Source: a virus | Lineage: Duplodnaviria > Caudoviricetes | Direction: 5' to 3' (one strand) | Virus record (IMG/VR): IMGVR_UViG_2906128962_000004 | Span: 1 to 64,000 of that record | Length of the DNA stretch: 64,000 bases | Part shown: one piece after another, positions 1 through 64,000 of the stretch | Layout of the letters: every line of letters starts with the position of its first letter | Position numbering within the stretch: position 1 is the first letter of the stretch | The notes under the pieces: generated by a model | What the model was told of the DNA's origin: nothing | What the model saw: only the letters and a program-made list of their open reading frames with translations | The model's database searches: none | Program-made: the position numbers and the translations under genes

Positions 1-1136
1 TCTACTAAACCAAGGTATTCGAGAACCTTCGCTACAGACTCCTGACCAATCAAGACACGACCAACGGCAGTTAAATTTGCCAGCGCCATGCTATTGGGGC
101 CGTTAAAGAATGCCAGTTTATTAGCTGCAGAATTAAGTCCTGAAAGAGATGTTAATACCTCATGCAAAGGCTGCTTCCCTGCCAACTTATTGAGCATCGT
201 CGTTGCAAAGTTGGGATCATTGCCTAATGCATCAGCTAACTCTGCCAGCGTATCCAAAGCTTCAGGAGATGAGCCAACTAATGCAGCGACCGCAGCCTGA
301 ACGAACTCAGTATTCGCAATCTGCTTGTTGCTGACACTTAATGGCGGCGTAGGTACGGTTGCAACCCCAGTCAGGGCTGGATCATGTAGCGGAGCCTTCA
401 GCGCCAAGACAGCATTAAGTGTGTTGAAGAAATCAGGATCATTGTTAATGGCATCAGCAATTTTCTTCAACGTATCCAGACTTGCTGGCGCATTATCTAT
501 CAGTTCTTCAATCTGTTTTTCTGTGTCGTCACGAGCTGCTTTTACTGCTTTTTTTACCGCGTGAGATGATGCGCCAATATGATCGGCATCGCTGTCTATA
601 GCGCCACTCAGCGTAATCCCAACCGTTTTATTCAGGCGGCGAGAGATATCGATCATCTCTTCGGTAAGCTCAGGTGCACCTGCTGGCACAGTCACGGTGC
701 ATAGTTCCAGCTGATTTTTACGAAGCGCGGTCCCTTCTTCCAGGAACTTTATTTCGGCCGCTTGAACTGCGGATTTACAGTTAACCTGATATGTTTCTTG
801 TCCCAAAGCATAGGTTGCTTCAAGAACGACAATAACCTTTTTACCTGCGGTCACAGGCATAGTTACATCAGCCTGTTGGCGAACCGTCATCTGATAGTAC
901 TTATCGATGTTAATCGATGCGGTGCCACCCTCTTCCCCTGATGAAATTTTTAAATTTAGTCCACCAGCCGGTGACGGTAAAAATCCACCATAAAAGCCGG
1001 GATTGACTATCCCTCTAAATTTTCGGTTAAGGGCCGCTGAGCTATACGGCTCGTTGAACTGCAGATCGCTAACGAGCGCCAGACTCGTCGCCTCCGGGAA
1101 CGACTTGATTGAGGAAACTACAACATCAGCAACCAT
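1..1136 (-). CDS. S: Tail fibre protein, N-terminal constant region (runs off window start)
   Basis: Manual translation from ATG at 1136 (TAATG overlap with upstream stop): MVADVVVSSIKSFPEATSLALVSDLQFNEPYSSAALNRKFRGIVNPGFYGGFLP, closely resembling P1 gpS N-terminus; LDTLxxIAxAxxNDP fibre repeats twice. Confidence 0.9.
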   Translation of the reverse strand, partial: MVADVVVSSIKSFPEATSLALVSDLQFNEPYSSAALNRKFRGIVNPGFYGGFLPSPAGGLNLKISSGEEGGTASINIDKYYQMTVRQQADVTMPVTAGKKVIVVLEATYALGQETYQVNCKSAVQAAEIKFLEEGTALRKNQLELCTVTVPAGAPELTEEMIDISRRLNKTVGITLSGAIDSDADHIGASSHAVKKAVKAARDDTEKQIEELIDNAPASLDTLKKIADAINNDPDFFNTLNAVLALKAPLHDPALTGVATVPTPPLSVSNKQIANTEFVQAAVAALVGSSPEALDTLAELADALGNDPNFATTMLNKLAGKQPLHEVLTSLSGLNSAANKLAFFNGPNSMALANLTAVGRVLIGQESVAKVLEYLGLV

Positions 1137-1603
1137 TAGCTCACCATCGTATTGATTTCGGTGACCGTGACATATGATTTACCGAGGTAAAGGCTGTCCT
1201 GTTGGCAGCAAAGAACAAGACATGCTTTACCTAAGTTGTCGCAGACTACCAGGGTGTTAAAGGGATAGCTGACGTTCGCCTCCAGTTTCGAAGAGTCCAG
1301 CTCTGCGCGCAGCGTTATGATTCCCGAGTCGTATGACGTGAGGAATTTCTTGTTGGAGTTACCGCCAGGATCACCTTCTTTGGTCGACGTGGCCACCTGA
1401 GAAGTGAGGTCGGATAGATCAAAGTCTGCTGGGATATCAGCAATGTCATATATCCCTGAAGGATTGCTCGTAACGAGGCTTGAAGTGCCAAAAATGGCAG
1501 AGGTCAGCTCGAAGCGATCGCCGATGCCTATAGACGACTCTGCGCGGCGTTGGTAGTAATAATCCAGCAGTTTGACCTTAGATAGTTGGTCAGAAACATT
1601 CAT
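1136..1603 (-). CDS. Tail fibre assembly/baseplate protein, P1 gpR-like
   Basis: 155 aa directly upstream of S; P1 synteny and size. Confidence 0.7.
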   Translation of the reverse strand: MNVSDQLSKVKLLDYYYQRRAESSIGIGDRFELTSAIFGTSSLVTSNPSGIYDIADIPADFDLSDLTSQVATSTKEGDPGGNSNKKFLTSYDSGIITLRAELDSSKLEANVSYPFNTLVVCDNLGKACLVLCCQQDSLYLGKSYVTVTEINTMVS

Positions 1604-1678
1604 TCAGATCCAGCTTCCTCATTAAGGCCCCGGCGCGTATTGCAAGCGGCGCGCAGGGGCATGTTGATTCTTAATGCG

Positions 1679-1697
1679 AGTCTACTGAAAGTTACAT
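1679..1697 (-). promoter_or_regulatory. P1-type late promoter (R/S operon)
   Basis: Minus strand ATGTAACTTT-CAG-TAGACT; same architecture at six other structural-gene starts. Confidence 0.7.
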
Positions 1698-1731
1698 TTA
1701 GCCTGGATGCTGTTTTTCTTTCTTCCCTGCC

Positions 1732-2652
1732 CTATTCGATGGGTTTATGGCTGCCTATATCCTCACGGTCGCGAAGCTTGGTAACGATATCAGGAGCCGG
1801 GGCCTCGAAATCGAGGTGATAAAGCGTATCGAGTACAGCGCCGTCATGACGGGTATGATCGAAGCGTCTGATTCCTCCAGGTACGGTTGATGTAGGCTCA
1901 GCCACCAGCGGTGCCATTTCTGTGCCTACACTGACCAATACAGGTATCTCAGCGAGATCCTGACTGGAATAAACCATCTCGGACGTTGAATAGGCATGCC
2001 AGCCAATATCCGGCGTTTCATCGATATGCAGTTTCAGCATCAGCTGCATGCCATCGAAAACGATATGTAATGGCAGCAGCGGTTTAACCACTTGCTTAAA
2101 TTTGTTCAGAGCTATTTCCGTCAGCTCTTCGGTAGTTTTGGCCTCACCTAATATCAGGATCAGCTTCTGCAGGTCGACGATCGACACACTGATAACGCCG
2201 CGGCTCGTCATAAATAACTCCCCGAACGATTCACCAATCGAATTCAGGTCATTTTCAGCTATGAGCTGTGAGCCATAAGGGTATTTTTCAACGTCTACCG
2301 GCGCGAACAACGGTTGCCAGGTAACGGGAATCCCATTGAATTCACGATAGAACGTTTGGGTTATTGGTTGCGCTGTACCCTTAAAGTGGATTTCGTCCAG
2401 TCTCTGTTGTAGCAACATAGGTTTACTGGAAGCATCAGATACTCGGATCGTGAAAAACTTCCCCATTTCCCCGATACGGGTATCGAGGTCTTCATCAGCC
2501 ATTGTGAAAAAGGATTTACGGGCTGATATCCGGGAGAGAATGGGCTCCACGACCTCTTCGAAGATATCCTGGATGATGTCAGCAAGGCTGCCGTACATCT
2601 CCGATACGCGTTTCGAGGGCGTAAGCTGGTTTTTGAACCAACCGGGTTTCAT
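1732..2652 (-). CDS. Baseplate protein, P1 gp16-like
   Basis: 306 aa between bplA and R; synteny. Confidence 0.65.
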   Translation of the reverse strand: MKPGWFKNQLTPSKRVSEMYGSLADIIQDIFEEVVEPILSRISARKSFFTMADEDLDTRIGEMGKFFTIRVSDASSKPMLLQQRLDEIHFKGTAQPITQTFYREFNGIPVTWQPLFAPVDVEKYPYGSQLIAENDLNSIGESFGELFMTSRGVISVSIVDLQKLILILGEAKTTEELTEIALNKFKQVVKPLLPLHIVFDGMQLMLKLHIDETPDIGWHAYSTSEMVYSSQDLAEIPVLVSVGTEMAPLVAEPTSTVPGGIRRFDHTRHDGAVLDTLYHLDFEAPAPDIVTKLRDREDIGSHKPIE

Positions 2653-4076
2653 CAGTTATCCTCCGGCTCCGGGAAAGTAGAGTTTTCGACATCGAGGTAA
2701 ACGAAATCGTTGAACCCGTTGGATTCCTGCATACCGTTTACCTCGATCTCGAATTTCGAGAAATAGCCCTGCTGGTCGATGAAGGACCAAAGATCCTTCA
2801 CTTTGATCACCTCGTAGCTGCCTATGTCGTCGGGGTCGAAGTATTTTGAGTCTTTGCCAAAACGCGTTTCCAGAGCCTTTTTGAGCTCAGAAATCACGAC
2901 GCTCAATGTCAGGTTGCTTGGTATGGTGCCTGAGAGTGTGATAGTGAATGGTTTCTCTGCGGCTTCGACGTAGACATAGCGCTTGTTAAGCGGGTTTGGC
3001 ACATTCTTCAGCGTTGTCATTATCAGTTCGCGGAGCTCCGCCTGGGTTTTCCCCGGGAACCAGCCAGAAATGAAGATCCGGTTGATGAACTTAAGATCCA
3101 TTTTTCCCGCTATTTTTTCCTGCTGTTCCTCGCCCCAGGCCGCTAACCAGGTGGTGGCTGGCAGGTTTCGCTTCAGGTAAAACGTGTAGTCTTCGGACCA
3201 ACACACCTGGTTGTCGTAGGACAGGTAATACATCGCCCGATTGCGAGTTGCTTCAATCGACTCAACATCGGTACCGCCGGTGATAGAGGTTTCCGTTTTC
3301 GCCGTGATGTAATCAGCCAGGAAAGCATGCTCGTTTGACGGGGTAAGGTCCTGGTTGGCCAGCAGGGTTATATCGCCATTGCTGCACCAGACCTTCAGTT
3401 TTATCGTCGCGCCAACGGGTAAGATCATGCCAATAGTGCCATCACCGAAGCGTACACCGAGCTGATCTGTTGGTTTGTAGAATTCGACATAGACTTTACT
3501 TGTCGATGTGGCCATGCGGAATTGAGTGCTTTTGGTCCACTGAGTTTCAACGCCATCGATAGTGATCAGTACGTCGAGCTTGTAACAGACCTCAGTCAGC
3601 GCGCGACTGAGCAACACGTGATAAAAAGCCTTTTCTTCGGTGACAGTAGTAATGACATCAATAATTTCCATCTGGGTCAGACCGACCGACGCCGCCCCGC
3701 CTACCGGTACAGTAACGACATCATCAGTCATATACGGGTACTGGTCATCGGATAAGAAAGTTGTGTACTGAGGCAACGACATTGCTTGTGTTGAGGTGTT
3801 AGTGATTAGCGCCCTCCCCTTACTGGGAGTTACTCGCGTACCAACGTAGTTCCTGTCTTCTGACGCCGCCAGTATGCTGGCGCGCTTTGTCGCTGTAGAG
3901 ATGAAGCCCTCTGCTAACGATGCGGAAGCGAATTGCAGGCAGCGATATACCATTTGCCAGATAAGAGTGGCCAGCATGTTGACGAACTGAGAACCGGCGA
4001 ACTGGGACCACCAGCTGTTACCGGCGATGAGCTTGTTGAGCTTATCTTTGATGGTTGAGAGATCGAGTGTTGCCAT
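2652..4076 (-). CDS. bplA: Baseplate wedge protein BplA (T4 gp6/baseplate J-like)
   Basis: 474 aa; EGFISTATKRASILA and VRFGDGTIG motifs of baseplate wedge proteins; synteny. Confidence 0.8.
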   Translation of the reverse strand: MATLDLSTIKDKLNKLIAGNSWWSQFAGSQFVNMLATLIWQMVYRCLQFASASLAEGFISTATKRASILAASEDRNYVGTRVTPSKGRALITNTSTQAMSLPQYTTFLSDDQYPYMTDDVVTVPVGGAASVGLTQMEIIDVITTVTEEKAFYHVLLSRALTEVCYKLDVLITIDGVETQWTKSTQFRMATSTSKVYVEFYKPTDQLGVRFGDGTIGMILPVGATIKLKVWCSNGDITLLANQDLTPSNEHAFLADYITAKTETSITGGTDVESIEATRNRAMYYLSYDNQVCWSEDYTFYLKRNLPATTWLAAWGEEQQEKIAGKMDLKFINRIFISGWFPGKTQAELRELIMTTLKNVPNPLNKRYVYVEAAEKPFTITLSGTIPSNLTLSVVISELKKALETRFGKDSKYFDPDDIGSYEVIKVKDLWSFIDQQGYFSKFEIEVNGMQESNGFNDFVYLDVENSTFPEPEDN

Positions 4077-4423
4077 TATTTTGATACTCCTGAGCTGATA
4101 GTTCCCTCGGGAAGGCGAATAGAGATAATGGCAAGGTCAAATTCCTGGCCGGTAAGTGAAATGCCGTTGATCTTGAGCGAGGGTAAGTCTTCGGCCAGCT
4201 TTTGAAGGAGTTTGCTCTCTATCGCCACCTGAACATGGTCTGAACCGATGGGATCATGCTTGAACTCTGAAAGGATGTTTCCCCAACCCGGGCGGCCATA
4301 AATGGAGCCCATAGGGGTATCGATCCATTCTTTCAGCATGGCGGCCTTAGCTTCGAGTGGGGTGTCGTATGTCCGTAATCCTGTTGATGTGAGCGTCATC
4401 AGGTAGTCGATTTCGTTATTCAT
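4076..4423 (-). CDS. pmgA: Baseplate protein PmgA (T4 gp25-like)
   Basis: 115 aa, TPMGSIYGRPGWG motif typical of gp25-like proteins. Confidence 0.75.
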   Translation of the reverse strand: MNNEIDYLMTLTSTGLRTYDTPLEAKAAMLKEWIDTPMGSIYGRPGWGNILSEFKHDPIGSDHVQVAIESKLLQKLAEDLPSLKINGISLTGQEFDLAIISIRLPEGTISSGVSK

Positions 4424-4486
4424 TGCTTACCCTGATCGGTAAATTGAATTGCCTGAGTTGACCTGAGCCAACCTAATCCTGGTGTG

Positions 4487-4505
4487 ATTGTATGGATAGT
4501 TACTA
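4487..4505 (-). promoter_or_regulatory. P1-type late promoter (pmgA-bplA-16)
   Basis: Minus strand TAGTAACTAT-CCA-TACAAT. Confidence 0.6.
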
Positions 4506-4560
4506 TTGGATTGTGCGGCCGAGCGGATTTCACGTGATTTAGCTGTGTGAGCAGATGCTA

Positions 4561-4582
4561 TAAAGGCCCCGGAGGGCCTTTA
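4561..4582. terminator. Intrinsic terminator-like hairpin after sit
   Basis: TAAAGGCCC-CGGA-GGGCCTTTA. Confidence 0.6.
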
Positions 4583-4593
4583 CGATGGTGCCG

Positions 4594-7500
4594 CTAGTTA
4601 TTCGCAACTTCGTTTATCAGTGGGTCCTCGATAGATAACGGCACGCTCGTTCTTGGGGCTGGTTGTGGCGTATTGGCTTTAGGTGAGCTATCTCCTGTTT
4701 TCTCGGCCGTATCTTTAGTGTGGCCAGCTATTTCATCCAAGCGTTTAAGGATCATGTCCCAGGTCTTCGTAAGCGATTTTGGTAATGCCACTTCGTTAGC
4801 GACATTCACTGTCGGTTTCATCTGGCTTGCTGTCATATCCTTAACAGACGGAATTTTTGACGGTATGGCCATCGCTGCCGGTTGCACGTTCTGTTTGGAT
4901 GGTGTCGCCTTAGCAGGTGATATGCCTAATTGCATATCCTGAATTTCAGAGGCTGATGCCTGGTGGCGCAATCCCTCAGCATTAGCAATTTTATCCCCGC
5001 CATACTCACTGATGATCTTCCCTATGAACTCACCGCCAGGAATATCTTTTAGCGATTGACTATCAGTAGGGAGTTTTGCCCGGGAGAACATTGAGCCGGT
5101 GGCTACGGCGGTGGCTTGTGCCGTGGCTTCTTTTGCCTCCTGAACTTTTTGCTGACTCTGTGGTGTTTGGCCACTTTGCAACGCAAGTATTTCGGCCGCG
5201 GAAACCTGGTGACGGTTGCCCTCGGCATTACGAATTTTATCTCCACCAAGCTTATCTACGACGGCTCCGATTGTCGTATCGCCGATAAGTGATTTTGCAC
5301 CCGCTTCGTCTGTAGGTAACTTACCGGGGGTAAATAGAGGATTATTACCGGTGGAAGCAACGGGCTGAACCTGTTGAGCCGGTGCTTGCTGTGCTGGATC
5401 AGTTGTCGCTGGTTGCGCTGCAGCTACAGTGTTGTCGTTGGTGCCAGTCGCCTGAGCATAGTTAATCGCTGTGGATGGTGCAGCCGCGCCAGCTGCCTGC
5501 ATCGCTGCAAATACTTTAGGTGCGTACTCGCGGGTTTCCTTTGGCGCAGCCCCCATGCCCTTACGCTGGATATTACCTTCGCCCCAGTTGTAGGCAGAAA
5601 GCGCCAGGCCAACATCACCGTTATAAAGCTTAACCAGGCCGCTGAGTTTTTTAGCTGCGGCGGCGGCGGACTTATCAGGATCGTAAACATCTTCACCAAT
5701 AAGGCCATATTCTGCCGCGGTTTTTGGCATAAACTGGAACATGCCTTTAGCGCCAGCATGTGAAACAGCCCCGTTATCTCCGCCTGATTCAGTTGTTGCT
5801 ACCGCTCTTAACAATCCCGGAGGCAATCCGTGCTGCTGTTCGAGGGCGGCGAACTTGCCAGCCATAGTATCCAGCTGCATCTTGCCGGTCGATGTTGGCC
5901 GTGGGACTTTAATATCGCCTACAGCAACCGGGCCGTTATTCGGCTTACCTGTGAATATCTGGCGAGTAGCTGAAACTCCGTTGTCCACCAGCCGGTTAAT
6001 AGCATCGATGGTATCTGATGCACCCTTCTTAACGGTTTCGACGAGAGTCTTGTTGCGCTCATCGGCATTTTTATCGGAATTAGTTATCCCAATAGCATCA
6101 GTGACAGACTTAACCGCAGAGATTGAATCCCCTACCCCCTTATCAATCAGTTTGGCAATATCAGCGGTTTCAAAGTCAAGAGCTTTGGCTACAGTGTCCA
6201 TACCAAGTGCACTGGCACCGGATGACAGAAGGCCAGCAGCACCTGATACAAGTCCTCCCATATCCAGAATATTAGCAGCGGTGTACTCAGTTTTTTGGCG
6301 TGCAGATACCTTCTGATCTGGTTCCAGGCCGAATGTATTTTGCTGGGCTTCCGTATCTCGCCAACCGGAAACAGCATCAATACCGGCACCAACTAATGGT
6401 CCCAAGATGGGTATAGACCTGAGTGCTACCTTTCCTGCAGCTTTCGCTGCTACTTTGGTACCAGCCTTAACTGCTAGTTTCTCGCCGCCCTCTTCCGCAG
6501 CCTTTAATGCGCCCTTTTCAACCGCCTTACTTGTCCCTTCTTTTGCAATCGCAGTAGCCTCTTTACTGGCAACCTTCTCTGTTTTTGCTGCCGTGGAAGC
6601 TTCTTTCCCCACGGCTTTTTCTGCCGGTTTAGCCTGAGCTGATTCTTCTGGTGCTATTTTTTTGTCAGGGGGGCTTTTTTTGGGGGGATCTGTCTCGACA
6701 GCCTTTTCGCCGTCCATAAGATCCATCGCTTCTTTTGCCGCATAGCCTGTCGCTGCAGTCGCAGTTACACCGCCTAGAATTTTGGCTCCATTGGACTTAA
6801 ACAGTTTGTTTAAGAGGCCTGGTTTCTTCGGTTTCTTTGGTGCGCGGGGTTTCTTTTTCTTGCCGTGACGACCGTTACCATCGGACAAACTTCCGTCGGC
6901 AACATCAGACAGTGTGCCTGCTGCACGGCTCCTGGATGCCAGCGCAATGACTTCAAGAAGGATTTTTTTACCCAACGTAAACGCCGATTTCATTACGGCG
7001 GCCGCTACTATGAATGGCGCAGTTATAACCGCACCGAGTAATTTTCCAACGGTCTTTATTGGCTTGATGAACGCTTTGCCGAACAAGGCTCCCATCGTGC
7101 CCCAGATACCCTTACCGCCATTGCCGCCTCCCTGCTTATCGACCAGCTCATCGAGACGGTCAATAATTTCTTTATTGCCTTCCTTAATCTGTTCCGTCTG
7201 CTTTTCGGTTGCGTCGACCTGCTGTTTCTGGACCTGGCGTTCTATGACATTTTTGCTGCCGTCTTTTTCTTTTCTGGAGAATGCTCGGCGCAATAAACCT
7301 GGTTTCTTCTGTCCTTCGTCGTCTTCACCCTCGCCCGCGAGAAAGTCTTTCATCTTTTTCCCGGTATCGAGAGTCCCACCGCCGACATTTTTAGCCATTG
7401 AGTAGACTTCATGACCGGCTTTCCAGAATGAGCCACCCGCAGCCGTTCCTGCTGCGTTTGTTGAGTCCGCTTCCATGGGATCGCCCAGTTCGGACATCAT

Positions 7501-8118
7501 CTTCCCTACCCGGGTTAAAAGAGCATTTTCTTTTCGGTCATTCTCTTCCTGGGCCTGGTCTCGGCGCTGGCGGCTGCGCGCCTCCTTATCGTCATTTACT
7601 TTGTCTTTGGAGGTAAACCGCCCTTTTTGGTCGCGTGTCGCTTCCTGGCGTACCGGTGAACGTAATAACTTCAGCGCGTTCTCACCATCCTGTTTTAAGT
7701 TTGTCGAATGGTTGTCGTCTGATTGCTCTTTGGTTGATTTATCGTTCTTTACTGATTTTTCTGCTTTTTGGTTGGTTCTTGGTTGTTGAATGGTTGTTTT
7801 TTGTTTCTCTTTCTGAGGTTTAACCTCAGTTGAATGATTTTTCTGATTTATGTCTTTCTTATGATTGTCATTTGGTTGGCTTTTGCCTTTTCTGCGCCTT
7901 ACCTCATCTTGCTGAGCCTTTCTCTGCTGGTTCAATACAACACTTCGTGGAATATTCGTATCTGGCGCTGGTGCTGTGGTACTGGCTCCATTCTTCGCCA
8001 GCCCCTCGGACAGGCTTTTCTCGATGCGTGCAAGTACGGCCAGCTCCTTAGAGCTGGCTCCATCAACAGAGTCGATTACTTCTTTAAAGCCGGGTATCTC
8101 TGGCTTATCCCCGTTCAT
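4594..8118 (-). CDS. sit: Tape measure protein with lytic transglycosylase (SLT) domain, P1 Sit-like
   Basis: 1174 aa; LLRAVATTESGG...GAKGMFQFMP...ALSAYNWG SLT motifs; position. Confidence 0.88.
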   Translation of the reverse strand: MNGDKPEIPGFKEVIDSVDGASSKELAVLARIEKSLSEGLAKNGASTTAPAPDTNIPRSVVLNQQRKAQQDEVRRRKGKSQPNDNHKKDINQKNHSTEVKPQKEKQKTTIQQPRTNQKAEKSVKNDKSTKEQSDDNHSTNLKQDGENALKLLRSPVRQEATRDQKGRFTSKDKVNDDKEARSRQRRDQAQEENDRKENALLTRVGKMMSELGDPMEADSTNAAGTAAGGSFWKAGHEVYSMAKNVGGGTLDTGKKMKDFLAGEGEDDEGQKKPGLLRRAFSRKEKDGSKNVIERQVQKQQVDATEKQTEQIKEGNKEIIDRLDELVDKQGGGNGGKGIWGTMGALFGKAFIKPIKTVGKLLGAVITAPFIVAAAVMKSAFTLGKKILLEVIALASRSRAAGTLSDVADGSLSDGNGRHGKKKKPRAPKKPKKPGLLNKLFKSNGAKILGGVTATAATGYAAKEAMDLMDGEKAVETDPPKKSPPDKKIAPEESAQAKPAEKAVGKEASTAAKTEKVASKEATAIAKEGTSKAVEKGALKAAEEGGEKLAVKAGTKVAAKAAGKVALRSIPILGPLVGAGIDAVSGWRDTEAQQNTFGLEPDQKVSARQKTEYTAANILDMGGLVSGAAGLLSSGASALGMDTVAKALDFETADIAKLIDKGVGDSISAVKSVTDAIGITNSDKNADERNKTLVETVKKGASDTIDAINRLVDNGVSATRQIFTGKPNNGPVAVGDIKVPRPTSTGKMQLDTMAGKFAALEQQHGLPPGLLRAVATTESGGDNGAVSHAGAKGMFQFMPKTAAEYGLIGEDVYDPDKSAAAAAKKLSGLVKLYNGDVGLALSAYNWGEGNIQRKGMGAAPKETREYAPKVFAAMQAAGAAAPSTAINYAQATGTNDNTVAAAQPATTDPAQQAPAQQVQPVASTGNNPLFTPGKLPTDEAGAKSLIGDTTIGAVVDKLGGDKIRNAEGNRHQVSAAEILALQSGQTPQSQQKVQEAKEATAQATAVATGSMFSRAKLPTDSQSLKDIPGGEFIGKIISEYGGDKIANAEGLRHQASASEIQDMQLGISPAKATPSKQNVQPAAMAIPSKIPSVKDMTASQMKPTVNVANEVALPKSLTKTWDMILKRLDEIAGHTKDTAEKTGDSSPKANTPQPAPRTSVPLSIEDPLINEVANN

Positions 8119-8153
8119 ACTGCCTCCGGTTTGGGGGTTGGTTTACCTCACGG

Positions 8154-8172
8154 AGTGTATTGAAAGTTACAT
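8154..8172 (-). promoter_or_regulatory. P1-type late promoter (sit)
   Basis: Minus strand ATGTAACTTT-CAA-TACACT. Confidence 0.7.
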
Positions 8173-8245
8173 CCCAACCCGTCACATGGCTTGCTGGACT
8201 GCGCTGTACTATGAGATACCTGAAGTATGTCCCGCGGCTTTCCTT

Positions 8246-8457
8246 TGGGTGTATTAAGTACATCCTTAATACATCCATGGTGCATCTTCTGGAGGCTGTG
8301 AAATTGACGGCTTTTACTGGGTTTAAGCTGATAATCTTTTCTGTGATAACGCTTTGGTATGGGATGTACTAAGGATTTACTATGGATATCTATTAAAAAC
8401 ACGATGGATGTCTGTTGTACGCATCATGGATTTATGTAGTATGTACATGGGAAATCA
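8246..8457. repeat. Degenerate ~11-bp repeat array (core GGATGTAC), upstream of parA; candidate centromere/operator
   Basis: GGGTGTATTAAGTACATCC 8247-8265; GGATGTAC 8362, GGATTTAC 8373, GGATATCT 8384 at 11-bp spacing. Confidence 0.7.
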
Positions 8458-8478
8458 ACTAATAAAGCGAGTGTGATA

Positions 8479-9138
8479 ATGGCAATTTACGCTATAGCCC
8501 ATAACAAAGGCGGCGCGGGTAAGACCACCAGCTCGGTGCATATCCTCGGCGAGCTAGGGGCTGATGAAGTATTGGACCTCGATATTCATACCGGCATTTC
8601 TGTTATCAATACCCTACGGCCAGACGATAAAAAATGGTCTGTTACGGTCGTTAAGAGCAAAGAGGAACTGCTGCAACTACTTGAGCAGTTCGACGGCGAA
8701 GGTAAAGACGTCTTTATCGACTGCGGTGGTTTTGACTCTGATTTGAGCCGTACAGCTGTCGCAGTCGCCGACCTGGTTATCGTCCCTGCAAATGATAGCG
8801 TTCCTGAACAAATCGGACTGGTTACGTTCGATCAGACGCTTGAGGAAGTAAGTCAGCAAATGGGTAAAGACATCCAGGCCTATCTGCTGCTTTGTAAAAC
8901 TCACCCTAACCAGAAGAACTTCGCTAAGTTGGACGATGTGCTATCCAACATGAAGCACATTAAGCAGCTTGAATCCAAATTGCCGTGGCGTACCGGCCAG
9001 CATGGTTTTCAGGATAGCCTGTCCTTTGGGTTGGGTATTACCGAGATCAAACATGGTCGCAGCTCGACCGCCGGTAAGGAAGTTGTTGCCCTGGTTAAAG
9101 AACTGAAGGCTTTAGTCAAAGAAAACATGGCTGATTGA
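8479..9138 (+). CDS. parA: Type Ib Walker-box partition ATPase (ParA/ParF-like, no N-terminal HTH)
   Basis: HNKGGAGKTT deviant Walker A, VFIDCGG Walker B; ~219 aa. Confidence 0.92.
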   Translation: MAIYAIAHNKGGAGKTTSSVHILGELGADEVLDLDIHTGISVINTLRPDDKKWSVTVVKSKEELLQLLEQFDGEGKDVFIDCGGFDSDLSRTAVAVADLVIVPANDSVPEQIGLVTFDQTLEEVSQQMGKDIQAYLLLCKTHPNQKNFAKLDDVLSNMKHIKQLESKLPWRTGQHGFQDSLSFGLGITEIKHGRSSTAGKEVVALVKELKALVKENMAD

Positions 9139-9139
9139 T

Positions 9140-9205
9140 TGGATGTATTAAGTACATCCATTGTGCATCCTTTGTGTGTATAATAGGTTTACATTAGATG
9201 TATTT
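9140..9205. repeat. GGATGTA repeat array between parA and its partner
   Basis: GGATGTA-TTAAG-TACATCC 9141-9159 followed by further degenerate units. Confidence 0.7.
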
Positions 9206-9228
9206 TGAGAATCTTTGAGGTATCCGTA

Positions 9229-9486
9229 ATGGCTGAGAGAAAATCTATATTTGATGCCGCCAGAAAAAACAACGTCGGCGGTGATGCCAAGCTGAAAGTT
9301 AACGAATCGGGAGCTCCAGCGCCTGAACGCAGAACCCGCGCGAAGACCATTAAGGCCATCAATGAAGAACTCTTCGAAGCTCACGCGCGACTGGTTAAGA
9401 AGAATAAGACGAACCTGGACGTCTCCAACTACATGAAAGAGGCCTTTCGTGAAAAGCTGGAACGAGACGGGGCGTTTGAAGAATAA
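9229..9486 (+). CDS. Small ParG-like centromere-binding protein (flexible N-terminus, RHH-like C-terminus)
   Basis: 85 aa from ATG after GAGG; KTIKAINEELFEAH...VSNYMKEAFREKL; directly downstream of parA. Confidence 0.7.
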   Translation: MAERKSIFDAARKNNVGGDAKLKVNESGAPAPERRTRAKTIKAINEELFEAHARLVKKNKTNLDVSNYMKEAFREKLERDGAFEE

Positions 9487-9490
9487 CACC

Positions 9491-9577
9491 AAGTAATCCA
9501 TAAGGCATACATTGAACCCCCTTTGAATGCCTTATGGATTTCCTTCATACATCCCTTGTATATCCTTTGTATTTCCT
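9491..9577. repeat. GGATGTA-type repeat array downstream of the par operon
   Basis: ATACATCC, GTATATCC, GTATTTCC, GTAATCC units on the reverse orientation. Confidence 0.6.
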
Positions 9578-9707
9578 ATCTTTTCCTCGGATTGTTCTTC
9601 GCATATAGCGCATCAGCAAAACGTAACGCATCATCCACTGACATTCGCAGTATATCGCTGCGCGGTTGCGGGCCATATAACGCCAGGTTGGAGACTAATG
9701 TTTGCAA
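9576..9707 (-). CDS. Small ORF overlapping pmgB 3' end (tail/baseplate assembly chaperone second part)
   Basis: Manual translation from TTG: MQTLVSNLALYGPQPRSDILRMSVDDALRFADALYAKNNPRKR, +1 frame relative to pmgB. Confidence 0.55.
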   Translation of the reverse strand: MQTLVSNLALYGPQPRSDILRMSVDDALRFADALYAKNNPRKR

Positions 9708-10530
9708 GGAGTCCAGTCCCAAGGTTTGGAATGAAGAGTGAATTCCGAAATCGGGTCAGCAGGCGCGTGGTAGGGCGTTCTGCTGACTCCTTATATTTCT
9801 CTGAGGTGCATTGGTGTGGCGGCAACACAAGGTCCGATTCGCCTTTGTCGAAACGAATATAGAGGCCGTGCTGCAGCTCTTGCTGCATGATTTTGACGTT
9901 GGCGGCCAGCTGCATTAATTCGGTGCCGACTGACATCTGGCCAATGAGTTCGAAACGAGTTTGCGCGGACGTATCAAAGTCAGGTTCGAGGTCATACACG
10001 AGTTTTGCCTGGTACGTCAGCTCCCATTTACGCAGTTGAGTTATCGCCTGTTTGTACTCATCCTGTTTGCTGGTAGGGGGAAGGGCGGCGCGCATGATTT
10101 CAAGGCGCTCCATCGCGTAACCATCCAGAGGTGACAGCGACCATTCATAGGGTTTTCCATCGACAGGTATCGTAACCTCCCGGTATGGCTGAGTAGTTAA
10201 CACGCTCAAGTCTTTAGTCAGTTTGAAGACATCGCAGTTATACCAGTGGTCCTCGCCGCAATGTTGGCAGGTGTAACAAAAGTCGATCACTGTATCAGCA
10301 CGTGAGTTAATGAATATCCACCATAACGCAGTTCGCCGGTCGCTGGCCGTCCACGTCCGGGAGTCAGAAAAGTTTTCTTTCTCCTGCAGCATGTTCAGGT
10401 ATTCGGTGGTGTCACGTTCTTCCGTCGCTTCGGTTGATTTACAGAAGTAGATGGCATCGTCGACTGTTGGCCCTCTGAACGCGATATGTTTACGCGGGCG
10501 GGAGGGTAGGGGAAAGGCAGGGATTAACAA
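9631..10530 (-). CDS. pmgB: Morphogenetic protein PmgB (baseplate hub assembly chaperone-like, Zn-finger CQHC)
   Basis: 299 aa; synteny tub-pmgB-sit. Confidence 0.7.
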   Translation of the reverse strand: MLIPAFPLPSRPRKHIAFRGPTVDDAIYFCKSTEATEERDTTEYLNMLQEKENFSDSRTWTASDRRTALWWIFINSRADTVIDFCYTCQHCGEDHWYNCDVFKLTKDLSVLTTQPYREVTIPVDGKPYEWSLSPLDGYAMERLEIMRAALPPTSKQDEYKQAITQLRKWELTYQAKLVYDLEPDFDTSAQTRFELIGQMSVGTELMQLAANVKIMQQELQHGLYIRFDKGESDLVLPPHQCTSEKYKESAERPTTRLLTRFRNSLFIPNLGTGLLANISLQPGVIWPATAQRYTANVSG

Positions 10531-10539
10531 GTTTTACTC

Positions 10540-11145
10540 CTATACCTGCGGAAGGAAAATATCGGAGAAATCACCGAATGTTTTCCGTTGAACGAATGAG
10601 AGGGGAAACGACATATACTCGCTGACCTGATCTTTCGAAAAGGTCATTTCACCGCATTGTGTCGGGATGACGCTGAGTGATTCCATCAGTGTTGGTACGC
10701 CGGTGGTCTGCAGCCGGTATATGCGAATATCCATTAGATAGGCCGACTGCAGGTTTATCGTTCCGTCATCGTTAATGACGTTCGCCAGGCAGCTTTTAAA
10801 CGTGTCATAGATAAGACCGGCATTGGTGTCACGGACCACCATGGAAATGGGCTGTGCTGTCCTGGCAATTGGTTGGTTATACTCATTTGCTCCGAACCGC
10901 TTAGGCTCCGTCTCGATGGTGTATGTGCCCCAGGTGATGTCCTTCATGAAGAAATCTATCCCCATGCCGCCAATACCGTCCACTTCAACGGCAAACATCC
11001 ACCCCTGAGCAAACAGGATTTTGTTCAGCGCCAATGCTGTGAGCTTGTTTATCTGGGTCTCACCCAGACCGGCGGCGAACATAAACGACGGCAGCGCGCC
11101 AACCATCGACTTTGCCGCAGTGGCGATCAAATCACTTACGGCCAT
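10540..11145 (-). CDS. tub: Tail tube-like protein
   Basis: 201 aa; size and synteny with P1 tub. Confidence 0.7.
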   Translation of the reverse strand: MAVSDLIATAAKSMVGALPSFMFAAGLGETQINKLTALALNKILFAQGWMFAVEVDGIGGMGIDFFMKDITWGTYTIETEPKRFGANEYNQPIARTAQPISMVVRDTNAGLIYDTFKSCLANVINDDGTINLQSAYLMDIRIYRLQTTGVPTLMESLSVIPTQCGEMTFSKDQVSEYMSFPLSFVQRKTFGDFSDIFLPQV

Positions 11146-11148
11146 CAG

Positions 11149-11712
11149 TTAGCCCCAGCTTGAGAAAACGGAAATAGCCTGCGGGATTGCACCGCGCGTC
11201 GACATTTCGTTTTCCAGGTCTGTTCTACGCTGCACGAGTGCTGCTTCGTCCGGGATGTTTGAGGCATCAAGCTTACCCGCTATGGAGACGCGGCGATCGA
11301 GCTCTGAGTTGGGAATGGCGATAAGGATCTCCAGGTAATCCTTAATGATGCCCACGGCCACCGGCGGAACGATTCCTTTATCGAGGTCTAATTCCGACAG
11401 GTGAACGAGGTATTCCATTCGGAGTGGATATTTAAGGTACTGGTCAGTGCTTATCTCGACGGTACCGTTGAAAACGTCGCAAGATACGTAATTGCCGGTC
11501 GCATCTTTGACGACCACCAGCTCAAGATAGTCGTCAGGGCAGGGGGTACTGGTCCCTTCCTTTATCTGAATAGCTTTTATGAATCCAGCGCGGTCCTGGT
11601 ACTCAGTCAGCGCTTTAATGAGCAGGGAGTCGAGCAGGTCTTTTTGGTTTTCAACCAAGAGGGTGAGAAAGCGTTTCTTCACTTCCTCCAGTAGTTCGCG
11701 AGGTGTGGCCAT
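11149..11712 (-). CDS. pmgC: Morphogenetic protein PmgC (head-tail adaptor-like)
   Basis: 187 aa, MATPRELLEEVKKRF N-terminus; synteny. Confidence 0.65.
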   Translation of the reverse strand: MATPRELLEEVKKRFLTLLVENQKDLLDSLLIKALTEYQDRAGFIKAIQIKEGTSTPCPDDYLELVVVKDATGNYVSCDVFNGTVEISTDQYLKYPLRMEYLVHLSELDLDKGIVPPVAVGIIKDYLEILIAIPNSELDRRVSIAGKLDASNIPDEAALVQRRTDLENEMSTRGAIPQAISVFSSWG

Positions 11713-11735
11713 AGTGCCTCCTGTTTAAAGGCACT

Positions 11736-11754
11736 ATGTTAGGGAAAGTTACAT
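11736..11754 (-). promoter_or_regulatory. P1-type late promoter (pmgC-tub-pmgB)
   Basis: Minus strand ATGTAACTTT-CCC-TAACAT. Confidence 0.6.
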
Positions 11755-12462
11755 CTGAGGTGTTTCAGTGGTAGACCGAGATGATGGTGAAGGACTTTTG
11801 AGTACCCAGGCAATTTCTCCATTTTCTAGGTGAGTTGGCAGAGCAAAGCCATTGTAGTAATCGAAGACACCTTCGCTTTTAGCATTTTTAAAGAATTTTA
11901 TTAAGTCTTGTTCGTTTTCAATTTTTGGACCTTGAACGAATACCTTATCGAGAGAGGCGAAAAATTTATCAAAATTTTCTTTGGCTGCGAGGTTACTCGC
12001 TAACTTTGCTTCTAGGTCTTTATTCTCTTGTCTCTGTTTATTGATGAAGTCTGTGAGATTTGCTTTTTGGTTATATAGTGCCTGAGCTTTTAATGCAGCC
12101 TTGGCCAGTTTGACCTCTCTTGCCGCGTCTGCTGCTTTCTCGGCGGATTTTATACGACTACGGGCGTCTGCTACCAGACGGACATAAAGCACTATAATCC
12201 ATGGCATGATGAACGCTGCTACTGTGCCCCATAGTATGGGAGACCAAAAATAATGGGTTAGAAAATCAGGCTGCGAAGTAATATTTTTAATTGTTTCTTC
12301 TATTGGCTTCTTGGACTTGAACAACATAAAAATATTTTGCCAATTACCGATGAAGAACGCCGTAACTAAATAACCGTAAAAGCCATCCTTCAATCTGTCG
12401 GAAACGACATTTGATGCTCTTTTTTTTGCGTCTTCTCTGACGTCTGCTGAGTTATCGCTCAT
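11749..12462 (-). CDS. Membrane protein with two hydrophobic segments and a C-terminal coiled coil, function unknown
   Basis: 237 aa; FYGYLVTAFFIGNW and ILWGTVAAFIMPWIIVLY hydrophobic stretches; AT-rich. Confidence 0.75.
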   Translation of the reverse strand: MSDNSADVREDAKKRASNVVSDRLKDGFYGYLVTAFFIGNWQNIFMLFKSKKPIEETIKNITSQPDFLTHYFWSPILWGTVAAFIMPWIIVLYVRLVADARSRIKSAEKAADAAREVKLAKAALKAQALYNQKANLTDFINKQRQENKDLEAKLASNLAAKENFDKFFASLDKVFVQGPKIENEQDLIKFFKNAKSEGVFDYYNGFALPTHLENGEIAWVLKSPSPSSRSTTETPQM

Positions 12463-12489
12463 TACATACCTTTTGTCGAAAAATATGAT

Positions 12490-12545
12490 GGGTGCCTAAT
12501 GGATGTATCAGGGATATCCTTGGTGTTTCCATGAGATGTACAATG
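12490..12545. repeat. GGATGTA-type repeat array
   Basis: GGGTGCCT 12490, GGATGTAT 12501, GGATATCC 12512, AGATGTAC 12534 (about 11-bp phase). Confidence 0.6.
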
Positions 12546-12548
12546 ATG

Positions 12549-12755
12549 CTACGTGGTGGGAGAGCCCGCAATCCGCTCATTGAACTCTGAGAGCTCCGGA
12601 GCACTGTCTTCATACTGCGAAATTTTATCGCATAGGATGTCCACCAGCGGGCTATCAGGCTGGTGCTCCAATAGGTGTTCTACAGTCTTGAGAGCCTCTT
12701 CATAACCGCGCTGAGAGAGATTACCAGTGGCATTAATTTCGTGCGCGTACTTCAC
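12549..12755 (-). pseudogene. Truncated HigA-like antitoxin N-terminal domain (no HTH)
   Basis: YEEALKTVEHLLEHQPDSPLVDILCDKISQYEDSAPELSEFN resembles E. coli HigA N-domain (YTQALELVDHLL..DPENPLLDLVCAKITAWEESAPEFAEFN). Confidence 0.55.
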
Positions 12756-12815
12756 CTGTTGTACCTTTTTGAATGCGTTAACCTGACCTGTTTGCTGCTT
12801 GTTGAATATAGTAAT

Positions 12816-12840
12816 AAAAAACCCGCCGAAGCGGGCTTAT
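12816..12840 (-). terminator. Rho-independent terminator after GNAT toxin
   Basis: Minus strand CCCGC-TTCG-GCGGG followed by T6. Confidence 0.8.
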
Positions 12841-12843
12841 AAA

Positions 12844-13389
12844 TTATGCAGCAAGTATGTGCTGTATGCCTAAAAACATTGGAACAGCGCCATAGGCATT
12901 TGGCGGTTCCTGCAACTGGACGAACCCCAACCGCGCATAGAAATTTATGGCATCTGGGTCGGCGTCCAGGTAAACACCCTTGATTGGTAATGACTGGTGA
13001 ATGACTTTGACGTGCTCGAAAAAATCGCAAAGCAAGTCTTGGCCATAACCTTTCTTCTGGTAGTTGGATGCTATTCCAAGCATTACCAATCTCACGACAC
13101 CGATTTCAGAGGGCAGGGAGCCCTGTAGAACACCGGCAACGCGCTGTCGTTCGAGTGAGTACGCTGTGAATGTACACACACCGATAAGCTCACCGCTTTC
13201 AGAGTTGATAAGGGCTTTCGCGGCGCAATCGCCGTTGGCCACACTTCTCTTTAGCGAAGAGCGTACAAATTTATCGATTACGGGATTACCGCATTCGAAG
13301 TGCTTCTGACTCTTATAGGTGATGTCTGCTTGGTAGTTGCAGGACATCACCAGGTTTACTTCATCACTACTGTCATGCTGATCGACCAT
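12844..13389 (-). CDS. itaT: GNAT aminoacyl-tRNA acetyltransferase toxin, ItaT-like
   Basis: SCNYQADITY...FECGNPVIDKFVR...VRLVMLG...YQKKGYGQDLL...MFLGIQHILAA closely matches recalled E. coli ItaT. Confidence 0.82.
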   Translation of the reverse strand: MVDQHDSSDEVNLVMSCNYQADITYKSQKHFECGNPVIDKFVRSSLKRSVANGDCAAKALINSESGELIGVCTFTAYSLERQRVAGVLQGSLPSEIGVVRLVMLGIASNYQKKGYGQDLLCDFFEHVKVIHQSLPIKGVYLDADPDAINFYARLGFVQLQEPPNAYGAVPMFLGIQHILAA

Positions 13390-13684
13390 GTGTATTCTTC
13401 CTTCTCATCAACGCTTGTAAAGCGAGCGTAGGCTGAGCAGGTTCAGACATGAGTTGATTCATTAATTCCCAGCTCTGGTTCGAAAGCTGTCGGCGGCGCT
13501 GGTTGTCCAGCACACTTTCAGCTCGTTCCATCGCAGCACTGAGAATGAATGCACTCAGATCTAATCCCACAGCTTCAGCTGCTTCGCGAAGCACGTTTTT
13601 GGCGTCCGGGCTGGTTTTTAATTCAACCCTTGCGTTTTTCAGGGCTTTTTCAGCACCTGGCAGTGTTGCTACTTGGCTTGTCAT
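13373..13684 (-). CDS. itaR: DUF1778 ribbon-helix-helix antitoxin, ItaR-like
   Basis: ARVELKT...LREAAEAVGLDLSAFILSAAMERAESVL; overlaps toxin start. Confidence 0.85.
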   Translation of the reverse strand: MTSQVATLPGAEKALKNARVELKTSPDAKNVLREAAEAVGLDLSAFILSAAMERAESVLDNQRRRQLSNQSWELMNQLMSEPAQPTLALQALMRRKNTHGRSA

Positions 13685-13845
13685 GTTGTTTTCCTCTCGT
13701 TTGTTGATGAACCTCCTTCGTTTTTAAAAAAGGACCAGCCAGTTAGTGGTGGTATCTTTATGATGTTTTTGCATTTTTAATGCCTCACTCTTTGTTTTTA
13801 TCAACTAAATTAACATCTCATTAAATTAGTAATATCTAAATTTAA

Positions 13846-13918
13846 ATACGGCTATTGGCCGTATGCTCAATCTATACCCAAATATTCTTTACGTCAACAT
13901 GTACGGCTATCAGCCGTA
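13846..13918 (-). promoter_or_regulatory. TA promoter flanked by two palindromic operators
   Basis: ATACGGC-TATTG-GCCGTAT (13846-13864) and TACGGCT-ATC-AGCCGTA (13902-13918) flank TTGACG-N17-TAGATT on minus strand. Confidence 0.7.
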
Positions 13919-13931
13919 TGAGATAAACATA

Positions 13932-13956
13932 AAAAAACCCGCCGAAGCGGGTTTAT
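13932..13956 (-). terminator. Rho-independent terminator ending the capsid/sheath/bplB operon
   Basis: CCCGC-TTCG-GCGGG plus T-run; near-identical to 12816-12840. Confidence 0.8.
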
Positions 13957-13987
13957 CTGTACATCATCGATAGCGTTATCGAGCTTA

Positions 13988-14482
13988 TTACTCAATAAAG
14001 TTATAGATGATACGCAGGTTAGGGCGCACCATGGCGGTGACATCCTCGGTCGAGAGGTCGGTGCCATCCATGTAGATTTTGCAGTCGTACAGGTTGACCT
14101 TCAGAGAGTCCGGAGACTTCCCACCCAGTGATTCCGGGGTGGCTTCAACACGAACATCGAAGTAGCTTTTGCTTTTCACCGCGTCCACGATGAACTTCAA
14201 AACAGGGCCCTGGATGGTCTCAACAACTTGGCATGGCATCTCACCCCAGTTACGGACCGGGCCGTGCTGGTTGAACTTCATGCCATTAGGACCGAAATCT
14301 TCGACATCTTCACGAGTGCGCTCAGGGAACTGGGTTGTACGGAACAATACAGAAAGATGCTCAGCGCCGATGATCGTTAACTTAAACTCGGAGCCATTGA
14401 GTTTTTCACCCATTGAGCGGTTGGCAATGTATTGTTCCTTCAGGAACGCAACGTTGCCAATGGCATTAGCATGACCAGGCAT
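13988..14482 (-). CDS. bplB: BplB (tail-tube fold baseplate protein)
   Basis: 164 aa; synteny 21-pmgG-bplB. Confidence 0.7.
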   Translation of the reverse strand: MPGHANAIGNVAFLKEQYIANRSMGEKLNGSEFKLTIIGAEHLSVLFRTTQFPERTREDVEDFGPNGMKFNQHGPVRNWGEMPCQVVETIQGPVLKFIVDAVKSKSYFDVRVEATPESLGGKSPDSLKVNLYDCKIYMDGTDLSTEDVTAMVRPNLRIIYNFIE

Positions 14483-14497
14483 AAGGTATTTTCCTCA

Positions 14498-15076
14498 TTA
14501 AATAAATAGTTTCTCGATCTCTGAACGGTTTTGCACCGCCATACCAGAGAGTTGAAGGTTAACTACGTTGGATATGTAGTTGCCGTCAAATGCTTTGGGT
14601 GCATCGATGTTGTATGAAACATCCTGAATAACGACATCAGCCAGAATTAGCCGACGACCAATATTCAGCGTGACAGCGTAAGGGCGGCGTCCACCTGGAG
14701 TCGTATCATTGAGCTCCGGGGAGATCATTTGACATAGCCGGGTGATCGCGCCGTTTACTTCTATCGCTGGGTTATCAATAGCCAAAAATTCGAGTGGCAG
14801 GGTGAAAGCGGGAGGTTGTGATCCTTGCCATACCATAAGGCTGTTCCATCGAGACACTGAGGTAGTTGCCGTCACGGATTGAGCCATGTTTGCGACGGTC
14901 TCTATCCCGGCAATAGAGCCTGCGTTATCGCCTTCGAATGGGCTATTCCACGCAGACGCTATCTGCATTGATGCACCCTGTCCGATATAGCCAACCACGC
15001 AGTATTTATCTGACGTGATATATGCTTTCAGAAAAGGGCTCACGCCATCTGGATTAATCGCACCAAAGTACTCCAT
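14498..15076 (-). CDS. pmgG: Morphogenetic protein PmgG
   Basis: 192 aa; synteny. Confidence 0.6.
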   Translation of the reverse strand: MEYFGAINPDGVSPFLKAYITSDKYCVVGYIGQGASMQIASAWNSPFEGDNAGSIAGIETVANMAQSVTATTSVSRWNSLMVWQGSQPPAFTLPLEFLAIDNPAIEVNGAITRLCQMISPELNDTTPGGRRPYAVTLNIGRRLILADVVIQDVSYNIDAPKAFDGNYISNVVNLQLSGMAVQNRSEIEKLFI

Positions 15077-15117
15077 TGATACCCCAAATAGGCCACCATT
15101 GCTGGTGGCCGTATCCG

Positions 15118-15855
15118 TTAGCCAATGCGCTTGGCGCGCAGTTTCATGGATTTTTTACGGTGCAACTTGCCCTGGGCCGTATTGGCTTTACGCTGAGCTT
15201 TCTTAAGAGCCATGCGCTGTGCCGATGTACGACGATGCTTTCTGAATGGTTTGCGGATCAGCTTCACCTTACCGTTGCGCACAACCTTTTTCAGCGCTTC
15301 GGTCATGGTGTCGTCGCCGCTTACAGAGTAAGTGGCCACCAGCTCATCCTGTTCATCCGTATCGATGTCGCTCAGCTGGGAAGCAATGCTGGCGCCCATT
15401 TCATCATCAGCATCATCAAAGAACGTTGTCACAGCGTCTTCATCGATGCCGACACTGACCATGAAGTTAGCCATCTCAGCCAGGATGGTGTAGTAATCAT
15501 CCATTTCTTCGTCGGTAGGCTCATCGGTATTGTCATCAATACCGGCCAGAGACTGCGCGAATGCGTCCAGGTTGTCGTAGGACGAATCCTCACTGCTCGC
15601 CCAATCAAACACGGCTGTCGCAGAGTCGGCGAGGCTGGCGCTGGTCACCTGAGCTGCAACGGCCTCAAGAATCATCTGGTGGGCCTTGTCCGGAGTGAGT
15701 TCAACCGCGGGCTTGGGCTCTTTTCCTGAACCATCAGTGTCGGGCTTATTGCCGCGATTCTCCATCATGATAGAGGTATGAGGTTTGCCACCCATTGCGA
15801 TAGTAGTCAGTGCATCAGCCTGGCTACCGCCATTTTGAAAGTAATTATTAGCCAT
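15118..15855 (-). CDS. P1 gp21-like virion protein (acidic core, basic C-terminus)
   Basis: Likely start MANNYFQ at 15855; follows sheath gene. Confidence 0.65.
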   Translation of the reverse strand: MANNYFQNGGSQADALTTIAMGGKPHTSIMMENRGNKPDTDGSGKEPKPAVELTPDKAHQMILEAVAAQVTSASLADSATAVFDWASSEDSSYDNLDAFAQSLAGIDDNTDEPTDEEMDDYYTILAEMANFMVSVGIDEDAVTTFFDDADDEMGASIASQLSDIDTDEQDELVATYSVSGDDTMTEALKKVVRNGKVKLIRKPFRKHRRTSAQRMALKKAQRKANTAQGKLHRKKSMKLRAKRIG

Positions 15856-15863
15856 AATATGCC

Positions 15864-17465
15864 TTATCGAATAACAACAGGTTTGCCGAGTAAACGACGT
15901 GCCGAACCAGTCGGGCATGCCCACCAAGTGACGGACCAGTAATCGGACTCAACTTGCTTAACAACGAGAATGAATGGAGCGGTACCATCGGTTTCAGGAT
16001 CACGCGGAGTGACCAAAGCACCGGCAGCATGGAAGCGCTCTAAAACTTTCGTCATTTCACGCGTCAGGCTGTCCTCGGTTACACCGTCCGGTTGGTGCTT
16101 CAGTTTGCGACCCAACTGGAAGAAGAAACGGCTGATCGCATCAAAGGTCGAAGGAACATGCTGGAAGCGCAGATAGTTCTCTTCACTGTAGGTGGTCAGG
16201 GCGTCGTCAATAATCATCTGGCCGGTAGAGCTGGTGGCCACCTTATTGATGCGTGCGGTGTACATCGCATCGAAATCAGGAGTACCGATACCGTCGATCG
16301 GTTCGATCTGGGCACGGTTGATGAGTGCGCGAGTTTCGCCAGCTGGGGAATAGTGCCAGCCACCAACGTCAGTGTTGAGTGCAATACCGCGTGCTTTTGC
16401 CGCGTATGCAGCACCAGACAGGCCGTAAGCGATACGGGCTTGTGTCCACTTGTCTTTGCAGGTGAAAGGGAAGTGATACATTGAGCAGGACGTGTAATCG
16501 ACGCCAAGAAGGCCGGTTGATTCCGACTCGGTCACTGCTTCCGCATAGGTCAGCGTTGGTTTTAAATCGAAGAAACCATCGATACGACGGTCTTTGCAGA
16601 TATCGGCCAGCAACGTATACGATGGCGTGCTGTAGCAGCCAAGCCCCAGAACGGCGGTATAGTTTACGTTGGCATTGTTCAGGACTTCGATTGCTTTTGC
16701 ATACTGCTCGTCAGTGATATTGGCCTGATCACCATTGGTGCCGCCAATAAACTTAACGTCTTCAATTTTGCCGAGGTTAACACCTTCCGCCGCCGCCAGA
16801 TCACAAGTCGCACCAAGATATGCAGAACGAGATTCCAGTGCCGTAGTAATAAAGCAAGGACGGCCCATTGCATCCATCTCATCAGAATTGAGAGATACAA
16901 CAATGTTTTCCAGAACGGTCACGGTACCGAGTTTGCTGGTTTCTTTCAGTGTCAGGGTTAAACGGTTTGGGTTGGTTTTATCCGGAGTAAAAGAAATGCT
17001 GCGGTTCGTAGATGGATCGCCGTCGACCGGATAGATCATCAGGAACTGTTTATCTTTCAGCTCGGTCTTCTGGCCATATGCTAACGCGCTGTTGGCAGGA
17101 ACCGCGTTGGTTTCGCCGGTGGATGCGGATTCCTTAGTGAAGCTGATAATCGGGAATTTTGCATCGGTCGGGACCACTCGCACAACATAGCCATCGGTCT
17201 GCTGTACAGCTTCATAGACGTGACGCATTGGCTCGAAGTGGCTACCTTCCTGCGGGCGAATAGGATCGCCGAGAACGTCCATATAGTTGGATTTGGTGAC
17301 TTTTAACGCCTTGAACGGTTTCCCGCGCGCGAACACACCCACGCCAGCCCACAAGGACTGATTCAGGTTAGAACCTACGGTCGCTGTTTTGCTTGCGTCG
17401 ATAGCGGCAACCGCAACAGCAGAAACGTTAGTCAACGTAAAAGGGATACTGTAGTTAGAATTCAT
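15864..17465 (-). CDS. Tail sheath protein (P1 gp22-like)
   Basis: 533 aa; HQPDGVT...WACPTGSARR sheath C-terminus; synteny. Confidence 0.8.
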   Translation of the reverse strand: MNSNYSIPFTLTNVSAVAVAAIDASKTATVGSNLNQSLWAGVGVFARGKPFKALKVTKSNYMDVLGDPIRPQEGSHFEPMRHVYEAVQQTDGYVVRVVPTDAKFPIISFTKESASTGETNAVPANSALAYGQKTELKDKQFLMIYPVDGDPSTNRSISFTPDKTNPNRLTLTLKETSKLGTVTVLENIVVSLNSDEMDAMGRPCFITTALESRSAYLGATCDLAAAEGVNLGKIEDVKFIGGTNGDQANITDEQYAKAIEVLNNANVNYTAVLGLGCYSTPSYTLLADICKDRRIDGFFDLKPTLTYAEAVTESESTGLLGVDYTSCSMYHFPFTCKDKWTQARIAYGLSGAAYAAKARGIALNTDVGGWHYSPAGETRALINRAQIEPIDGIGTPDFDAMYTARINKVATSSTGQMIIDDALTTYSEENYLRFQHVPSTFDAISRFFFQLGRKLKHQPDGVTEDSLTREMTKVLERFHAAGALVTPRDPETDGTAPFILVVKQVESDYWSVTWWACPTGSARRLLGKPVVIR

Positions 17466-17519
17466 TCAGTACGGTCCTGATTAGCGCCCCAATGGGGCGC
17501 GTTGGTTGAAAGCGTTTGA

Positions 17520-19238
17520 TTAGTTGCTGGAAGAGGACTCAATCACGCCGCCGGTGCGGAAGTTCAGGCCGCCAACTTTGAGGCTGGTAAGGGTGAACAA
17601 CGTGAAGTAGTCCTGGCCGTTTCGTGGATGGATACGGTTGATGGACGAGCCCCAAAGAGTGGTACGGTCCACCAGCGCCGGTGTGGTCGGATGCTTGAAC
17701 GGAATAACCGGAACGGCATCGCCGGTGATGAAGCCAGCTTTGCCCGGGTTTTCGTCGCGGCAGTAACACAGGATGTCGTAGGAATGGAACTCGATACCGC
17801 TGGCGGTGAATGCGGTGCAAACGCCAGACGGGATTTCGAACACTTTGATGCCGTTGAACAGCGTACCGATGAAGTGAACGTACGGAACCTGCGTGTAGTT
17901 CTCCGCTGCGGTAAACATGGTAGGTGGCAGCATTTTGATAAAGCCAGCCGCGTCCGCGCCCGCAAACATACCCACTGAGCCGGTTGTGCGTGTACGTTCT
18001 GCGATGTCGCGGAATACCTGCTGCACCTTACCTTTGAACATCATGGTCCAGACATCCAGATTGGTATCCTGCGGGATAGCCACGTCGTAGGTGTCAGTGT
18101 GCTTGCAGCGGCGGATCATTGTGCGCAAACGCAGCATGTCCTGCTCGTGGGACAGGTAGTCTTTCAGCGTACGATACTGCAGCGAGCCCAGGTCAATGCC
18201 GAATTCGCGTTGCGCATCGTATGCTGCCATCACGCTATGTTCTGCAGCCAGAGCATACTGTGATGGGTAAACGGTCCATTCCCGCATTTCCTGGTTGATA
18301 ACAGGAATGTATTCAGGAGCCGCTTCGATGTTGATCTCAACTTCAGCTTCTAACTCAATGCCTGAATCGAGGGGCTTAGAGAAGGTGAGGTCGATCTGAC
18401 CTTTTCCGTAGTCGACGACGCCGGTCAATACGTTCTGCTGGCCATCTGCGTTGGCAAAGCTGTAAATAATCTGGCCGGAATTACCGCTAGCGGCATCCAC
18501 ATCAGTTGATTCGTTATTGATGTAGATGACGGAACGGCCCTTACGAATAGGGATTTCTTTACCGTTTTCAAAGTCGGAGATTTTGAAGATGAAAGAGGTT
18601 TTTACACCGTCGCCTTTGGTTTGCAGGACATAGTTACGGCGCATCTGCGCGTACTGGCCAACGGACTGCATGTCCAGCTGGTCGCCCTGTTTGAAATCAC
18701 CGAAAGTGGTACCGGCTACGTTGATGATTTCATAAATTTTGGATTTATCTCGCGGTACCGGAATGAAGGTACATGCGTCACCGGTTTGTGCGCCCAGGGC
18801 GACCGGCAGAATCATTGCCAGGAAGATTGGCTGACGGATGATACCGTCCTGGCTGGACATCACTTCTGCGTTGATGGATTCCAGCATGATATCGTTCAGC
18901 GATTTCTGGCCGGACTGGACGTTTTCCATCAACAGGCAGTTTTCGAGAGTCTGGTGAGCAGCTGCCAGTACTTCAGGACGAGGTGAACAGCGGTGTTTGT
19001 TGGAGTATTCCGCGATCGCAGAACCCCACGCAGACAGTACAGAACGCTGTACGGACTCAGGAACCCCTTCGAAGATCGGATCTGCTTTCGCTGCTTCCAT
19101 CATGGAGGTGATACGCAGCTCAGGGTCCTGGATGTAGCCGTTATGGTCGAATTGCGCATCGGAACAATAGCTGGTTACGAGATGAGCATTCTTCGAGATC
19201 TCGGCAATGCGTTGGCGAAACTCTTTGTTGTCGGACAT
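17520..19238 (-). CDS. Major capsid protein (P1 gp23-like)
   Basis: 572 aa; EAEVEINIEAAPEYIPVINQEM, AAEHSVMAAYDAQREFGIDLG motifs; own late promoter. Confidence 0.85.
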   Translation of the reverse strand: MSDNKEFRQRIAEISKNAHLVTSYCSDAQFDHNGYIQDPELRITSMMEAAKADPIFEGVPESVQRSVLSAWGSAIAEYSNKHRCSPRPEVLAAAHQTLENCLLMENVQSGQKSLNDIMLESINAEVMSSQDGIIRQPIFLAMILPVALGAQTGDACTFIPVPRDKSKIYEIINVAGTTFGDFKQGDQLDMQSVGQYAQMRRNYVLQTKGDGVKTSFIFKISDFENGKEIPIRKGRSVIYINNESTDVDAASGNSGQIIYSFANADGQQNVLTGVVDYGKGQIDLTFSKPLDSGIELEAEVEINIEAAPEYIPVINQEMREWTVYPSQYALAAEHSVMAAYDAQREFGIDLGSLQYRTLKDYLSHEQDMLRLRTMIRRCKHTDTYDVAIPQDTNLDVWTMMFKGKVQQVFRDIAERTRTTGSVGMFAGADAAGFIKMLPPTMFTAAENYTQVPYVHFIGTLFNGIKVFEIPSGVCTAFTASGIEFHSYDILCYCRDENPGKAGFITGDAVPVIPFKHPTTPALVDRTTLWGSSINRIHPRNGQDYFTLFTLTSLKVGGLNFRTGGVIESSSSN

Positions 19239-19270
19239 AAATCAAGCCTTTGTGGTTTTCAGTCGGCTCA

Positions 19271-19289
19271 ATTATCCGGAAAGTTACAT
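19271..19289 (-). promoter_or_regulatory. P1-type late promoter (capsid operon)
   Basis: Minus strand ATGTAACTTT-CCG-GATAAT. Confidence 0.7.
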
Positions 19290-19500
19290 CTCGATTATCT
19301 ATTGCTTAGTACATTCTGAAAGAAAAAGGCGCTTTCGCGCCTTTGGTTTTGCCATGTACCGATTAACGCCTAATGCTTAAGAGAAAGGCGTCTTAATAGA
19401 CGCCTTGAAGGAACTTGCTACGGTTGCTTCCGCAAGGAAACAGGCAAGAGCTATGTGAATACTCTAAAAGACATGCAACGAAAGTAATGTAAATTAGTAT

Positions 19501-19752
19501 TTATTGTTTGTCTACCGTGGCCGCTCCATTAAGACGGTTCACTGTGATGTTATGATCGTTTGTGATCTCCAGCCCCAGCCGTATTGCTTCAATGTAGACC
19601 GGATAATCGCCATAAAGATTTACATCGTAGGCGGGCATCTGACACATCGAGGCGCTAACACCCGCTGGTGCTGCATTAACGTGAATACTTGGCGTTGAAG
19701 GCGTCGATTGAATCCCGCTGCACCCTGATAACATCATCGGGAACAGGAGCAT
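19501..19752 (-). CDS. Outer-membrane lipoprotein spanin (o-spanin, P1 Mlp-like)
   Basis: MLLFPMMLSGC|S lipobox; overlaps 3' end of i-spanin in another frame. Confidence 0.75.
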   Translation of the reverse strand: MLLFPMMLSGCSGIQSTPSTPSIHVNAAPAGVSASMCQMPAYDVNLYGDYPVYIEAIRLGLEITNDHNITVNRLNGAATVDKQ

Positions 19753-20125
19753 TAGCACATACGTTGTTATCCTGGAGTTCCCGAAGTTTTTGCTGAAGAA
19801 CGTTACTTTTTTGCTGATATTCTTGAGCTTGTTTTGCATTCGTTTGACTCTCTTGGTTAAGTATCTCGGTTCTGGCCGCATAGAATTCAGCTTTCTTTTC
19901 AGCCGCGAGGCGGGCAGTGTCGAGGGTTGATATCTGCTGATCTTTGCTTCCAATGGTTTTATTGAGGTTATTTATGGCCGTGGTTTGCGTCTCTACAGTA
20001 GTGAGAACGTCATCAAGCCAGCGCCATCCCAAATAGGTCGCGATACTCACCATGACGATCAGGACCAACATCGAGACGCTTTTCAGGCTAGGGGTCCCAA
20101 CCCATCCTTTAATCAAAGCCCACAC
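19676..20125 (-). CDS. Inner-membrane spanin (i-spanin, Rz-like)
   Basis: N-terminal TM, long coiled coil, CANAPVPDDV motif. Confidence 0.8.
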   Translation of the reverse strand: MWALIKGWVGTPSLKSVSMLVLIVMVSIATYLGWRWLDDVLTTVETQTTAINNLNKTIGSKDQQISTLDTARLAAEKKAEFYAARTEILNQESQTNAKQAQEYQQKSNVLQQKLRELQDNNVCANAPVPDDVIRVQRDSIDAFNAKYSR

Positions 20126-20907
20126 TATGAACCTCCTTTCAATGCGTTAAGCACAGTAGCCGGTGTAATCGCTGTAATGGCGCTGGCGACCGTGCTGTCA
20201 TTAACTGATGCGTTTACCAACGCAACGGAAATCGCATTGCTATAGGCTGTCTGAGCCGTATTGCTGCTGCTGGCCGCGTCCTCATAGATGGTTTTCAGTT
20301 CATCACCTGCAGCAGTGACATTGGCCATTGGAATGGTGAATCCCTCAACCGCATCGTTTAACGCTTTGATCTGGTCATCAGTTACTGTTGGGCTGGTGGT
20401 CCCTCCAGTTTCTCCGCTACCAGCTTCTTCGCCACCGGCGCCAGTGGACAATGCAGCATTGATTACTTCCATTGCTTCTTTGAGGGGCGCGGTATCGAGC
20501 GCAGAAAGAGCAGACAGGAGGTTTTCCGGATGAGTTTCGTCAGCGATGGCCAGTGATACCGGTAGCTCGGTTGCTGCGAGATCATTAGCGCGGCAATACA
20601 CATCCCAGCCGATAGATAGCTGAATAAGTGCAGACGGATCAGCGTACTCACGTAAAAGCTTCACGTGCGCGTCAGTGGATTTTGCTAATTCAGACAGAAG
20701 GGAGGCCCAGCCGGTGATCTGCGCGGTGCTTATGCTGATTGTTTCGGGGTATTCAACGGCTGACTGAATCAGGCCAGCCAGCAAGGTACTAATTGCTGTT
20801 GCATTGGTGACTGCCTCGACGCTTTTTTCAATACTTGGCGGTGTGGTCATCCCACCGGCAGCGGTGAGCGCTTTATAGGCATCAAGTTGATTTGTCGTTG
20901 AAAGCAT
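20125..20907 (-). CDS. P1 UpfB-like protein
   Basis: 260 aa Ala/Thr-rich between PAAR and spanin; synteny. Confidence 0.55.
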   Translation of the reverse strand: MLSTTNQLDAYKALTAAGGMTTPPSIEKSVEAVTNATAISTLLAGLIQSAVEYPETISISTAQITGWASLLSELAKSTDAHVKLLREYADPSALIQLSIGWDVYCRANDLAATELPVSLAIADETHPENLLSALSALDTAPLKEAMEVINAALSTGAGGEEAGSGETGGTTSPTVTDDQIKALNDAVEGFTIPMANVTAAGDELKTIYEDAASSSNTAQTAYSNAISVALVNASVNDSTVASAITAITPATVLNALKGGS

Positions 20908-20910
20908 AAT

Positions 20911-21195
20911 TTATCCAACCTTAACGAGCGGATCACCGCTGGTGACAGTCGATCCACAAGACACCGGGTCGCCCTCACACACAACCGGCTTGCCTCCTAT
21001 AGTGAACCAGGGACGGGTAGAAACAGCATTACCCGGGTGAGATGATTTACCGTCTGTATGCGCGGGGTAGGCGTTACCGTCCACCAGCACGCCAATACCG
21101 TTTACCTTAACGAATTCGACGGCCTCTGCTGGTGGTCTTGAAGGGAATCCGCCGTGCCCGGAACAGACAGAGTTTTTTACTGCGATGTTCGACAT
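20911..21195 (-). CDS. PAAR-domain spike tip protein
   Basis: CSGHGGFPSRP...H...HPG...VVCEGDPVSCGS PAAR-like Zn ligands. Confidence 0.88.
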   Translation of the reverse strand: MSNIAVKNSVCSGHGGFPSRPPAEAVEFVKVNGIGVLVDGNAYPAHTDGKSSHPGNAVSTRPWFTIGGKPVVCEGDPVSCGSTVTSGDPLVKVG

Positions 21196-21227
21196 AAAAA
21201 AGCCCACAGATTGATGATTCTGTGGGC
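21196..21227 (-). terminator. Rho-independent terminator of the rdgC-methylase operon
   Basis: GCCCACAGA-N8-TCTGTGGGC then T6 on minus strand. Confidence 0.75.
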
Positions 21228-21246
21228 AGTGTATGGAAAGTTACTT
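21228..21246 (-). promoter_or_regulatory. P1-type late promoter (PAAR-spanin operon)
   Basis: Minus strand AAGTAACTTT-CCA-TACACT. Confidence 0.7.
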
Positions 21247-21259
21247 CTCAAATAGGGTG

Positions 21260-21634
21260 TTATTTCTCGCCGTTAACCCGGCAACCGCGCGCCACGCTTT
21301 CGAGATCCGAAACGACAGGGATGAAGCGCGGATCATCATCAATCCAGATGTTAGGTTTCCAGCCGATCTCTTCGCAGAATGCTTCTTTCTGCTTACCTTC
21401 GGTGAAAATGACCGGCACATTAAGTCGTTCGCCCCAGGTGATAATGTCGCTGTTATTACCTGTTGAAAAACGGAACGTCACAATGCGCACGTCGGTACCG
21501 TATTTAAGCATCGATCCGACCAACTGACAGAAGAGTGCGGTATTAGCCGTAAACGTCCCGTCGAAGTCGACCGCGATGTTCAGCGTCTCTGCTGCGGGCT
21601 CATGAGACGATTCGCTATCCCTATTTTGCATCAT
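21260..21634 (-). CDS. HAD-superfamily phosphatase-like protein
   Basis: IAVDFDGT motif I and WIDDDP motif IV. Confidence 0.75.
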   Translation of the reverse strand: MMQNRDSESSHEPAAETLNIAVDFDGTFTANTALFCQLVGSMLKYGTDVRIVTFRFSTGNNSDIITWGERLNVPVIFTEGKQKEAFCEEIGWKPNIWIDDDPRFIPVVSDLESVARGCRVNGEK

Positions 21635-22371
21635 ATCTCTACTTTAAATCCCCGCAGCTTCGCCATTGCCTTATCCAGTTCGGCCATTCCATCCACCATC
21701 GTATCGAAGGCTTTTGTCACTTTCTGATGTGCCTGGAGCACTTCACGGCGGACTGGTTCCAGCTGTTTGGTGATGGCATCGCGTGCGGTTTGGGCTTCTT
21801 TCGCTTCCTTGGCGCGGGATAGTGCCATTTCAGAGATTTTTAGTAACTGCTCAGGCGTAAAACCGGCGAGAGGATCGGATGATTGTTGATGAGTGGAGTG
21901 TTTAGCTAACATGGTTTCTTCTCTAAGACGTTTAAGGCAGTGACTGCAAGTTTCCAGTGGCTTGCCGTAGTTATCAGGAAATTCAGAAAGAGGTTTGCTT
22001 GTGCCGCACGACATGCACTGATGTTTAGGGGGAGCTTCCTCCCTCCATGAATTCACAACCTCTGTAACTGTCGGTTGTGCTGGGACGACGCTTGCAGCCG
22101 GTAACAGGCTAACCTTGTCCTCTGGAATACCGGTGAATCTCATATGCTGAAACCAGAGCTTTTCCTTCCCAGGTTTACCGGAGCGAGTTACATGGAGAGC
22201 GCTGGTGGATTCGATAATGCCCACCAGCTGCTGTCGTTCTTTTTTACTTAATACGGAAAAGGAATCCACCTTATACAGATCGGACTCTTCCACGCCGTTT
22301 GGGTAACGCAATACGTATGCTTTTACCCGGCTAAGAGCCCGCTCTAAATGAGGCGGGGTTTTTCTGGCCAT
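21631..22371 (-). CDS. Hypothetical protein with CxxC...CxxC Zn finger and coiled coil
   Basis: CMSC/CSHC; operon-embedded. Confidence 0.7.
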   Translation of the reverse strand: MARKTPPHLERALSRVKAYVLRYPNGVEESDLYKVDSFSVLSKKERQQLVGIIESTSALHVTRSGKPGKEKLWFQHMRFTGIPEDKVSLLPAASVVPAQPTVTEVVNSWREEAPPKHQCMSCGTSKPLSEFPDNYGKPLETCSHCLKRLREETMLAKHSTHQQSSDPLAGFTPEQLLKISEMALSRAKEAKEAQTARDAITKQLEPVRREVLQAHQKVTKAFDTMVDGMAELDKAMAKLRGFKVEI

Positions 22372-23183
22372 TAATCAAGTACCCCCAAAATATCAGTAGT
22401 TGTCTCGCGTGAGTTGCCATTGCTGGCTATCGACTGGCGGCGAGGTATGTGATGAATAGTGAATCCCGCGTCACGGTATAGCTGGTCAATAGCTGGCGCG
22501 CTGGAATTAGATATGACAATTTTGGCTCCGCGCCGGTGAGCTGCGCGGCAGGCCTCAACGACACCTAATTGATCTTCCCATTTAAAACCGTCAGGTGTGT
22601 AATTGGTGAATCCCGCCTGGCCTGGCATCGGTTCATAAGGTGGATCGCAGTAAACCACGTCACCCTCTCTCGCAAGGCCAATGGTTCGCCGGAAATCACT
22701 GAGCATAAACACGTAGTTATGCGCATATTTCGCGAAGGCTTTTATTTCCTTTTCTGGGAAATATGGGGCCTTGTAGTGTCCAAAGCTGGTGTTGAATCCA
22801 CCTGAATTGTTGTACCTCATGAGCCCATTGAAACAATGCCTGTTCAGGAACAGGAATGCAGCCGCGCGCTCAGGACCGGATAACTGCTGCTCGTTGAAGT
22901 CACTGCGGATGGCAAAATATCCGCTTTCAGTATTCATCTTGTCGAACATTACACGGGCTAACTGGAGAACAAGCTCCGGCACAACGGTGAGCATTTGATA
23001 CATGCTGATTAGGTCAGGGTTAACATCGGCCAACAGGAATGAACCGTGCTTATCAGAGTTGGTGAAAACAGAACCGCCACCAACAAAGGGCTCAATTAAG
23101 CGAAGACCTTCAGGCATGAGGGGAAAGATATGTTTGAGCTGACGCTGTTTGCCACCAGCCCATTTCAGGATCGGATTAAGCAT
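22371..23183 (-). CDS. dam: DNA adenine methyltransferase (Dam family)
   Basis: KWAGGK, EPFVGGGSV, DPPY motifs. Confidence 0.95.
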   Translation of the reverse strand: MLNPILKWAGGKQRQLKHIFPLMPEGLRLIEPFVGGGSVFTNSDKHGSFLLADVNPDLISMYQMLTVVPELVLQLARVMFDKMNTESGYFAIRSDFNEQQLSGPERAAAFLFLNRHCFNGLMRYNNSGGFNTSFGHYKAPYFPEKEIKAFAKYAHNYVFMLSDFRRTIGLAREGDVVYCDPPYEPMPGQAGFTNYTPDGFKWEDQLGVVEACRAAHRRGAKIVISNSSAPAIDQLYRDAGFTIHHIPRRQSIASNGNSRETTTDILGVLD

Positions 23184-23929
23184 GTGGCGCGGTCCTTGTT
23201 TGCTTCAAATATCGCCCGGGCGAATCCTTCAGGTGTTTCGCTGCGGATGTTCGCCCGTTCAGGGCCTGGCGCCGCTGTATGGATACGGTTATCGGGATAG
23301 TCTGTGTAACCGGGGAAGGTTACCGGGAGTTTTCCCTTTGGGATCATCCGACCATATTCAGCGATCACCCCTTCGATCGCCGCACTTACCGCGGGCAAAA
23401 GCGCCGGAAAGGGCATTTGCATGCCTTGCCCCGTCCATAAGCAGGTGCGTTTGGTGTAGTTATCTTTAGCTATGTACGCAGTGAATTCATAGGGATCAAA
23501 CAAATGGTCTGGCTTGCGCCAAAAAGTCGAGATTCTGCTGACCGGGTTTTCAATCAGGAAAGGGCATCCAATGAAGCGGGCAAGGTCATAACACTGCCAG
23601 ACAACCTGCATAGCCTTAAATTGAAAGGCCGGATCTTCCTCTGCCTTTGAAGCGAACCAGCGCGAGCCGGAAGTGGCTAAATTAGTGCAAGGAGGGAAGC
23701 CAGCGAGGAATGTAATACGGTTCAGGTTTTCCCTGATGAAAGCATATACCTCAGAGCTATCGATGATGGCGCTAATGCGCGTCAAAGTAGCTCCAGAGGG
23801 GTGTAATTCTTCGCTCGTGGCCTGGTGCTGAGGATCAACTATTACAGCATCGCAACCGGCTTCCAGCCATGGGATAACCATTTTCCCCGTAAAATCGCAT
23901 AGGCTAACCACCAGCGCGCGATTACTCAT
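23165..23929 (-). CDS. DNA cytosine-5 methyltransferase-like protein
   Basis: GFPPC catalytic motif IV, IENP motif VI, KRTCLW motif VIII. Confidence 0.75.
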   Translation of the reverse strand: MSNRALVVSLCDFTGKMVIPWLEAGCDAVIVDPQHQATSEELHPSGATLTRISAIIDSSEVYAFIRENLNRITFLAGFPPCTNLATSGSRWFASKAEEDPAFQFKAMQVVWQCYDLARFIGCPFLIENPVSRISTFWRKPDHLFDPYEFTAYIAKDNYTKRTCLWTGQGMQMPFPALLPAVSAAIEGVIAEYGRMIPKGKLPVTFPGYTDYPDNRIHTAAPGPERANIRSETPEGFARAIFEANKDRATCLIRS

Positions 23930-24828
23930 CGAGAGGCCTCGCCTCCGAGGGCCGCTACAATTTTTGAGGTCAGGCTATCCAGCTCACCGGCCAACAGAAT
24001 GATATCCGCAGAACGGCGCTGTAATTCGTCTTCAACATCAATATCTGAGTTTTGATCGAGCAGTTCGTCGGCAAATTTAACCCCGGAGAATCCAGCTCCA
24101 TCGTTAATAGCGAAGTTCACCCTGTCAGTGCAAAGCGACAGTTTGGTGACCAGCTTCCCGGCCGCAATCATTGTTTTAACTTCATCACTGGAAAGATCCT
24201 GCTTATTCAGCTTCGCAGAACCTCCGTCCTCCAGAATGGCTTTAAGATCGGCTTTTTCACCCAGGGTGTAACCAGCTGGTGGAGCATCATTACGCACCCA
24301 TTCGGTCAGCGTCAGCTCAATAGGGTTTTCGAGCGTAAGTGGCACTACCGGCAGAGAACCCAACGCTTTGCGCAGCATAGCCAGCGCATCCTCTGATTTG
24401 CGAGGGCCGCTGTTGATATACAGCAGGTTTGATTCTGATGAATAGAGGATCTGGGTCCGGTCGGTGGCGGTAAATGCACGCGGAAGTAGTGAGTGGATCA
24501 CTTCGTCTTTGAGCGAGTCCTTCTCGGTTTTTTTGAGCTTTCGCCCTTGAGTGGCTTCGAGATTACCAATTTTTTGGTTTAGCTCGGCTTTGATGACGTG
24601 TCCGGGAAGTATTTTTTTCTCGCGTTGAACGGTTAAGGCGATGAAGCCGCTGGCCGCAAAATACAGCATGTCGGAGCCCAGTGGGCTGGTGAAGCCGGTG
24701 CGAGCCATATCCTGGCTTCCACATGGTGAGAACTGGTAGTCAGGTAGAGCCGTTTTGAGCGCTTCCTCATCGAGCTTCATATCGCGGCTAAGGCGATAAA
24801 CACTGAAGTTTTTGTATTGCTTAAACAT
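23926..24828 (-). CDS. rdgC: Recombination-associated protein RdgC (P1 HrdC)
   Basis: MFKQYKNFSVYRL...QREKKILPGHVI...LLPRAF...GSLPVVPL...VTKLSL. Confidence 0.95.
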   Translation of the reverse strand: MFKQYKNFSVYRLSRDMKLDEEALKTALPDYQFSPCGSQDMARTGFTSPLGSDMLYFAASGFIALTVQREKKILPGHVIKAELNQKIGNLEATQGRKLKKTEKDSLKDEVIHSLLPRAFTATDRTQILYSSESNLLYINSGPRKSEDALAMLRKALGSLPVVPLTLENPIELTLTEWVRNDAPPAGYTLGEKADLKAILEDGGSAKLNKQDLSSDEVKTMIAAGKLVTKLSLCTDRVNFAINDGAGFSGVKFADELLDQNSDIDVEDELQRRSADIILLAGELDSLTSKIVAALGGEASR

Positions 24829-25079
24829 CAGGAGGACGCCTTAAGGTACTGGACATGGAAGCTGAGAACGCCACATTCACGCAGGAAATCAGCGGGAGGA
24901 ATTATGTTGGACCAGGTGCGGCGATCGTAACCGATTGTGCCCAGCACCAGTTCGGTGCCATCAGCGCAGCGGGCGACGATGTAATGCTCTTTTCCTTCAA
25001 CATAGATTATGTATTCGTCGAACTTCCCGGCTGTCATTTCGCGGATGAAGTTCGCCCGATTTAGTACGATTTGGGCCAT
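24828..25079 (-). CDS. Hypothetical protein
   Basis: 83 aa, GGAG RBS, stop/start coupled to rdgC. Confidence 0.65.
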   Translation of the reverse strand: MAQIVLNRANFIREMTAGKFDEYIIYVEGKEHYIVARCADGTELVLGTIGYDRRTWSNIIPPADFLRECGVLSFHVQYLKASS

Positions 25080-25106
25080 TTAGCATTACTCCGATAAATA
25101 GAACTT

Positions 25107-25122
25107 ACAGAGTATACTAATT
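25107..25122 (+). promoter_or_regulatory. Candidate C1-type operator
   Basis: ACAGAGTATACTAATT. Confidence 0.65.
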
Positions 25123-25266
25123 TATTAAGAAAATGATATTGATTCAAACGGTAGCTGCTTGCTTTTGCAGGATAATGCCGGGTTACTCTCATGGTGGTTA
25201 ACTGTCAGAACAGAAGCTGATTCCAGGTGGTTGGCACGTGTTTTTTCGTACTCTGTGATTACTTAT

Positions 25267-25340
25267 AGATGTACAAAGGATTTACCAAGTAAGTACAAAG
25301 TACACCTTTTATAAATCTATTGGATGCACTTTGTACGCTA
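25267..25340. repeat. GGATGTA-type repeat array
   Basis: AGATGTAC 25267, GGATTTAC 25278, GTACACC, GGATGCAC 25322. Confidence 0.55.
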
Positions 25341-25346
25341 TCAAGA

Positions 25347-25958
25347 TTAGCCTTTGTCAATGGCGACTTCTGCACCCTTAATGGATATTTTACCCGCGGC
25401 GCTCATGTTGATATTGGCATCTGATTTGATCGTCATATCACTAACAGAGTGTACGAAAAGAGACAGCTGACTGCTAATGTATAACTGACCTGAATCATTC
25501 ACACCCATGGTGGAACCCGAGGCTTTATGAGTGATGGACCAAGATCCACTTTGGTTCCTAATCTCTAATAACCCGTTCCTGTCGCACACATAGTCTTTAC
25601 CTGGCGTAGTTGTACCGGCTGCGGGCGCACCTTCTACAGCTGGTGGTACATAAGGTGAACCTTGCCCGGAGGCTTCTGGTGCTGTGTTAGGAACGCCGCC
25701 AGGGGCATCTGTAGCGCGCCCAACAACACGCGGGCGTGTACTATCCCCGCTATATGGGAAGTCCACCCAGACATCATCACCGGCGAGTAACGGTATGAAT
25801 GCACCATCATCCGGAGGCATACGCTCAGCCCATGGTAGATCTCCGTCAGGAATGCTATCCCATATACCCACCAACCGCACAGACACTCTAAGCAGACCGG
25901 CAGGATCGTCGACCGTTACCACCTTTGCCCGCTGCGGGCCGTTAATTGGTGCCGTCAT
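25347..25958 (-). CDS. Baseplate spike OB-fold protein (P1 gp5-like)
   Basis: DDPAGLLRVSVRL...LPWAE...GDDVWVDF...RPRVVG. Confidence 0.85.
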   Translation of the reverse strand: MTAPINGPQRAKVVTVDDPAGLLRVSVRLVGIWDSIPDGDLPWAERMPPDDGAFIPLLAGDDVWVDFPYSGDSTRPRVVGRATDAPGGVPNTAPEASGQGSPYVPPAVEGAPAAGTTTPGKDYVCDRNGLLEIRNQSGSWSITHKASGSTMGVNDSGQLYISSQLSLFVHSVSDMTIKSDANINMSAAGKISIKGAEVAIDKG

Positions 25959-26952
25959 AAATCACCCCTAACAATGCTCGTGTTACATATCCAAATCGGT
26001 CTTCCTGATGGGCTGCAAGCTTAACTACTAATTTGGTAGGCACGGATTCATCAAGTCCGCTTTCAGTGTTGTAGTTGTGGATCAGGACCTTCATCGGCAG
26101 CCCGGGAGTAATAGCTGAGTTGCCGGTAACCTCGATATCGATTTTGGGTAAAAGGAACGTCGAAAGGTTATTGAGGGCTGTCTGATCATCAACGCTCACC
26201 ATCTTTACTGGCCACGACTTATCACCGGACGTCAGGAGGCCTTTAGTCGGGCTGTATGCCATAAGCCGGTATTGACGTGAGCGGATGTATTGGTCGTCAT
26301 TATTAAGCTTGGCGAAGCGGTTAATGCGCAACGCTGCCTTTGGGTTATTCGCTTCATACGTTAGTGCCGGTGACTGCCTGGATAACGTGGCCATGCTTTT
26401 AACGTTAATCGAACCACGACACACCCAACAAAGGGCACCGGCTTCCTGAGCCATCTGCGCCAGCACTCCGCTGGGTTTTTGCCCCATGTTCAGATGATAC
26501 GTACCCAGCTTTTTGAAATTGTCAGCGTTAACCGTCAGGCCTGTGGCCAGAGCGCGCACGATATTAGCCGGTTGCTTCTTAACAAAAAACTGAGGCTTTG
26601 AAGCCGGAACTTTAAGTGTTTTCACCTTTTCACTGAAAGCAATAATCGTGACGATATCCGCCGACTGGGGGGCTTTCAGGACCTCAAATGTATCGGTCCA
26701 TGTTGTGTTGCCTATGCCCTGTGGATCACCAAAGCTACAGGTAAGAATCGTGCCTTTTTTAACGCCTAATTGATCTACTACGTAACTGGAATTATCGCGA
26801 ACCTCCAGCTGCAATTGCGGACCGGTCAGATCGGCTACCTCAATGTAAAGGCAGCGCGCAATCATGGAGCGGGGGATTTCCGTCTTCCCAATCTTTACTG
26901 TCTGTAGGAAGAGTTGGGAACGTTTCTCTGATGAATTGCTATTAGCGGCCAT
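25942..26952 (-). CDS. Baseplate hub protein (P1 gp6-like)
   Basis: 336 aa; synteny. Confidence 0.7.
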   Translation of the reverse strand: MAANSNSSEKRSQLFLQTVKIGKTEIPRSMIARCLYIEVADLTGPQLQLEVRDNSSYVVDQLGVKKGTILTCSFGDPQGIGNTTWTDTFEVLKAPQSADIVTIIAFSEKVKTLKVPASKPQFFVKKQPANIVRALATGLTVNADNFKKLGTYHLNMGQKPSGVLAQMAQEAGALCWVCRGSINVKSMATLSRQSPALTYEANNPKAALRINRFAKLNNDDQYIRSRQYRLMAYSPTKGLLTSGDKSWPVKMVSVDDQTALNNLSTFLLPKIDIEVTGNSAITPGLPMKVLIHNYNTESGLDESVPTKLVVKLAAHQEDRFGYVTRALLGVIYDGTN

Positions 26953-27757
26953 TGGTCACCCTACCTGATTCAGGCATTACGCCAGAATCATTACCAGAGA
27001 GGACATCGATGGTTTGCGATAAAGGCGTACCTTTCCACGCGGAGTAGAGCGGGGCGATAACAGTGAAGGATATCGCCGAGGCGAACACCCTGTTAGATGC
27101 CAGCGGTAACGATAGATTGTCGACAATGGCTGACTTGGGATCGCGTATCAGGCAATTCAGCTGCAACGCAGCTCCCGCAAGCACGGTCTGGAAGGTGAAA
27201 TTTGTATTCCCAAAGTTGGAGAACTGGCGGAACCAGGACGCATAAATACCGGTTAACGCGTTTAGGACCTCTTTTTCGTTGGCTAAAACCATCAGAGAGT
27301 ATGAGATCTCTATGGGGGTGTTGCTTAGTAGGGCTGTAGGCTTCCCATCGTTATCGGTGATATACCCGGCATCATATTCATCTGTCACTATGGTGTTGTC
27401 GTGTAACTGGAATCCCGGCGTTCGCCCCAGGTTCAGTACTGGCAGGGAATTGGTATTCACTTCCGGTCGATTCGGGTTGAAGCGACGACCGGCACCCGCA
27501 GAACGGTATGCACGGAGAAACGCTTCCACATCATCAAATTCACCAAATTTAAGCTGATCGCTCTTCTTCCGGGACAGAAATTCGACAAGAGGCTTGGACC
27601 ACGGCCGTGTGTCTGTTACTTCAATGTCTTCCAGTGCCGATAAGAGCGCATTACCCAGACCGGCATCCACATCGCTGGTGGATGAGAGCTCACGCTTACC
27701 CGTGGGCGCCAACATAGCCTTCTTGAAGCGCATCAATAATTTGTCGTTATTCACCAT
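26942..27757 (-). CDS. P1 gp24-like tail/baseplate protein
   Basis: Likely start MVNNDK at 27757; synteny. Confidence 0.6.
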   Translation of the reverse strand: MVNNDKLLMRFKKAMLAPTGKRELSSTSDVDAGLGNALLSALEDIEVTDTRPWSKPLVEFLSRKKSDQLKFGEFDDVEAFLRAYRSAGAGRRFNPNRPEVNTNSLPVLNLGRTPGFQLHDNTIVTDEYDAGYITDNDGKPTALLSNTPIEISYSLMVLANEKEVLNALTGIYASWFRQFSNFGNTNFTFQTVLAGAALQLNCLIRDPKSAIVDNLSLPLASNRVFASAISFTVIAPLYSAWKGTPLSQTIDVLSGNDSGVMPESGRVTNGR

Positions 27758-28505
27758 CAGATACGGATTCCTCAAACGTGCGGCATGGTATACAGACGAA
27801 GAGCGTGCCCACGGCCGCTGTACCATAGTTAAATTTGCGGTGAACGTACCACCAGCGCCGGGTCATTTCTCCGGATGCCAGTTCCTCATTCCATTCGAGA
27901 ATCGAACCTATCGAGATATCAAGGGCGGCCACACGGAGTATCAAAGAGTCTTCCTGATAGCCGGTGTTGTCGTCCTCTTCGTTCATGCTCAGAAAGCTGT
28001 CCATTTCGTCCGGGCAGTCCAGGACTTTCACGATTTCAGGCTCGCCGTAGGAGAGCGTTTCCTGGTTTGGATCAAGGCGTTCTGCCTGCATTACCTCAAA
28101 ACCTTCATCATCAATAGGCGCGTCTATAGAGTTAGCGCGATACAGGAGCGCGTCGAACGACAATGGATCATTGATGATGGCTAAAGCCCACGCTTCGCGG
28201 TAAAGGTCGTTGAAACTCTTGTGGCCAAGAAATCGAGCGCGCATATCACTGTTAGCAGGACGGGAAAGCATTGCAGCAGTAATTGAGACAGGCGCTTCAG
28301 TAGGCTCTTTGGTTTCGTTGGGTAATTCATGTTTTCCAGATGGCTCATCTATAGGGTCCGCTACCGGTTCCAACGTCTCAAACGTGGTAGAGGTTGGGCT
28401 TTGAACTGCTACAGTATCAACAGGAGAAGGGACGCCATCAGGAACGCCACCAGCCACTTTGATATCGTCGTTGTTATCGATGAGATCGTCATAAAAACCT
28501 GCCAT
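27747..28505 (-). CDS. P1 gp7-like tail protein
   Basis: 252 aa; synteny. Confidence 0.6.
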   Translation of the reverse strand: MAGFYDDLIDNNDDIKVAGGVPDGVPSPVDTVAVQSPTSTTFETLEPVADPIDEPSGKHELPNETKEPTEAPVSITAAMLSRPANSDMRARFLGHKSFNDLYREAWALAIINDPLSFDALLYRANSIDAPIDDEGFEVMQAERLDPNQETLSYGEPEIVKVLDCPDEMDSFLSMNEEDDNTGYQEDSLILRVAALDISIGSILEWNEELASGEMTRRWWYVHRKFNYGTAAVGTLFVCIPCRTFEESVSDGE

Positions 28506-29716
28506 TATTGTTTACCTTGTTGGGAGGCGAGCCATTTCTTGAATGCTGTCTCTGCCTGTTGATCGGTCATGCCGGTTATCTTCATGGCCTGAATGAAGCC
28601 TTGTTTCTTCAGCTTCAGTTGCTCCTGTAATTGAGCCTTCATCGCTTCCTGCTGCTTTTTCAGCAGCGCGTTCTCTGCCCGGGCGGTTTTAAGCTCTGCT
28701 GCTTTGCGCTTAAGTGAGTTACGCGCGGTGGAGGCCTGTTTTCTCAGCCTATCGATCTTGTCTTTCTCGGTTCGTTGTACCTTGGCTAACCCGCGTTGGG
28801 CGGCCTGGTATTTTTCGAACTCGCGGCGGATCTTCGTCTGGTCTGTTTGATCAGAGCGGTTACGGGCTAAAGCTTTCAGTTCTTTGTCGGTAAAAACCTT
28901 TGTCGTGCGTTTCTTGTCATCGCCAAAAGCTACTTGCTCAGCAGCTTTCTTCATCTGTGTGCCCAGCTGGCGTTGCCAGGTAGACGACTGAAAACGGGTC
29001 ATGACATGGAGGACGTGCTTGCAGGCTGCGCCGACGAGATCAGGGTTGCGTATTTTGGGAAAGGCATACTCAGCTGGTGGCTTCAGCGCGTAGTTACCGG
29101 CTGTGGCCATGTAACGGAACCAATACTGATGGCGCCCGCAATCACAGTCGAAAGATACGCGACCTTTAGCGAGGTTTTTTGCCAGCGTGGCCAGACTTAC
29201 TTTTTCATCGCCGACGTCTTCAACGTATCGGTCCCATTCTTCAAAGCGCACTCGCACCAGGTGGTTATCGTCGACCGACGCATCAGATGCTGTAACCTTC
29301 ACATCGGCGATGTTATGGCGTATGCGTATAAACAGCGCCGACTTAATGCCGGTGCCATCATCTACCTTGTTGTTGGCGCGCTTAACATCGATCTGAGTCG
29401 ACATGGCCACCAGCTGAGCGTAGGTAATGCCCGCCTGATCACTGCTGAACTTCGTGCGATGGCCAGCGCGTTTTTCGATGAATTGCTTTAAGTCTTCAGG
29501 AGTAAAGAATGTGCCGTCTTTCTTCTTGCCGAGCTTAAGAATCTCATCGACGCTTTTATTACGCAGTCCTGCAGGCGTAAGCGTGCGGTGTGCGCCTCTA
29601 CGGCTTGCGCGCTGACCTTTACGGATTTTGTTGAAGACCTTAAGGAAGTCAGTTGCAGAAAGGCCATGTGTGGCGTAGCGGCCATTCTCTTTTTTCTCAA
29701 AACCGGTAGAGGGCAT
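28505..29716 (-). CDS. P1 gp25-like protein with SWIM Zn finger
   Basis: FDCDCG...ACKHV SWIM motif; C-terminal coiled coil. Confidence 0.7.
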   Translation of the reverse strand: MPSTGFEKKENGRYATHGLSATDFLKVFNKIRKGQRASRRGAHRTLTPAGLRNKSVDEILKLGKKKDGTFFTPEDLKQFIEKRAGHRTKFSSDQAGITYAQLVAMSTQIDVKRANNKVDDGTGIKSALFIRIRHNIADVKVTASDASVDDNHLVRVRFEEWDRYVEDVGDEKVSLATLAKNLAKGRVSFDCDCGRHQYWFRYMATAGNYALKPPAEYAFPKIRNPDLVGAACKHVLHVMTRFQSSTWQRQLGTQMKKAAEQVAFGDDKKRTTKVFTDKELKALARNRSDQTDQTKIRREFEKYQAAQRGLAKVQRTEKDKIDRLRKQASTARNSLKRKAAELKTARAENALLKKQQEAMKAQLQEQLKLKKQGFIQAMKITGMTDQQAETAFKKWLASQQGKQ

Positions 29717-29717
29717 A

Positions 29718-30059
29718 TCAGTTGCTCTGTATGGTGCCGTCTAATTCCGGCAAGCTGGTGGAATAGATGTTTATTTGCTCGCGTATCCACGCCAACTCCG
29801 GGAGGAATAGGGCTTTGCCCACTGGTAGCGCTTCGCTTTCATCCTCTTGGCCACAGACACGGGTAATAACCCAACGCAGCTCGTCGGTGCCCCATACACG
29901 CTGAGCAATGAGGTCAGGGCGATATATCTCGTCCTGAGTAATGTCGTGGGGGATCAGGTCTGAATCGTAGCTGTTACACTTGGCTACTACGGCCTGGTGC
30001 ATGTACGCGCGGATGATTGGATCGGATACGTTACGATCATCGAGTCGTGAGATGCTCAC
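29718..30059 (-). CDS. Baseplate wedge protein (P1 gp26 / T4 gp53-like)
   Basis: YRPDLIAQRVWGTDELRWVI motif. Confidence 0.8.
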   Translation of the reverse strand: MSISRLDDRNVSDPIIRAYMHQAVVAKCNSYDSDLIPHDITQDEIYRPDLIAQRVWGTDELRWVITRVCGQEDESEALPVGKALFLPELAWIREQINIYSTSLPELDGTIQSN

Positions 30060-30703
30060 AGGTATCTTCCTTTGCCCGTGAGCGGACTCATAGTGACTGA
30101 TTTAATTGCTTCAGCTTCGGTTGCGCGAACAATTTTACGCAGGGGGTCTAAAGGGTCCGGGGGCAGTTCAACCGTCAACGAGCTGTACATTTGCTCTATG
30201 TAGGAAGCGCTGGCCACGTTCTGATAGATCGTACCGTATACGCAAAGCAGCATTAGAAGGTGTTCGCTTTTAAGGCGTTCCCAGTCAATGCGATACACGG
30301 CTTGACCGCGGGTATCATGCTCTACATCGATAATGTTGTCCGGGATGGTATAACGCTGGCCAGCTCCGGTGGTTTTGGGGCGGATGATGGCCTTCTGCAG
30401 CGAGAGCTCTCGATAGAGGTCCAGTGACTCGACCAGAATTGGCTTTCCGCTCGTTCCTGGGGCAGCAAACTGGATATGCTTTCCGCCGGTCGCGCTGAAG
30501 AAACCGCTGCGTTCGTCCACCAGCACGTCATCGCCGTTTTTCTCAATCTTGCGAATGATGTTGGGAAGGACGTCAAGCAACCCCTTACGATCTGCTGGAA
30601 GGGTTTGTTCTGATAACAGGGTGAGGTTTCCCTTATGCCAGACAGCCTCCACCAGCATTGGCTTGGAAGTGGAAAGGGTGATGGCACATATGGCCTTATC
30701 CAT
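30056..30703 (-). CDS. mat: Maturation control protein Mat-like
   Basis: 215 aa immediately downstream of ref as in P1; recalled similarity (YRIDW..LKSEHLL..LC.Y.T.YQNVAS). Confidence 0.6.
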   Translation of the reverse strand: MDKAICAITLSTSKPMLVEAVWHKGNLTLLSEQTLPADRKGLLDVLPNIIRKIEKNGDDVLVDERSGFFSATGGKHIQFAAPGTSGKPILVESLDLYRELSLQKAIIRPKTTGAGQRYTIPDNIIDVEHDTRGQAVYRIDWERLKSEHLLMLLCVYGTIYQNVASASYIEQMYSSLTVELPPDPLDPLRKIVRATEAEAIKSVTMSPLTGKGRYL

Positions 30704-30739
30704 AGTAGGACTCCGCTGGTAATGAAGTCTCTATAGTAT

Positions 30740-30755
30740 AATTAGTACTTTCTGT
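30740..30755 (-). promoter_or_regulatory. Candidate C1-type operator
   Basis: Minus strand ACAGAAAGTACTAATT. Confidence 0.65.
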
Positions 30756-30928
30756 AAGGAAGGGCGAAATCTGGACAAGAAAAAGGCCGGTATAAAACCA
30801 GCCTTGAGGGATTGGGTAAACCTTAACTATTGCAATGCGAGGCAGCTACCATCATAGCTTCCATATGACGATAGAACCAGTAACGCTTTCTGTTTATGTT
30901 GTGTTTTCTTTTCAAAATAAGCTCACAA

Positions 30929-31573
30929 TTAGTTTTTTAAACGTTCAATTCCCGCACGTCTGTAAGACTCAGCCAGCAGATCAAGCTGAGTACCATTCGC
31001 TTTCTCGAATTCCGCGGGACCGCCAACATTGCCATCTGCATGCACTGGTAATAACCAAGGGTATTGCTCCCGTATATCAGCCGGTGCTGCGTGCTGGTGG
31101 TGGAAATTACACAATGGCAAAACGTGAGCGTGGGCGTCAGGTGCTGTTCGGCCATCAATATGGTGCAAACTGATCAGCGGCGAAACTTTCCCATGTATCA
31201 GGCATGCAATACATGGTAAGGCTCCTAGCTTATCCATGATGCGGCGTTCAGCAGCGGTTGGTGTACGTCCCTTATTGCCACGGGACTTTATAGCCTTACG
31301 TGGCTTAGTGGATGTGTTGAGTACCGTACTTCGTTTGCGCGCAATAATCTCTCTGCGTTTCTCCCAATATTCTGGAGACTGTAACTGAAGGAGCCTCTTC
31401 TCGCGTTGGCGTTCCTGCGCCTCGCGAGCTTTATCAACCTGCTTTTGGCGATACTCAGGGTCCGCGAGTTTTTCTGCATTGCGGGCTCTTTGCCGCTCAA
31501 CGGCGGCACGCTGGCGGGCGAATAGTTTCTCCCGGGCTTCCTGAGTTAATTCCATTAGATTTGGCCCAGCCAT
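30929..31573 (-). CDS. ref: Recombination enhancement function nuclease Ref
   Basis: CIACLIHG...LHHIDGRT...LPLCNFHHQHAAP; basic N-terminus. Confidence 0.9.
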   Translation of the reverse strand: MAGPNLMELTQEAREKLFARQRAAVERQRARNAEKLADPEYRQKQVDKAREAQERQREKRLLQLQSPEYWEKRREIIARKRSTVLNTSTKPRKAIKSRGNKGRTPTAAERRIMDKLGALPCIACLIHGKVSPLISLHHIDGRTAPDAHAHVLPLCNFHHQHAAPADIREQYPWLLPVHADGNVGGPAEFEKANGTQLDLLAESYRRAGIERLKN

Positions 31574-31800
31574 TTATAGCGTTCGGCCACTTCGGCCGGG
31601 TTCATTTTCCCTGTACCCAGGAGAGCCAGGGAAATGTACAGCGATCGGAAGTGGCGGCGGGCACGCATTCCAGCAGTTATATAACCGCCCGGTTGAGCTG
31701 CTGCCAGCTGGGCTATGTTTGCTGCTGTCACTGTACGGGTGCAGTATTCATTGAATACAGCCACGGCGACGCGGGTAGGGTATTGCAGTGGATTGTTCAT
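31555..31800 (-). CDS. Hypothetical protein
   Basis: 81 aa, AGGAG RBS. Confidence 0.6.
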   Translation of the reverse strand: MNNPLQYPTRVAVAVFNEYCTRTVTAANIAQLAAAQPGGYITAGMRARRHFRSLYISLALLGTGKMNPAEVAERYKWLGQI

Positions 31801-31809
31801 GTATTCTCC

Positions 31810-31986
31810 TTATCGGTGTTTAGGACGGCGCTTTGATTTAATCCGGCGCTTCAGGCCAGCCCGGATAGCTGCTTTGATGAGTTCCAGAGTGCTAAGCGCA
31901 AGGATCACGGTCACAGATAACTTGAGCGCAATCAGCCACCCAGCAAACGAATAGTCGAGAGCGATGTTGATGTAGTGATCAATCAT
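31810..31986 (-). CDS. Small membrane protein (not in ORF track)
   Basis: MIDHYINIALDYSFAGWLIALKLSVTVILALSTLELIKAAIRAGLKRRIKSKRRPKHR; ATGA overlap with upstream stop. Confidence 0.6.
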   Translation of the reverse strand: MIDHYINIALDYSFAGWLIALKLSVTVILALSTLELIKAAIRAGLKRRIKSKRRPKHR

Positions 31987-32501
31987 GATGAGTAATAGAG
32001 TGATGGTTCAGTAGGGGGATACCAGCCGATGCCGTGCTCAGCAGAGCTGATGATGCGCCAGCGAATAGCGTCATTCACAACTGTTTTAGCGACGTAATAC
32101 TCCTTCGCCAATTGAGTGCTGGCCATCGCAGTAACAGTTTTAAGGTCGATTACCGCGGGTTTATCACCGTAAGCAGGGACGCACGCAGCGCGAAGGATCT
32201 CTCGACTGCGAAACCAACATTGTCCCAGGTGCTCTTCGGGTAAGTTAAATGTGAATCCATGGCCAGCCGGTGCTGTCTGGATATGGTTTTGTTTGGCCAG
32301 AGAATGAAGGCGAGCTGTCGACAGCCCCGGGAGAATAGCGGAACGCTCCGCTGATGAAATCCGTATGGCTTTATCCATCCAGTAGCCATCATCCGGGGTG
32401 AGCGTATAGCCTCCATCGACCATTAAGAGAGCCTCCCGTGGAAGCCGCTTAATGGTGGCGCTGAAAATTGCGGTGATGATCTTGTCGTCGGTCAGTCTCA
32501 T
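31983..32501 (-). CDS. Hypothetical protein
   Basis: 172 aa; operator upstream. Confidence 0.65.
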   Translation of the reverse strand: MRLTDDKIITAIFSATIKRLPREALLMVDGGYTLTPDDGYWMDKAIRISSAERSAILPGLSTARLHSLAKQNHIQTAPAGHGFTFNLPEEHLGQCWFRSREILRAACVPAYGDKPAVIDLKTVTAMASTQLAKEYYVAKTVVNDAIRWRIISSAEHGIGWYPPTEPSLYYSS

Positions 32502-32532
32502 GTTCGTAATAATGACACATTAAAAAATAAAT

Positions 32533-32548
32533 AATTAGTATTATCTGT
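32533..32548 (-). promoter_or_regulatory. Candidate C1-type operator
   Basis: Minus strand ACAGATAATACTAATT (identical to 55663-55678). Confidence 0.7.
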
Positions 32549-32720
32549 GTTGCGGCGGGGTATTTGCCTTGAAAATGCGCGAGTTATTGGGATTTGAATT
32601 GCATTGCCTGTCTGGCATTAGTGCATTAACATCTGCTGGTGCTTTTAGAAATAGTGATTGATTGATAAGAGCATGCAGCCCCTGGTTCGCCGGGGGCTGT
32701 TCATTTCAAGCCAGGTCCCT

Positions 32721-33374
32721 CTAATACACGTTCTTATTCCAGTTTTCGCACATATAATTACTGCATCCGTCAAAATCATACGGGTTAAGTTGCCAGCTTA
32801 TCCGACCGCAACACGGGCAATTCCAGCGAGTTTTACCGGTTGATGTGCGATCTCGTCGTTTCTGACGTTTCAGCCAGTCAGGCTGACGTAACCCGCGGGC
32901 CTGAATCATTTTCCGCCGGTCGAGCCGGTTTATGCAGAACGTGCGCCGTTTAACTTTGTTGGCCAGATGATATGGGAGCCAAATTAGCCCTTCGCTGGTG
33001 GTGACGGCGAAGGGATGAATATAGGCTTTCGTGAAATCTGTTGTAGGCAGCTCGGTACCGGCAAGCCAGTAAACGTCGTTGCCATCCCATTCTCCTTTCA
33101 CGTATGCCACGTATTGCGTGCAACCTGGTTCTATTAGCGATTCGCCCGGCAGTTGCTGGCAGTCGACATGCCATATGGCCAGTTCATCGACACAATCGGC
33201 CGCAACCGGCAGATCGATCGGACGGCCCTTATTCCAGCGTTCTTGCGCCTCTTGCAGTGTGTAAACATGTGCGGCATCGATGTTGCTGCTGTAGCCATTT
33301 CCGTTCCGGCAATGAAAAGAGGCGTTAGTGCCAACTGTTTCTCGTAGGCAAAGCATATAAAAGCGATCATTCAT
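32721..33374 (-). CDS. Conserved phage hypothetical protein with C-terminal CxxC Zn ribbon
   Basis: 217 aa; GWDGNDVYW-like motif, WNCPCCG. Confidence 0.7.
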   Translation of the reverse strand: MNDRFYMLCLRETVGTNASFHCRNGNGYSSNIDAAHVYTLQEAQERWNKGRPIDLPVAADCVDELAIWHVDCQQLPGESLIEPGCTQYVAYVKGEWDGNDVYWLAGTELPTTDFTKAYIHPFAVTTSEGLIWLPYHLANKVKRRTFCINRLDRRKMIQARGLRQPDWLKRQKRRDRTSTGKTRWNCPCCGRISWQLNPYDFDGCSNYMCENWNKNVY

Positions 33375-33724
33375 TTTCGGCCACCAGCGTTTCTTTGTGT
33401 TCGATTAACATGACTATTCCTTTCAAGTTTTGCGTAGGCGATGGATGCCTCAGCATCAGAGGCTCCGAATACACGATTAACACCGGCTATGACGTTCTCT
33501 TCTGAGCGGCTCAGGCGTGAAAGAATGCTGCGACATACGAAGTGATCAGCGTGCGTAATGTATGCGTCAGCTGCCTTCATTGAGGACATTGGTCGATCAA
33601 CCTGGATAAAGTGAAGAGGGTTCTGGGCACCATAGTTCAGTGTGCAAGCTACCACCGGCGTTCCGTCGCGTAGCCCACTTTGCAGGTGGACGTGAACGCC
33701 ATTAATCAGCATTGATTTTTTCAT
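33371..33724 (-). CDS. Hypothetical protein
   Basis: 117 aa, ATGA coupling. Confidence 0.6.
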   Translation of the reverse strand: MKKSMLINGVHVHLQSGLRDGTPVVACTLNYGAQNPLHFIQVDRPMSSMKAADAYITHADHFVCRSILSRLSRSEENVIAGVNRVFGASDAEASIAYAKLERNSHVNRTQRNAGGRK

Positions 33725-33753
33725 TTATAAAAAATAAGCACATAATTAGTATT

Positions 33754-34077
33754 TTACGACCAAAATAAATCCGGCCCTTGAGACGCTGCGCTATCTTCTT
33801 CCAGAATGATTTCCTGCGCCTTAAGCATCCCTACTTCAGTCAACTGATAGGTATGAACTGGCGGTGTTTCGTTGAGTGTATGTACCGTTAACAGGCATTG
33901 TTGCTCCAGCCTGGCGAGTGACTGTCGTACATTCTGTGTCCTGGCTTTCCGACCTCCATAATGTTCATCTATATACGCAGTTATAGCGAGCAGGGTCACC
34001 GGGGTAAAAACATGCTGCTCGTTATATCTGCGTCCTATGCAAGATAACGCTAACTTTTGAATTGTTGAAAGCGCCAT
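33754..34077 (-). CDS. Winged-helix-like hypothetical protein
   Basis: VRQSLARLEQQCLL...YQLTEVG pattern. Confidence 0.55.
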   Translation of the reverse strand: MALSTIQKLALSCIGRRYNEQHVFTPVTLLAITAYIDEHYGGRKARTQNVRQSLARLEQQCLLTVHTLNETPPVHTYQLTEVGMLKAQEIILEEDSAASQGPDLFWS

Positions 34078-34097
34078 TGTTGCTTATCTCCTTGATC

Positions 34098-35141
34098 TTA
34101 CCGCTTCATGCGTTGGCTGTTTACAATATCGAGCATCACCGACTTATTGGCATCGATATAACGTATATAGCTCATGACCTGCTCAGGGCGTTTCCACGTG
34201 CCCTCATGCATGATCTGAGTGAGCTCTGTTCCTTTCAATGCCATATCCTGTGCAGCGCCCACACGGGGGCTATGCCCGGTCCAAGTTCTGTAGCGGGAGG
34301 ATTCAAGAGGCGCACCTTTAACGGCCTCCCAGGCTTTGGCAAATATTTTCTCTATATTTTTACCGGCCATGGGTTTTACTGCTGGGTGAGCATTGCCATA
34401 GCGATCGACCTTGCCAAAGATAAAGGTTGATTCATCCGTGAGGCCACTTGCGTTGAGCCAATTACGTAACCAACCGGCGACATCTGGCGCCAGCACTTTC
34501 ACCACGCCGAGCTCGTCTTTAATTGTTTTTGTATAACCCACATCAAGTGTGGCTGAACCATCTCGCTGAAACTGAATATCACCAATTCTTAACCGTGCAA
34601 CTTCTGACATGCGTAACAGGGTGTTGTAGGCCACCCCTAAAAACGCGAGGTCGCGTAGTTGCTGCATTTTGCCGCTGGCTTGGGTAATCTCCGCCAGTTG
34701 GAAAAGATCGTCGAGATGAAGGGGGATCGCCTGTTCAACTCGCTCGCCACTGAGGACCGCTTGCCGACTTATTTTTTTCATCCCGCGCGTCACCAGTATG
34801 TGCGATGCAGGTAGGGCCAGACCAGCCTCGCGATGGATCTTGTTAATCATTGATTTGTGCATCGCGATGGTGTTCTTTTTACGCCCAAGTGTCTCTCGCA
34901 GATAGATAAGGTACTCACGCACATCTGCAGGATCGGCCGGAAGCCACACTTTATTAAACTGCTTACACCATAACCCCCAGCTGCGGAGAACTGACTTCAT
35001 TTGCGCCCAGGTGTTTTCTGATGCTGCTTCCCGATCCACAAAGAACATGTGTAAATTTTCGGCAACCCGTTCATCGTATTTATCCGCAGTAATCAGCAGC
35101 GGGGATTCGGTCTGGTTAACCGGCAAATTAGTCATTGGCAT
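34098..35141 (-). CDS. cre: Cre-family tyrosine site-specific recombinase
   Basis: YNTLLRMSE (R), YTKT (K), GHSPRVGAAQDMA (H,R), GTWK (W), VMSYIR (Y); N-terminus aligns with Cre from MPMTNL (~347 aa). Confidence 0.92.
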   Translation of the reverse strand: MPMTNLPVNQTESPLLITADKYDERVAENLHMFFVDREAASENTWAQMKSVLRSWGLWCKQFNKVWLPADPADVREYLIYLRETLGRKKNTIAMHKSMINKIHREAGLALPASHILVTRGMKKISRQAVLSGERVEQAIPLHLDDLFQLAEITQASGKMQQLRDLAFLGVAYNTLLRMSEVARLRIGDIQFQRDGSATLDVGYTKTIKDELGVVKVLAPDVAGWLRNWLNASGLTDESTFIFGKVDRYGNAHPAVKPMAGKNIEKIFAKAWEAVKGAPLESSRYRTWTGHSPRVGAAQDMALKGTELTQIMHEGTWKRPEQVMSYIRYIDANKSVMLDIVNSQRMKR

Positions 35142-35194
35142 ATCTCTCAGGTGCACGGGTACGAGTAGTGACTCATTACGGAAAACTACCATAA

Positions 35195-35210
35195 CATTAG
35201 TATAATCTGT
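35195..35210 (-). promoter_or_regulatory. Candidate C1-type operator upstream of cre
   Basis: Minus strand ACAGATTATACTAATG. Confidence 0.55.
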
Positions 35211-35395
35211 TAGGTTTTTTATGAAATTTACACGGTTTTTAGGAAAACCGCTGTATTTTTCATTTTGCAGCACAATGACCGGTCAGAAATCCCAGATTTC
35301 ACGTAGCGACGCCAATACCTGAGTTAAGTGTAAGGTTATTTGTGGTGTAAAAACCGGTTCAGATGTTTTGTTAACCATGCCATTTTACATAAAAA

Positions 35396-35429
35396 CAAAG
35401 GTAATATAATGGGTGTTATATTACTTTTG
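35396..35429. other. lox-like recombination site (13-8-13)
   Basis: CAAAGGTAATATA-ATGGGTGT-TATATTACTTTTG; arms 12/13 complementary, TATA flanks as in loxP, position between divergent cre and coi/c1. Confidence 0.85.
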
Positions 35430-35626
35430 TGACTTTTTAAGGGGGGATCGAATTACGAGAGTTCGTGCTATGAAAAGCCTGTGTATTGCGCACCTTCTAA
35501 GCGGCTGCTTAATAAACGTACAAATCATACTTAATTTCAATGATTGCCTTTCTCTTACTTTTACCCCGGGCATCAGGATGATATACAACCCCAATTCGAA
35601 AATTTGTATGATTTTAGGAAGGATAA

Positions 35627-35875
35627 ATGGCTAACAGTGATGAACTTTTACTCGTTAACACTGAGATAACGACTGCAATTCAGAAACTTCACCTTGATAT
35701 TACTTCACGTCGTGCAGTTTCAACCCTCACCAGCCATTTCTGCATTGTCAAAGGATTGCATTCCAAACCCGCCAGTGAACTAAAACGCCTTAAAAAAAGT
35801 ATCCAGTTTCAGATAAACACCCATATATCCCAAAAATTTGCCCCAGCTAACTCTGCTTATGGTCGATTTCTCTAA
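35627..35875 (+). CDS. Small protein at the P1 coi (C1 inactivator) position
   Basis: 82 aa, AGGA RBS, directly upstream of c1; identity by position only. Confidence 0.45.
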   Translation: MANSDELLLVNTEITTAIQKLHLDITSRRAVSTLTSHFCIVKGLHSKPASELKRLKKSIQFQINTHISQKFAPANSAYGRFL

Positions 35876-35942
35876 CGAAATAGACTAAATTCTCCCTTAG
35901 TTTTTAGCTAATGGGCATTGCGCCCACAACCGGAGAATACTG

Positions 35943-36803
35943 ATGTCAGATAGCCGTACGGGCGAAGCCGTCTATAAGGAATTTATAGAGTTCCGAGACG
36001 CGTTCCTGACAGATGCTATGGATGAAGCTTCTGCCTGGAGCACGAATAAATATGGTGAAAAGTTTAGGCCTGTGGTGCTTGTCAGCGCCCGCAGGCTTAA
36101 AAAATGGACTGAAGCTATCGAACAATGGAATAAGTTCGCACAAGAACTCAAGAAATATCCTCAGTTGGGCATCCCAGTTTCGCTATACGAACCAGCTCCG
36201 AAATTCATCTCCGGAGCTATACGCGTGCGTTGTTATGAGCTACCAGCTACTGAGGTAACGACCAAGGCGCGGGAGAAGATCCTTGCAGATTACGACCGTG
36301 AAATTGAGCGGTTTAAGGCTATAGATAATACTAATCCTTACCTTACCCAACTGCAGGATGAACGGAAAACATTCGAAGCCTTACCTCCAAAAACGAAACT
36401 GAGATTACGCCGCACCGGCTACACGGATCTGAATTGCGCATACAGCACAACTGAAGAAAGTCAGATAATGGTGCGCGTATCATCCTCTGGTGTGTTCTTT
36501 GATGAGCGTACTCTTGGACAGGGTTTCACCTTCGGACCTAAAACCAAAAACAGTAAAGCATCGATTTACTCAGAATTGAGCCCCATTCCGCAATCGCTCT
36601 ATCAAAGCATAGATATTTACGACATCGATACTGTTGAAAAGGCAAAAGCTGCACGCAAAAAGTATCGAGAAGAGAATGAACAAGAGATCAAGCGTGAGCA
36701 ATGGTCGCGCTATAACAAAACTCGTGCTGCCAAAAATGCAATCCAGGCTGATGCAGAACATGCGGCAAGCGAGAAAAACCCTTCAGGTAGCAGCCACGAT
36801 TGA
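35943..36803 (+). CDS. c1: C1-like primary repressor
   Basis: GEAVYKEFIEFRDAFL...RPVVLV...W...ELKKYPQLGIP matches recalled P1 C1 (GEQLYQEFVSFRDLFL...RPVVVL...ELEQYPDLNIP); 286 aa. Confidence 0.85.
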   Translation: MSDSRTGEAVYKEFIEFRDAFLTDAMDEASAWSTNKYGEKFRPVVLVSARRLKKWTEAIEQWNKFAQELKKYPQLGIPVSLYEPAPKFISGAIRVRCYELPATEVTTKAREKILADYDREIERFKAIDNTNPYLTQLQDERKTFEALPPKTKLRLRRTGYTDLNCAYSTTEESQIMVRVSSSGVFFDERTLGQGFTFGPKTKNSKASIYSELSPIPQSLYQSIDIYDIDTVEKAKAARKKYREENEQEIKREQWSRYNKTRAAKNAIQADAEHAASEKNPSGSSHD

Positions 36804-36836
36804 CTCGGCCACCAGCGGGCAGCTGGTGGTGTGAGT

Positions 36837-38345
36837 TTAGCTTGCCCTACGTCTACGCAACCATTCCTCGGCTTCAGAACGAGTCTCTTCTTCATCATGG
36901 AAGGTTTCTTCGTTTGCCGGGGTAAAGTCCACCAGCTGCGTGAAGCAATATACATCCCAGTGATCCGGCGATTTGATGTTGAGCTTCTCGCGCATCTGCT
37001 CTTTCGGCACCATATACCATTGACCGGCTTCATTTAGGCCGCATGGGATCTTACATGCTTGGTCGACAGCCTTCCCCCCTTTATCAAACTTGAGTCGTCC
37101 CTGCTGTACGGCCATTTTGGCCATGATGTTTGCATATGCACGCTGGTTGATGAATCGCTCTTTGTCCTTCTTGGTGTGCATCCGTTTACCCCAGCGGATT
37201 CGCTGGGCGATGATGCCGTGTTTTTCTTCCAGTACATCAGCAGTGGTCGCGCCAACGCCGTCGCCATCGATGGCGATCTGAATATTGGGGTATTTCTCCG
37301 GGTCACATTCACTGAAAATGAAGTCTGCAAAACGTGACGGTGTAACAGTGGCTTCCATCTCCTTAACCAGATGAGGGACTACGCGCCGGTGTTTGCCATA
37401 TCCGGATACCCTGAAGATGCCCATTACTGATTTATCGCGGCCATTACCTACGTCACAGCAACAGATCCAGCCCCAGCCCATTGCAAGGGGAACTTTACGC
37501 CGCTGCGCACGTTCACACTCATCACGGCCAAGCAGATAGCCGGAAAGCGAGCTGGGGAATTCACCGCGTACCTTAATGAGGTATTCCGGTGACTCCCGGC
37601 CACCATAGTCCACCAGCTTTTCACGGATGAATTTCAGCGTTACGAGAGGCGATTCTTCAGAGTTAAGCTTAATCGCGTTGTATAGCCCATTCGGGTTGGC
37701 TTCTGTGCGCGCCAGGCGATGGTGAGAGTCGTAGAATTCACCAGCAGTACGCGTCGGCTGCGAGATGAGCATCAGCCGGTTGTCGTCCTGCGTCAGCGCA
37801 CCTTTGATAATACCGAATGCCTTATCCGATACGCCTGACGCTTCATCGATGATGTAAAGCAGGTGCTCTGCGTGCTCACCGGCGAGTGCTTCTTCGTTCC
37901 CCAGTCGGAAGCCTTTAGCGATAACTTCCCAGCTACCCTTCGACGCGTTCTCGTAAAAAGTAACATCGGCCAGGGTGAAGTATTGACCTAACCATGGGAA
38001 CCGCTTCAGGCATTCTTTCCAGTTCTGCCGGATGTACTTAAAGATACCGGTTTTAACCTGCTGCAGTTTGTTGGCCACGATGATGATACGAGACTCTGGG
38101 AAGAACATCAGGTAGCACAAGATCATGATAGCGGTCATGTCGGACTTACCCGTACCATGCCCGGAGGAAACCGTCGTCCAGCTGCCGGTCTGCTGAACTG
38201 ATTCGATAATTTCCTCCTGCTGCCAGGTGGGGATCTTATTAAACAAGACTTCAGCAGCGGTTACCCAGTCATAACGATACAGTTTAACCAGCTCCTGCCA
38301 GCGCGGGTCTTCAGTGATTGAGCGCCTAGTTATGGCTGCCATCAT
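36837..38345 (-). CDS. pacB: Terminase large subunit PacB
   Basis: SGHGTGKS Walker A, YIIDEASG Walker B, CDVG/DGDG/SPDHWD nuclease motifs. Confidence 0.95.
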
Positions 38346-39546
38346 CGCCCCCGTACAGCAGGTTATTTACCTCATCATCTGGTATTTCGTCGTCGGCAAA
38401 TTGTGCAGTTAGGTTGATATCGTTAAGAGAACCGTCAGCAGCGACATCACCAAACCCGCCACCATCCACCAGGAGATTTACAGCCTCGCGTTTCTCCGCC
38501 ATAAGTTGTTCGTGCTGAGCATGGCGAATTGCGCGCGCCTCCCTGGCTTGGCGGTCCAGTTCTTCCGGGTCATAAGCCACAGCTTTAACCTTGTCGGACT
38601 CACCATCTTTCACCTCTTTACGTGCCATCTCCATGAGTAGCGCCGGAACCTTATAGCCATGGGTCTCGATGTAGATCGCGGTATCAACAGCACTCCAGCC
38701 GTTTTCCTTTCGCTGCTGGTACGCTTGCATGATTCGTTCAGGCTCTTCTGTTTTGCGGTCGTGCAGCTCTTGCTCGCGCTTGTTCTTCGCATAGCTCTGA
38801 CGAATGCCCGCTAACGATCGTGCGGTGTCATTGATGGCACCCGCCGCGGCCGCGGCAACAGAGAGAGCTTTCGTTATTGGGTTCGGTCCGGATTCATCAT
38901 CATCACCTGATGCCGGTGGTTGTTCGGTAAGGAAGGTAAGGACCGCTTTCACAGTGCGGTTAAGGCAGAACAGGTTAACGAGGGATGATTCGATGGCCAT
39001 AGCCTCAATATCATCAACACCGGCTGCTGCTATCAGCTTTCGGGCTTCCTCCATGTCTTCATCGCTGGGGATTATGGAAGCTTCCAGAATCTGGCTACCG
39101 GCCATGTATTGATCACGTGTACGTCCCGATTTCGTCTTGGTCGATACTGCATTGATCAATTTCCCGACCAGCACAGCCTCTTCCGTTTGCCCAGCTTCGA
39201 CGCGCGCGTGTCTTCCGGCCTCTTTAACTTTCAGGCTTAATTCATTGATTTCCTGAGATAAATTTTTATTCTGCTTCGAGGGTTTGTGATCGCTTTTGCG
39301 CTTACCTGACTTTTTTTGATCATTTGATCGTTTTCCTGCCTTTTTAACGATCTGATCAGCTGGTCGCTGGTCTTGAACCTTACCTAATTGAGTCGTGCCT
39401 TCCCCCAGGTAGCGACGTGCGGTATTAGGGTTTAAACCATAGGTAAGTGCATATTCCTTAATAGATATTTTCTCGCCAGCGGCGCGCATTTCCGCATAGC
39501 GATTTCTATGTTCTGACCAGTCCGTTTTTACTGCCACTGCGATCAC
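38326..39546 (-). CDS. pacA: Terminase small subunit PacA
   Basis: 406 aa, N-terminal HTH ([19 protein letters not shown]), upstream of pacB. Confidence 0.85.
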
Positions 39547-39596
39547 CCCTTTACAACGATGATCGCAGTCTACTGATCGTTACATCTCAATTGATC
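39288..39596. other. pac packaging region with two GATC clusters
   Basis: GATC at 39288, 39318, 39326, 39349, 39354 and 39541, 39561, 39575, 39593, at the 5' end of pacA. Confidence 0.75.
39567..39585 (-). promoter_or_regulatory. P1-type late promoter for pacAB containing a GATC
   Basis: Minus strand ATGTAACGAT-CAG-TAGACT. Confidence 0.65.
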
Positions 39597-39756
39597 ACTT
39601 TTGATTGGTATTAGCTGTCATTTCAACAACCAAAAAACAGACATATTTATGTTATTTACTGGTTGGTTTATTGATTTTCTCGGTGGTTTTTGTAACATGT
39701 GACTCGCTATTTCAATCAATCACAAGCAGTTAGCGTTAAACGCAAGGATTAACACT

Positions 39757-40848
39757 ATGTCTAAATCACCAATTTTTGTGGCTGTCGACGGCGGCTCCGG
39801 CAATATCGCACTTCGTTTTGAAAATGAACAAGGCGAGCTGAAAACGCACATCAGCCCTGCGCTGGTTCGTCGTGGCCTGCTCCAGCATGGGACTCAGGAA
39901 TCATCTACAACCTGGCGTACCGATGAAGACGAAATCTACTCGGTTACCAATGACGCAACCAGCATTGAGCTGGTCAACACCTGTGATCCAGAATACCAAC
40001 TGAGTCCGGCCAACCGCGTGCTGGTGCTTAATGCGCTCAGCCGCGCCGGGTTAGGTGGGCGTGACGTGGTTCTGGCCGATACGCTGCCAGCGGATCAGTA
40101 TTACGGTGATAACGGCATCAACAAAGTACGCATTGAGGCCAAGAAAAATAGCTTGCTGCGTGCCGTCGAGAACTACTCTGGCTCAGCTGCTGCGCCGAAC
40201 ATCAAACACGTGGCCATTTACCCTGAAGCGGTCACAGCGTACGTCAGTGCAACGGTAATGCCAGACGGTAGCGAAAACCCCGCGTTCGAAGGCGTACAGC
40301 GCTGCATGATTGTAGATCTCGGTCGCTTCACCTGTGACATTGCTATCGTTACCAACGAGCTGGAAATCCTCAACCGTGTCACTACAGAGCACGGTATCCA
40401 CGTGATGATTAAGCGCCTTCATCATCTGCTGCAAGAGCACCAGGAGGCGCTCAATCTGCCTGAAGCCAAAGAGATTAGCCTGTCTGCCCTCGATGGTTTT
40501 ATCGAACGTGGGTATGCCGGTAGCCAGGCGGCTTCGCGAGCACATCTCCGCCGTGATATTCGCCATTTAGTCGAGCAAGCAGCGCGCGAGCTGGCGAACG
40601 ATATCCGCAATGACATTCGCAGCCTGCACCGCAACATGACCGACATCGATATGCTGCTGTTTGTCGGTGGTGGCGCGAACTGGCTGGGCGGGAAACTGGA
40701 CTATCTGCCAGACTTCTCTAAAGAGTGGCACGATTACACGTACATTCCGGATGAACCTCAGTTCGCCGTAGTTCGTGGCGTACACCTTCTGCTCCAGAAC
40801 GCACAAACGCGCATTCTGCAAGATTTAGCGGAAACTGCGGAGGCTTAA
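39757..40848 (+). CDS. parM: Actin-like plasmid segregation ATPase (ParM/StbA family)
   Basis: VAVDGGSG phosphate-1, IYPEAVTAY, IVDLGRFTCD phosphate-2, FVGGGA. Confidence 0.88.
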   Translation: MSKSPIFVAVDGGSGNIALRFENEQGELKTHISPALVRRGLLQHGTQESSTTWRTDEDEIYSVTNDATSIELVNTCDPEYQLSPANRVLVLNALSRAGLGGRDVVLADTLPADQYYGDNGINKVRIEAKKNSLLRAVENYSGSAAAPNIKHVAIYPEAVTAYVSATVMPDGSENPAFEGVQRCMIVDLGRFTCDIAIVTNELEILNRVTTEHGIHVMIKRLHHLLQEHQEALNLPEAKEISLSALDGFIERGYAGSQAASRAHLRRDIRHLVEQAARELANDIRNDIRSLHRNMTDIDMLLFVGGGANWLGGKLDYLPDFSKEWHDYTYIPDEPQFAVVRGVHLLLQNAQTRILQDLAETAEA

Positions 40849-40849
40849 T

Positions 40850-41320
40850 ATGTCAGGAAGCGACACCAAGGCGAAACGTGATGTGTTGTCTATCAACATC
40901 ACCGAGGATTTGAAGCGATCGGCGGCTTCGTGTCGCTTCATTGATGAGTATCGTGCCACCAGCGACCGCAGTGCAAAGCGCATCAAAATTGTCAGTGCTT
41001 TGACAGCTGGCCAGATTTTGCAGGAATGCGATCTGATGGCCGTTATTGGCTTTATCGACACAGAGGCATTTACCAGACTCGATATTGATCAAAAGAGAAT
41101 GATGCTGCTGGCGAGAATGCAGGAGTTCATGGGGGTCACAGAGTCAGTTGCTGCGCCGGTGGTTACGACACACAAAGCAGCACCTGTAGCGCAAACTAAA
41201 CCAGTGGCCCCTGCTGTTAAGGAGCCACCAGCAACAACTACTGAAGAAAAGCAGGAAAAAACAGAGGAACAAGGTTCAGCTAGAGTGAGTCGCTTCGCTA
41301 ACCGCTTGCCCGGTGCTTGA
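40850..41320 (+). CDS. ParR/StbB-like partner protein
   Basis: 156 aa, coupled to parM; low-complexity C-terminus ending RVSRFANRLPGA. Confidence 0.6.
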   Translation: MSGSDTKAKRDVLSINITEDLKRSAASCRFIDEYRATSDRSAKRIKIVSALTAGQILQECDLMAVIGFIDTEAFTRLDIDQKRMMLLARMQEFMGVTESVAAPVVTTHKAAPVAQTKPVAPAVKEPPATTTEEKQEKTEEQGSARVSRFANRLPGA

Positions 41321-41713
41321 TGTATTTCGCGATGTATACAGCATCAACCGCGTCAAATAAGCACCTGCTCTTTCCTTCTCATCCTCATCCATAAGCATTT
41401 TTTCACGGCGGTCCGGAGGGATTCTCTCCGGATTTCTGCAACGCCTGAAGAATGCATCATCTATCCGTGTTAAGTAAAACGTTCGTGGGCGTACAGACAG
41501 GTCTACTACGCAATCTGAGTTGTGCGACAAGGCAATAGATCGCATTCTCAGGTAAATATTACGTAACGATGAGTGGTATTGCGGATACTTTAATTTAAGC
41601 CCTTCAGCTACTTCTCTTGCTGTGGCCGGTCTACCAAGCTCAATTAGATACTGCGAAATTTCCCACGACGTTAGCCTATTGTGCTTTGCCAAATAGACAC
41701 CTCGCCGAGACAA
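41276..41713 (-). CDS. lpa: Late promoter activator Lpa (gp10)-like
   Basis: RLTSWEIS...IYLRMRSIA...RPRTF...FFRR...DEKER resembles recalled P1 Lpa; position upstream of pacA. Confidence 0.72.
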   Translation of the reverse strand: MSRRGVYLAKHNRLTSWEISQYLIELGRPATAREVAEGLKLKYPQYHSSLRNIYLRMRSIALSHNSDCVVDLSVRPRTFYLTRIDDAFFRRCRNPERIPPDRREKMLMDEDEKERAGAYLTRLMLYTSRNTSSTGQAVSEATHSS

Positions 41714-41728
41714 CAGATTGTACTAATG
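41713..41728 (+). promoter_or_regulatory. Candidate C1-type operator at lpa
   Basis: ACAGATTGTACTAATG; second copy ACAGAACATACTAAGC at 41929-41944. Confidence 0.6.
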
Positions 41729-42138
41729 CAAAAGGGATTCTACTGACGACATGCCTGTTTTTCAAACGACATTAATCACAGACAAGAAAAAGGCGCATTA
41801 AGCGCCTTGATTCATGGAATTTTAGTATGCACAAAGATTACCGATGGCTACTCACAAAAGAATCTTGGAATGGACTCGACTAAGCACATTACAAAACCCC
41901 TCAGAAGCTATGCCGCACACATCTTATTACAGAACATACTAAGCATTCAATGGGTAAACGATCAGTTAGTAGCGTTTCCGAGCGTGCGGCCAATCAAGTC
42001 ACATCACCAGAGAGTACAGCCAGACTCCCCAGACAGGTATAGCAACAAAGGTGAGCGTGTAAACAAACACCTTCTGGAAATAACCCATAATTCTTTCCTA
42101 TCTTAGCAAGAAAGCCCGCTTGTGCGGGCTGTATCCTG

Positions 42139-42519
42139 TCAGTCGTCTATCAGTTGGGTAACGCGGCAGTCGTACAGTTTGGCCAGTTTTTCGAGAGTCG
42201 CCTTTTGTGGCTTGCTTCGCTTTTCCATGTTCGCTACGCCCGCCTGAGTGATGCCTAGCGCCTCTGCTACGGCCTCCTGAGATAAACCGCGATACATGCG
42301 CCAGGCCGCTTGTAAGGTCACGCCTTTTTTAATCTGAAAGCCTACGACTTCATGAGGGATTGTTTCATCGTCGTTCGGGCCTTCTGTGTATGGGACGGCT
42401 TCATACAGCTCATCCAGATCAGAAGTGGCCACCAGCTTATTAAACAAATCAATCGGTATCACTACTGATTGACGTGCGCCGTTTTCGTCGGTCAAAAATT
42501 GTATGTTTCTCATTCTCAC
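42139..42519 (-). CDS. HigA-like XRE/HTH antitoxin
   Basis: LQAAWRMYRGLSQEAVAEALGITQAGVANMEK HTH. Confidence 0.85.
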   Translation of the reverse strand: MRMRNIQFLTDENGARQSVVIPIDLFNKLVATSDLDELYEAVPYTEGPNDDETIPHEVVGFQIKKGVTLQAAWRMYRGLSQEAVAEALGITQAGVANMEKRSKPQKATLEKLAKLYDCRVTQLIDD

Positions 42520-42583
42520 GGGTCTCGTAAATATTGGAGAAAGTCGCTTTCTCGCTGGGTTGGGCGGGTTTCCCCGCCTCGCC

Positions 42584-42847
42584 TTAGTACGTATTTGACT
42601 GTCTGCGCATTACCTCATCAATTCGGATTATTGTCGGTTTGCCGTCTATCACTGTGAACAGCACCCTGTATACTCCCACCCTTACCCGATACTCTTTGTC
42701 TTTACTACCTTGCATCTTCTTTAAGTCTAACTGCACATCGGGGAAGTCCTCTAACTCGCTAACCTTGTCAAAAATCATTTCACGGTAGCGGTTATCTATG
42801 CGGGAGAGTTGTTTCTTTGCCTTTTTACTCCATTCAACCTTCGGCAC
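42584..42847 (-). CDS. RelE/HigB-family toxin (toxin-first TA)
   Basis: VEWSKKAKKQL...YRVRVGVYRVLF. Confidence 0.88.
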   Translation of the reverse strand: MPKVEWSKKAKKQLSRIDNRYREMIFDKVSELEDFPDVQLDLKKMQGSKDKEYRVRVGVYRVLFTVIDGKPTIIRIDEVMRRQSNTY

Positions 42848-42880
42848 TTTGTATCCCTCTCGTCGAACTTCGAGATTAAT

Positions 42881-42900
42881 TATAACTATATTTGGTTATA
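42881..42900. promoter_or_regulatory. Inverted-repeat operator of the HigBA-like TA
   Basis: TATAAC-N8-GTTATA; extra TAGTTAT half-sites to 42940. Confidence 0.5.
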
Positions 42901-42966
42901 TTTCAATCTATTTAGTTATTTTTTCGAGGGGTAGTTATATTTTTTCTAAATGGCAGTGACTGCTAT

Positions 42967-43188
42967 TCATACCTTTGACGATTTCATAGCCTTACGTAAC
43001 TTATGCATTTGGTTCAGCGTATTGGAAACACCAGAGCGGGGATGACATGCAGAGAATTTCCCATCCTGCTCAGTCGTGTAGCTCTCCACCAGCGCCATCA
43101 GTGCTGCCTCTGCCTGTTCCATTAGCGCTATAGCCTCATCACGCTGCATAGTACGAACGTCTTTCAGGGTGGGAACCTTATCATCCAC
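42967..43188 (-). CDS. Hypothetical protein
   Basis: 73 aa ORF. Confidence 0.5.
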   Translation of the reverse strand: MDDKVPTLKDVRTMQRDEAIALMEQAEAALMALVESYTTEQDGKFSACHPRSGVSNTLNQMHKLRKAMKSSKV

Positions 43189-43536
43189 ACCTCCACGCGT
43201 AACGCGCAGTAACGGCTGCGAAATCTCATCTTCAATGACGATCAGCGCCTTCTTAAACTCGACTTTAAACCCTTTCTTACAGGCTACAGCTTTAAGGCTG
43301 CTGGACTCCTGCTGATTGGGGGTGGTTTGGGAAACGGAAATTATTGTACGTTAAGAGCATAATTTAACGTTTCTAATAGGTAACTGATTGATTTTTTTTC
43401 ACATGTTATCGCTTATAAGCTGTAGCTGATATTTCGGACAAAAAAAGTTTATCCCTGATATTCGGGAAAAGTGGTGTAGTGGTCATATATACTGGTTGAA
43501 AGTTGCATTGGAGTGGTTTATTTTCCATTTTTAAAG

Positions 43537-44214
43537 TCACTTGCCAGGGCGTTTTGGAATGCGTTTCCCTATCTCTTCGATAGAAGTATCCTGTAAAACA
43601 GCTTTCTCAATAAAGCGTTCCATTGTACGCAACATAGGAATAAAGTCATCAATCTGAGGTGTCCACCCTCTGTGGGCTGCTGCATTACCCGCGTTAGTAA
43701 TTACGTCAAGTTGATCCCGCTCGGTTTTTCCAACATAGCCTTGTTCAAATACAGCGTTCACTTTTTCGAACATCCTTAAATTTGGGTTAATACCTATAAT
43801 CTCTGTCGTCCTGTCAAACGCAGTTCGAAGACCGATTGAAGCAAGAATAAACAAACCGTGTTCAGCCGCGCTATAAACCTCACATAAAATTTTATAAAGG
43901 ACCTCATCTTTTCCATTAATGAACAGTCCCCACATAGGCCGTTCAAATGCTTTATTCGAATCGGGTATTGTGCTTATCATATGGAACTGCTTGCCAATAA
44001 CTACAGCGTCAATCTTATCGTAGCTCCACGCATCACGGTAATAAAAAACCAATTCGCAACCGCAACATTCTAATATCTTATGATCTATTCCGTAATTGTG
44101 TTCAATACCGCTAGCATTAATCAAATTGGCAACTTGTTTTTGGCCATGTACAAGTGTGTTGCACTCTCTTTGGCATAAAGGGCATTTTGTCTTAAATTTA
44201 GGTGGGGTGGGCAT
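43537..44214 (-). CDS. DUF4145/HEPN-like protein with N-terminal Zn finger
   Basis: CPLC...CCGC; ASIGLRTAFD...ITNAGNAAAH motif; AT-rich. Confidence 0.75.
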   Translation of the reverse strand: MPTPPKFKTKCPLCQRECNTLVHGQKQVANLINASGIEHNYGIDHKILECCGCELVFYYRDAWSYDKIDAVVIGKQFHMISTIPDSNKAFERPMWGLFINGKDEVLYKILCEVYSAAEHGLFILASIGLRTAFDRTTEIIGINPNLRMFEKVNAVFEQGYVGKTERDQLDVITNAGNAAAHRGWTPQIDDFIPMLRTMERFIEKAVLQDTSIEEIGKRIPKRPGK

Positions 44215-44303
44215 TTTTTACTCAATCTTCGCTAAATGATTAATTCAATTTATCATAATTTTCTGATACTTCAGAATGCCAGTAGTTAGATACTTTTAAT
44301 ATG

Positions 44304-44459
44304 TTAGTCCGGTTTAGCAAACAAGTTAAGCGTAGCATAATTTCCGATTTCCAAACTGGCCCTTGATTTGTATGGGGCTAACAGAATCGGTTCCCCAATA
44401 TCCATGCTTTCAAGCGCAGTAAGCGCTGCGGTACGAGTAGCGTAATTACGAATGGTCAT
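44304..44459 (-). CDS. Small hypothetical protein (not in ORF track)
   Basis: MTIRNYATRTAALTALESMDIGEPILLAPYKSRASLEIGNYATLNLFAKPD; ATGA overlap. Confidence 0.45.
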   Translation of the reverse strand: MTIRNYATRTAALTALESMDIGEPILLAPYKSRASLEIGNYATLNLFAKPD

Positions 44460-45838
44460 TTGAATGACTCCATATCAAAGGCGCGGGTAAAAGCCTCCCG
44501 CGAGTGGCTGCTGGTGGCTGAAGATAATGCCTGGCGCAAGTGTTGCTCATCGTATCCGTCATTTATGAACACCACGATCTTACTTTCAAGCCGCTGCTTG
44601 GCTTCGGACAGTTTGGCGTCTTTGTTATTACGCATGAAGCGCTGCATGTAATCACAAATTATCCGTAGCGGTGTCGTAATGTCAGTGTTAGCACCAGTAT
44701 TCATTCCACCACTAAAAGCTTTCTGTTCAGGAGTACGAGCTAAATCTGTAAAAGAGTCGCGGTGTATCTCTACCCCATACACTTTCACGATCCGGTTGAA
44801 CGTGTGACGGATCGCATAGTCGATCACCTCTTTCAGCCTCGCGCCGGTGTGTTCACGGCGAAAACCTTTGATATCGCTTCGTAGAATTGCCAGATCTGTA
44901 TCCACTTTGTCATTGAGGCTCAGCGCCTCGATGTGGTCGCGTTCTATCATGAGTTCTTGTGTTGCGACATCGGCATTGCTATATGCCCACTGCTCGGCAT
45001 ATGCCATCGCTTGCTCTGCTGTGAGAGATTCCATTTCACGAACAAAAGTGATTTCCTCATCCATTTTTAACGCTTCGTCATAAGCGTATTCGAGTTCAAT
45101 TAAACGACCTATTTCGTCGGCGTTATCCCATGCGTCGTGCATCATTTGCGCATCCATTGTTAAAGCTTCTGAGTGGGCAGCATCAATTTCATCAGAGGAA
45201 ACTACCGGCGCAACAGCAAAGGCTACATAAATCTGATCATCGCTCATATCTTCCAGCTCGTGTTTACGCGCTTCGGTCGGTTTAACGCGGTCGTTGAAGA
45301 AACCAGAAAACAGCTCGTTGTGGTGTGCATCGCGAGCCGCTTGCAAGTGTGCAGGACGCGGCGGGCAGTCGTTTAAAATTTCGCGTACTTTAACGCGGGC
45401 GTCGTATTCCCCCATCAAGTCAGTCGCCGGGATAACATCCCCGATTTTCGGCAACGTGGTAACGACCGCTTTCATGTGCAGCTTAGAACCGCAGTAAACG
45501 ACATCACCTGGGTGGAAAAGGTTATCGACGCCTACCGAGCCTTTAATGGTGATTTCGAACTCAGCCGGGGCAACTGGCTTAGTCATGAACTCTTTAACGC
45601 CAGCTTTAGCTTCTTTGTATGCCGCTTTGAACTGGTCAACGTCACTCAGGTCGATCCACCAGCCACAACCGAAACCATCGTCGTAGCATGGGCAACCGTC
45701 ATTACTCCAACCGGCAGCCGTAAGCATGTCATCCATTGCTTCCAGGATGGTCGCAGGTGCGTTCTCGATAGTGAAATGGTGTTTGCGGCCGCGCAGGTCA
45801 GGGTTTGCGGTAGTTGTAGCGTTGCGAATCAGTTTCAT
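44456..45838 (-). CDS. Mosaic phage protein with xxEALx(M/L)(D/N) repeats (P1 PdcB-like)
   Basis: AHSEALTMD, AYDEALKMD, DHIEALSLN. Confidence 0.6.
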   Translation of the reverse strand: MKLIRNATTTANPDLRGRKHHFTIENAPATILEAMDDMLTAAGWSNDGCPCYDDGFGCGWWIDLSDVDQFKAAYKEAKAGVKEFMTKPVAPAEFEITIKGSVGVDNLFHPGDVVYCGSKLHMKAVVTTLPKIGDVIPATDLMGEYDARVKVREILNDCPPRPAHLQAARDAHHNELFSGFFNDRVKPTEARKHELEDMSDDQIYVAFAVAPVVSSDEIDAAHSEALTMDAQMMHDAWDNADEIGRLIELEYAYDEALKMDEEITFVREMESLTAEQAMAYAEQWAYSNADVATQELMIERDHIEALSLNDKVDTDLAILRSDIKGFRREHTGARLKEVIDYAIRHTFNRIVKVYGVEIHRDSFTDLARTPEQKAFSGGMNTGANTDITTPLRIICDYMQRFMRNNKDAKLSEAKQRLESKIVVFINDGYDEQHLRQALSSATSSHSREAFTRAFDMESFK

Positions 45839-45872
45839 CGTCTTTTCCTCAATTTATCGTGGCGCAGTCGTC

Positions 45873-45934
45873 AATGAGTAAATATTTACTCATTTGGAAA
45901 GTGAGATCAAGAGACAAGAGTAAATATTTACTCT
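45873..45934. promoter_or_regulatory. Two perfect palindromic operators in a divergent promoter region
   Basis: AATGAGTAAATATTTACTCATT (45873-45894) and AGAGTAAATATTTACTCT (45917-45934). Confidence 0.7.
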
Positions 45935-45985
45935 AAATTAATGAGAGGATATGATGTGCACCACCAAAGACAGCAGGAAATCAGC

Positions 45986-46399
45986 ATGAAAGTGAACTAT
46001 GTGAGGAAAGGCACCGGCACACGCACAACGATAGTTATACCCGATCATCTATGCCAGCTATGGTTAGCAACCACGCCTTCTGATGCAGTAAAACGCGATA
46101 CGCAGCGCATTAAAGAGCGCCTGGAGCTGTTGGATGTACCCAGCGAAGGCGAACCATTCCAGCGCTTAGCTGAGTCTGCGCTGGTGGCTGATATTGAGGC
46201 ATACCAGGCCCGTTTGCTTGCCTCCGGCGAGCAGATGAAGGTCCGTGTTATTGATGCCCTGTTAGCGTGGCTACAGGGAGCCGTGGAGCCGACCGCCAGC
46301 GTGAATGATGTGTTTAAGGCGATTGAGCAATTTAAGTCTATTCCGTGGGAAATTGAGGAATCATTCGAAAGCTTGGAGAAACAGCGCTATCAATGTTGA
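45986..46399 (+). CDS. Hypothetical protein, possible RHH-type regulator
   Basis: AGGA RBS; RTTIVIPDHLCQLW N-terminus. Confidence 0.6.
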   Translation: MKVNYVRKGTGTRTTIVIPDHLCQLWLATTPSDAVKRDTQRIKERLELLDVPSEGEPFQRLAESALVADIEAYQARLLASGEQMKVRVIDALLAWLQGAVEPTASVNDVFKAIEQFKSIPWEIEESFESLEKQRYQC

Positions 46400-46457
46400 C
46401 CACATAAATTAAATGTCCCAGCATAGATTTCAAAACCGTATCGAGTGAGTAATAAGA

Positions 46458-47531
46458 ATGACAAAGGATAAAGGAACGCCGCTGCAAGGAGAAATCCAGG
46501 CGCTGATAGAAAACGGTCTCGATTTCCTCAATAAAGCGCGTAAAGAGCTGGAGGGTAAGCAATATAAACACTCAATCGTAAACTTCTGGACAGCGGTTGA
46601 GATCATGCTGAAAGTCCCTTTGGTTTACGAGCATTGGACTCTGGTTTGTAGCAAAAAAAATAAACCTAAAAAACAGGACTATCTTGATGGTGATTTTCAG
46701 TCTGTCACTTACGACGAAACACGGGATCTGTTTCGTTATGTGTTAGAAAAACCTATCAGTAAAGAGACACATGAAGCCTTTGATAAAGTCCGGAAACATC
46801 GTAATCGCGTCGTGCATTTTTACCATTCATCATTCACTGCTGCGGATTTGGATACAATTTTGAAAGAACAGGCGGATGCCTGGTTTGCGCTAAATCGCCT
46901 GATGAGGGATGAATGGCAATATATATTTGGGGACAACCACAAACACATTCTTGCTTCCGGTGAGACTCGTCTTCTGCAGGGGAGCAAGTTTTACTCCACA
47001 GCACGACTAAAACAGGTTGAGCCTGAGCTGAGAAAGCGGGAAAAGGAAGGTGCCGACATTCGGCGTTGTCCTGATTGTGGCCAGAACGCGGTTGTTAGCG
47101 AACCCATTCACACTGGCAATAGGCCGATCCCTGAACTTACAGTTGGTCGATGCTTCGTCTGTGAAAGTATTAACCGCGAAGTTCGTCTGCACTGCCTAGG
47201 TTGCGGAGAGCTAATCACATGTGACGAAGGTGACATGAGTATTGAATGTAATTCCTGCAAAAGTATGTTTGATCGGTACGAACTACTCGGTGATCATTTA
47301 TTTCAAAATGATGTTGAGGATGAATATTTACCGGCAGGTTGTACTAATTGTATGAGCGCTGATTCGGTAGCTAAGTTTGGTGATGGATATCTGTGTACAC
47401 GATGTCTGAATTTTTATAATCAAATGGCTATTTGTAACTTCTGTGATCATATGAGTGACGATGTTTCGGAATTCAGCCATCTCAAAGGATGTGATTTCTG
47501 TGAAGGTGACCAGCGATATCTTGATGATTAG
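46458..47531 (+). CDS. HEPN-domain protein with C-terminal multi-Zn-ribbon
   Basis: RNRVVH (R-x4-H) motif; about eight CxxC pairs. Confidence 0.75.
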   Translation: MTKDKGTPLQGEIQALIENGLDFLNKARKELEGKQYKHSIVNFWTAVEIMLKVPLVYEHWTLVCSKKNKPKKQDYLDGDFQSVTYDETRDLFRYVLEKPISKETHEAFDKVRKHRNRVVHFYHSSFTAADLDTILKEQADAWFALNRLMRDEWQYIFGDNHKHILASGETRLLQGSKFYSTARLKQVEPELRKREKEGADIRRCPDCGQNAVVSEPIHTGNRPIPELTVGRCFVCESINREVRLHCLGCGELITCDEGDMSIECNSCKSMFDRYELLGDHLFQNDVEDEYLPAGCTNCMSADSVAKFGDGYLCTRCLNFYNQMAICNFCDHMSDDVSEFSHLKGCDFCEGDQRYLDD

Positions 47532-47560
47532 AAATTGCTAAACGGGGGCCTACTGGCCTC

Positions 47561-47857
47561 CTAGCGGCATTTTGGACACCGGTTGTCGCAGAAATACGGA
47601 AAGCTGTTATCCAGCTCGTCCACCCAGCGCTTGTGATCGTAACAGTAGAAAACCTCCCACGGCAGACCATACTCAAACATCCATTCTTGGACCTGCGCTG
47701 TCATCGGTATTGGCGGGATCGTGCTCTGGTTGGTGCTGTAGCAATTTAAGCGTTCTTCTGCCTCACGCAGCTGGCGCTCAAGGCTCGCTATTTGTTGGCG
47801 CATTAGCCGCCGTTCTCTCAGCATTTTGAAGTAAATGCTCTCATCAGTAACCGCCAT
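47561..47857 (-). CDS. Small Zn-binding protein, paralog of next gene
   Basis: PWEVFYCYDHKRWVDEL...CPKC. Confidence 0.65.
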   Translation of the reverse strand: MAVTDESIYFKMLRERRLMRQQIASLERQLREAEERLNCYSTNQSTIPPIPMTAQVQEWMFEYGLPWEVFYCYDHKRWVDELDNSFPYFCDNRCPKCR

Positions 47858-48140
47858 CTTCCCCCCTACATCCCGGACACGTCCCGTAGGTATCGTGCGG
47901 GAAGCTACTACACAACTCATCAAGCCAGCGTTCGTGCTCATAGCACCAAAAAACCTCCCACGGAACCCTGTGCTTTTTCATCAGAGCCATCAGGTTTGTC
48001 GGCATATCTGCCGGTTGGCATTCTTCAGGAAGCAGTTGCCCGGACAGCTGCATTTCCATGCGCTGCAGCTGGCGCACAAGTTCTGCATTATCCCTTTCCA
48101 GTTGCTCACATTTGGCCTGGAGTTCAGCTTTAGTTGGCAT
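47844..48140 (-). CDS. Small Zn-binding coiled-coil protein
   Basis: PWEVFWCYEHERWLDEL...CPGC. Confidence 0.7.
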   Translation of the reverse strand: MPTKAELQAKCEQLERDNAELVRQLQRMEMQLSGQLLPEECQPADMPTNLMALMKKHRVPWEVFWCYEHERWLDELCSSFPHDTYGTCPGCRGEDGGY

Positions 48141-48147
48141 AATTCCC

Positions 48148-48477
48148 CTAAATTACGGGAAGCTCATCAGTCACAGCATTTAATGCGGAGTTGATGAGGA
48201 ATGTAACGACTCCCATGACCGTTACATCATCAAGAGCATCCCCTTCAATGGCTTCGCCGTCGTCGGTTATCAACGCTTTCCCCATTACACGTGCAAAGTG
48301 AGTACGACCGCAGAATGAGATCAGCACCAGGTTGCTCTGTTTTGGCTTAAATGAGCGGTTAACAACGGCGTAGCCGGTCGATGTTTGTATGGTCAAACAG
48401 TTCGCATCGTTATGGCAAATATCGTCTACGGTAAGACGCCGTTCGACATAATCGTTTGCTGGTGATGGAAAGCCCAC
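48148..48477 (-). CDS. UmuD'-like (HumD-type) protein lacking propeptide and catalytic Ser segment
   Basis: GAGG RBS then GTG start giving MGFPSPANDYVERR; ends VMGVVTFLIN. Confidence 0.75.
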   Translation of the reverse strand: MGFPSPANDYVERRLTVDDICHNDANCLTIQTSTGYAVVNRSFKPKQSNLVLISFCGRTHFARVMGKALITDDGEAIEGDALDDVTVMGVVTFLINSALNAVTDELPVI

Positions 48478-48497
48478 GGGAATACCTCGCGCAATAA

Positions 48498-48517
48498 TAC
48501 TGGTTATGCGTACAGTA
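48498..48517. promoter_or_regulatory. LexA (SOS) box
   Basis: TACTG-GTTATGCGTA-CAGTA fits CTG-N10-CAG, 20 bp upstream of the umuD'-like start. Confidence 0.8.
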
Positions 48518-48548
48518 TTATTGCGCAGGGGCATGGTGTCAATTCCGG

Positions 48549-48863
48549 TCACATACGATATTTCTTGGTTATGTGCTCCATAGTACGATCAATGACATGT
48601 ACAAGGCATTTTGCGTCCTGTGTATCAGCCAGCTGAGGGTTGCCGTTCTTTACCTCATACTGAAGCGGTGCTTTGACAATGTTCAGTACATCGAGCGCGC
48701 GCTGCGGATCATCCTCATGAATCATCAGCTCCGCCAGCTCCAGCTGTTGCGCAGCGATCAGGTCGGTAATTTCCTGCTGGTGGCCCACCAGCATTTGCTG
48801 CAGCCGGTGCGCATGACGTGCCAGCAATTCTTCACGCTTACTCATCTTATTTATCCTCCCCAC
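48549..48863 (-). CDS. Hypothetical protein
   Basis: ~100 aa helical ORF in operon. Confidence 0.6.
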   Translation of the reverse strand: MGRINKMSKREELLARHAHRLQQMLVGHQQEITDLIAAQQLELAELMIHEDDPQRALDVLNIVKAPLQYEVKNGNPQLADTQDAKCLVHVIDRTMEHITKKYRM

Positions 48864-49635
48864 AACCTACTTTCTGAGGCTCCGCCAGAAAAGCAAGGCA
48901 CAAACTGGCCCAGGTATCTTTAGCGTAATCTGATGCCTCGATATCTTTGCGTGAAGTAACTCGCCATTGTCCATTCTCGTTCAACCGTCGGTATATTTTG
49001 GTACCGACATTTTCGATCTCAGGTACGTGTCTAAGGCAAAGACGACGTTGTAGTATCGCCTCCCCTGCAGCTATGTTGACGTAGGCCCATGGATTAAAAT
49101 AACGCGTTGAATACAACCCACCGGCTTCTGGTCTTGCCATAGATACGCGCTGCGGTTTCACTCCTGACCTCTCCAGTGCCTCAGCCAAATGTCTGCCCAG
49201 CCCCTCTTCAGCAATAACAACATGCCAGACATTTTGTTTAATCCGGGACAGTACCTCTTCTTCGGTTAGATGCTCACCAATATCAACCACAATAAAGCGT
49301 CTTTCGTTCATTTCTCCAGATATGCGGAAAAGAGAAAAATTGATACCTGAAAGGCGACTGCTATAACTACAGCAAGCTACCAGCTGTGAAGTAGCCCATT
49401 CAAAATTGACCACGGATGTATTGCTCTGCTTTGCCTCGTTAAGTTCAGTTTCGGTGTATAACGGCACCCTTAAAGTATTTAACCCGGACGGAACTATTCC
49501 ACGCTTTAGCAATGTGCTACTTAATTTTGCTCTCAGTTGCTGTGTATTCTGGTATTTAATTGCTGTATCAAATAGAGCGTTTACCAGGTCCCGATAAAGA
49601 TGCGGTGGTAACGGGTATAAGTCTAAGTTAGGCAT
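48847..49635 (-). CDS. Fusion of an Eaa-like N-domain with a degenerate terminase nuclease-domain paralog
   Basis: C-terminal ~175 aa is colinear with this window's PacB C-domain (see findings). Confidence 0.75.
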   Translation of the reverse strand: MPNLDLYPLPPHLYRDLVNALFDTAIKYQNTQQLRAKLSSTLLKRGIVPSGLNTLRVPLYTETELNEAKQSNTSVVNFEWATSQLVACCSYSSRLSGINFSLFRISGEMNERRFIVVDIGEHLTEEEVLSRIKQNVWHVVIAEEGLGRHLAEALERSGVKPQRVSMARPEAGGLYSTRYFNPWAYVNIAAGEAILQRRLCLRHVPEIENVGTKIYRRLNENGQWRVTSRKDIEASDYAKDTWASLCLAFLAEPQKVGCGEDK

Positions 49636-49909
49636 TGATATTCACCTTAATTGCAAACACCTTCACCGGCTCGGCACCAAAGTGAGGATGAGTTATTGTC
49701 TCGATGTCATAGCCGTCATACGGAACAACTATGCGCCGATCCGCGTCGTCTTTGCGTGGATAGCCCCTAGTAATAATCAGGCGGTCATATGAGCGTCCAA
49801 CCAGCCGCTTAGTCCAATAGTCAGTAAACAAACGGTACTCTTTGGGTTTTTCTCCACGCTTCATAGCGTCAAAATATTCGCCGTTCACCGCCAGGTGGAG
49901 ATCAGCCAT
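49628..49909 (-). CDS. ASCH/PUA-like domain protein
   Basis: LHLAVNGEYFDAMKRGEKPKEYR...YW. Confidence 0.75.
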   Translation of the reverse strand: MADLHLAVNGEYFDAMKRGEKPKEYRLFTDYWTKRLVGRSYDRLIITRGYPRKDDADRRIVVPYDGYDIETITHPHFGAEPVKVFAIKVNINA

Positions 49910-50138
49910 TCTTTTTATACCGGTTGTATGCACCACGTACTAGGTGAATAACTTTTTCTACTACAATCCAGAGAAGCAGAATTGGAATGAGCACAAACCA
50001 AAACAAAGCGAATAATAGCGCTTCTTTTGGATTCCTTTCTAGGCCACATTCCTCATCCTGTTTTAGCGAATAGAAATACATGCCAATAAATCCCAGAAAA
50101 TAAATAACCAGAATAGATAAATAAACGTGAATATTCAT
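49902..50138 (-). CDS. Small two-TM membrane protein
   Basis: YLSILVIYFLGFIGMYFY and ALLFALFWFVLIPILLLWIV. Confidence 0.7.
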   Translation of the reverse strand: MNIHVYLSILVIYFLGFIGMYFYSLKQDEECGLERNPKEALLFALFWFVLIPILLLWIVVEKVIHLVRGAYNRYKKNG

Positions 50139-50965
50139 TTCCCCTCCGAAGTAATGGCGCTTGCACATTTATCACACCAAAAATAGGCCCAACCATTAAA
50201 GTTCAAGCGGTAAGAATCACCATGGCATCGAGGGCATTGAACCAAAACACCACCAGCAACAATGGCTTCGCGAGATGGGGAATCAATGTTTGTAGACTCA
50301 CGTATGCTGCGTTTGTTTATCTCATCTGGCGATGCCGCTCTCCAAAGCATATGGGGGTCGGATAATAATACTTCTTTATCTCGCGCCAGTGTCTTACAAC
50401 GGTCCACCAGCGATTGTGCAGTGACAGTTAGAGAGCGGATTTCTCCCGGGGCATCATTGCCAGATATAATAACGGCCAGGCGCTTTAGCATCCTGCGATC
50501 TTCACTTTCAGGCGTTGGCTGAGGCTGGCTTTTATTCAGTGAATATTCAGCCAATTTAGCATTCACATCTAGCTCTTCTTTGAGCATATTGAGATGCGTT
50601 TCTTCCACACTGAATTTAGGTACAGAGCGAAGCTCACCGCATATCATACGGTGCTCATAATCAATGATTTCAGGAGATTGTTCTACCGGCGCTGGCGTGC
50701 TGGTGTAGAGCGGAGCGATATTTCTTTCTAGGTCGGTAATTACGCTCCATATTGGAATAGATTCAACACCCTGCATAGCCATGCTTCGGTAGCGGTCCGC
50801 ATAAGCTAATACAGGATTTTCCCGTGTATCGGTGCCCAGCGCTGCCAGTGCGATTTTATTAATTTCCGCATCAAGCCGCGCAGTGTGCGACTTCGGGTGT
50901 ATTGCCGCCAAATGAATGACCGCTTTTACGCGCTCAATTAACTGCTCTTTGGTAAATGTGGTCAT
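50135..50965 (-). CDS. Eaa-like mosaic protein
   Basis: MTTFTKEQLIE...EIALAAL-type N-terminus, PLYT motif, C-terminal CxxC pairs. Confidence 0.7.
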   Translation of the reverse strand: MTTFTKEQLIERVKAVIHLAAIHPKSHTARLDAEINKIALAALGTDTRENPVLAYADRYRSMAMQGVESIPIWSVITDLERNIAPLYTSTPAPVEQSPEIIDYEHRMICGELRSVPKFSVEETHLNMLKEELDVNAKLAEYSLNKSQPQPTPESEDRRMLKRLAVIISGNDAPGEIRSLTVTAQSLVDRCKTLARDKEVLLSDPHMLWRAASPDEINKRSIRESTNIDSPSREAIVAGGVLVQCPRCHGDSYRLNFNGWAYFWCDKCASAITSEGK

Positions 50966-51312
50966 GGCTGAGAATCCTCAATTACTAAATACTTTATGTT
51001 CCGCTTAAGTGCGCGCCGTGCCTCACCAGCTTCAATTAGTTCCGACACTAACCTTCGAAGGTTTTCCGCCTCTTCTGGTTGTTTTTCAGTAGCCTGTGCA
51101 ATTCCTTTTTTTAAACAGTCCATCCGATAATCTAAGGCGTTCAAAATATCTATCGACGGCAACTGGATGCCAGGAACGGCCTGATTGGTGTCTTTATTCA
51201 CAGGGGATAGTTCCATTTCGTTGGCTCTGTTCTGGTTCATGCCCGGTACTCTTGGTGGTGAATTCGGACGAGTGACTTTACCTGGCGTCGGGTTTGGTTC
51301 TTTTCTGCTCAT
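50962..51312 (-). CDS. Hypothetical protein
   Basis: 116 aa, ATGA coupling. Confidence 0.6.
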   Translation of the reverse strand: MSRKEPNPTPGKVTRPNSPPRVPGMNQNRANEMELSPVNKDTNQAVPGIQLPSIDILNALDYRMDCLKKGIAQATEKQPEEAENLRRLVSELIEAGEARRALKRNIKYLVIEDSQP

Positions 51313-51653
51313 TGTTCTGGCTCACCCTGCCCATTCATTGCTTTCGCTACCGGTGCGGCATAAAGCTCGCTAACTCTCTCCCACTGATTAAACTTTCTGG
51401 TGAATTGAATTTGACCAAAAGGAATGCCGCCATTGTGTGATGTGATATTTGTGACAATCGCTATTGGTTCGCTACTATCTTTACGGCGTTCCTGTAGCTC
51501 GCTTGCGGCTGCGCCACATAACATAAGCAGGTCAGCCATATTTTCTGCCTCTTTCTCCGGTCGCTGGCGGTAAAACGATAAGGCGCTCATGATCCTTAAT
51601 TGCAGCATGACGACCTGCTCGTCGGTTAATTCGCTATTGTTCATACATTCCAC
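51309..51653 (-). CDS. Eaa-like hypothetical protein
   Basis: ELQERRK...ELYAAP motifs. Confidence 0.6.
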   Translation of the reverse strand: MECMNNSELTDEQVVMLQLRIMSALSFYRQRPEKEAENMADLLMLCGAAASELQERRKDSSEPIAIVTNITSHNGGIPFGQIQFTRKFNQWERVSELYAAPVAKAMNGQGEPEQ

Positions 51654-51862
51654 TCCTTACCGCATGACCGGCAGGTAATTACACCGTCCTCATTATCTAG
51701 TGCACCATGACCGCACTTATTTCTCTCAGCATCGAGTGAGGCCAGCGCTATACGCGCCAGCTCTTCCGCTTCTTCTGCTGGCAGCACAATGTTGCTACCA
51801 GGTCCGTATGTTTCGCGCCAAGATTGAATTTTTAGAAGACGTTCTCTGGTAATCGTTGTCAT
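51641..51862 (-). CDS. Eaa1-like protein
   Basis: MTTITRERLLKIQSWRETYGPGSNIVLPAEEAEELARIALASL. Confidence 0.75.
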   Translation of the reverse strand: MTTITRERLLKIQSWRETYGPGSNIVLPAEEAEELARIALASLDAERNKCGHGALDNEDGVITCRSCGKEWNV

Positions 51863-51872
51863 GAATTACCCC

Positions 51873-52070
51873 TCAACCTTCCTCAATCGGCTTAATGCTG
51901 TCCAACTTCAGACGACGCTTCGTATGCGGTGCACCGATGCGGCGACCAGTAAATTTGTCGTATGTTTCTCTGGGACCAGCGCACCAGGTTGTTGCTGTCT
52001 CACGCAATTTGATGCGCTTATTTCCGTCTTTGGTGACGACTTCACCGGTGTGGGTTTTTGGTTGGCTCAT
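51873..52070 (-). CDS. Hypothetical protein
   Basis: 65 aa, GAGG RBS; TYDKFTGRRIG motif. Confidence 0.65.
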   Translation of the reverse strand: MSQPKTHTGEVVTKDGNKRIKLRETATTWCAGPRETYDKFTGRRIGAPHTKRRLKLDSIKPIEEG

Positions 52071-52792
52071 TAGGCCTCCTGTCGTAGCTGGGTGGCGAAC
52101 GTATGCAGCAGGTGTTTTACAACACCGGTTGAGGCGATGGTGTCTATGCTCAGAACTTCTTGGATAGCCATCTCAACGCCCTGAGCTTTGATAGCCCTAA
52201 TGGCAGAATTCAGCGCCGGTGTTTTTCGGTTTTGGATCAGAGTGGAGAACGCGAGCTGCAGGCCCACGTCAGGTAAGGCGGTACTCTTCAGAGCATCAAG
52301 AGCAAGCAGCATCGCGACGGAGTTATGTTGCGGAACATGCTTTAGCGCTGCACCTTCAACCACCAGCTGCTTGAGGTGCTCTTGCAAATCAACACCGTCA
52401 GGACAACCAGAATTGGTTTTGGCTTCGCGTATGGTGTTTAACGCCGCGTCTAACTGGCCATGAACATTGGATCGCACCCATAGGCATTCTGGGCCGTCTT
52501 CACTTTCATATATTGCGGCGATAAACCATCCATCGCCGCCAGGCGCTTCCGGTTCCCAGGTCGTAAAGGATGCTGTCGAAGCATATTCGCGCGCAGCGGC
52601 CGTATCCGGTTCCTGGTCAAATTGACTGATGGCATATTCAAGCCCGTGAGCGGTTAACCAGTTTTCTAACTCCGGGTAGCTGATCCATTCGCGACCAGCG
52701 CAAAAAGCTGTGTAGGCTGGATGATAGTAAGAGCCGTCGTTATTACGAACCACCAGCTCGGGAAACATGGCCATCAGTTTTGGAGCGTTCAC
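52070..52792 (-). CDS. Ead/Ea22-like mosaic protein
   Basis: VVRNNDGSYYHP...WEPEAPGGDGWFIAAIYESEDGP. Confidence 0.65.
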   Translation of the reverse strand: MNAPKLMAMFPELVVRNNDGSYYHPAYTAFCAGREWISYPELENWLTAHGLEYAISQFDQEPDTAAAREYASTASFTTWEPEAPGGDGWFIAAIYESEDGPECLWVRSNVHGQLDAALNTIREAKTNSGCPDGVDLQEHLKQLVVEGAALKHVPQHNSVAMLLALDALKSTALPDVGLQLAFSTLIQNRKTPALNSAIRAIKAQGVEMAIQEVLSIDTIASTGVVKHLLHTFATQLRQEA

Positions 52793-53076
52793 AATGACAC
52801 CCTCCGCTGCTGCACGCGGCCCAGTAATGAGTTCAATAAAGCCTGGTTAGGGCTACCAAAAACAGCCGTGTTCTCAAGAAGCTGGTAGTGATTGCAACCA
52901 TTGATTCGCTTACTTTCGACAACTCTTGCCACAACCATTTTTCTCAGCTTCGTACGGACACCGTTAATCGTGGCGCCAATATGTTTTTGAACATCAATGA
53001 CCGTGGCGCCAGGGTTGGCTGACAGGAAGCTAACTACTTCATCATCATCTATAAACTTTCGTGACATAGTTTTCAC
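52789..53076 (-). CDS. Winged-helix DNA-binding protein
   Basis: VSFLSANPGATVIDVQKHIG...YQL. Confidence 0.6.
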   Translation of the reverse strand: MKTMSRKFIDDDEVVSFLSANPGATVIDVQKHIGATINGVRTKLRKMVVARVVESKRINGCNHYQLLENTAVFGSPNQALLNSLLGRVQQRRVSL

Positions 53077-53077
53077 C

Positions 53078-53416
53078 TTATGAATTGGCCGTAGTCAGAG
53101 CCTGAGCGACAGTTACCCCACCCAGGTTGTGCAGAATGGTTTTGAACAGCACGCTTTTATGGCCCTGCTCATTCATTCCGACCGCCTTCAGCAGCTCCAC
53201 CAGCTTGATTTCACTTAATGGGCGGGTTAGTTCGTATCCGCCACCAGGTCCGCGCGTTGAGCGAACCATTCCGCCCCTACGCAGCGCCGCGGCCAGATGC
53301 TCTAATGAGCTGAGGGATATACCTTTTTGCTCTGCTACCGTACCGAGCGATATTCGGCCTTCCGAAATTGATGCCAATAGCTCCATCGCTACACTGTGTT
53401 TGTCTGAAATATTCAT
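53078..53416 (-). CDS. Rrf2-family (IscR/NsrR-like) transcription regulator
   Basis: ISLSSLEHLAAALRRGGMVRSTRGPGGGYELTRPLSEIKLVELLKAV. Confidence 0.85.
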   Translation of the reverse strand: MNISDKHSVAMELLASISEGRISLGTVAEQKGISLSSLEHLAAALRRGGMVRSTRGPGGGYELTRPLSEIKLVELLKAVGMNEQGHKSVLFKTILHNLGGVTVAQALTTANS

Positions 53417-53498
53417 ACTGTTCCCTACTCAGCTATTAAATCGCGCCGGTGTTTATGCGGCGTACTATAGAAATCAATTCAAAATACTAATTGTGTGC

Positions 53499-54455
53499 TT
53501 ATTTATTGAGAGCTGAAAAAATATTGCGCGCGACAGCTTCCCACGTAAAACCTGCAACCTTTTCAGCATTTGCTTTGCGATCAACAGCGACCAGCACTTT
53601 GGCCCAGTCGATTTTTGAAGTTATGACCTGGTGGTTCACCAACTCCAGGCGGTCAGGAGCAATGCAACGATCGGGAGTTAGTACCAGTGCGCCGCACATC
53701 GAGGCTTCCAGGACTGTGAGGCCCAGGCTTTCCGGATGCGTTACGATAAAAATATCTGCCTGGCGCAGTTCGGCGGCGAACTCGGTAGCTGGTACTCCAT
53801 TGCGACGATATGGCTTCAGATTAATGTTCTCCGGATCAACGTCAGTTAAGCCATCATCCGTTAGCGTTCTGGCCACAAATGATATGCCCATGGCTGAGAG
53901 CTGGCGGAGATTCATCATAATGGTCAGTGAATGGTCAAAACCGGAAACATCGAACGCAGCATGATCGATGAAGACACGCAACTGGCCGTGTTCTTTCTTT
54001 TCTGGGTAAAAGAGAGAGCTATCAGCTGCCCAGCCGACATATTTGTTATAGCGCTGGTGGCGATCCAAACGATGCTTATCGCCTTGGAATTTCCAGGTGT
54101 CGTCACGAACGGTGAACGTTAAATCCACCGGCGCGCTGTCCAGTAGAGATCCGTCATAGATCTGAGTTACTGGCACACCTGCAAGATTGCGTAAGCGTTC
54201 CCCGATAGTAAGCGGTATCCGTGTAAAATCTCGTACTCCAGGCGACAGAATGGCCGCTGGGGTAGTGCTTTTAACCAGACTGATAACGCTATCAGCAAAA
54301 GCTATCGGGTCTTCATCAGGCGTATACCCGTGGTGAAATACCAGCTCGACACCAAGCGATTGAAAGGCTGAGCATAGATGATACATCCACATGTCGCTGT
54401 AGCATTTCACATCTTCCAGGGAATTCTTCTGCGTTCCAATGATGAGCAGTTTCAC
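53499..54455 (-). CDS. GT-B fold glycosyltransferase (GT4-like)
   Basis: ELRQADIFIVTHPESLGLTVLEASMCGALVL = E-x7-E signature. Confidence 0.8.
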   Translation of the reverse strand: MKLLIIGTQKNSLEDVKCYSDMWMYHLCSAFQSLGVELVFHHGYTPDEDPIAFADSVISLVKSTTPAAILSPGVRDFTRIPLTIGERLRNLAGVPVTQIYDGSLLDSAPVDLTFTVRDDTWKFQGDKHRLDRHQRYNKYVGWAADSSLFYPEKKEHGQLRVFIDHAAFDVSGFDHSLTIMMNLRQLSAMGISFVARTLTDDGLTDVDPENINLKPYRRNGVPATEFAAELRQADIFIVTHPESLGLTVLEASMCGALVLTPDRCIAPDRLELVNHQVITSKIDWAKVLVAVDRKANAEKVAGFTWEAVARNIFSALNK

Positions 54456-54958
54456 TATTCACCCCGGGCAGCTTTAAAAGCAGCTTGCATCAGGTCATAC
54501 AAGTCGCAGCCATTATTTTCCTGGTACAACTTCTCCCAGTTATCCCAGTGACGAGCAACGGCCATCCATTCCGGTCCACAGTCGTTCATTTTATAAATAA
54601 TCCCCTTAAATTCAGGGACAGCCTCGACCATTTTCAGACATCGACCAAAATCATCCGGGTCCCTTGGGTAATTAGGTTCTGGTTGACGTCTTCCCCACCA
54701 GTGACCAAAACCCCCGCCACTTAGAATCCAGGCCATGTAAAGGCTGCTGCTACCGGTTTCGTCACAGTTTAACCACGCCTCAAGCCCCATCTTTGCAGAC
54801 GCCGGTACATAAGGGCGGCCAAATTCAGCGACAATAATATTTGCGGCTTCGATTATCTTGTTGAAGCGATGATCAACGGCAATACCTGGGTGTTGACGGC
54901 TCAGTTCATTAGTAATAGCGGTAATCAGATTAATTTGGTTTATCTGATAACTCTTCAT
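54455..54958 (-). CDS. Conserved phage hypothetical protein
   Basis: ETGSSSLYMA...YPRDPDDFGRCLKMVEAVPE. Confidence 0.7.
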   Translation of the reverse strand: MKSYQINQINLITAITNELSRQHPGIAVDHRFNKIIEAANIIVAEFGRPYVPASAKMGLEAWLNCDETGSSSLYMAWILSGGGFGHWWGRRQPEPNYPRDPDDFGRCLKMVEAVPEFKGIIYKMNDCGPEWMAVARHWDNWEKLYQENNGCDLYDLMQAAFKAARGE

Positions 54959-55650
54959 AAAGATGTGCTCCTTCGAATGGCCAGAAATTTATTGATGGCC
55001 GGGGTTAGTAACTTCTGAAGCGCGGGAGTATTCCTCTCTGGGCATTGAGATGCCCTCACCTTTTCCATGTATTCTTTCCCGGCTTCGACATCACATTCAC
55101 TTACGTTGATGTTTTCAGAGCCAACGAGCCAGGACGCAGATCGTTTACCTCCGGGGAAATTGAAATAAACCCGATGGCCTTCATCCCATTCCTTATAGGC
55201 ATGGACATTAGTGATGCCGGGAAACCGGGTTAGTGCGATCTGTTTAACCTCAGCTAATTTTTCCGCTGCTTCTACACGTTCCTGTCTCCAGCGTTCTTCC
55301 TGGGCCTGATGGTTTTGCTGGCACTCTTTATCGCAAAAGATGCTTTGGCCGTCCCAAACACGTTCCTTATGGCCTTCAGCGCTGACCATAGAGCTGCAAT
55401 ATGTGCACTCTTGCCACCAGCCGAACTCTTCAATAAGAACTTTCATCGGGACCTTGTGCTCACCAGCGTATTTGTCCAACTCTGGCATCCTGCGACAGGA
55501 TGTAACCTGGCCGAATTCAATGCCGAGCTCATTAGCCCCGTTACGACGTGCAACAACATTGCTGCGAGCGAATACCACACATCCGTACTCATCGCCCTGC
55601 ACGCTGTACGCGAGCAGTGGCTTTTCATCCTCGTGAGAGTTTGTATCCAT
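54955..55650 (-). CDS. Conserved phage hypothetical protein with Zn finger
   Basis: Likely start MDTNSHED; GWWQECTYC...FCDKEC. Confidence 0.7.
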   Translation of the reverse strand: MDTNSHEDEKPLLAYSVQGDEYGCVVFARSNVVARRNGANELGIEFGQVTSCRRMPELDKYAGEHKVPMKVLIEEFGWWQECTYCSSMVSAEGHKERVWDGQSIFCDKECQQNHQAQEERWRQERVEAAEKLAEVKQIALTRFPGITNVHAYKEWDEGHRVYFNFPGGKRSASWLVGSENINVSECDVEAGKEYMEKVRASQCPERNTPALQKLLTPAINKFLAIRRSTSL

Positions 55651-55662
55651 AACATCACCATA

Positions 55663-55678
55663 AATTAGTATTATCTGT
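55663..55678 (-). promoter_or_regulatory. Candidate C1-type operator
   Basis: Minus strand ACAGATAATACTAATT. Confidence 0.7.
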
Positions 55679-55816
55679 AATGATACATGCAGAGTTAACT
55701 CGGTATCCATGGTAATTTTTGCGGGAAATGATATTTTTTTTGAGTGCTTATCGCAGATCAATATTGACGAGGGGCAAACAGTGAAGTGATAGAGGCAATG
55801 TTGCTGGCCATGCCAT

Positions 55817-55882
55817 AAGGATATACAAAAAACATACTTAGTACATCCTTTGGGAATCTATTGTATGCCTTATGTAATCCCA
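55817..55882. repeat. GGATGTA-type repeat array
   Basis: GGATATAC 55819, GTACATCC 55841, GGGAATCT, GTAATCC. Confidence 0.55.
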
Positions 55883-55883
55883 T

Positions 55884-55909
55884 AAAAAAGCCCATCACAA
55901 AGGATGGGC
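55884..55909 (-). terminator. Rho-independent terminator after the tRNA cluster
   Basis: GCCCATC-N6-GATGGGC-T6. Confidence 0.8.
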
Positions 55910-55936
55910 AAAGACTACACACAGCAATTCAATGTC

Positions 55937-56067
55937 GTTGCAGCGCTGGGACTCGAACCCAGATAACGTCCGGCCGGACCGCATGAGATACCCCAGGTTA
56001 TGATCCTTGGGTAGAGCTCAACTCCCCCTTCAGGGGGCGCTCTGTTCCAATTAAGCTACACCACAAC
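55937..56067 (-). ncRNA. Enlarged tRNA-like RNA (131 nt)
   Basis: Acceptor-like stem, D arm TAGCTTAATTGGAACAGAGC, T arm CTGGG-TTCGAGT-CCCAG, three internal hairpins. Confidence 0.55.
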
Positions 56068-56224
56068 TGGAAGCGCACTTCCAAGTAACAAACCTTCCCC
56101 AAAGTTAATAAAAAGGAGTGCGCTTTCATGTTGTGTGCCGGTTACGGTTCCGGCCAGGCCTCTTCCTCAACGGGGTGTTCTCCATACGGATTACCGTTTA
56201 TTGGTCGTTCCTGCGGTTATATTG

Positions 56225-56300
56225 TGGTGGCCCCTGCCGGATTTGAACCGGCGACCTATCGATTATGAGTCGACAGCTCTAACCACTGAGCTAAAGGGCC
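56225..56300 (-). tRNA. tRNA-Ile2 (CAT anticodon, lysidine type; ileX-like)
   Basis: GGCCCTTTAGCTCAGTGGTTAGAGCTGTCGACTCATAATCGATAGGTCGCCGGTTCAAATCCGGCAGGGGCCACCA; 76 nt, encoded CCA; resembles E. coli ileX rather than met tRNAs. Confidence 0.9.
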
Positions 56301-56422
56301 AAAAGTGCCGGAGCTTATCCCGGCGCGGCCACTCAGGCGATTGGTCTACCTGGCCGCTGGCGTCTTCTCATGGATGACAACTAACCCAACCAAACTTGCG
56401 TCACGTTTGCACCGTGAAAGCG

Positions 56423-56833
56423 CTACAAGGACTGCCGACCTTTTCGCGCCAGCGCTTCGACCATACCCAGACAAAGATCTGCACCAGGCCGGTACTCAGC
56501 GCTTAACCCCTCTTCAACAGACTTTTTAAGCTCTGCCAGAAGTTTATCCATACCATCAGCTTCAAATTGACGAATGGCTTTGGTAGTGGTGGTCGCATGG
56601 TTACAACCGCGCACTGCCAAAGACAGCCGTTCCTTAATAACCTCCGCACGATCTTCCTTACCGTGCACAATATTCATCACAACTTCAAACAGGGCGAGTA
56701 ATCCCGCCCCTTCTGCTGCGAGCTCATTACGCTGGCGAACGAGCTCATCAATACTTTTATGCACACGCGCCAGCGTATCTTCGATTTGGTTTTTACTAAT
56801 CATTTCCTGCTCTGCGGGCTTCAACGATAGCAA
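56423..56833 (-). CDS. Hypothetical coiled-coil protein
   Basis: 136 aa ORF; start uncertain. Confidence 0.55.
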   Translation of the reverse strand: MLSLKPAEQEMISKNQIEDTLARVHKSIDELVRQRNELAAEGAGLLALFEVVMNIVHGKEDRAEVIKERLSLAVRGCNHATTTTKAIRQFEADGMDKLLAELKKSVEEGLSAEYRPGADLCLGMVEALARKGRQSL

Positions 56834-57614
56834 CCTTCTTAAGGGTGCTGAGGCGGTTTACTTCGCTTTTAGCCGGTTTATGCGGATAGTAAATAAAATT
56901 GTCTTTATGAATCCGCTCATCAAAGAAACGAATACGAAAACGCTCACCATCACGCCAGGTCAGACGCGGAACAAGGGTTTCGTCAGAGGGGTAATTCACA
57001 TCGCCGCGTTCAGTGAAAGAACAATACTCATCAGTGATTCGGCGGGAGTTTATGCCATCGCTTTCAAATAGATGTACGCGGCATTTATTGGTATCAGACT
57101 GGTAATGCGCATAGTGCTCAGCAAATTGCTCTTGGGTCGGACGATCCTGGTAGTGAACATAATACGCTTCCATATCTCCATAACGGTCGAATGGCTCAAC
57201 GCTGATGCGCCATGGATAACCTTCCATCCAGTACTTGCTTTTCGACTTAATGAAGTTTTGAACCTTACGCAACGGGACTTCGATACCTGGAATACTGATT
57301 TCTTCAATGGATGGCATCGCGGCAATTTTCACCGGTTCTGATGATGCCTTAGCAACCGGCGTTGCTGGTGTATTAGTTGCGGGTAATTCAGGTGTTACTA
57401 CGGCCGGTGCGGCTTCGATTGCTACTGCGGGTTGCTCTTCTGGTGCTGTTTGCGCTCCCGCCTTATTAACCATTGTCCAGAGCGTGAGGAACTGGAAGCC
57501 CTCTTCGGATGTGAGCGTTTTGTTCGTCATAATCGCGAACATGTTCACTGCACGTTCCATTACATCCAGGGTTGGAGCCTCAAGTTCTGGGGCATACATC
57601 TGCTGAGCCATCAT
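56796..57614 (-). CDS. Hypothetical protein
   Basis: 272 aa with Ala/Pro linker. Confidence 0.65.
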   Translation of the reverse strand: MMAQQMYAPELEAPTLDVMERAVNMFAIMTNKTLTSEEGFQFLTLWTMVNKAGAQTAPEEQPAVAIEAAPAVVTPELPATNTPATPVAKASSEPVKIAAMPSIEEISIPGIEVPLRKVQNFIKSKSKYWMEGYPWRISVEPFDRYGDMEAYYVHYQDRPTQEQFAEHYAHYQSDTNKCRVHLFESDGINSRRITDEYCSFTERGDVNYPSDETLVPRLTWRDGERFRIRFFDERIHKDNFIYYPHKPAKSEVNRLSTLKKVAIVEARRAGND

Positions 57615-57675
57615 ATGAATATCCTTCGGTTAATCTTTGTTTTATGCGTCGTTGACTTTAACGCAACGAAAACCA

Positions 57676-57691
57676 ACAGACAATACTAATT
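57676..57691 (+). promoter_or_regulatory. Candidate C1-type operator
   Basis: ACAGACAATACTAATT. Confidence 0.65.
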
Positions 57692-57750
57692 GATTGGTTA
57701 TTTCATTGAAGAATGCCTGCATTTATTCAGCAGGCAATCAAGTTATCGGC

Positions 57751-59046
57751 TTATTGAAGACCTTGTGGAGGGAAAGAAACGTTTAGTTTGCCGTTCTCTT
57801 TTTCCCATTCATCCACCAGCTTACGGCACACTTTATGCAACATGGCCGCAGATTTACTGCCGATCCCCTTAACCTTCGCCAGTTCAGGCTCGCTAAACAT
57901 CAGAACATGCCGCAGATTCTGGAACGGGGTGTCATGGTTATGGAGCGCTTTCAAGACGGCGGCCGGGATGCCTTCAACATCTTCCAGGCTGACACTGTTA
58001 GCCCAATCAACACGCTTCAGTAAGTGTGGGTGAGTGGTAGCCATATCATCCCTGTACATCTCCTGCAGGTCTTCGTACATACCTTCTGGCCATACGTCAG
58101 CCACCAGCGGATCAATTCGATATTCCGGGCGCAGCCATTCGTTTAGATGCACTGTCGCGCCAATACCAAGCGTGCAGAGTATGTTATAGGTAAAATCCAA
58201 CGTGTTCACATAGCGCGGGTAGTCTTCGGGGTCCTGGTGAATCAGGCTGCCGCGGAAGAAACGATGCATAGTGAAGCGGATCGGCTGGCCATCAGCTTTT
58301 TTAGTGTCATAGCAATATTCCGCCGCCTTACCGTTAGCTCTCTGCATTCTCCGCTGCAGCTCTTCGATTTCATTACGTGCAGATTCAAGGCCAGCCATAA
58401 GTACCGAGTTGTTTTTGGACAACTCTGAATTGGTAATGCGCTGCTGGTTCAGTTTCTGACTCGTACTCTTCAGGGTCTCACGTGTCTCTCGAAGCTCTTT
58501 TTTAGCTTCGGCATTTTTCTTTTTGAGCTTATCCGGTTCCATAATTTCGAGCTCTCTGAGACGGCTCGAAATACGCTTTTCACGCAGGGCATAAGTTTCA
58601 ACCTGCGACCGTAGCTCTGTAATTTTATTTTTCAGAAGTTCGTCAGCATGCTCCAGCTGCTGAATCCGAACGACATGATTCTCTACAGCAGTGTCTACTG
58701 CTTCCTGAATTTCCTTATCGAGATTTTCGGCACGTCCTGCGAGGATCTCGTTTTGCTCACGCAATGCGTCGTTATCCAACTGCAGCAGCTTTTGGGCCTC
58801 AAGACGCGACTGGGCAAGCTCAAGCGCTTCGTTGTATTGGTCAATGTCGTCACCGGCTGCGTCGGCAATTTCCTGAGCCAGCATACGAAGACTGTCGATA
58901 CAGTTCTGGATGTAACGGGTAGACATATCGTCGCCCTTTACGCGCTTTATGGCGTAATCGAGCTGGACAATGCTACTTGTGAAGCCCTCATTGATCAGAT
59001 CAATCAGGTTAGGCGCTTCCTCTTTGATATCGGTATTTACGGACAT
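57751..59046 (-). CDS. Coiled-coil protein with C-terminal HhH-like motif, P1 PmgS-like
   Basis: LDF.Y...C..G....HLNEWL.P...RVDWA...WEKENG pattern recalled from P1-like genomes; LAKVKGIG. Confidence 0.65.
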   Translation of the reverse strand: MSVNTDIKEEAPNLIDLINEGFTSSIVQLDYAIKRVKGDDMSTRYIQNCIDSLRMLAQEIADAAGDDIDQYNEALELAQSRLEAQKLLQLDNDALREQNEILAGRAENLDKEIQEAVDTAVENHVVRIQQLEHADELLKNKITELRSQVETYALREKRISSRLRELEIMEPDKLKKKNAEAKKELRETRETLKSTSQKLNQQRITNSELSKNNSVLMAGLESARNEIEELQRRMQRANGKAAEYCYDTKKADGQPIRFTMHRFFRGSLIHQDPEDYPRYVNTLDFTYNILCTLGIGATVHLNEWLRPEYRIDPLVADVWPEGMYEDLQEMYRDDMATTHPHLLKRVDWANSVSLEDVEGIPAAVLKALHNHDTPFQNLRHVLMFSEPELAKVKGIGSKSAAMLHKVCRKLVDEWEKENGKLNVSFPPQGLQ

Positions 59047-59058
59047 GGCAATTCCTCG

Positions 59059-59283
59059 TTAAGACAAGCTTTCGGCTTCTTTTACTGTCATTCGGCCCAG
59101 ATGAGACGCTGACAGGAGCGGTGTATTAGGGGGAAAGTTCTCTTGCTGGGCAGCGACAGCTATCTCCATGGGTGTTAACCGGCGTTTCTTTCTTTTGCTC
59201 TGGTAGATGATGGATTGGAACCCTTTATCTGTGTAAAAACAGAGGGACCAGAAGTGATAGCGGCGTTGGAATAATTGAAACAT
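59059..59283 (-). CDS. Small hypothetical protein (P1 PmgR-like position)
   Basis: 74 aa, SHLGRMT motif. Confidence 0.55.
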   Translation of the reverse strand: MFQLFQRRYHFWSLCFYTDKGFQSIIYQSKRKKRRLTPMEIAVAAQQENFPPNTPLLSASHLGRMTVKEAESLS

Positions 59284-59293
59284 GCTAAACCCT

Positions 59294-59345
59294 ACAGACC
59301 ATACTAATTGATTAATGATGATAACGAAAAATTAGTATGGTTTGT
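59294..59345. promoter_or_regulatory. Inverted pair of candidate C1-type operators
   Basis: ACAGACCATACTAATT (+, 59294-59309) and ACAAACCATACTAATT (-, 59330-59345). Confidence 0.7.
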
Positions 59346-59386
59346 AATGTTATTTGCCTATTTTATTAGATTTATGCCCGGGTTAT

Positions 59387-60097
59387 TTATGATGAAGGTG
59401 AGGAATAGTACAGAAATGGCGGTAACCAGGACTCACCGCAATCATACGGCCGGGGCTGGCCATGGAACACTACAACACCCGCGGTCGCCGGAAGAGAGCC
59501 GTTGCCACGAGAATAACGCTCGGTAGCCCACTTACTCTCACCAAATTTTGCAATATCTGCTTTGTAGCTTACAAACAGTTCAGGGTAGAGATCCTGCCAG
59601 CGTCGGCAATCACCAATAACACCCCGGATAAACCCCTGATCCCCCCATTTTGACGTCACTGTACACTCTGCAACATGCCGAGCGGAGTCATTCCAGAAAG
59701 TATTCCAGAGCCTCGCTTTTACGTTGTTAGGGATATACATGACAGAACTCATCAGGTATTCGGGGTGATAGAAATCAGTGAGCATCACCATGGTGTTGCC
59801 GGTAGTCTTCAGCAGTTTGCTAATATTGCCGACGATGACTGTATCGAGGTCAAAATAGAGCAGATCGTCAGTAATATCAGGGCGGAAGAGATCTATCTTC
59901 GCCCACCAGCCGTGCATACCGCGATAAGAGTTACTCAGTGGGACACACTCCACACGGTCCATAACAAACGGAGTATCGGTGAAACAGATAATTTTGTAGC
60001 CGGTCGGCAGCTGCGCTACCAGAGTTTTAACGTGATCGACGGTATAGTCACCACCGGAACGCAGCACCAGGGCTATCGTTAAGCGTTTTTTAGCCAT
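59387..60097 (-). CDS. GT-A fold glycosyltransferase (DxD)
   Basis: GWWAKIDLF...LYFDLDTVIVG...WGDQGFI...VVFHGQPRP. Confidence 0.8.
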   Translation of the reverse strand: MAKKRLTIALVLRSGGDYTVDHVKTLVAQLPTGYKIICFTDTPFVMDRVECVPLSNSYRGMHGWWAKIDLFRPDITDDLLYFDLDTVIVGNISKLLKTTGNTMVMLTDFYHPEYLMSSVMYIPNNVKARLWNTFWNDSARHVAECTVTSKWGDQGFIRGVIGDCRRWQDLYPELFVSYKADIAKFGESKWATERYSRGNGSLPATAGVVVFHGQPRPYDCGESWLPPFLYYSSPSS

Positions 60098-60684
60098 TGT
60101 TTTAAGCTCATTTGTGGGATGGAATTCAGTTTCCCGCACGAGACAACGTTTATCTGCGGGAGAGCGGAGCGGAACAGTAACGGGAGATGAGATAAGTTAT
60201 TCGGAATCCCTCCGCTATGTACCCGCGGTTCCTGTGTGGCATCAACGCCAACAAGAGCGACGTTTTTAAACCCCAGGTGATACGCCAGACCGAGCGCCCC
60301 CCAGGCTGAGTTACCGTTGTGGATCTTGGTCTCATCCTCAGAGAGGGTTTTCTTGGCTGACCACCGCCATAACCACCATTCGGGGCTGCCTTTAATACGC
60401 GGCTCAGGTCCCTGCTCCCCTACCCGCTCAAACGAATGAACGTGGTTGGTTACCGGCGCACCAGCTGAGCAATAGTGCACGTTACGACGTCGAATGCGCA
60501 GCCGACGTATGTTGTCGCGTGATGGGTCTAACGTGAAGAAATACGAGGCACGTGACAGCCAATCAATAGCGCCATTAACCGCAATAATTGGTACGCCGCG
60601 TGGTGGAACAAAACCAGCCGCTGAAGGGCCGGAAGCCACGATGATCACCCGATCACCGCCTCGAGGCTTTTTATAGGAAAGCAT
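60079..60684 (-). CDS. DUF115/Maf-like nucleotide-sugar-transferase-fold protein
   Basis: IIVASGPS...IAVN...NSAWGALGLAYHLG...LVGVD. Confidence 0.65.
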   Translation of the reverse strand: MLSYKKPRGGDRVIIVASGPSAAGFVPPRGVPIIAVNGAIDWLSRASYFFTLDPSRDNIRRLRIRRRNVHYCSAGAPVTNHVHSFERVGEQGPEPRIKGSPEWWLWRWSAKKTLSEDETKIHNGNSAWGALGLAYHLGFKNVALVGVDATQEPRVHSGGIPNNLSHLPLLFRSALPQINVVSCGKLNSIPQMSLKQWLKNA

Positions 60685-61190
60685 GTAAGTTCAGTTCTCC
60701 GGGAACAGTTGATTATGTCGATATGCGATAGCTCTTCCCGCACACCGGCGAATTCGCGGTGCCACTTCTTAACACTGAGTTGAGATGGATTACGTAAATT
60801 GCCGGTATGGCGCCCGTGAAAATGGACACCCCGGCGTATAGAGCAGTCATATCCGATCAGGTAGATATGTTTTGCTCCAAGACTGGCGGCAAACTGAATG
60901 GCCATTGAACCAGAATTGAATTCAACCTCTGGCGCGCCAAAGCGCTGGTATTCGATACCGTAGAGAACGCTTGCCGACCGGGAAGCAGTGCAGCGCCTGA
61001 TATTCTCAGGAACGCTTTTTCCATAACGACGCCACCAGTCTTCATCCCCAGCAAACAATGCATACGGCTGTCTGAACATGCTGTATGCGTTGTTAACTGC
61101 AACAACTGGGTATCCCCGTTCTTCTATTCGTTCGCAATCCACTTTTTTCAACGATGGTCCTGAAGCGACACAAAAAACTTCATTAAACAA
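60645..61190 (-). CDS. DUF115/Maf-like protein, paralog of previous
   Basis: CVASGPSL...VAVNN...NSGSMAIQFAASLG...LIGYDC...HFHG...INCS. Confidence 0.7.
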   Translation of the reverse strand: MFNEVFCVASGPSLKKVDCERIEERGYPVVAVNNAYSMFRQPYALFAGDEDWWRRYGKSVPENIRRCTASRSASVLYGIEYQRFGAPEVEFNSGSMAIQFAASLGAKHIYLIGYDCSIRRGVHFHGRHTGNLRNPSQLSVKKWHREFAGVREELSHIDIINCSRRTELTCFPIKSLEAVIG

Positions 61191-61207
61191 CGTGAGCTCC
61201 GTGAAGA

Positions 61208-61441
61208 TCAGGAGGATTGTTTTTCACCACCAGCATCGATGGAGATATTCGCTGCAGAGATCTCGATATGTGTCGGGGTCCTGATTTGTACCGGCTTGTC
61301 AGACACCACACTTACACGGCCATCGCCGAAAATGGTGATGCTACTGCCGTTTGCTTCTACGTGAAGAGCTTCACGCTCAGGCACGCGAACGGTGATTACT
61401 TCAATCTCTTCCGGGATATCGAGAACAGGATCTTGAGTCAT
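61208..61441 (-). CDS. Hypothetical beta-rich protein
   Basis: 77 aa, GAGG RBS. Confidence 0.6.
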   Translation of the reverse strand: MTQDPVLDIPEEIEVITVRVPEREALHVEANGSSITIFGDGRVSVVSDKPVQIRTPTHIEISAANISIDAGGEKQSS

Positions 61442-61551
61442 TAGAACCTCATTAGCAGTGATAGCGGTGCGGTTTACAGCCGCACCGGTTGGATTAATGA
61501 GGGAATTAAAACATAAGTTAACTCATAAAAATACTAAACATGCGCTTAGTT

Positions 61552-62145
61552 TTACTCTGTCGAAATTGACTGCCCCGGCTCCAGCAACCAGTACCTCAAC
61601 GTCATCTTCACCATCATTTCCCAGCCAACAACGATCTCATAGCAATACCCCTGCTCTCTCAATCGCTGTTGCCACTCCAGTTGTTCTGGTGTTGGTTTCC
61701 CTTTGCCAAACTTCAACTCAAGACGAAGGCCATGATATACACCGCGGGCGGCATCGAGCGTGGCGTCAGGATAGCCTTTCTTCTGGCCCTCGGCCTTCAT
61801 GTCAAAACCTACCTTATCCGAACGCGCACCACCATTAGGCGTAGCGTGCAGGAGATCGTAAATTTCGCGATGTTTCCGATGCATAAAATCGAAGTAACGC
61901 ACCTGGTCCCAGTGCTCATAGTTACCCTTGAGTAGCTCGGGCTTGTTCGCCAGCTGCGTCAGCGCTTTTGCATGAACTGACGGAGCAAGATCTTGCTCTA
62001 ACCGGGCAATCACTGAAGCCATCTTACCCTTTGGTACACTGATAATATCGGGTATACCGTCAGAACGCTTTTTCCCTGACTTCTTCAGGCGGCCATTCTT
62101 ATCCCGACCGGTGGACTCCAGCCAGCGCTCATCAAATCGAAGCAC
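61552..62145 (-). CDS. VRR-NUC domain nuclease
   Basis: HATPNGG...GYPD...LELKFGKGKPTPEQLEW; GTG start after GGAG. Confidence 0.85.
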   Translation of the reverse strand: MLRFDERWLESTGRDKNGRLKKSGKKRSDGIPDIISVPKGKMASVIARLEQDLAPSVHAKALTQLANKPELLKGNYEHWDQVRYFDFMHRKHREIYDLLHATPNGGARSDKVGFDMKAEGQKKGYPDATLDAARGVYHGLRLELKFGKGKPTPEQLEWQQRLREQGYCYEIVVGWEMMVKMTLRYWLLEPGQSISTE

Positions 62146-62334
62146 AACTTTTCTCCAGTATGTGAATGTTTCTAATAATATTACTCGCTGCATACATATA
62201 GTACTAAATAATCGGTAAGTGCAGTACATAGGCAAGATCATAACTTGACAATTACTATGTAAATCTATTGCCATAACCACATGAAATTTATAAGTTAATG
62301 GTATCGTGCCTATATGTTTACCCAGGATATCACA

Positions 62335-63678
62335 ATGAAAAAACAGCCAACAGACATAAAAAAAAGTGAAGAAAACGAAAGTTCAGATGTTACAGATAAC
62401 CAGGATGAACGACGCATTAGTGATGAATTACGTAAACAGTTGGAAGCATCTGATCCCCAAGGGGCATTGAGTAAAACACTTGGAGAATACCATCGACAAA
62501 ATAGCTTGAGCGCAATAGTACGCAAACACTCAGAAGAGTTACACAAAACCCAAACTGAGAAATACGAGCGCATGCGTAAAGAGCTCATTGAAATGCAGAA
62601 ACAAGGAAGTTTTGGCGCACTGTATAGACAAATTGAGAATATCCAGAAACAAGCAGGGCTTGGCGGTTCATTGCATAAACAAATGGAAGAGATCCAGAAA
62701 AAAGCTGGTTTTGGTGGACTACTGGAAGGTATTCACAAACAGGCTGGTTTAGGTGGATTATTAGAAGGCATTCAGAAGCATGCTAGTTTTGATGGTTTGT
62801 TCCATAAACAAATAGAAGAAATTAGTAAACAAACTAGTCCAGCTTGGTATCTAAGCAACCAAACCAAGAAGATTCTTGAACAAAATAGTTTGGGCAACTT
62901 GGTTCGAAAGCAGCTTACTGATATGCAAAAACAATTAATTTTCGGTAGTCAATTGCGAGATATATTTGACGTAGAAAAGAAATTATCAGGTTTATATAGT
63001 GCCGGTTCACTGCTGAAAGATATACAAAAACAGGCTGGTCTTTTTGAATCAGTTAATTCTTTAAAACAATTTGAAAATATTTTTAATGCTTACGTTAAGG
63101 AGAATAACCCTTCCCTGTCTTACATTATGGAGCTAGGAATATCTTCAGTAGCTAAAGCTTACAACGAAGGTGTTTTAGAGACCAGTGATGAAGCAGCAAC
63201 AAAATCAGATATTAGTTCAGCCTCCACCGAAAATAACGATTACGCAAAGTTTCTCAATTTATTTAAAGCACTCCCACAACCTATTCAATTAATTATCTAC
63301 GGAATACTTTCTCATATTTTTTTAGGCGCTTTCATTGATTACGGAAAAGCTAAAGTCTTAGTTGAAATATACAAAGCTGAAACATATATTCAATCCATTT
63401 TTGATAAAAAACCAGTTACCAGAACAAATATATTGAAAGAAAACAAAAATATAGACTGGAAATCACTGAATGATTTTAGAATTATTACGGGTGAGAATGT
63501 TCGCCTCCGTGAAAAGCCATCAATGAAAAGTGAAGTTATTGAAGTCATTGGAAAAAATACGGTTGTTGCTATTTTGGACAAACGTGGTAGGCAGTGGTTA
63601 TATGTTCAAGTGCAATCAGGTGATGACCTTATAACAGGCTGGATTACTCGTACTTATACTAAACCAATCAAAGGCTGA
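62335..63678 (+). CDS. Repeat-rich helical protein with C-terminal SH3b domain
   Basis: NVRLREKPSMKSEVI...WLYVQV...GWI; 13-aa repeats; AT-rich. Confidence 0.75.
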   Translation: MKKQPTDIKKSEENESSDVTDNQDERRISDELRKQLEASDPQGALSKTLGEYHRQNSLSAIVRKHSEELHKTQTEKYERMRKELIEMQKQGSFGALYRQIENIQKQAGLGGSLHKQMEEIQKKAGFGGLLEGIHKQAGLGGLLEGIQKHASFDGLFHKQIEEISKQTSPAWYLSNQTKKILEQNSLGNLVRKQLTDMQKQLIFGSQLRDIFDVEKKLSGLYSAGSLLKDIQKQAGLFESVNSLKQFENIFNAYVKENNPSLSYIMELGISSVAKAYNEGVLETSDEAATKSDISSASTENNDYAKFLNLFKALPQPIQLIIYGILSHIFLGAFIDYGKAKVLVEIYKAETYIQSIFDKKPVTRTNILKENKNIDWKSLNDFRIITGENVRLREKPSMKSEVIEVIGKNTVVAILDKRGRQWLYVQVQSGDDLITGWITRTYTKPIKG

Positions 63679-63697
63679 AAACTGCTTTAATTTGAAA

Positions 63698-63727
63698 ATA
63701 ATCCCCATAGTTAGATATGGGGATTAT
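63698..63727. terminator. Hairpin between convergent genes
   Basis: ATAATCCCCATA-N6-TATGGGGATTAT. Confidence 0.7.
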
Positions 63728-63786
63728 TCATATCGTCAACACTCAATGACTCATTTTTAGCCACTTTATGTTGCATAACCGCAGTC

Positions 63787-64000
63787 TTACTTCTGAGTGC
63801 GGCCATCATTGTCAGACAGTGGGTTTTCACTCAACTCTTTGGATTTCATGATCAACGTCACTACCGCTCGAGCGGTTGGCTTCAATTCTACGGGAATACC
63901 TCCAAATCGTTTGTTAAGTACGGCTAACTCGCCGCGGCTTATTAGCTGCAGGTTCTCTGGCTCACAATTTAGTGGATCGTTATCTTTGAAAGTAACGCAA
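63787..64000 (-). CDS. HNH endonuclease, C-terminal part (starts beyond window)
   Basis: Manual translation CVTFKDNDPLNCEPENLQLISRGELAVLNKRF. Confidence 0.7.
   Translation of the reverse strand, partial: CVTFKDNDPLNCEPENLQLISRGELAVLNKRFGGIPVELKPTARAVVTLIMKSKELSENPLSDNDGRTQK

Follow-up and report, generated by a model that had tools for sequence, protein, structure and literature searches.

A tyrosine recombinase gene with a short inverted repeat ahead of it, both lying in a 64,000-nucleotide stretch of a Caudoviricetes virus record (IMG/VR IMGVR_UViG_2906128962_000004, positions 1 to 64,000; this whole stretch is referred to below as the window), raises the question of whether the virus encodes a Cre-family enzyme together with a lox-type target of its own, and whether such a pair would be new and orthogonal to those already described. 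The different lines of in silico evidence agree and support a Cre orthologue with a predicted cognate lox-type site in the position that these elements hold in P1. We consider it very likely that the recombinase and the site constitute the Cre/lox module of a P1-like phage-plasmid, whose closest sequenced relatives are circular plasmids (97-99 kb) of Citrobacter freundii.

The recombinase gene occupies positions 34098 to 35135 on the minus strand. Its mechanically defined open reading frame is longer (34098-35273, with a GTG start at 35273), and we placed the start at the ATG at 35135, which is the start that RefSeq assigns to the C. freundii orthologue and which also fits the N-terminus of Cre. 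The resulting protein has 345 aa; a preliminary description had rightly called it a tyrosine recombinase, and its length, given there as ~347 aa, is corrected here. A phmmer search of PDB aligned residues 11-337 of the protein with residues 11-338 of Cre chains (E 1e-72), and the Pfam Phage_integrase profile was matched at 4e-17. The two-domain protein is collinear with Cre over its full length and carries no arm-binding extension. Its identity is 38.4% to P1 Cre, 37.7% to Dre of phage D6, and 45-47% to homologues encoded on Pantoea plasmids. The alignment with Cre also substantiated the complete R-K-H-R-W-Y catalytic set that had been claimed for the enzyme, in that all six residues were found (i.e., R175, K203, H288, R291, W314, and the nucleophile Y323, the counterparts of Cre R173, K201, H289, R292, W315, and Y324, respectively). 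At the 24 positions that we take to be the DNA-contacting positions of Cre, the aligned residues are identical in 4 cases. One example of a difference is R259 of Cre, which is K in the present enzyme; the G at position 9 of the loxP half-site is A here.

Upstream of the gene lies a 34-bp lox-type site at positions 35396 to 35429, for which no strand is assigned. Because the start of the recombinase is the ATG at 35135, the distance between gene and site amounts to 260 bp; the upstream location proposed previously stands. The anatomy of the site was confirmed by direct reading, namely, 13-bp inverted arms (35396-35408 and 35417-35429) with one mismatch between them (G versus A, at the fifth arm position) and prolonged by an A/T pair at 35395/35430, and an asymmetric 8-bp spacer (35409-35416) that reads ATGGGTGT on the plus strand. 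The consensus half-site is CAAAGGTAATATA. Repeats of the 13-8-13 type with at most one mismatch occurred three times in the window versus zero times in each of 30 locally shuffled windows, and the repeat at 35396-35429 is the only one of the three that carries the family signature (both arms have A at position 3 and ATA at 11-13). The site occurs a single time in the 89.9-kb virus record, in which neither a second copy nor an array of half-sites was found. Searches for its exact core retrieved it in IMG/VR only within the window's own lineage, and it was not found in metagenome contigs. That the site is a chance repeat is ruled out by the zero count of such repeats in the 30 shuffles and by its conservation in relatives. 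The other two 13-8-13 repeats of the window (48491-48524 and 63696-63729), each with one mismatch and without the lox signature, may serve as operators or terminators.

Among sequenced elements, the closest to that of the window are two C. freundii plasmids (97 and 99 kb), both circular and non-mobilizable, that carry tail, terminase, ParM, and toxin-antitoxin genes. Their DNA is 90% identical to that of the window over the locus, and their recombinase is 97% identical; a megablast search of the locus against phage records returned no match. The 34-mer is unchanged in four elements whose recombinases are 91-100% identical. With 6 adjacent bases included, it makes up ~40 invariant columns, the longest such block between cre and c1 in these four elements. 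In relatives from public assemblies at 84% and 74% recombinase identity, the site is found at an equal distance from the gene. Both of its arms read CAAAGGTAATATA in the 74-84% relatives (L031 2217-2250, L032 2217-2250, and L033 652-685), i.e., they are perfectly symmetric, and the arm mismatch in the window is thus a lineage-specific change in one arm. The cre-sense spacer is ACACCCAT in the window versus ACCCCCAT in the 74-84% relatives, a difference of one base that falls inside the presumed crossover region. Across the wider family, a 13-8-13 repeat with the family signature was detected upstream of the gene in 23 loci with intact homologues, loxP and rox included, and each clade of this set has arm sequences of its own. 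Both positive controls of the repeat scan (loxP in a P1 genome and the annotated rox of D6) were recovered. A Photorhabdus locus (L024), in which the gene is broken or mis-framed and which has no site, was excluded from the comparisons, and in a further locus (L037) the upstream DNA is too short to hold a site.

We then compared the distance between half-sites with the identity of the corresponding proteins. Half-site distance was 0 at 91-100% protein identity, 0.5 at 74-84%, 2-3 in three lineages at 54-55%, and 4.5-8 in the remaining lineages. Over 19 lineages, the distances of site and enzyme were correlated (Mantel rho 0.35), with 11 of 5000 permutations reaching a value as high; this result was obtained after relatives at 54-84% identity had been added. 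When the Mantel test was restricted to the 14 distant lineages, no correlation was observed (rho 0.05; 1679 of 5000 permutations). It is thus the closer clade that supplies the co-divergence signal, and the lack of correlation among the distant lineages indicates that site divergence saturates early.

The nearest clade, at 52-58% identity, comprises Cre homologues of enterobacterial P1-like phage-plasmids, found on a plasmid of Pantoea sp. CCBC3-3-1, a contig of Enterobacter hormaechei, and contigs from Logan and IMG/VR. Its half-sites start with CAAAG or CCAAG and finish with ATA, and its spacers (ACATCCAT or ACATCCAA) are 1-2 changes away from that of the window. In contrast to the arrangement in the window, an HTH gene and a small open reading frame separate the site from the recombinase gene, at a distance of 0.9-1.9 kb, and the half-sites are 2-6.5 positions off. 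Two loci with recombinases 54-55% identical to that of the window (L036, site at 1466-1499; L034, site at 1584-1617) have half-sites one or two positions from the consensus and spacers that differ by one base from the window's. Half-site recognition seems to be much more conserved than the protein in the clade of L036 and L034.

The neighborhood of the pair has a P1-like layout, with a gene order (ref, cre, lox, a coi-like gene, c1, pacB, and pacA) that is shared with P1 and D6. An 82-aa open reading frame (35627-35875, plus strand) is located where P1 has coi, upstream of c1 and divergent from cre; it is without a family match, and the same gene is found in relatives. The adjacent gene (35943-36803, plus strand) encodes a 286-aa homologue of C1-type phage repressors, which is 25% identical to D6 C1 (E 1e-10) and matches phrog_1678 at 3e-39, and whose orthologues in relatives carry the domain PF27008 (Phage_P7_repressor_C1). 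Converging on c1 from the minus strand are the terminase genes pacB (36837-38345) and pacA (38326-39546), assigned by PHROG terminase matches of 1.6e-127 and 3e-60. On the other side of the locus, 20 bp downstream of the recombinase gene and co-oriented with it, is a gene for a 107-aa winged-helix protein (33754-34077, minus strand) with a weak, PadR-like Pfam match (PadR, 2e-4, under the curated cut-off), which the annotations of the C. freundii plasmids list as an HTH regulator; the gene for the Ref nuclease follows farther downstream on the same strand. The position expected of a P1-type module is thereby borne out, i.e., between cre and the c1 immunity operon and near pacAB, in an element whose close relatives are circular plasmids. 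As a separate observation, the PadR-like gene is kept beside the recombinase gene in relatives at 74-97% identity, and it occupies the position of c8 in P1.

Two further features of this region concern DNA other than the site itself. Inside pacA, five GATC sites within ~70 bp (~39285-39360, minus strand) form the densest such cluster in the window and are reminiscent of the Dam-methylated hexamer repeats at the pac site of P1. The cluster, 3.9 kb away from the lox-type site, is a candidate pac site. On its c1 side, the lox-type site is abutted by a patch of ~90 bp (35431-35520, no strand assigned) that is unalignable across three sub-lineages (the window, the two C. freundii plasmids, and UViG 2887663082), with flanks on both sides that are 90-100% identical. 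This patch may represent unconstrained DNA or a repeatedly replaced segment beside the crossover site.

The pair can be compared with established systems. In a P1-type genome (L028), loxP lies 419 bp upstream of cre and is followed by coi and c1, and in D6 the annotated rox lies 152 bp upstream of dre and adjoins c1 and pacB. The P1-type genome also verified what had been said of loxP at the outset, namely, that it sits between cre and coi/c1 and that the inner TATA and the spacer-initial ATG are common to loxP and the window's site. Similarities to Cre/loxP include the collinear protein, the identical catalytic set, the 34-bp site of 13-8-13 build with TATA beside the spacer, the orientation of the spacer relative to the gene (the cre-sense spacers of both end in CAT), the location of the site upstream of cre before the c1 operon and ~4 kb from pacA, and the presence of ref downstream of cre. 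Differences comprise a protein identity of 38%, 6 of 13 half-site and 3 of 8 spacer positions, a shorter gap between site and gene (260 bp here versus 419 bp), and the lack of a cra-like open reading frame in that gap. Dre/rox and Panto/pox belong to the same family and have the same genomic position, with rox annotated between c1 and dre; the rox half-site is 5.5 of 13 positions apart from that of the window. To our knowledge, vox, nox, VloxP, and SloxP either lack the TATA inner motif or have other arms. Since pox and rox differ at one arm position (Karimova et al.), pox is as distant from the window's half-site as rox. The earlier statement that the arms are unlike those of loxP, rox, and pox can thus be put in numbers (6 mismatches to loxP and 5.5 to rox, with pox placed through the report of Karimova et al.). 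For none of Cre/loxP, Dre/rox, and Panto/pox did we find a near-identical enzyme combined with a near-identical half-site, and the pair is identical to none of them.

If the module works as its homologues do, its mechanism can be sketched as follows. By homology with Cre, one recombinase monomer would bind each 13-bp arm, two occupied sites would synapse to give a tetramer, and neither an accessory protein nor an energy cofactor would be required. By analogy only, Tyr323 would cleave at the edges of the 8-bp spacer, and strands would be exchanged via a Holliday junction across a 6-bp overlap; modeled on loxP, we infer this crossover region to be TGGGTG (35410-35415, plus strand). The asymmetry of the spacer would set the polarity, and so the direction, of the site. 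Binding, cleavage positions, and recombination activity of the pair are accordingly predicted by analogy. The same holds for its probable biological role in circularization and dimer resolution: as in P1, the module would resolve plasmid multimers to monomers before partition, and it would circularize the terminally redundant DNA of a first headful, packaged from a pac site in pacA ~4 kb away.

Whether the pair is new is a different matter. Jelicic et al. (2023; PMC10250229) predicted ~500 Cre-type recombinase/site pairs by mining, for which proteins were collected by tblastn with Cre (<90% identity, 300-400 aa) and sites were defined as 13-bp palindromes that span an 8-bp gap, have one mismatch, and lie ≤1 kb from the gene. 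Such predictions have been tested systematically once, when 8 of 17 pairs proved active in E. coli, and the active sites share a TATA-type motif beside the spacer and a T at position 7 (PMC10250229); the window's site has both of these features. The YR1-YR12 enzymes and the ~500 pairs are the same type of object as the pair described here, arrived at by the same search logic of a Cre homologue and a nearby 13-8-13 palindrome. Our pair is a further member of a well-known and heavily mined family, for which ~500 pairs have been predicted and >12 validated. Indeed, the pair in plasmid CP056338 satisfies every one of the 2023 mining criteria, which favors the view that the present pair, although real, may already be among those listed or tested. 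By description, lox4 is similar to loxP, lox8 and lox11 to rox, and lox1 and lox6 to the VCre site (PMC10250229). These descriptions set the window's site, which resembles neither loxP nor rox, apart from lox1, lox4, lox6, lox8, and lox11, and this argues against prior listing, as does a search of literature text for the site strings, which yielded only unrelated primers and similar sequences. A literature search on the YR enzymes and on lox2, lox9, and lox12 yielded nothing past the original paper.

Orthogonality is subject to a similar reservation. Because Dre, Panto, and YR4 recombine sites with 4-7 differences per half-site (PMC10250229), orthogonality cannot be concluded from sequence, and sequence distance alone is no predictor of it. 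The window's half-site could lie within reach of these three enzymes. It could also lie within reach of natural relatives, given that L036, at 54% recombinase identity, has a half-site one position off the window's consensus. Taking novelty and orthogonality together, we see a considerable chance, somewhat short of even, that the pair is real but either not new, having been listed or tested before, or not orthogonal, being cross-recombined by Dre, Panto, YR4, or natural relatives. A stronger proposal, which from the sequences we regard as possible but doubtful, is that the pair would be active and cross-recombined by no characterized recombinase, and that, in addition, the sub-lineages with spacers ACACCCAT and ACCCCCAT would not recombine with each other. 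If this were true, related phage-plasmids would have, in the difference between ACACCCAT and ACCCCCAT, a natural means of avoiding cointegration, and two ready-made incompatible spacers would be available for one enzyme.

A reading that departs further from the Cre/lox module takes the repeat to regulate the divergent cre and coi/c1 genes as an operator or promoter element, bound, for example, by C1 or by the PadR-like protein, with the recombinase acting elsewhere. In favor of this reading, the control region that holds the repeat is divergent, the plus strand of the repeat includes a TATAAT hexamer, and conservation alone would fit an operator as well. A consensus scan of the cre-c1 intergenic region for sigma-70-type promoters found none, versus 1.9 expected by chance, a result that carries no information. 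Against the operator reading stands the 13-8-13 build with ATA flanking the 8-bp spacer, which recurs at every intact homologue, including those with the experimentally established sites loxP and rox, and the repeat diverges along with the recombinase. Moreover, in the 52-58% clade the repeat keeps to the c1 side, with other genes separating it from the recombinase gene 0.9-1.9 kb away, which is not the behavior of a promoter element of that gene. The record also holds no second copy or half-site array. We judge an operator or promoter function in place of a recombination site to be highly improbable. Even less probable is that the enzyme is an integrase inserting the element at a chromosomal attB, with the repeat as attP core: membership in the Phage_integrase superfamily and the label "integrase" on the nearest PHROG families would fit, but the plasmids most closely related to the element are free circles of 97-99 kb that carry genes for partition and toxin-antitoxin systems, the protein aligns collinearly with Cre and lacks an arm-binding extension, and no attB-like copy was seen, as the exact core occurs only in this lineage in IMG/VR and in 0 metagenome contigs.

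The Cre/lox module of a P1-like phage-plasmid thus remains our preferred reading of the locus. If active, it would enlarge the Cre-type toolbox by one natural pair, with a half-site far from loxP and rox, and with a perfectly symmetric natural site variant and a natural spacer variant at hand. Biologically, the locus shows that a P1-like lineage with a Cre identity as low as 38% has kept the cre-lox-c1-pac module whole, and that enzyme and site drift jointly in small steps. Neither the addition to the toolbox nor the conservation of the module would surprise a specialist.

The comparison set also contains a close relative of Cre in Cronobacter phage JK004 (L004), a protein that shares 79% identity with P1 Cre but has only a "hypothetical protein" annotation. 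Apart from one arm's outermost base, its site (1451-1484) equals loxP; the gene is 1.5 kb downstream of it.
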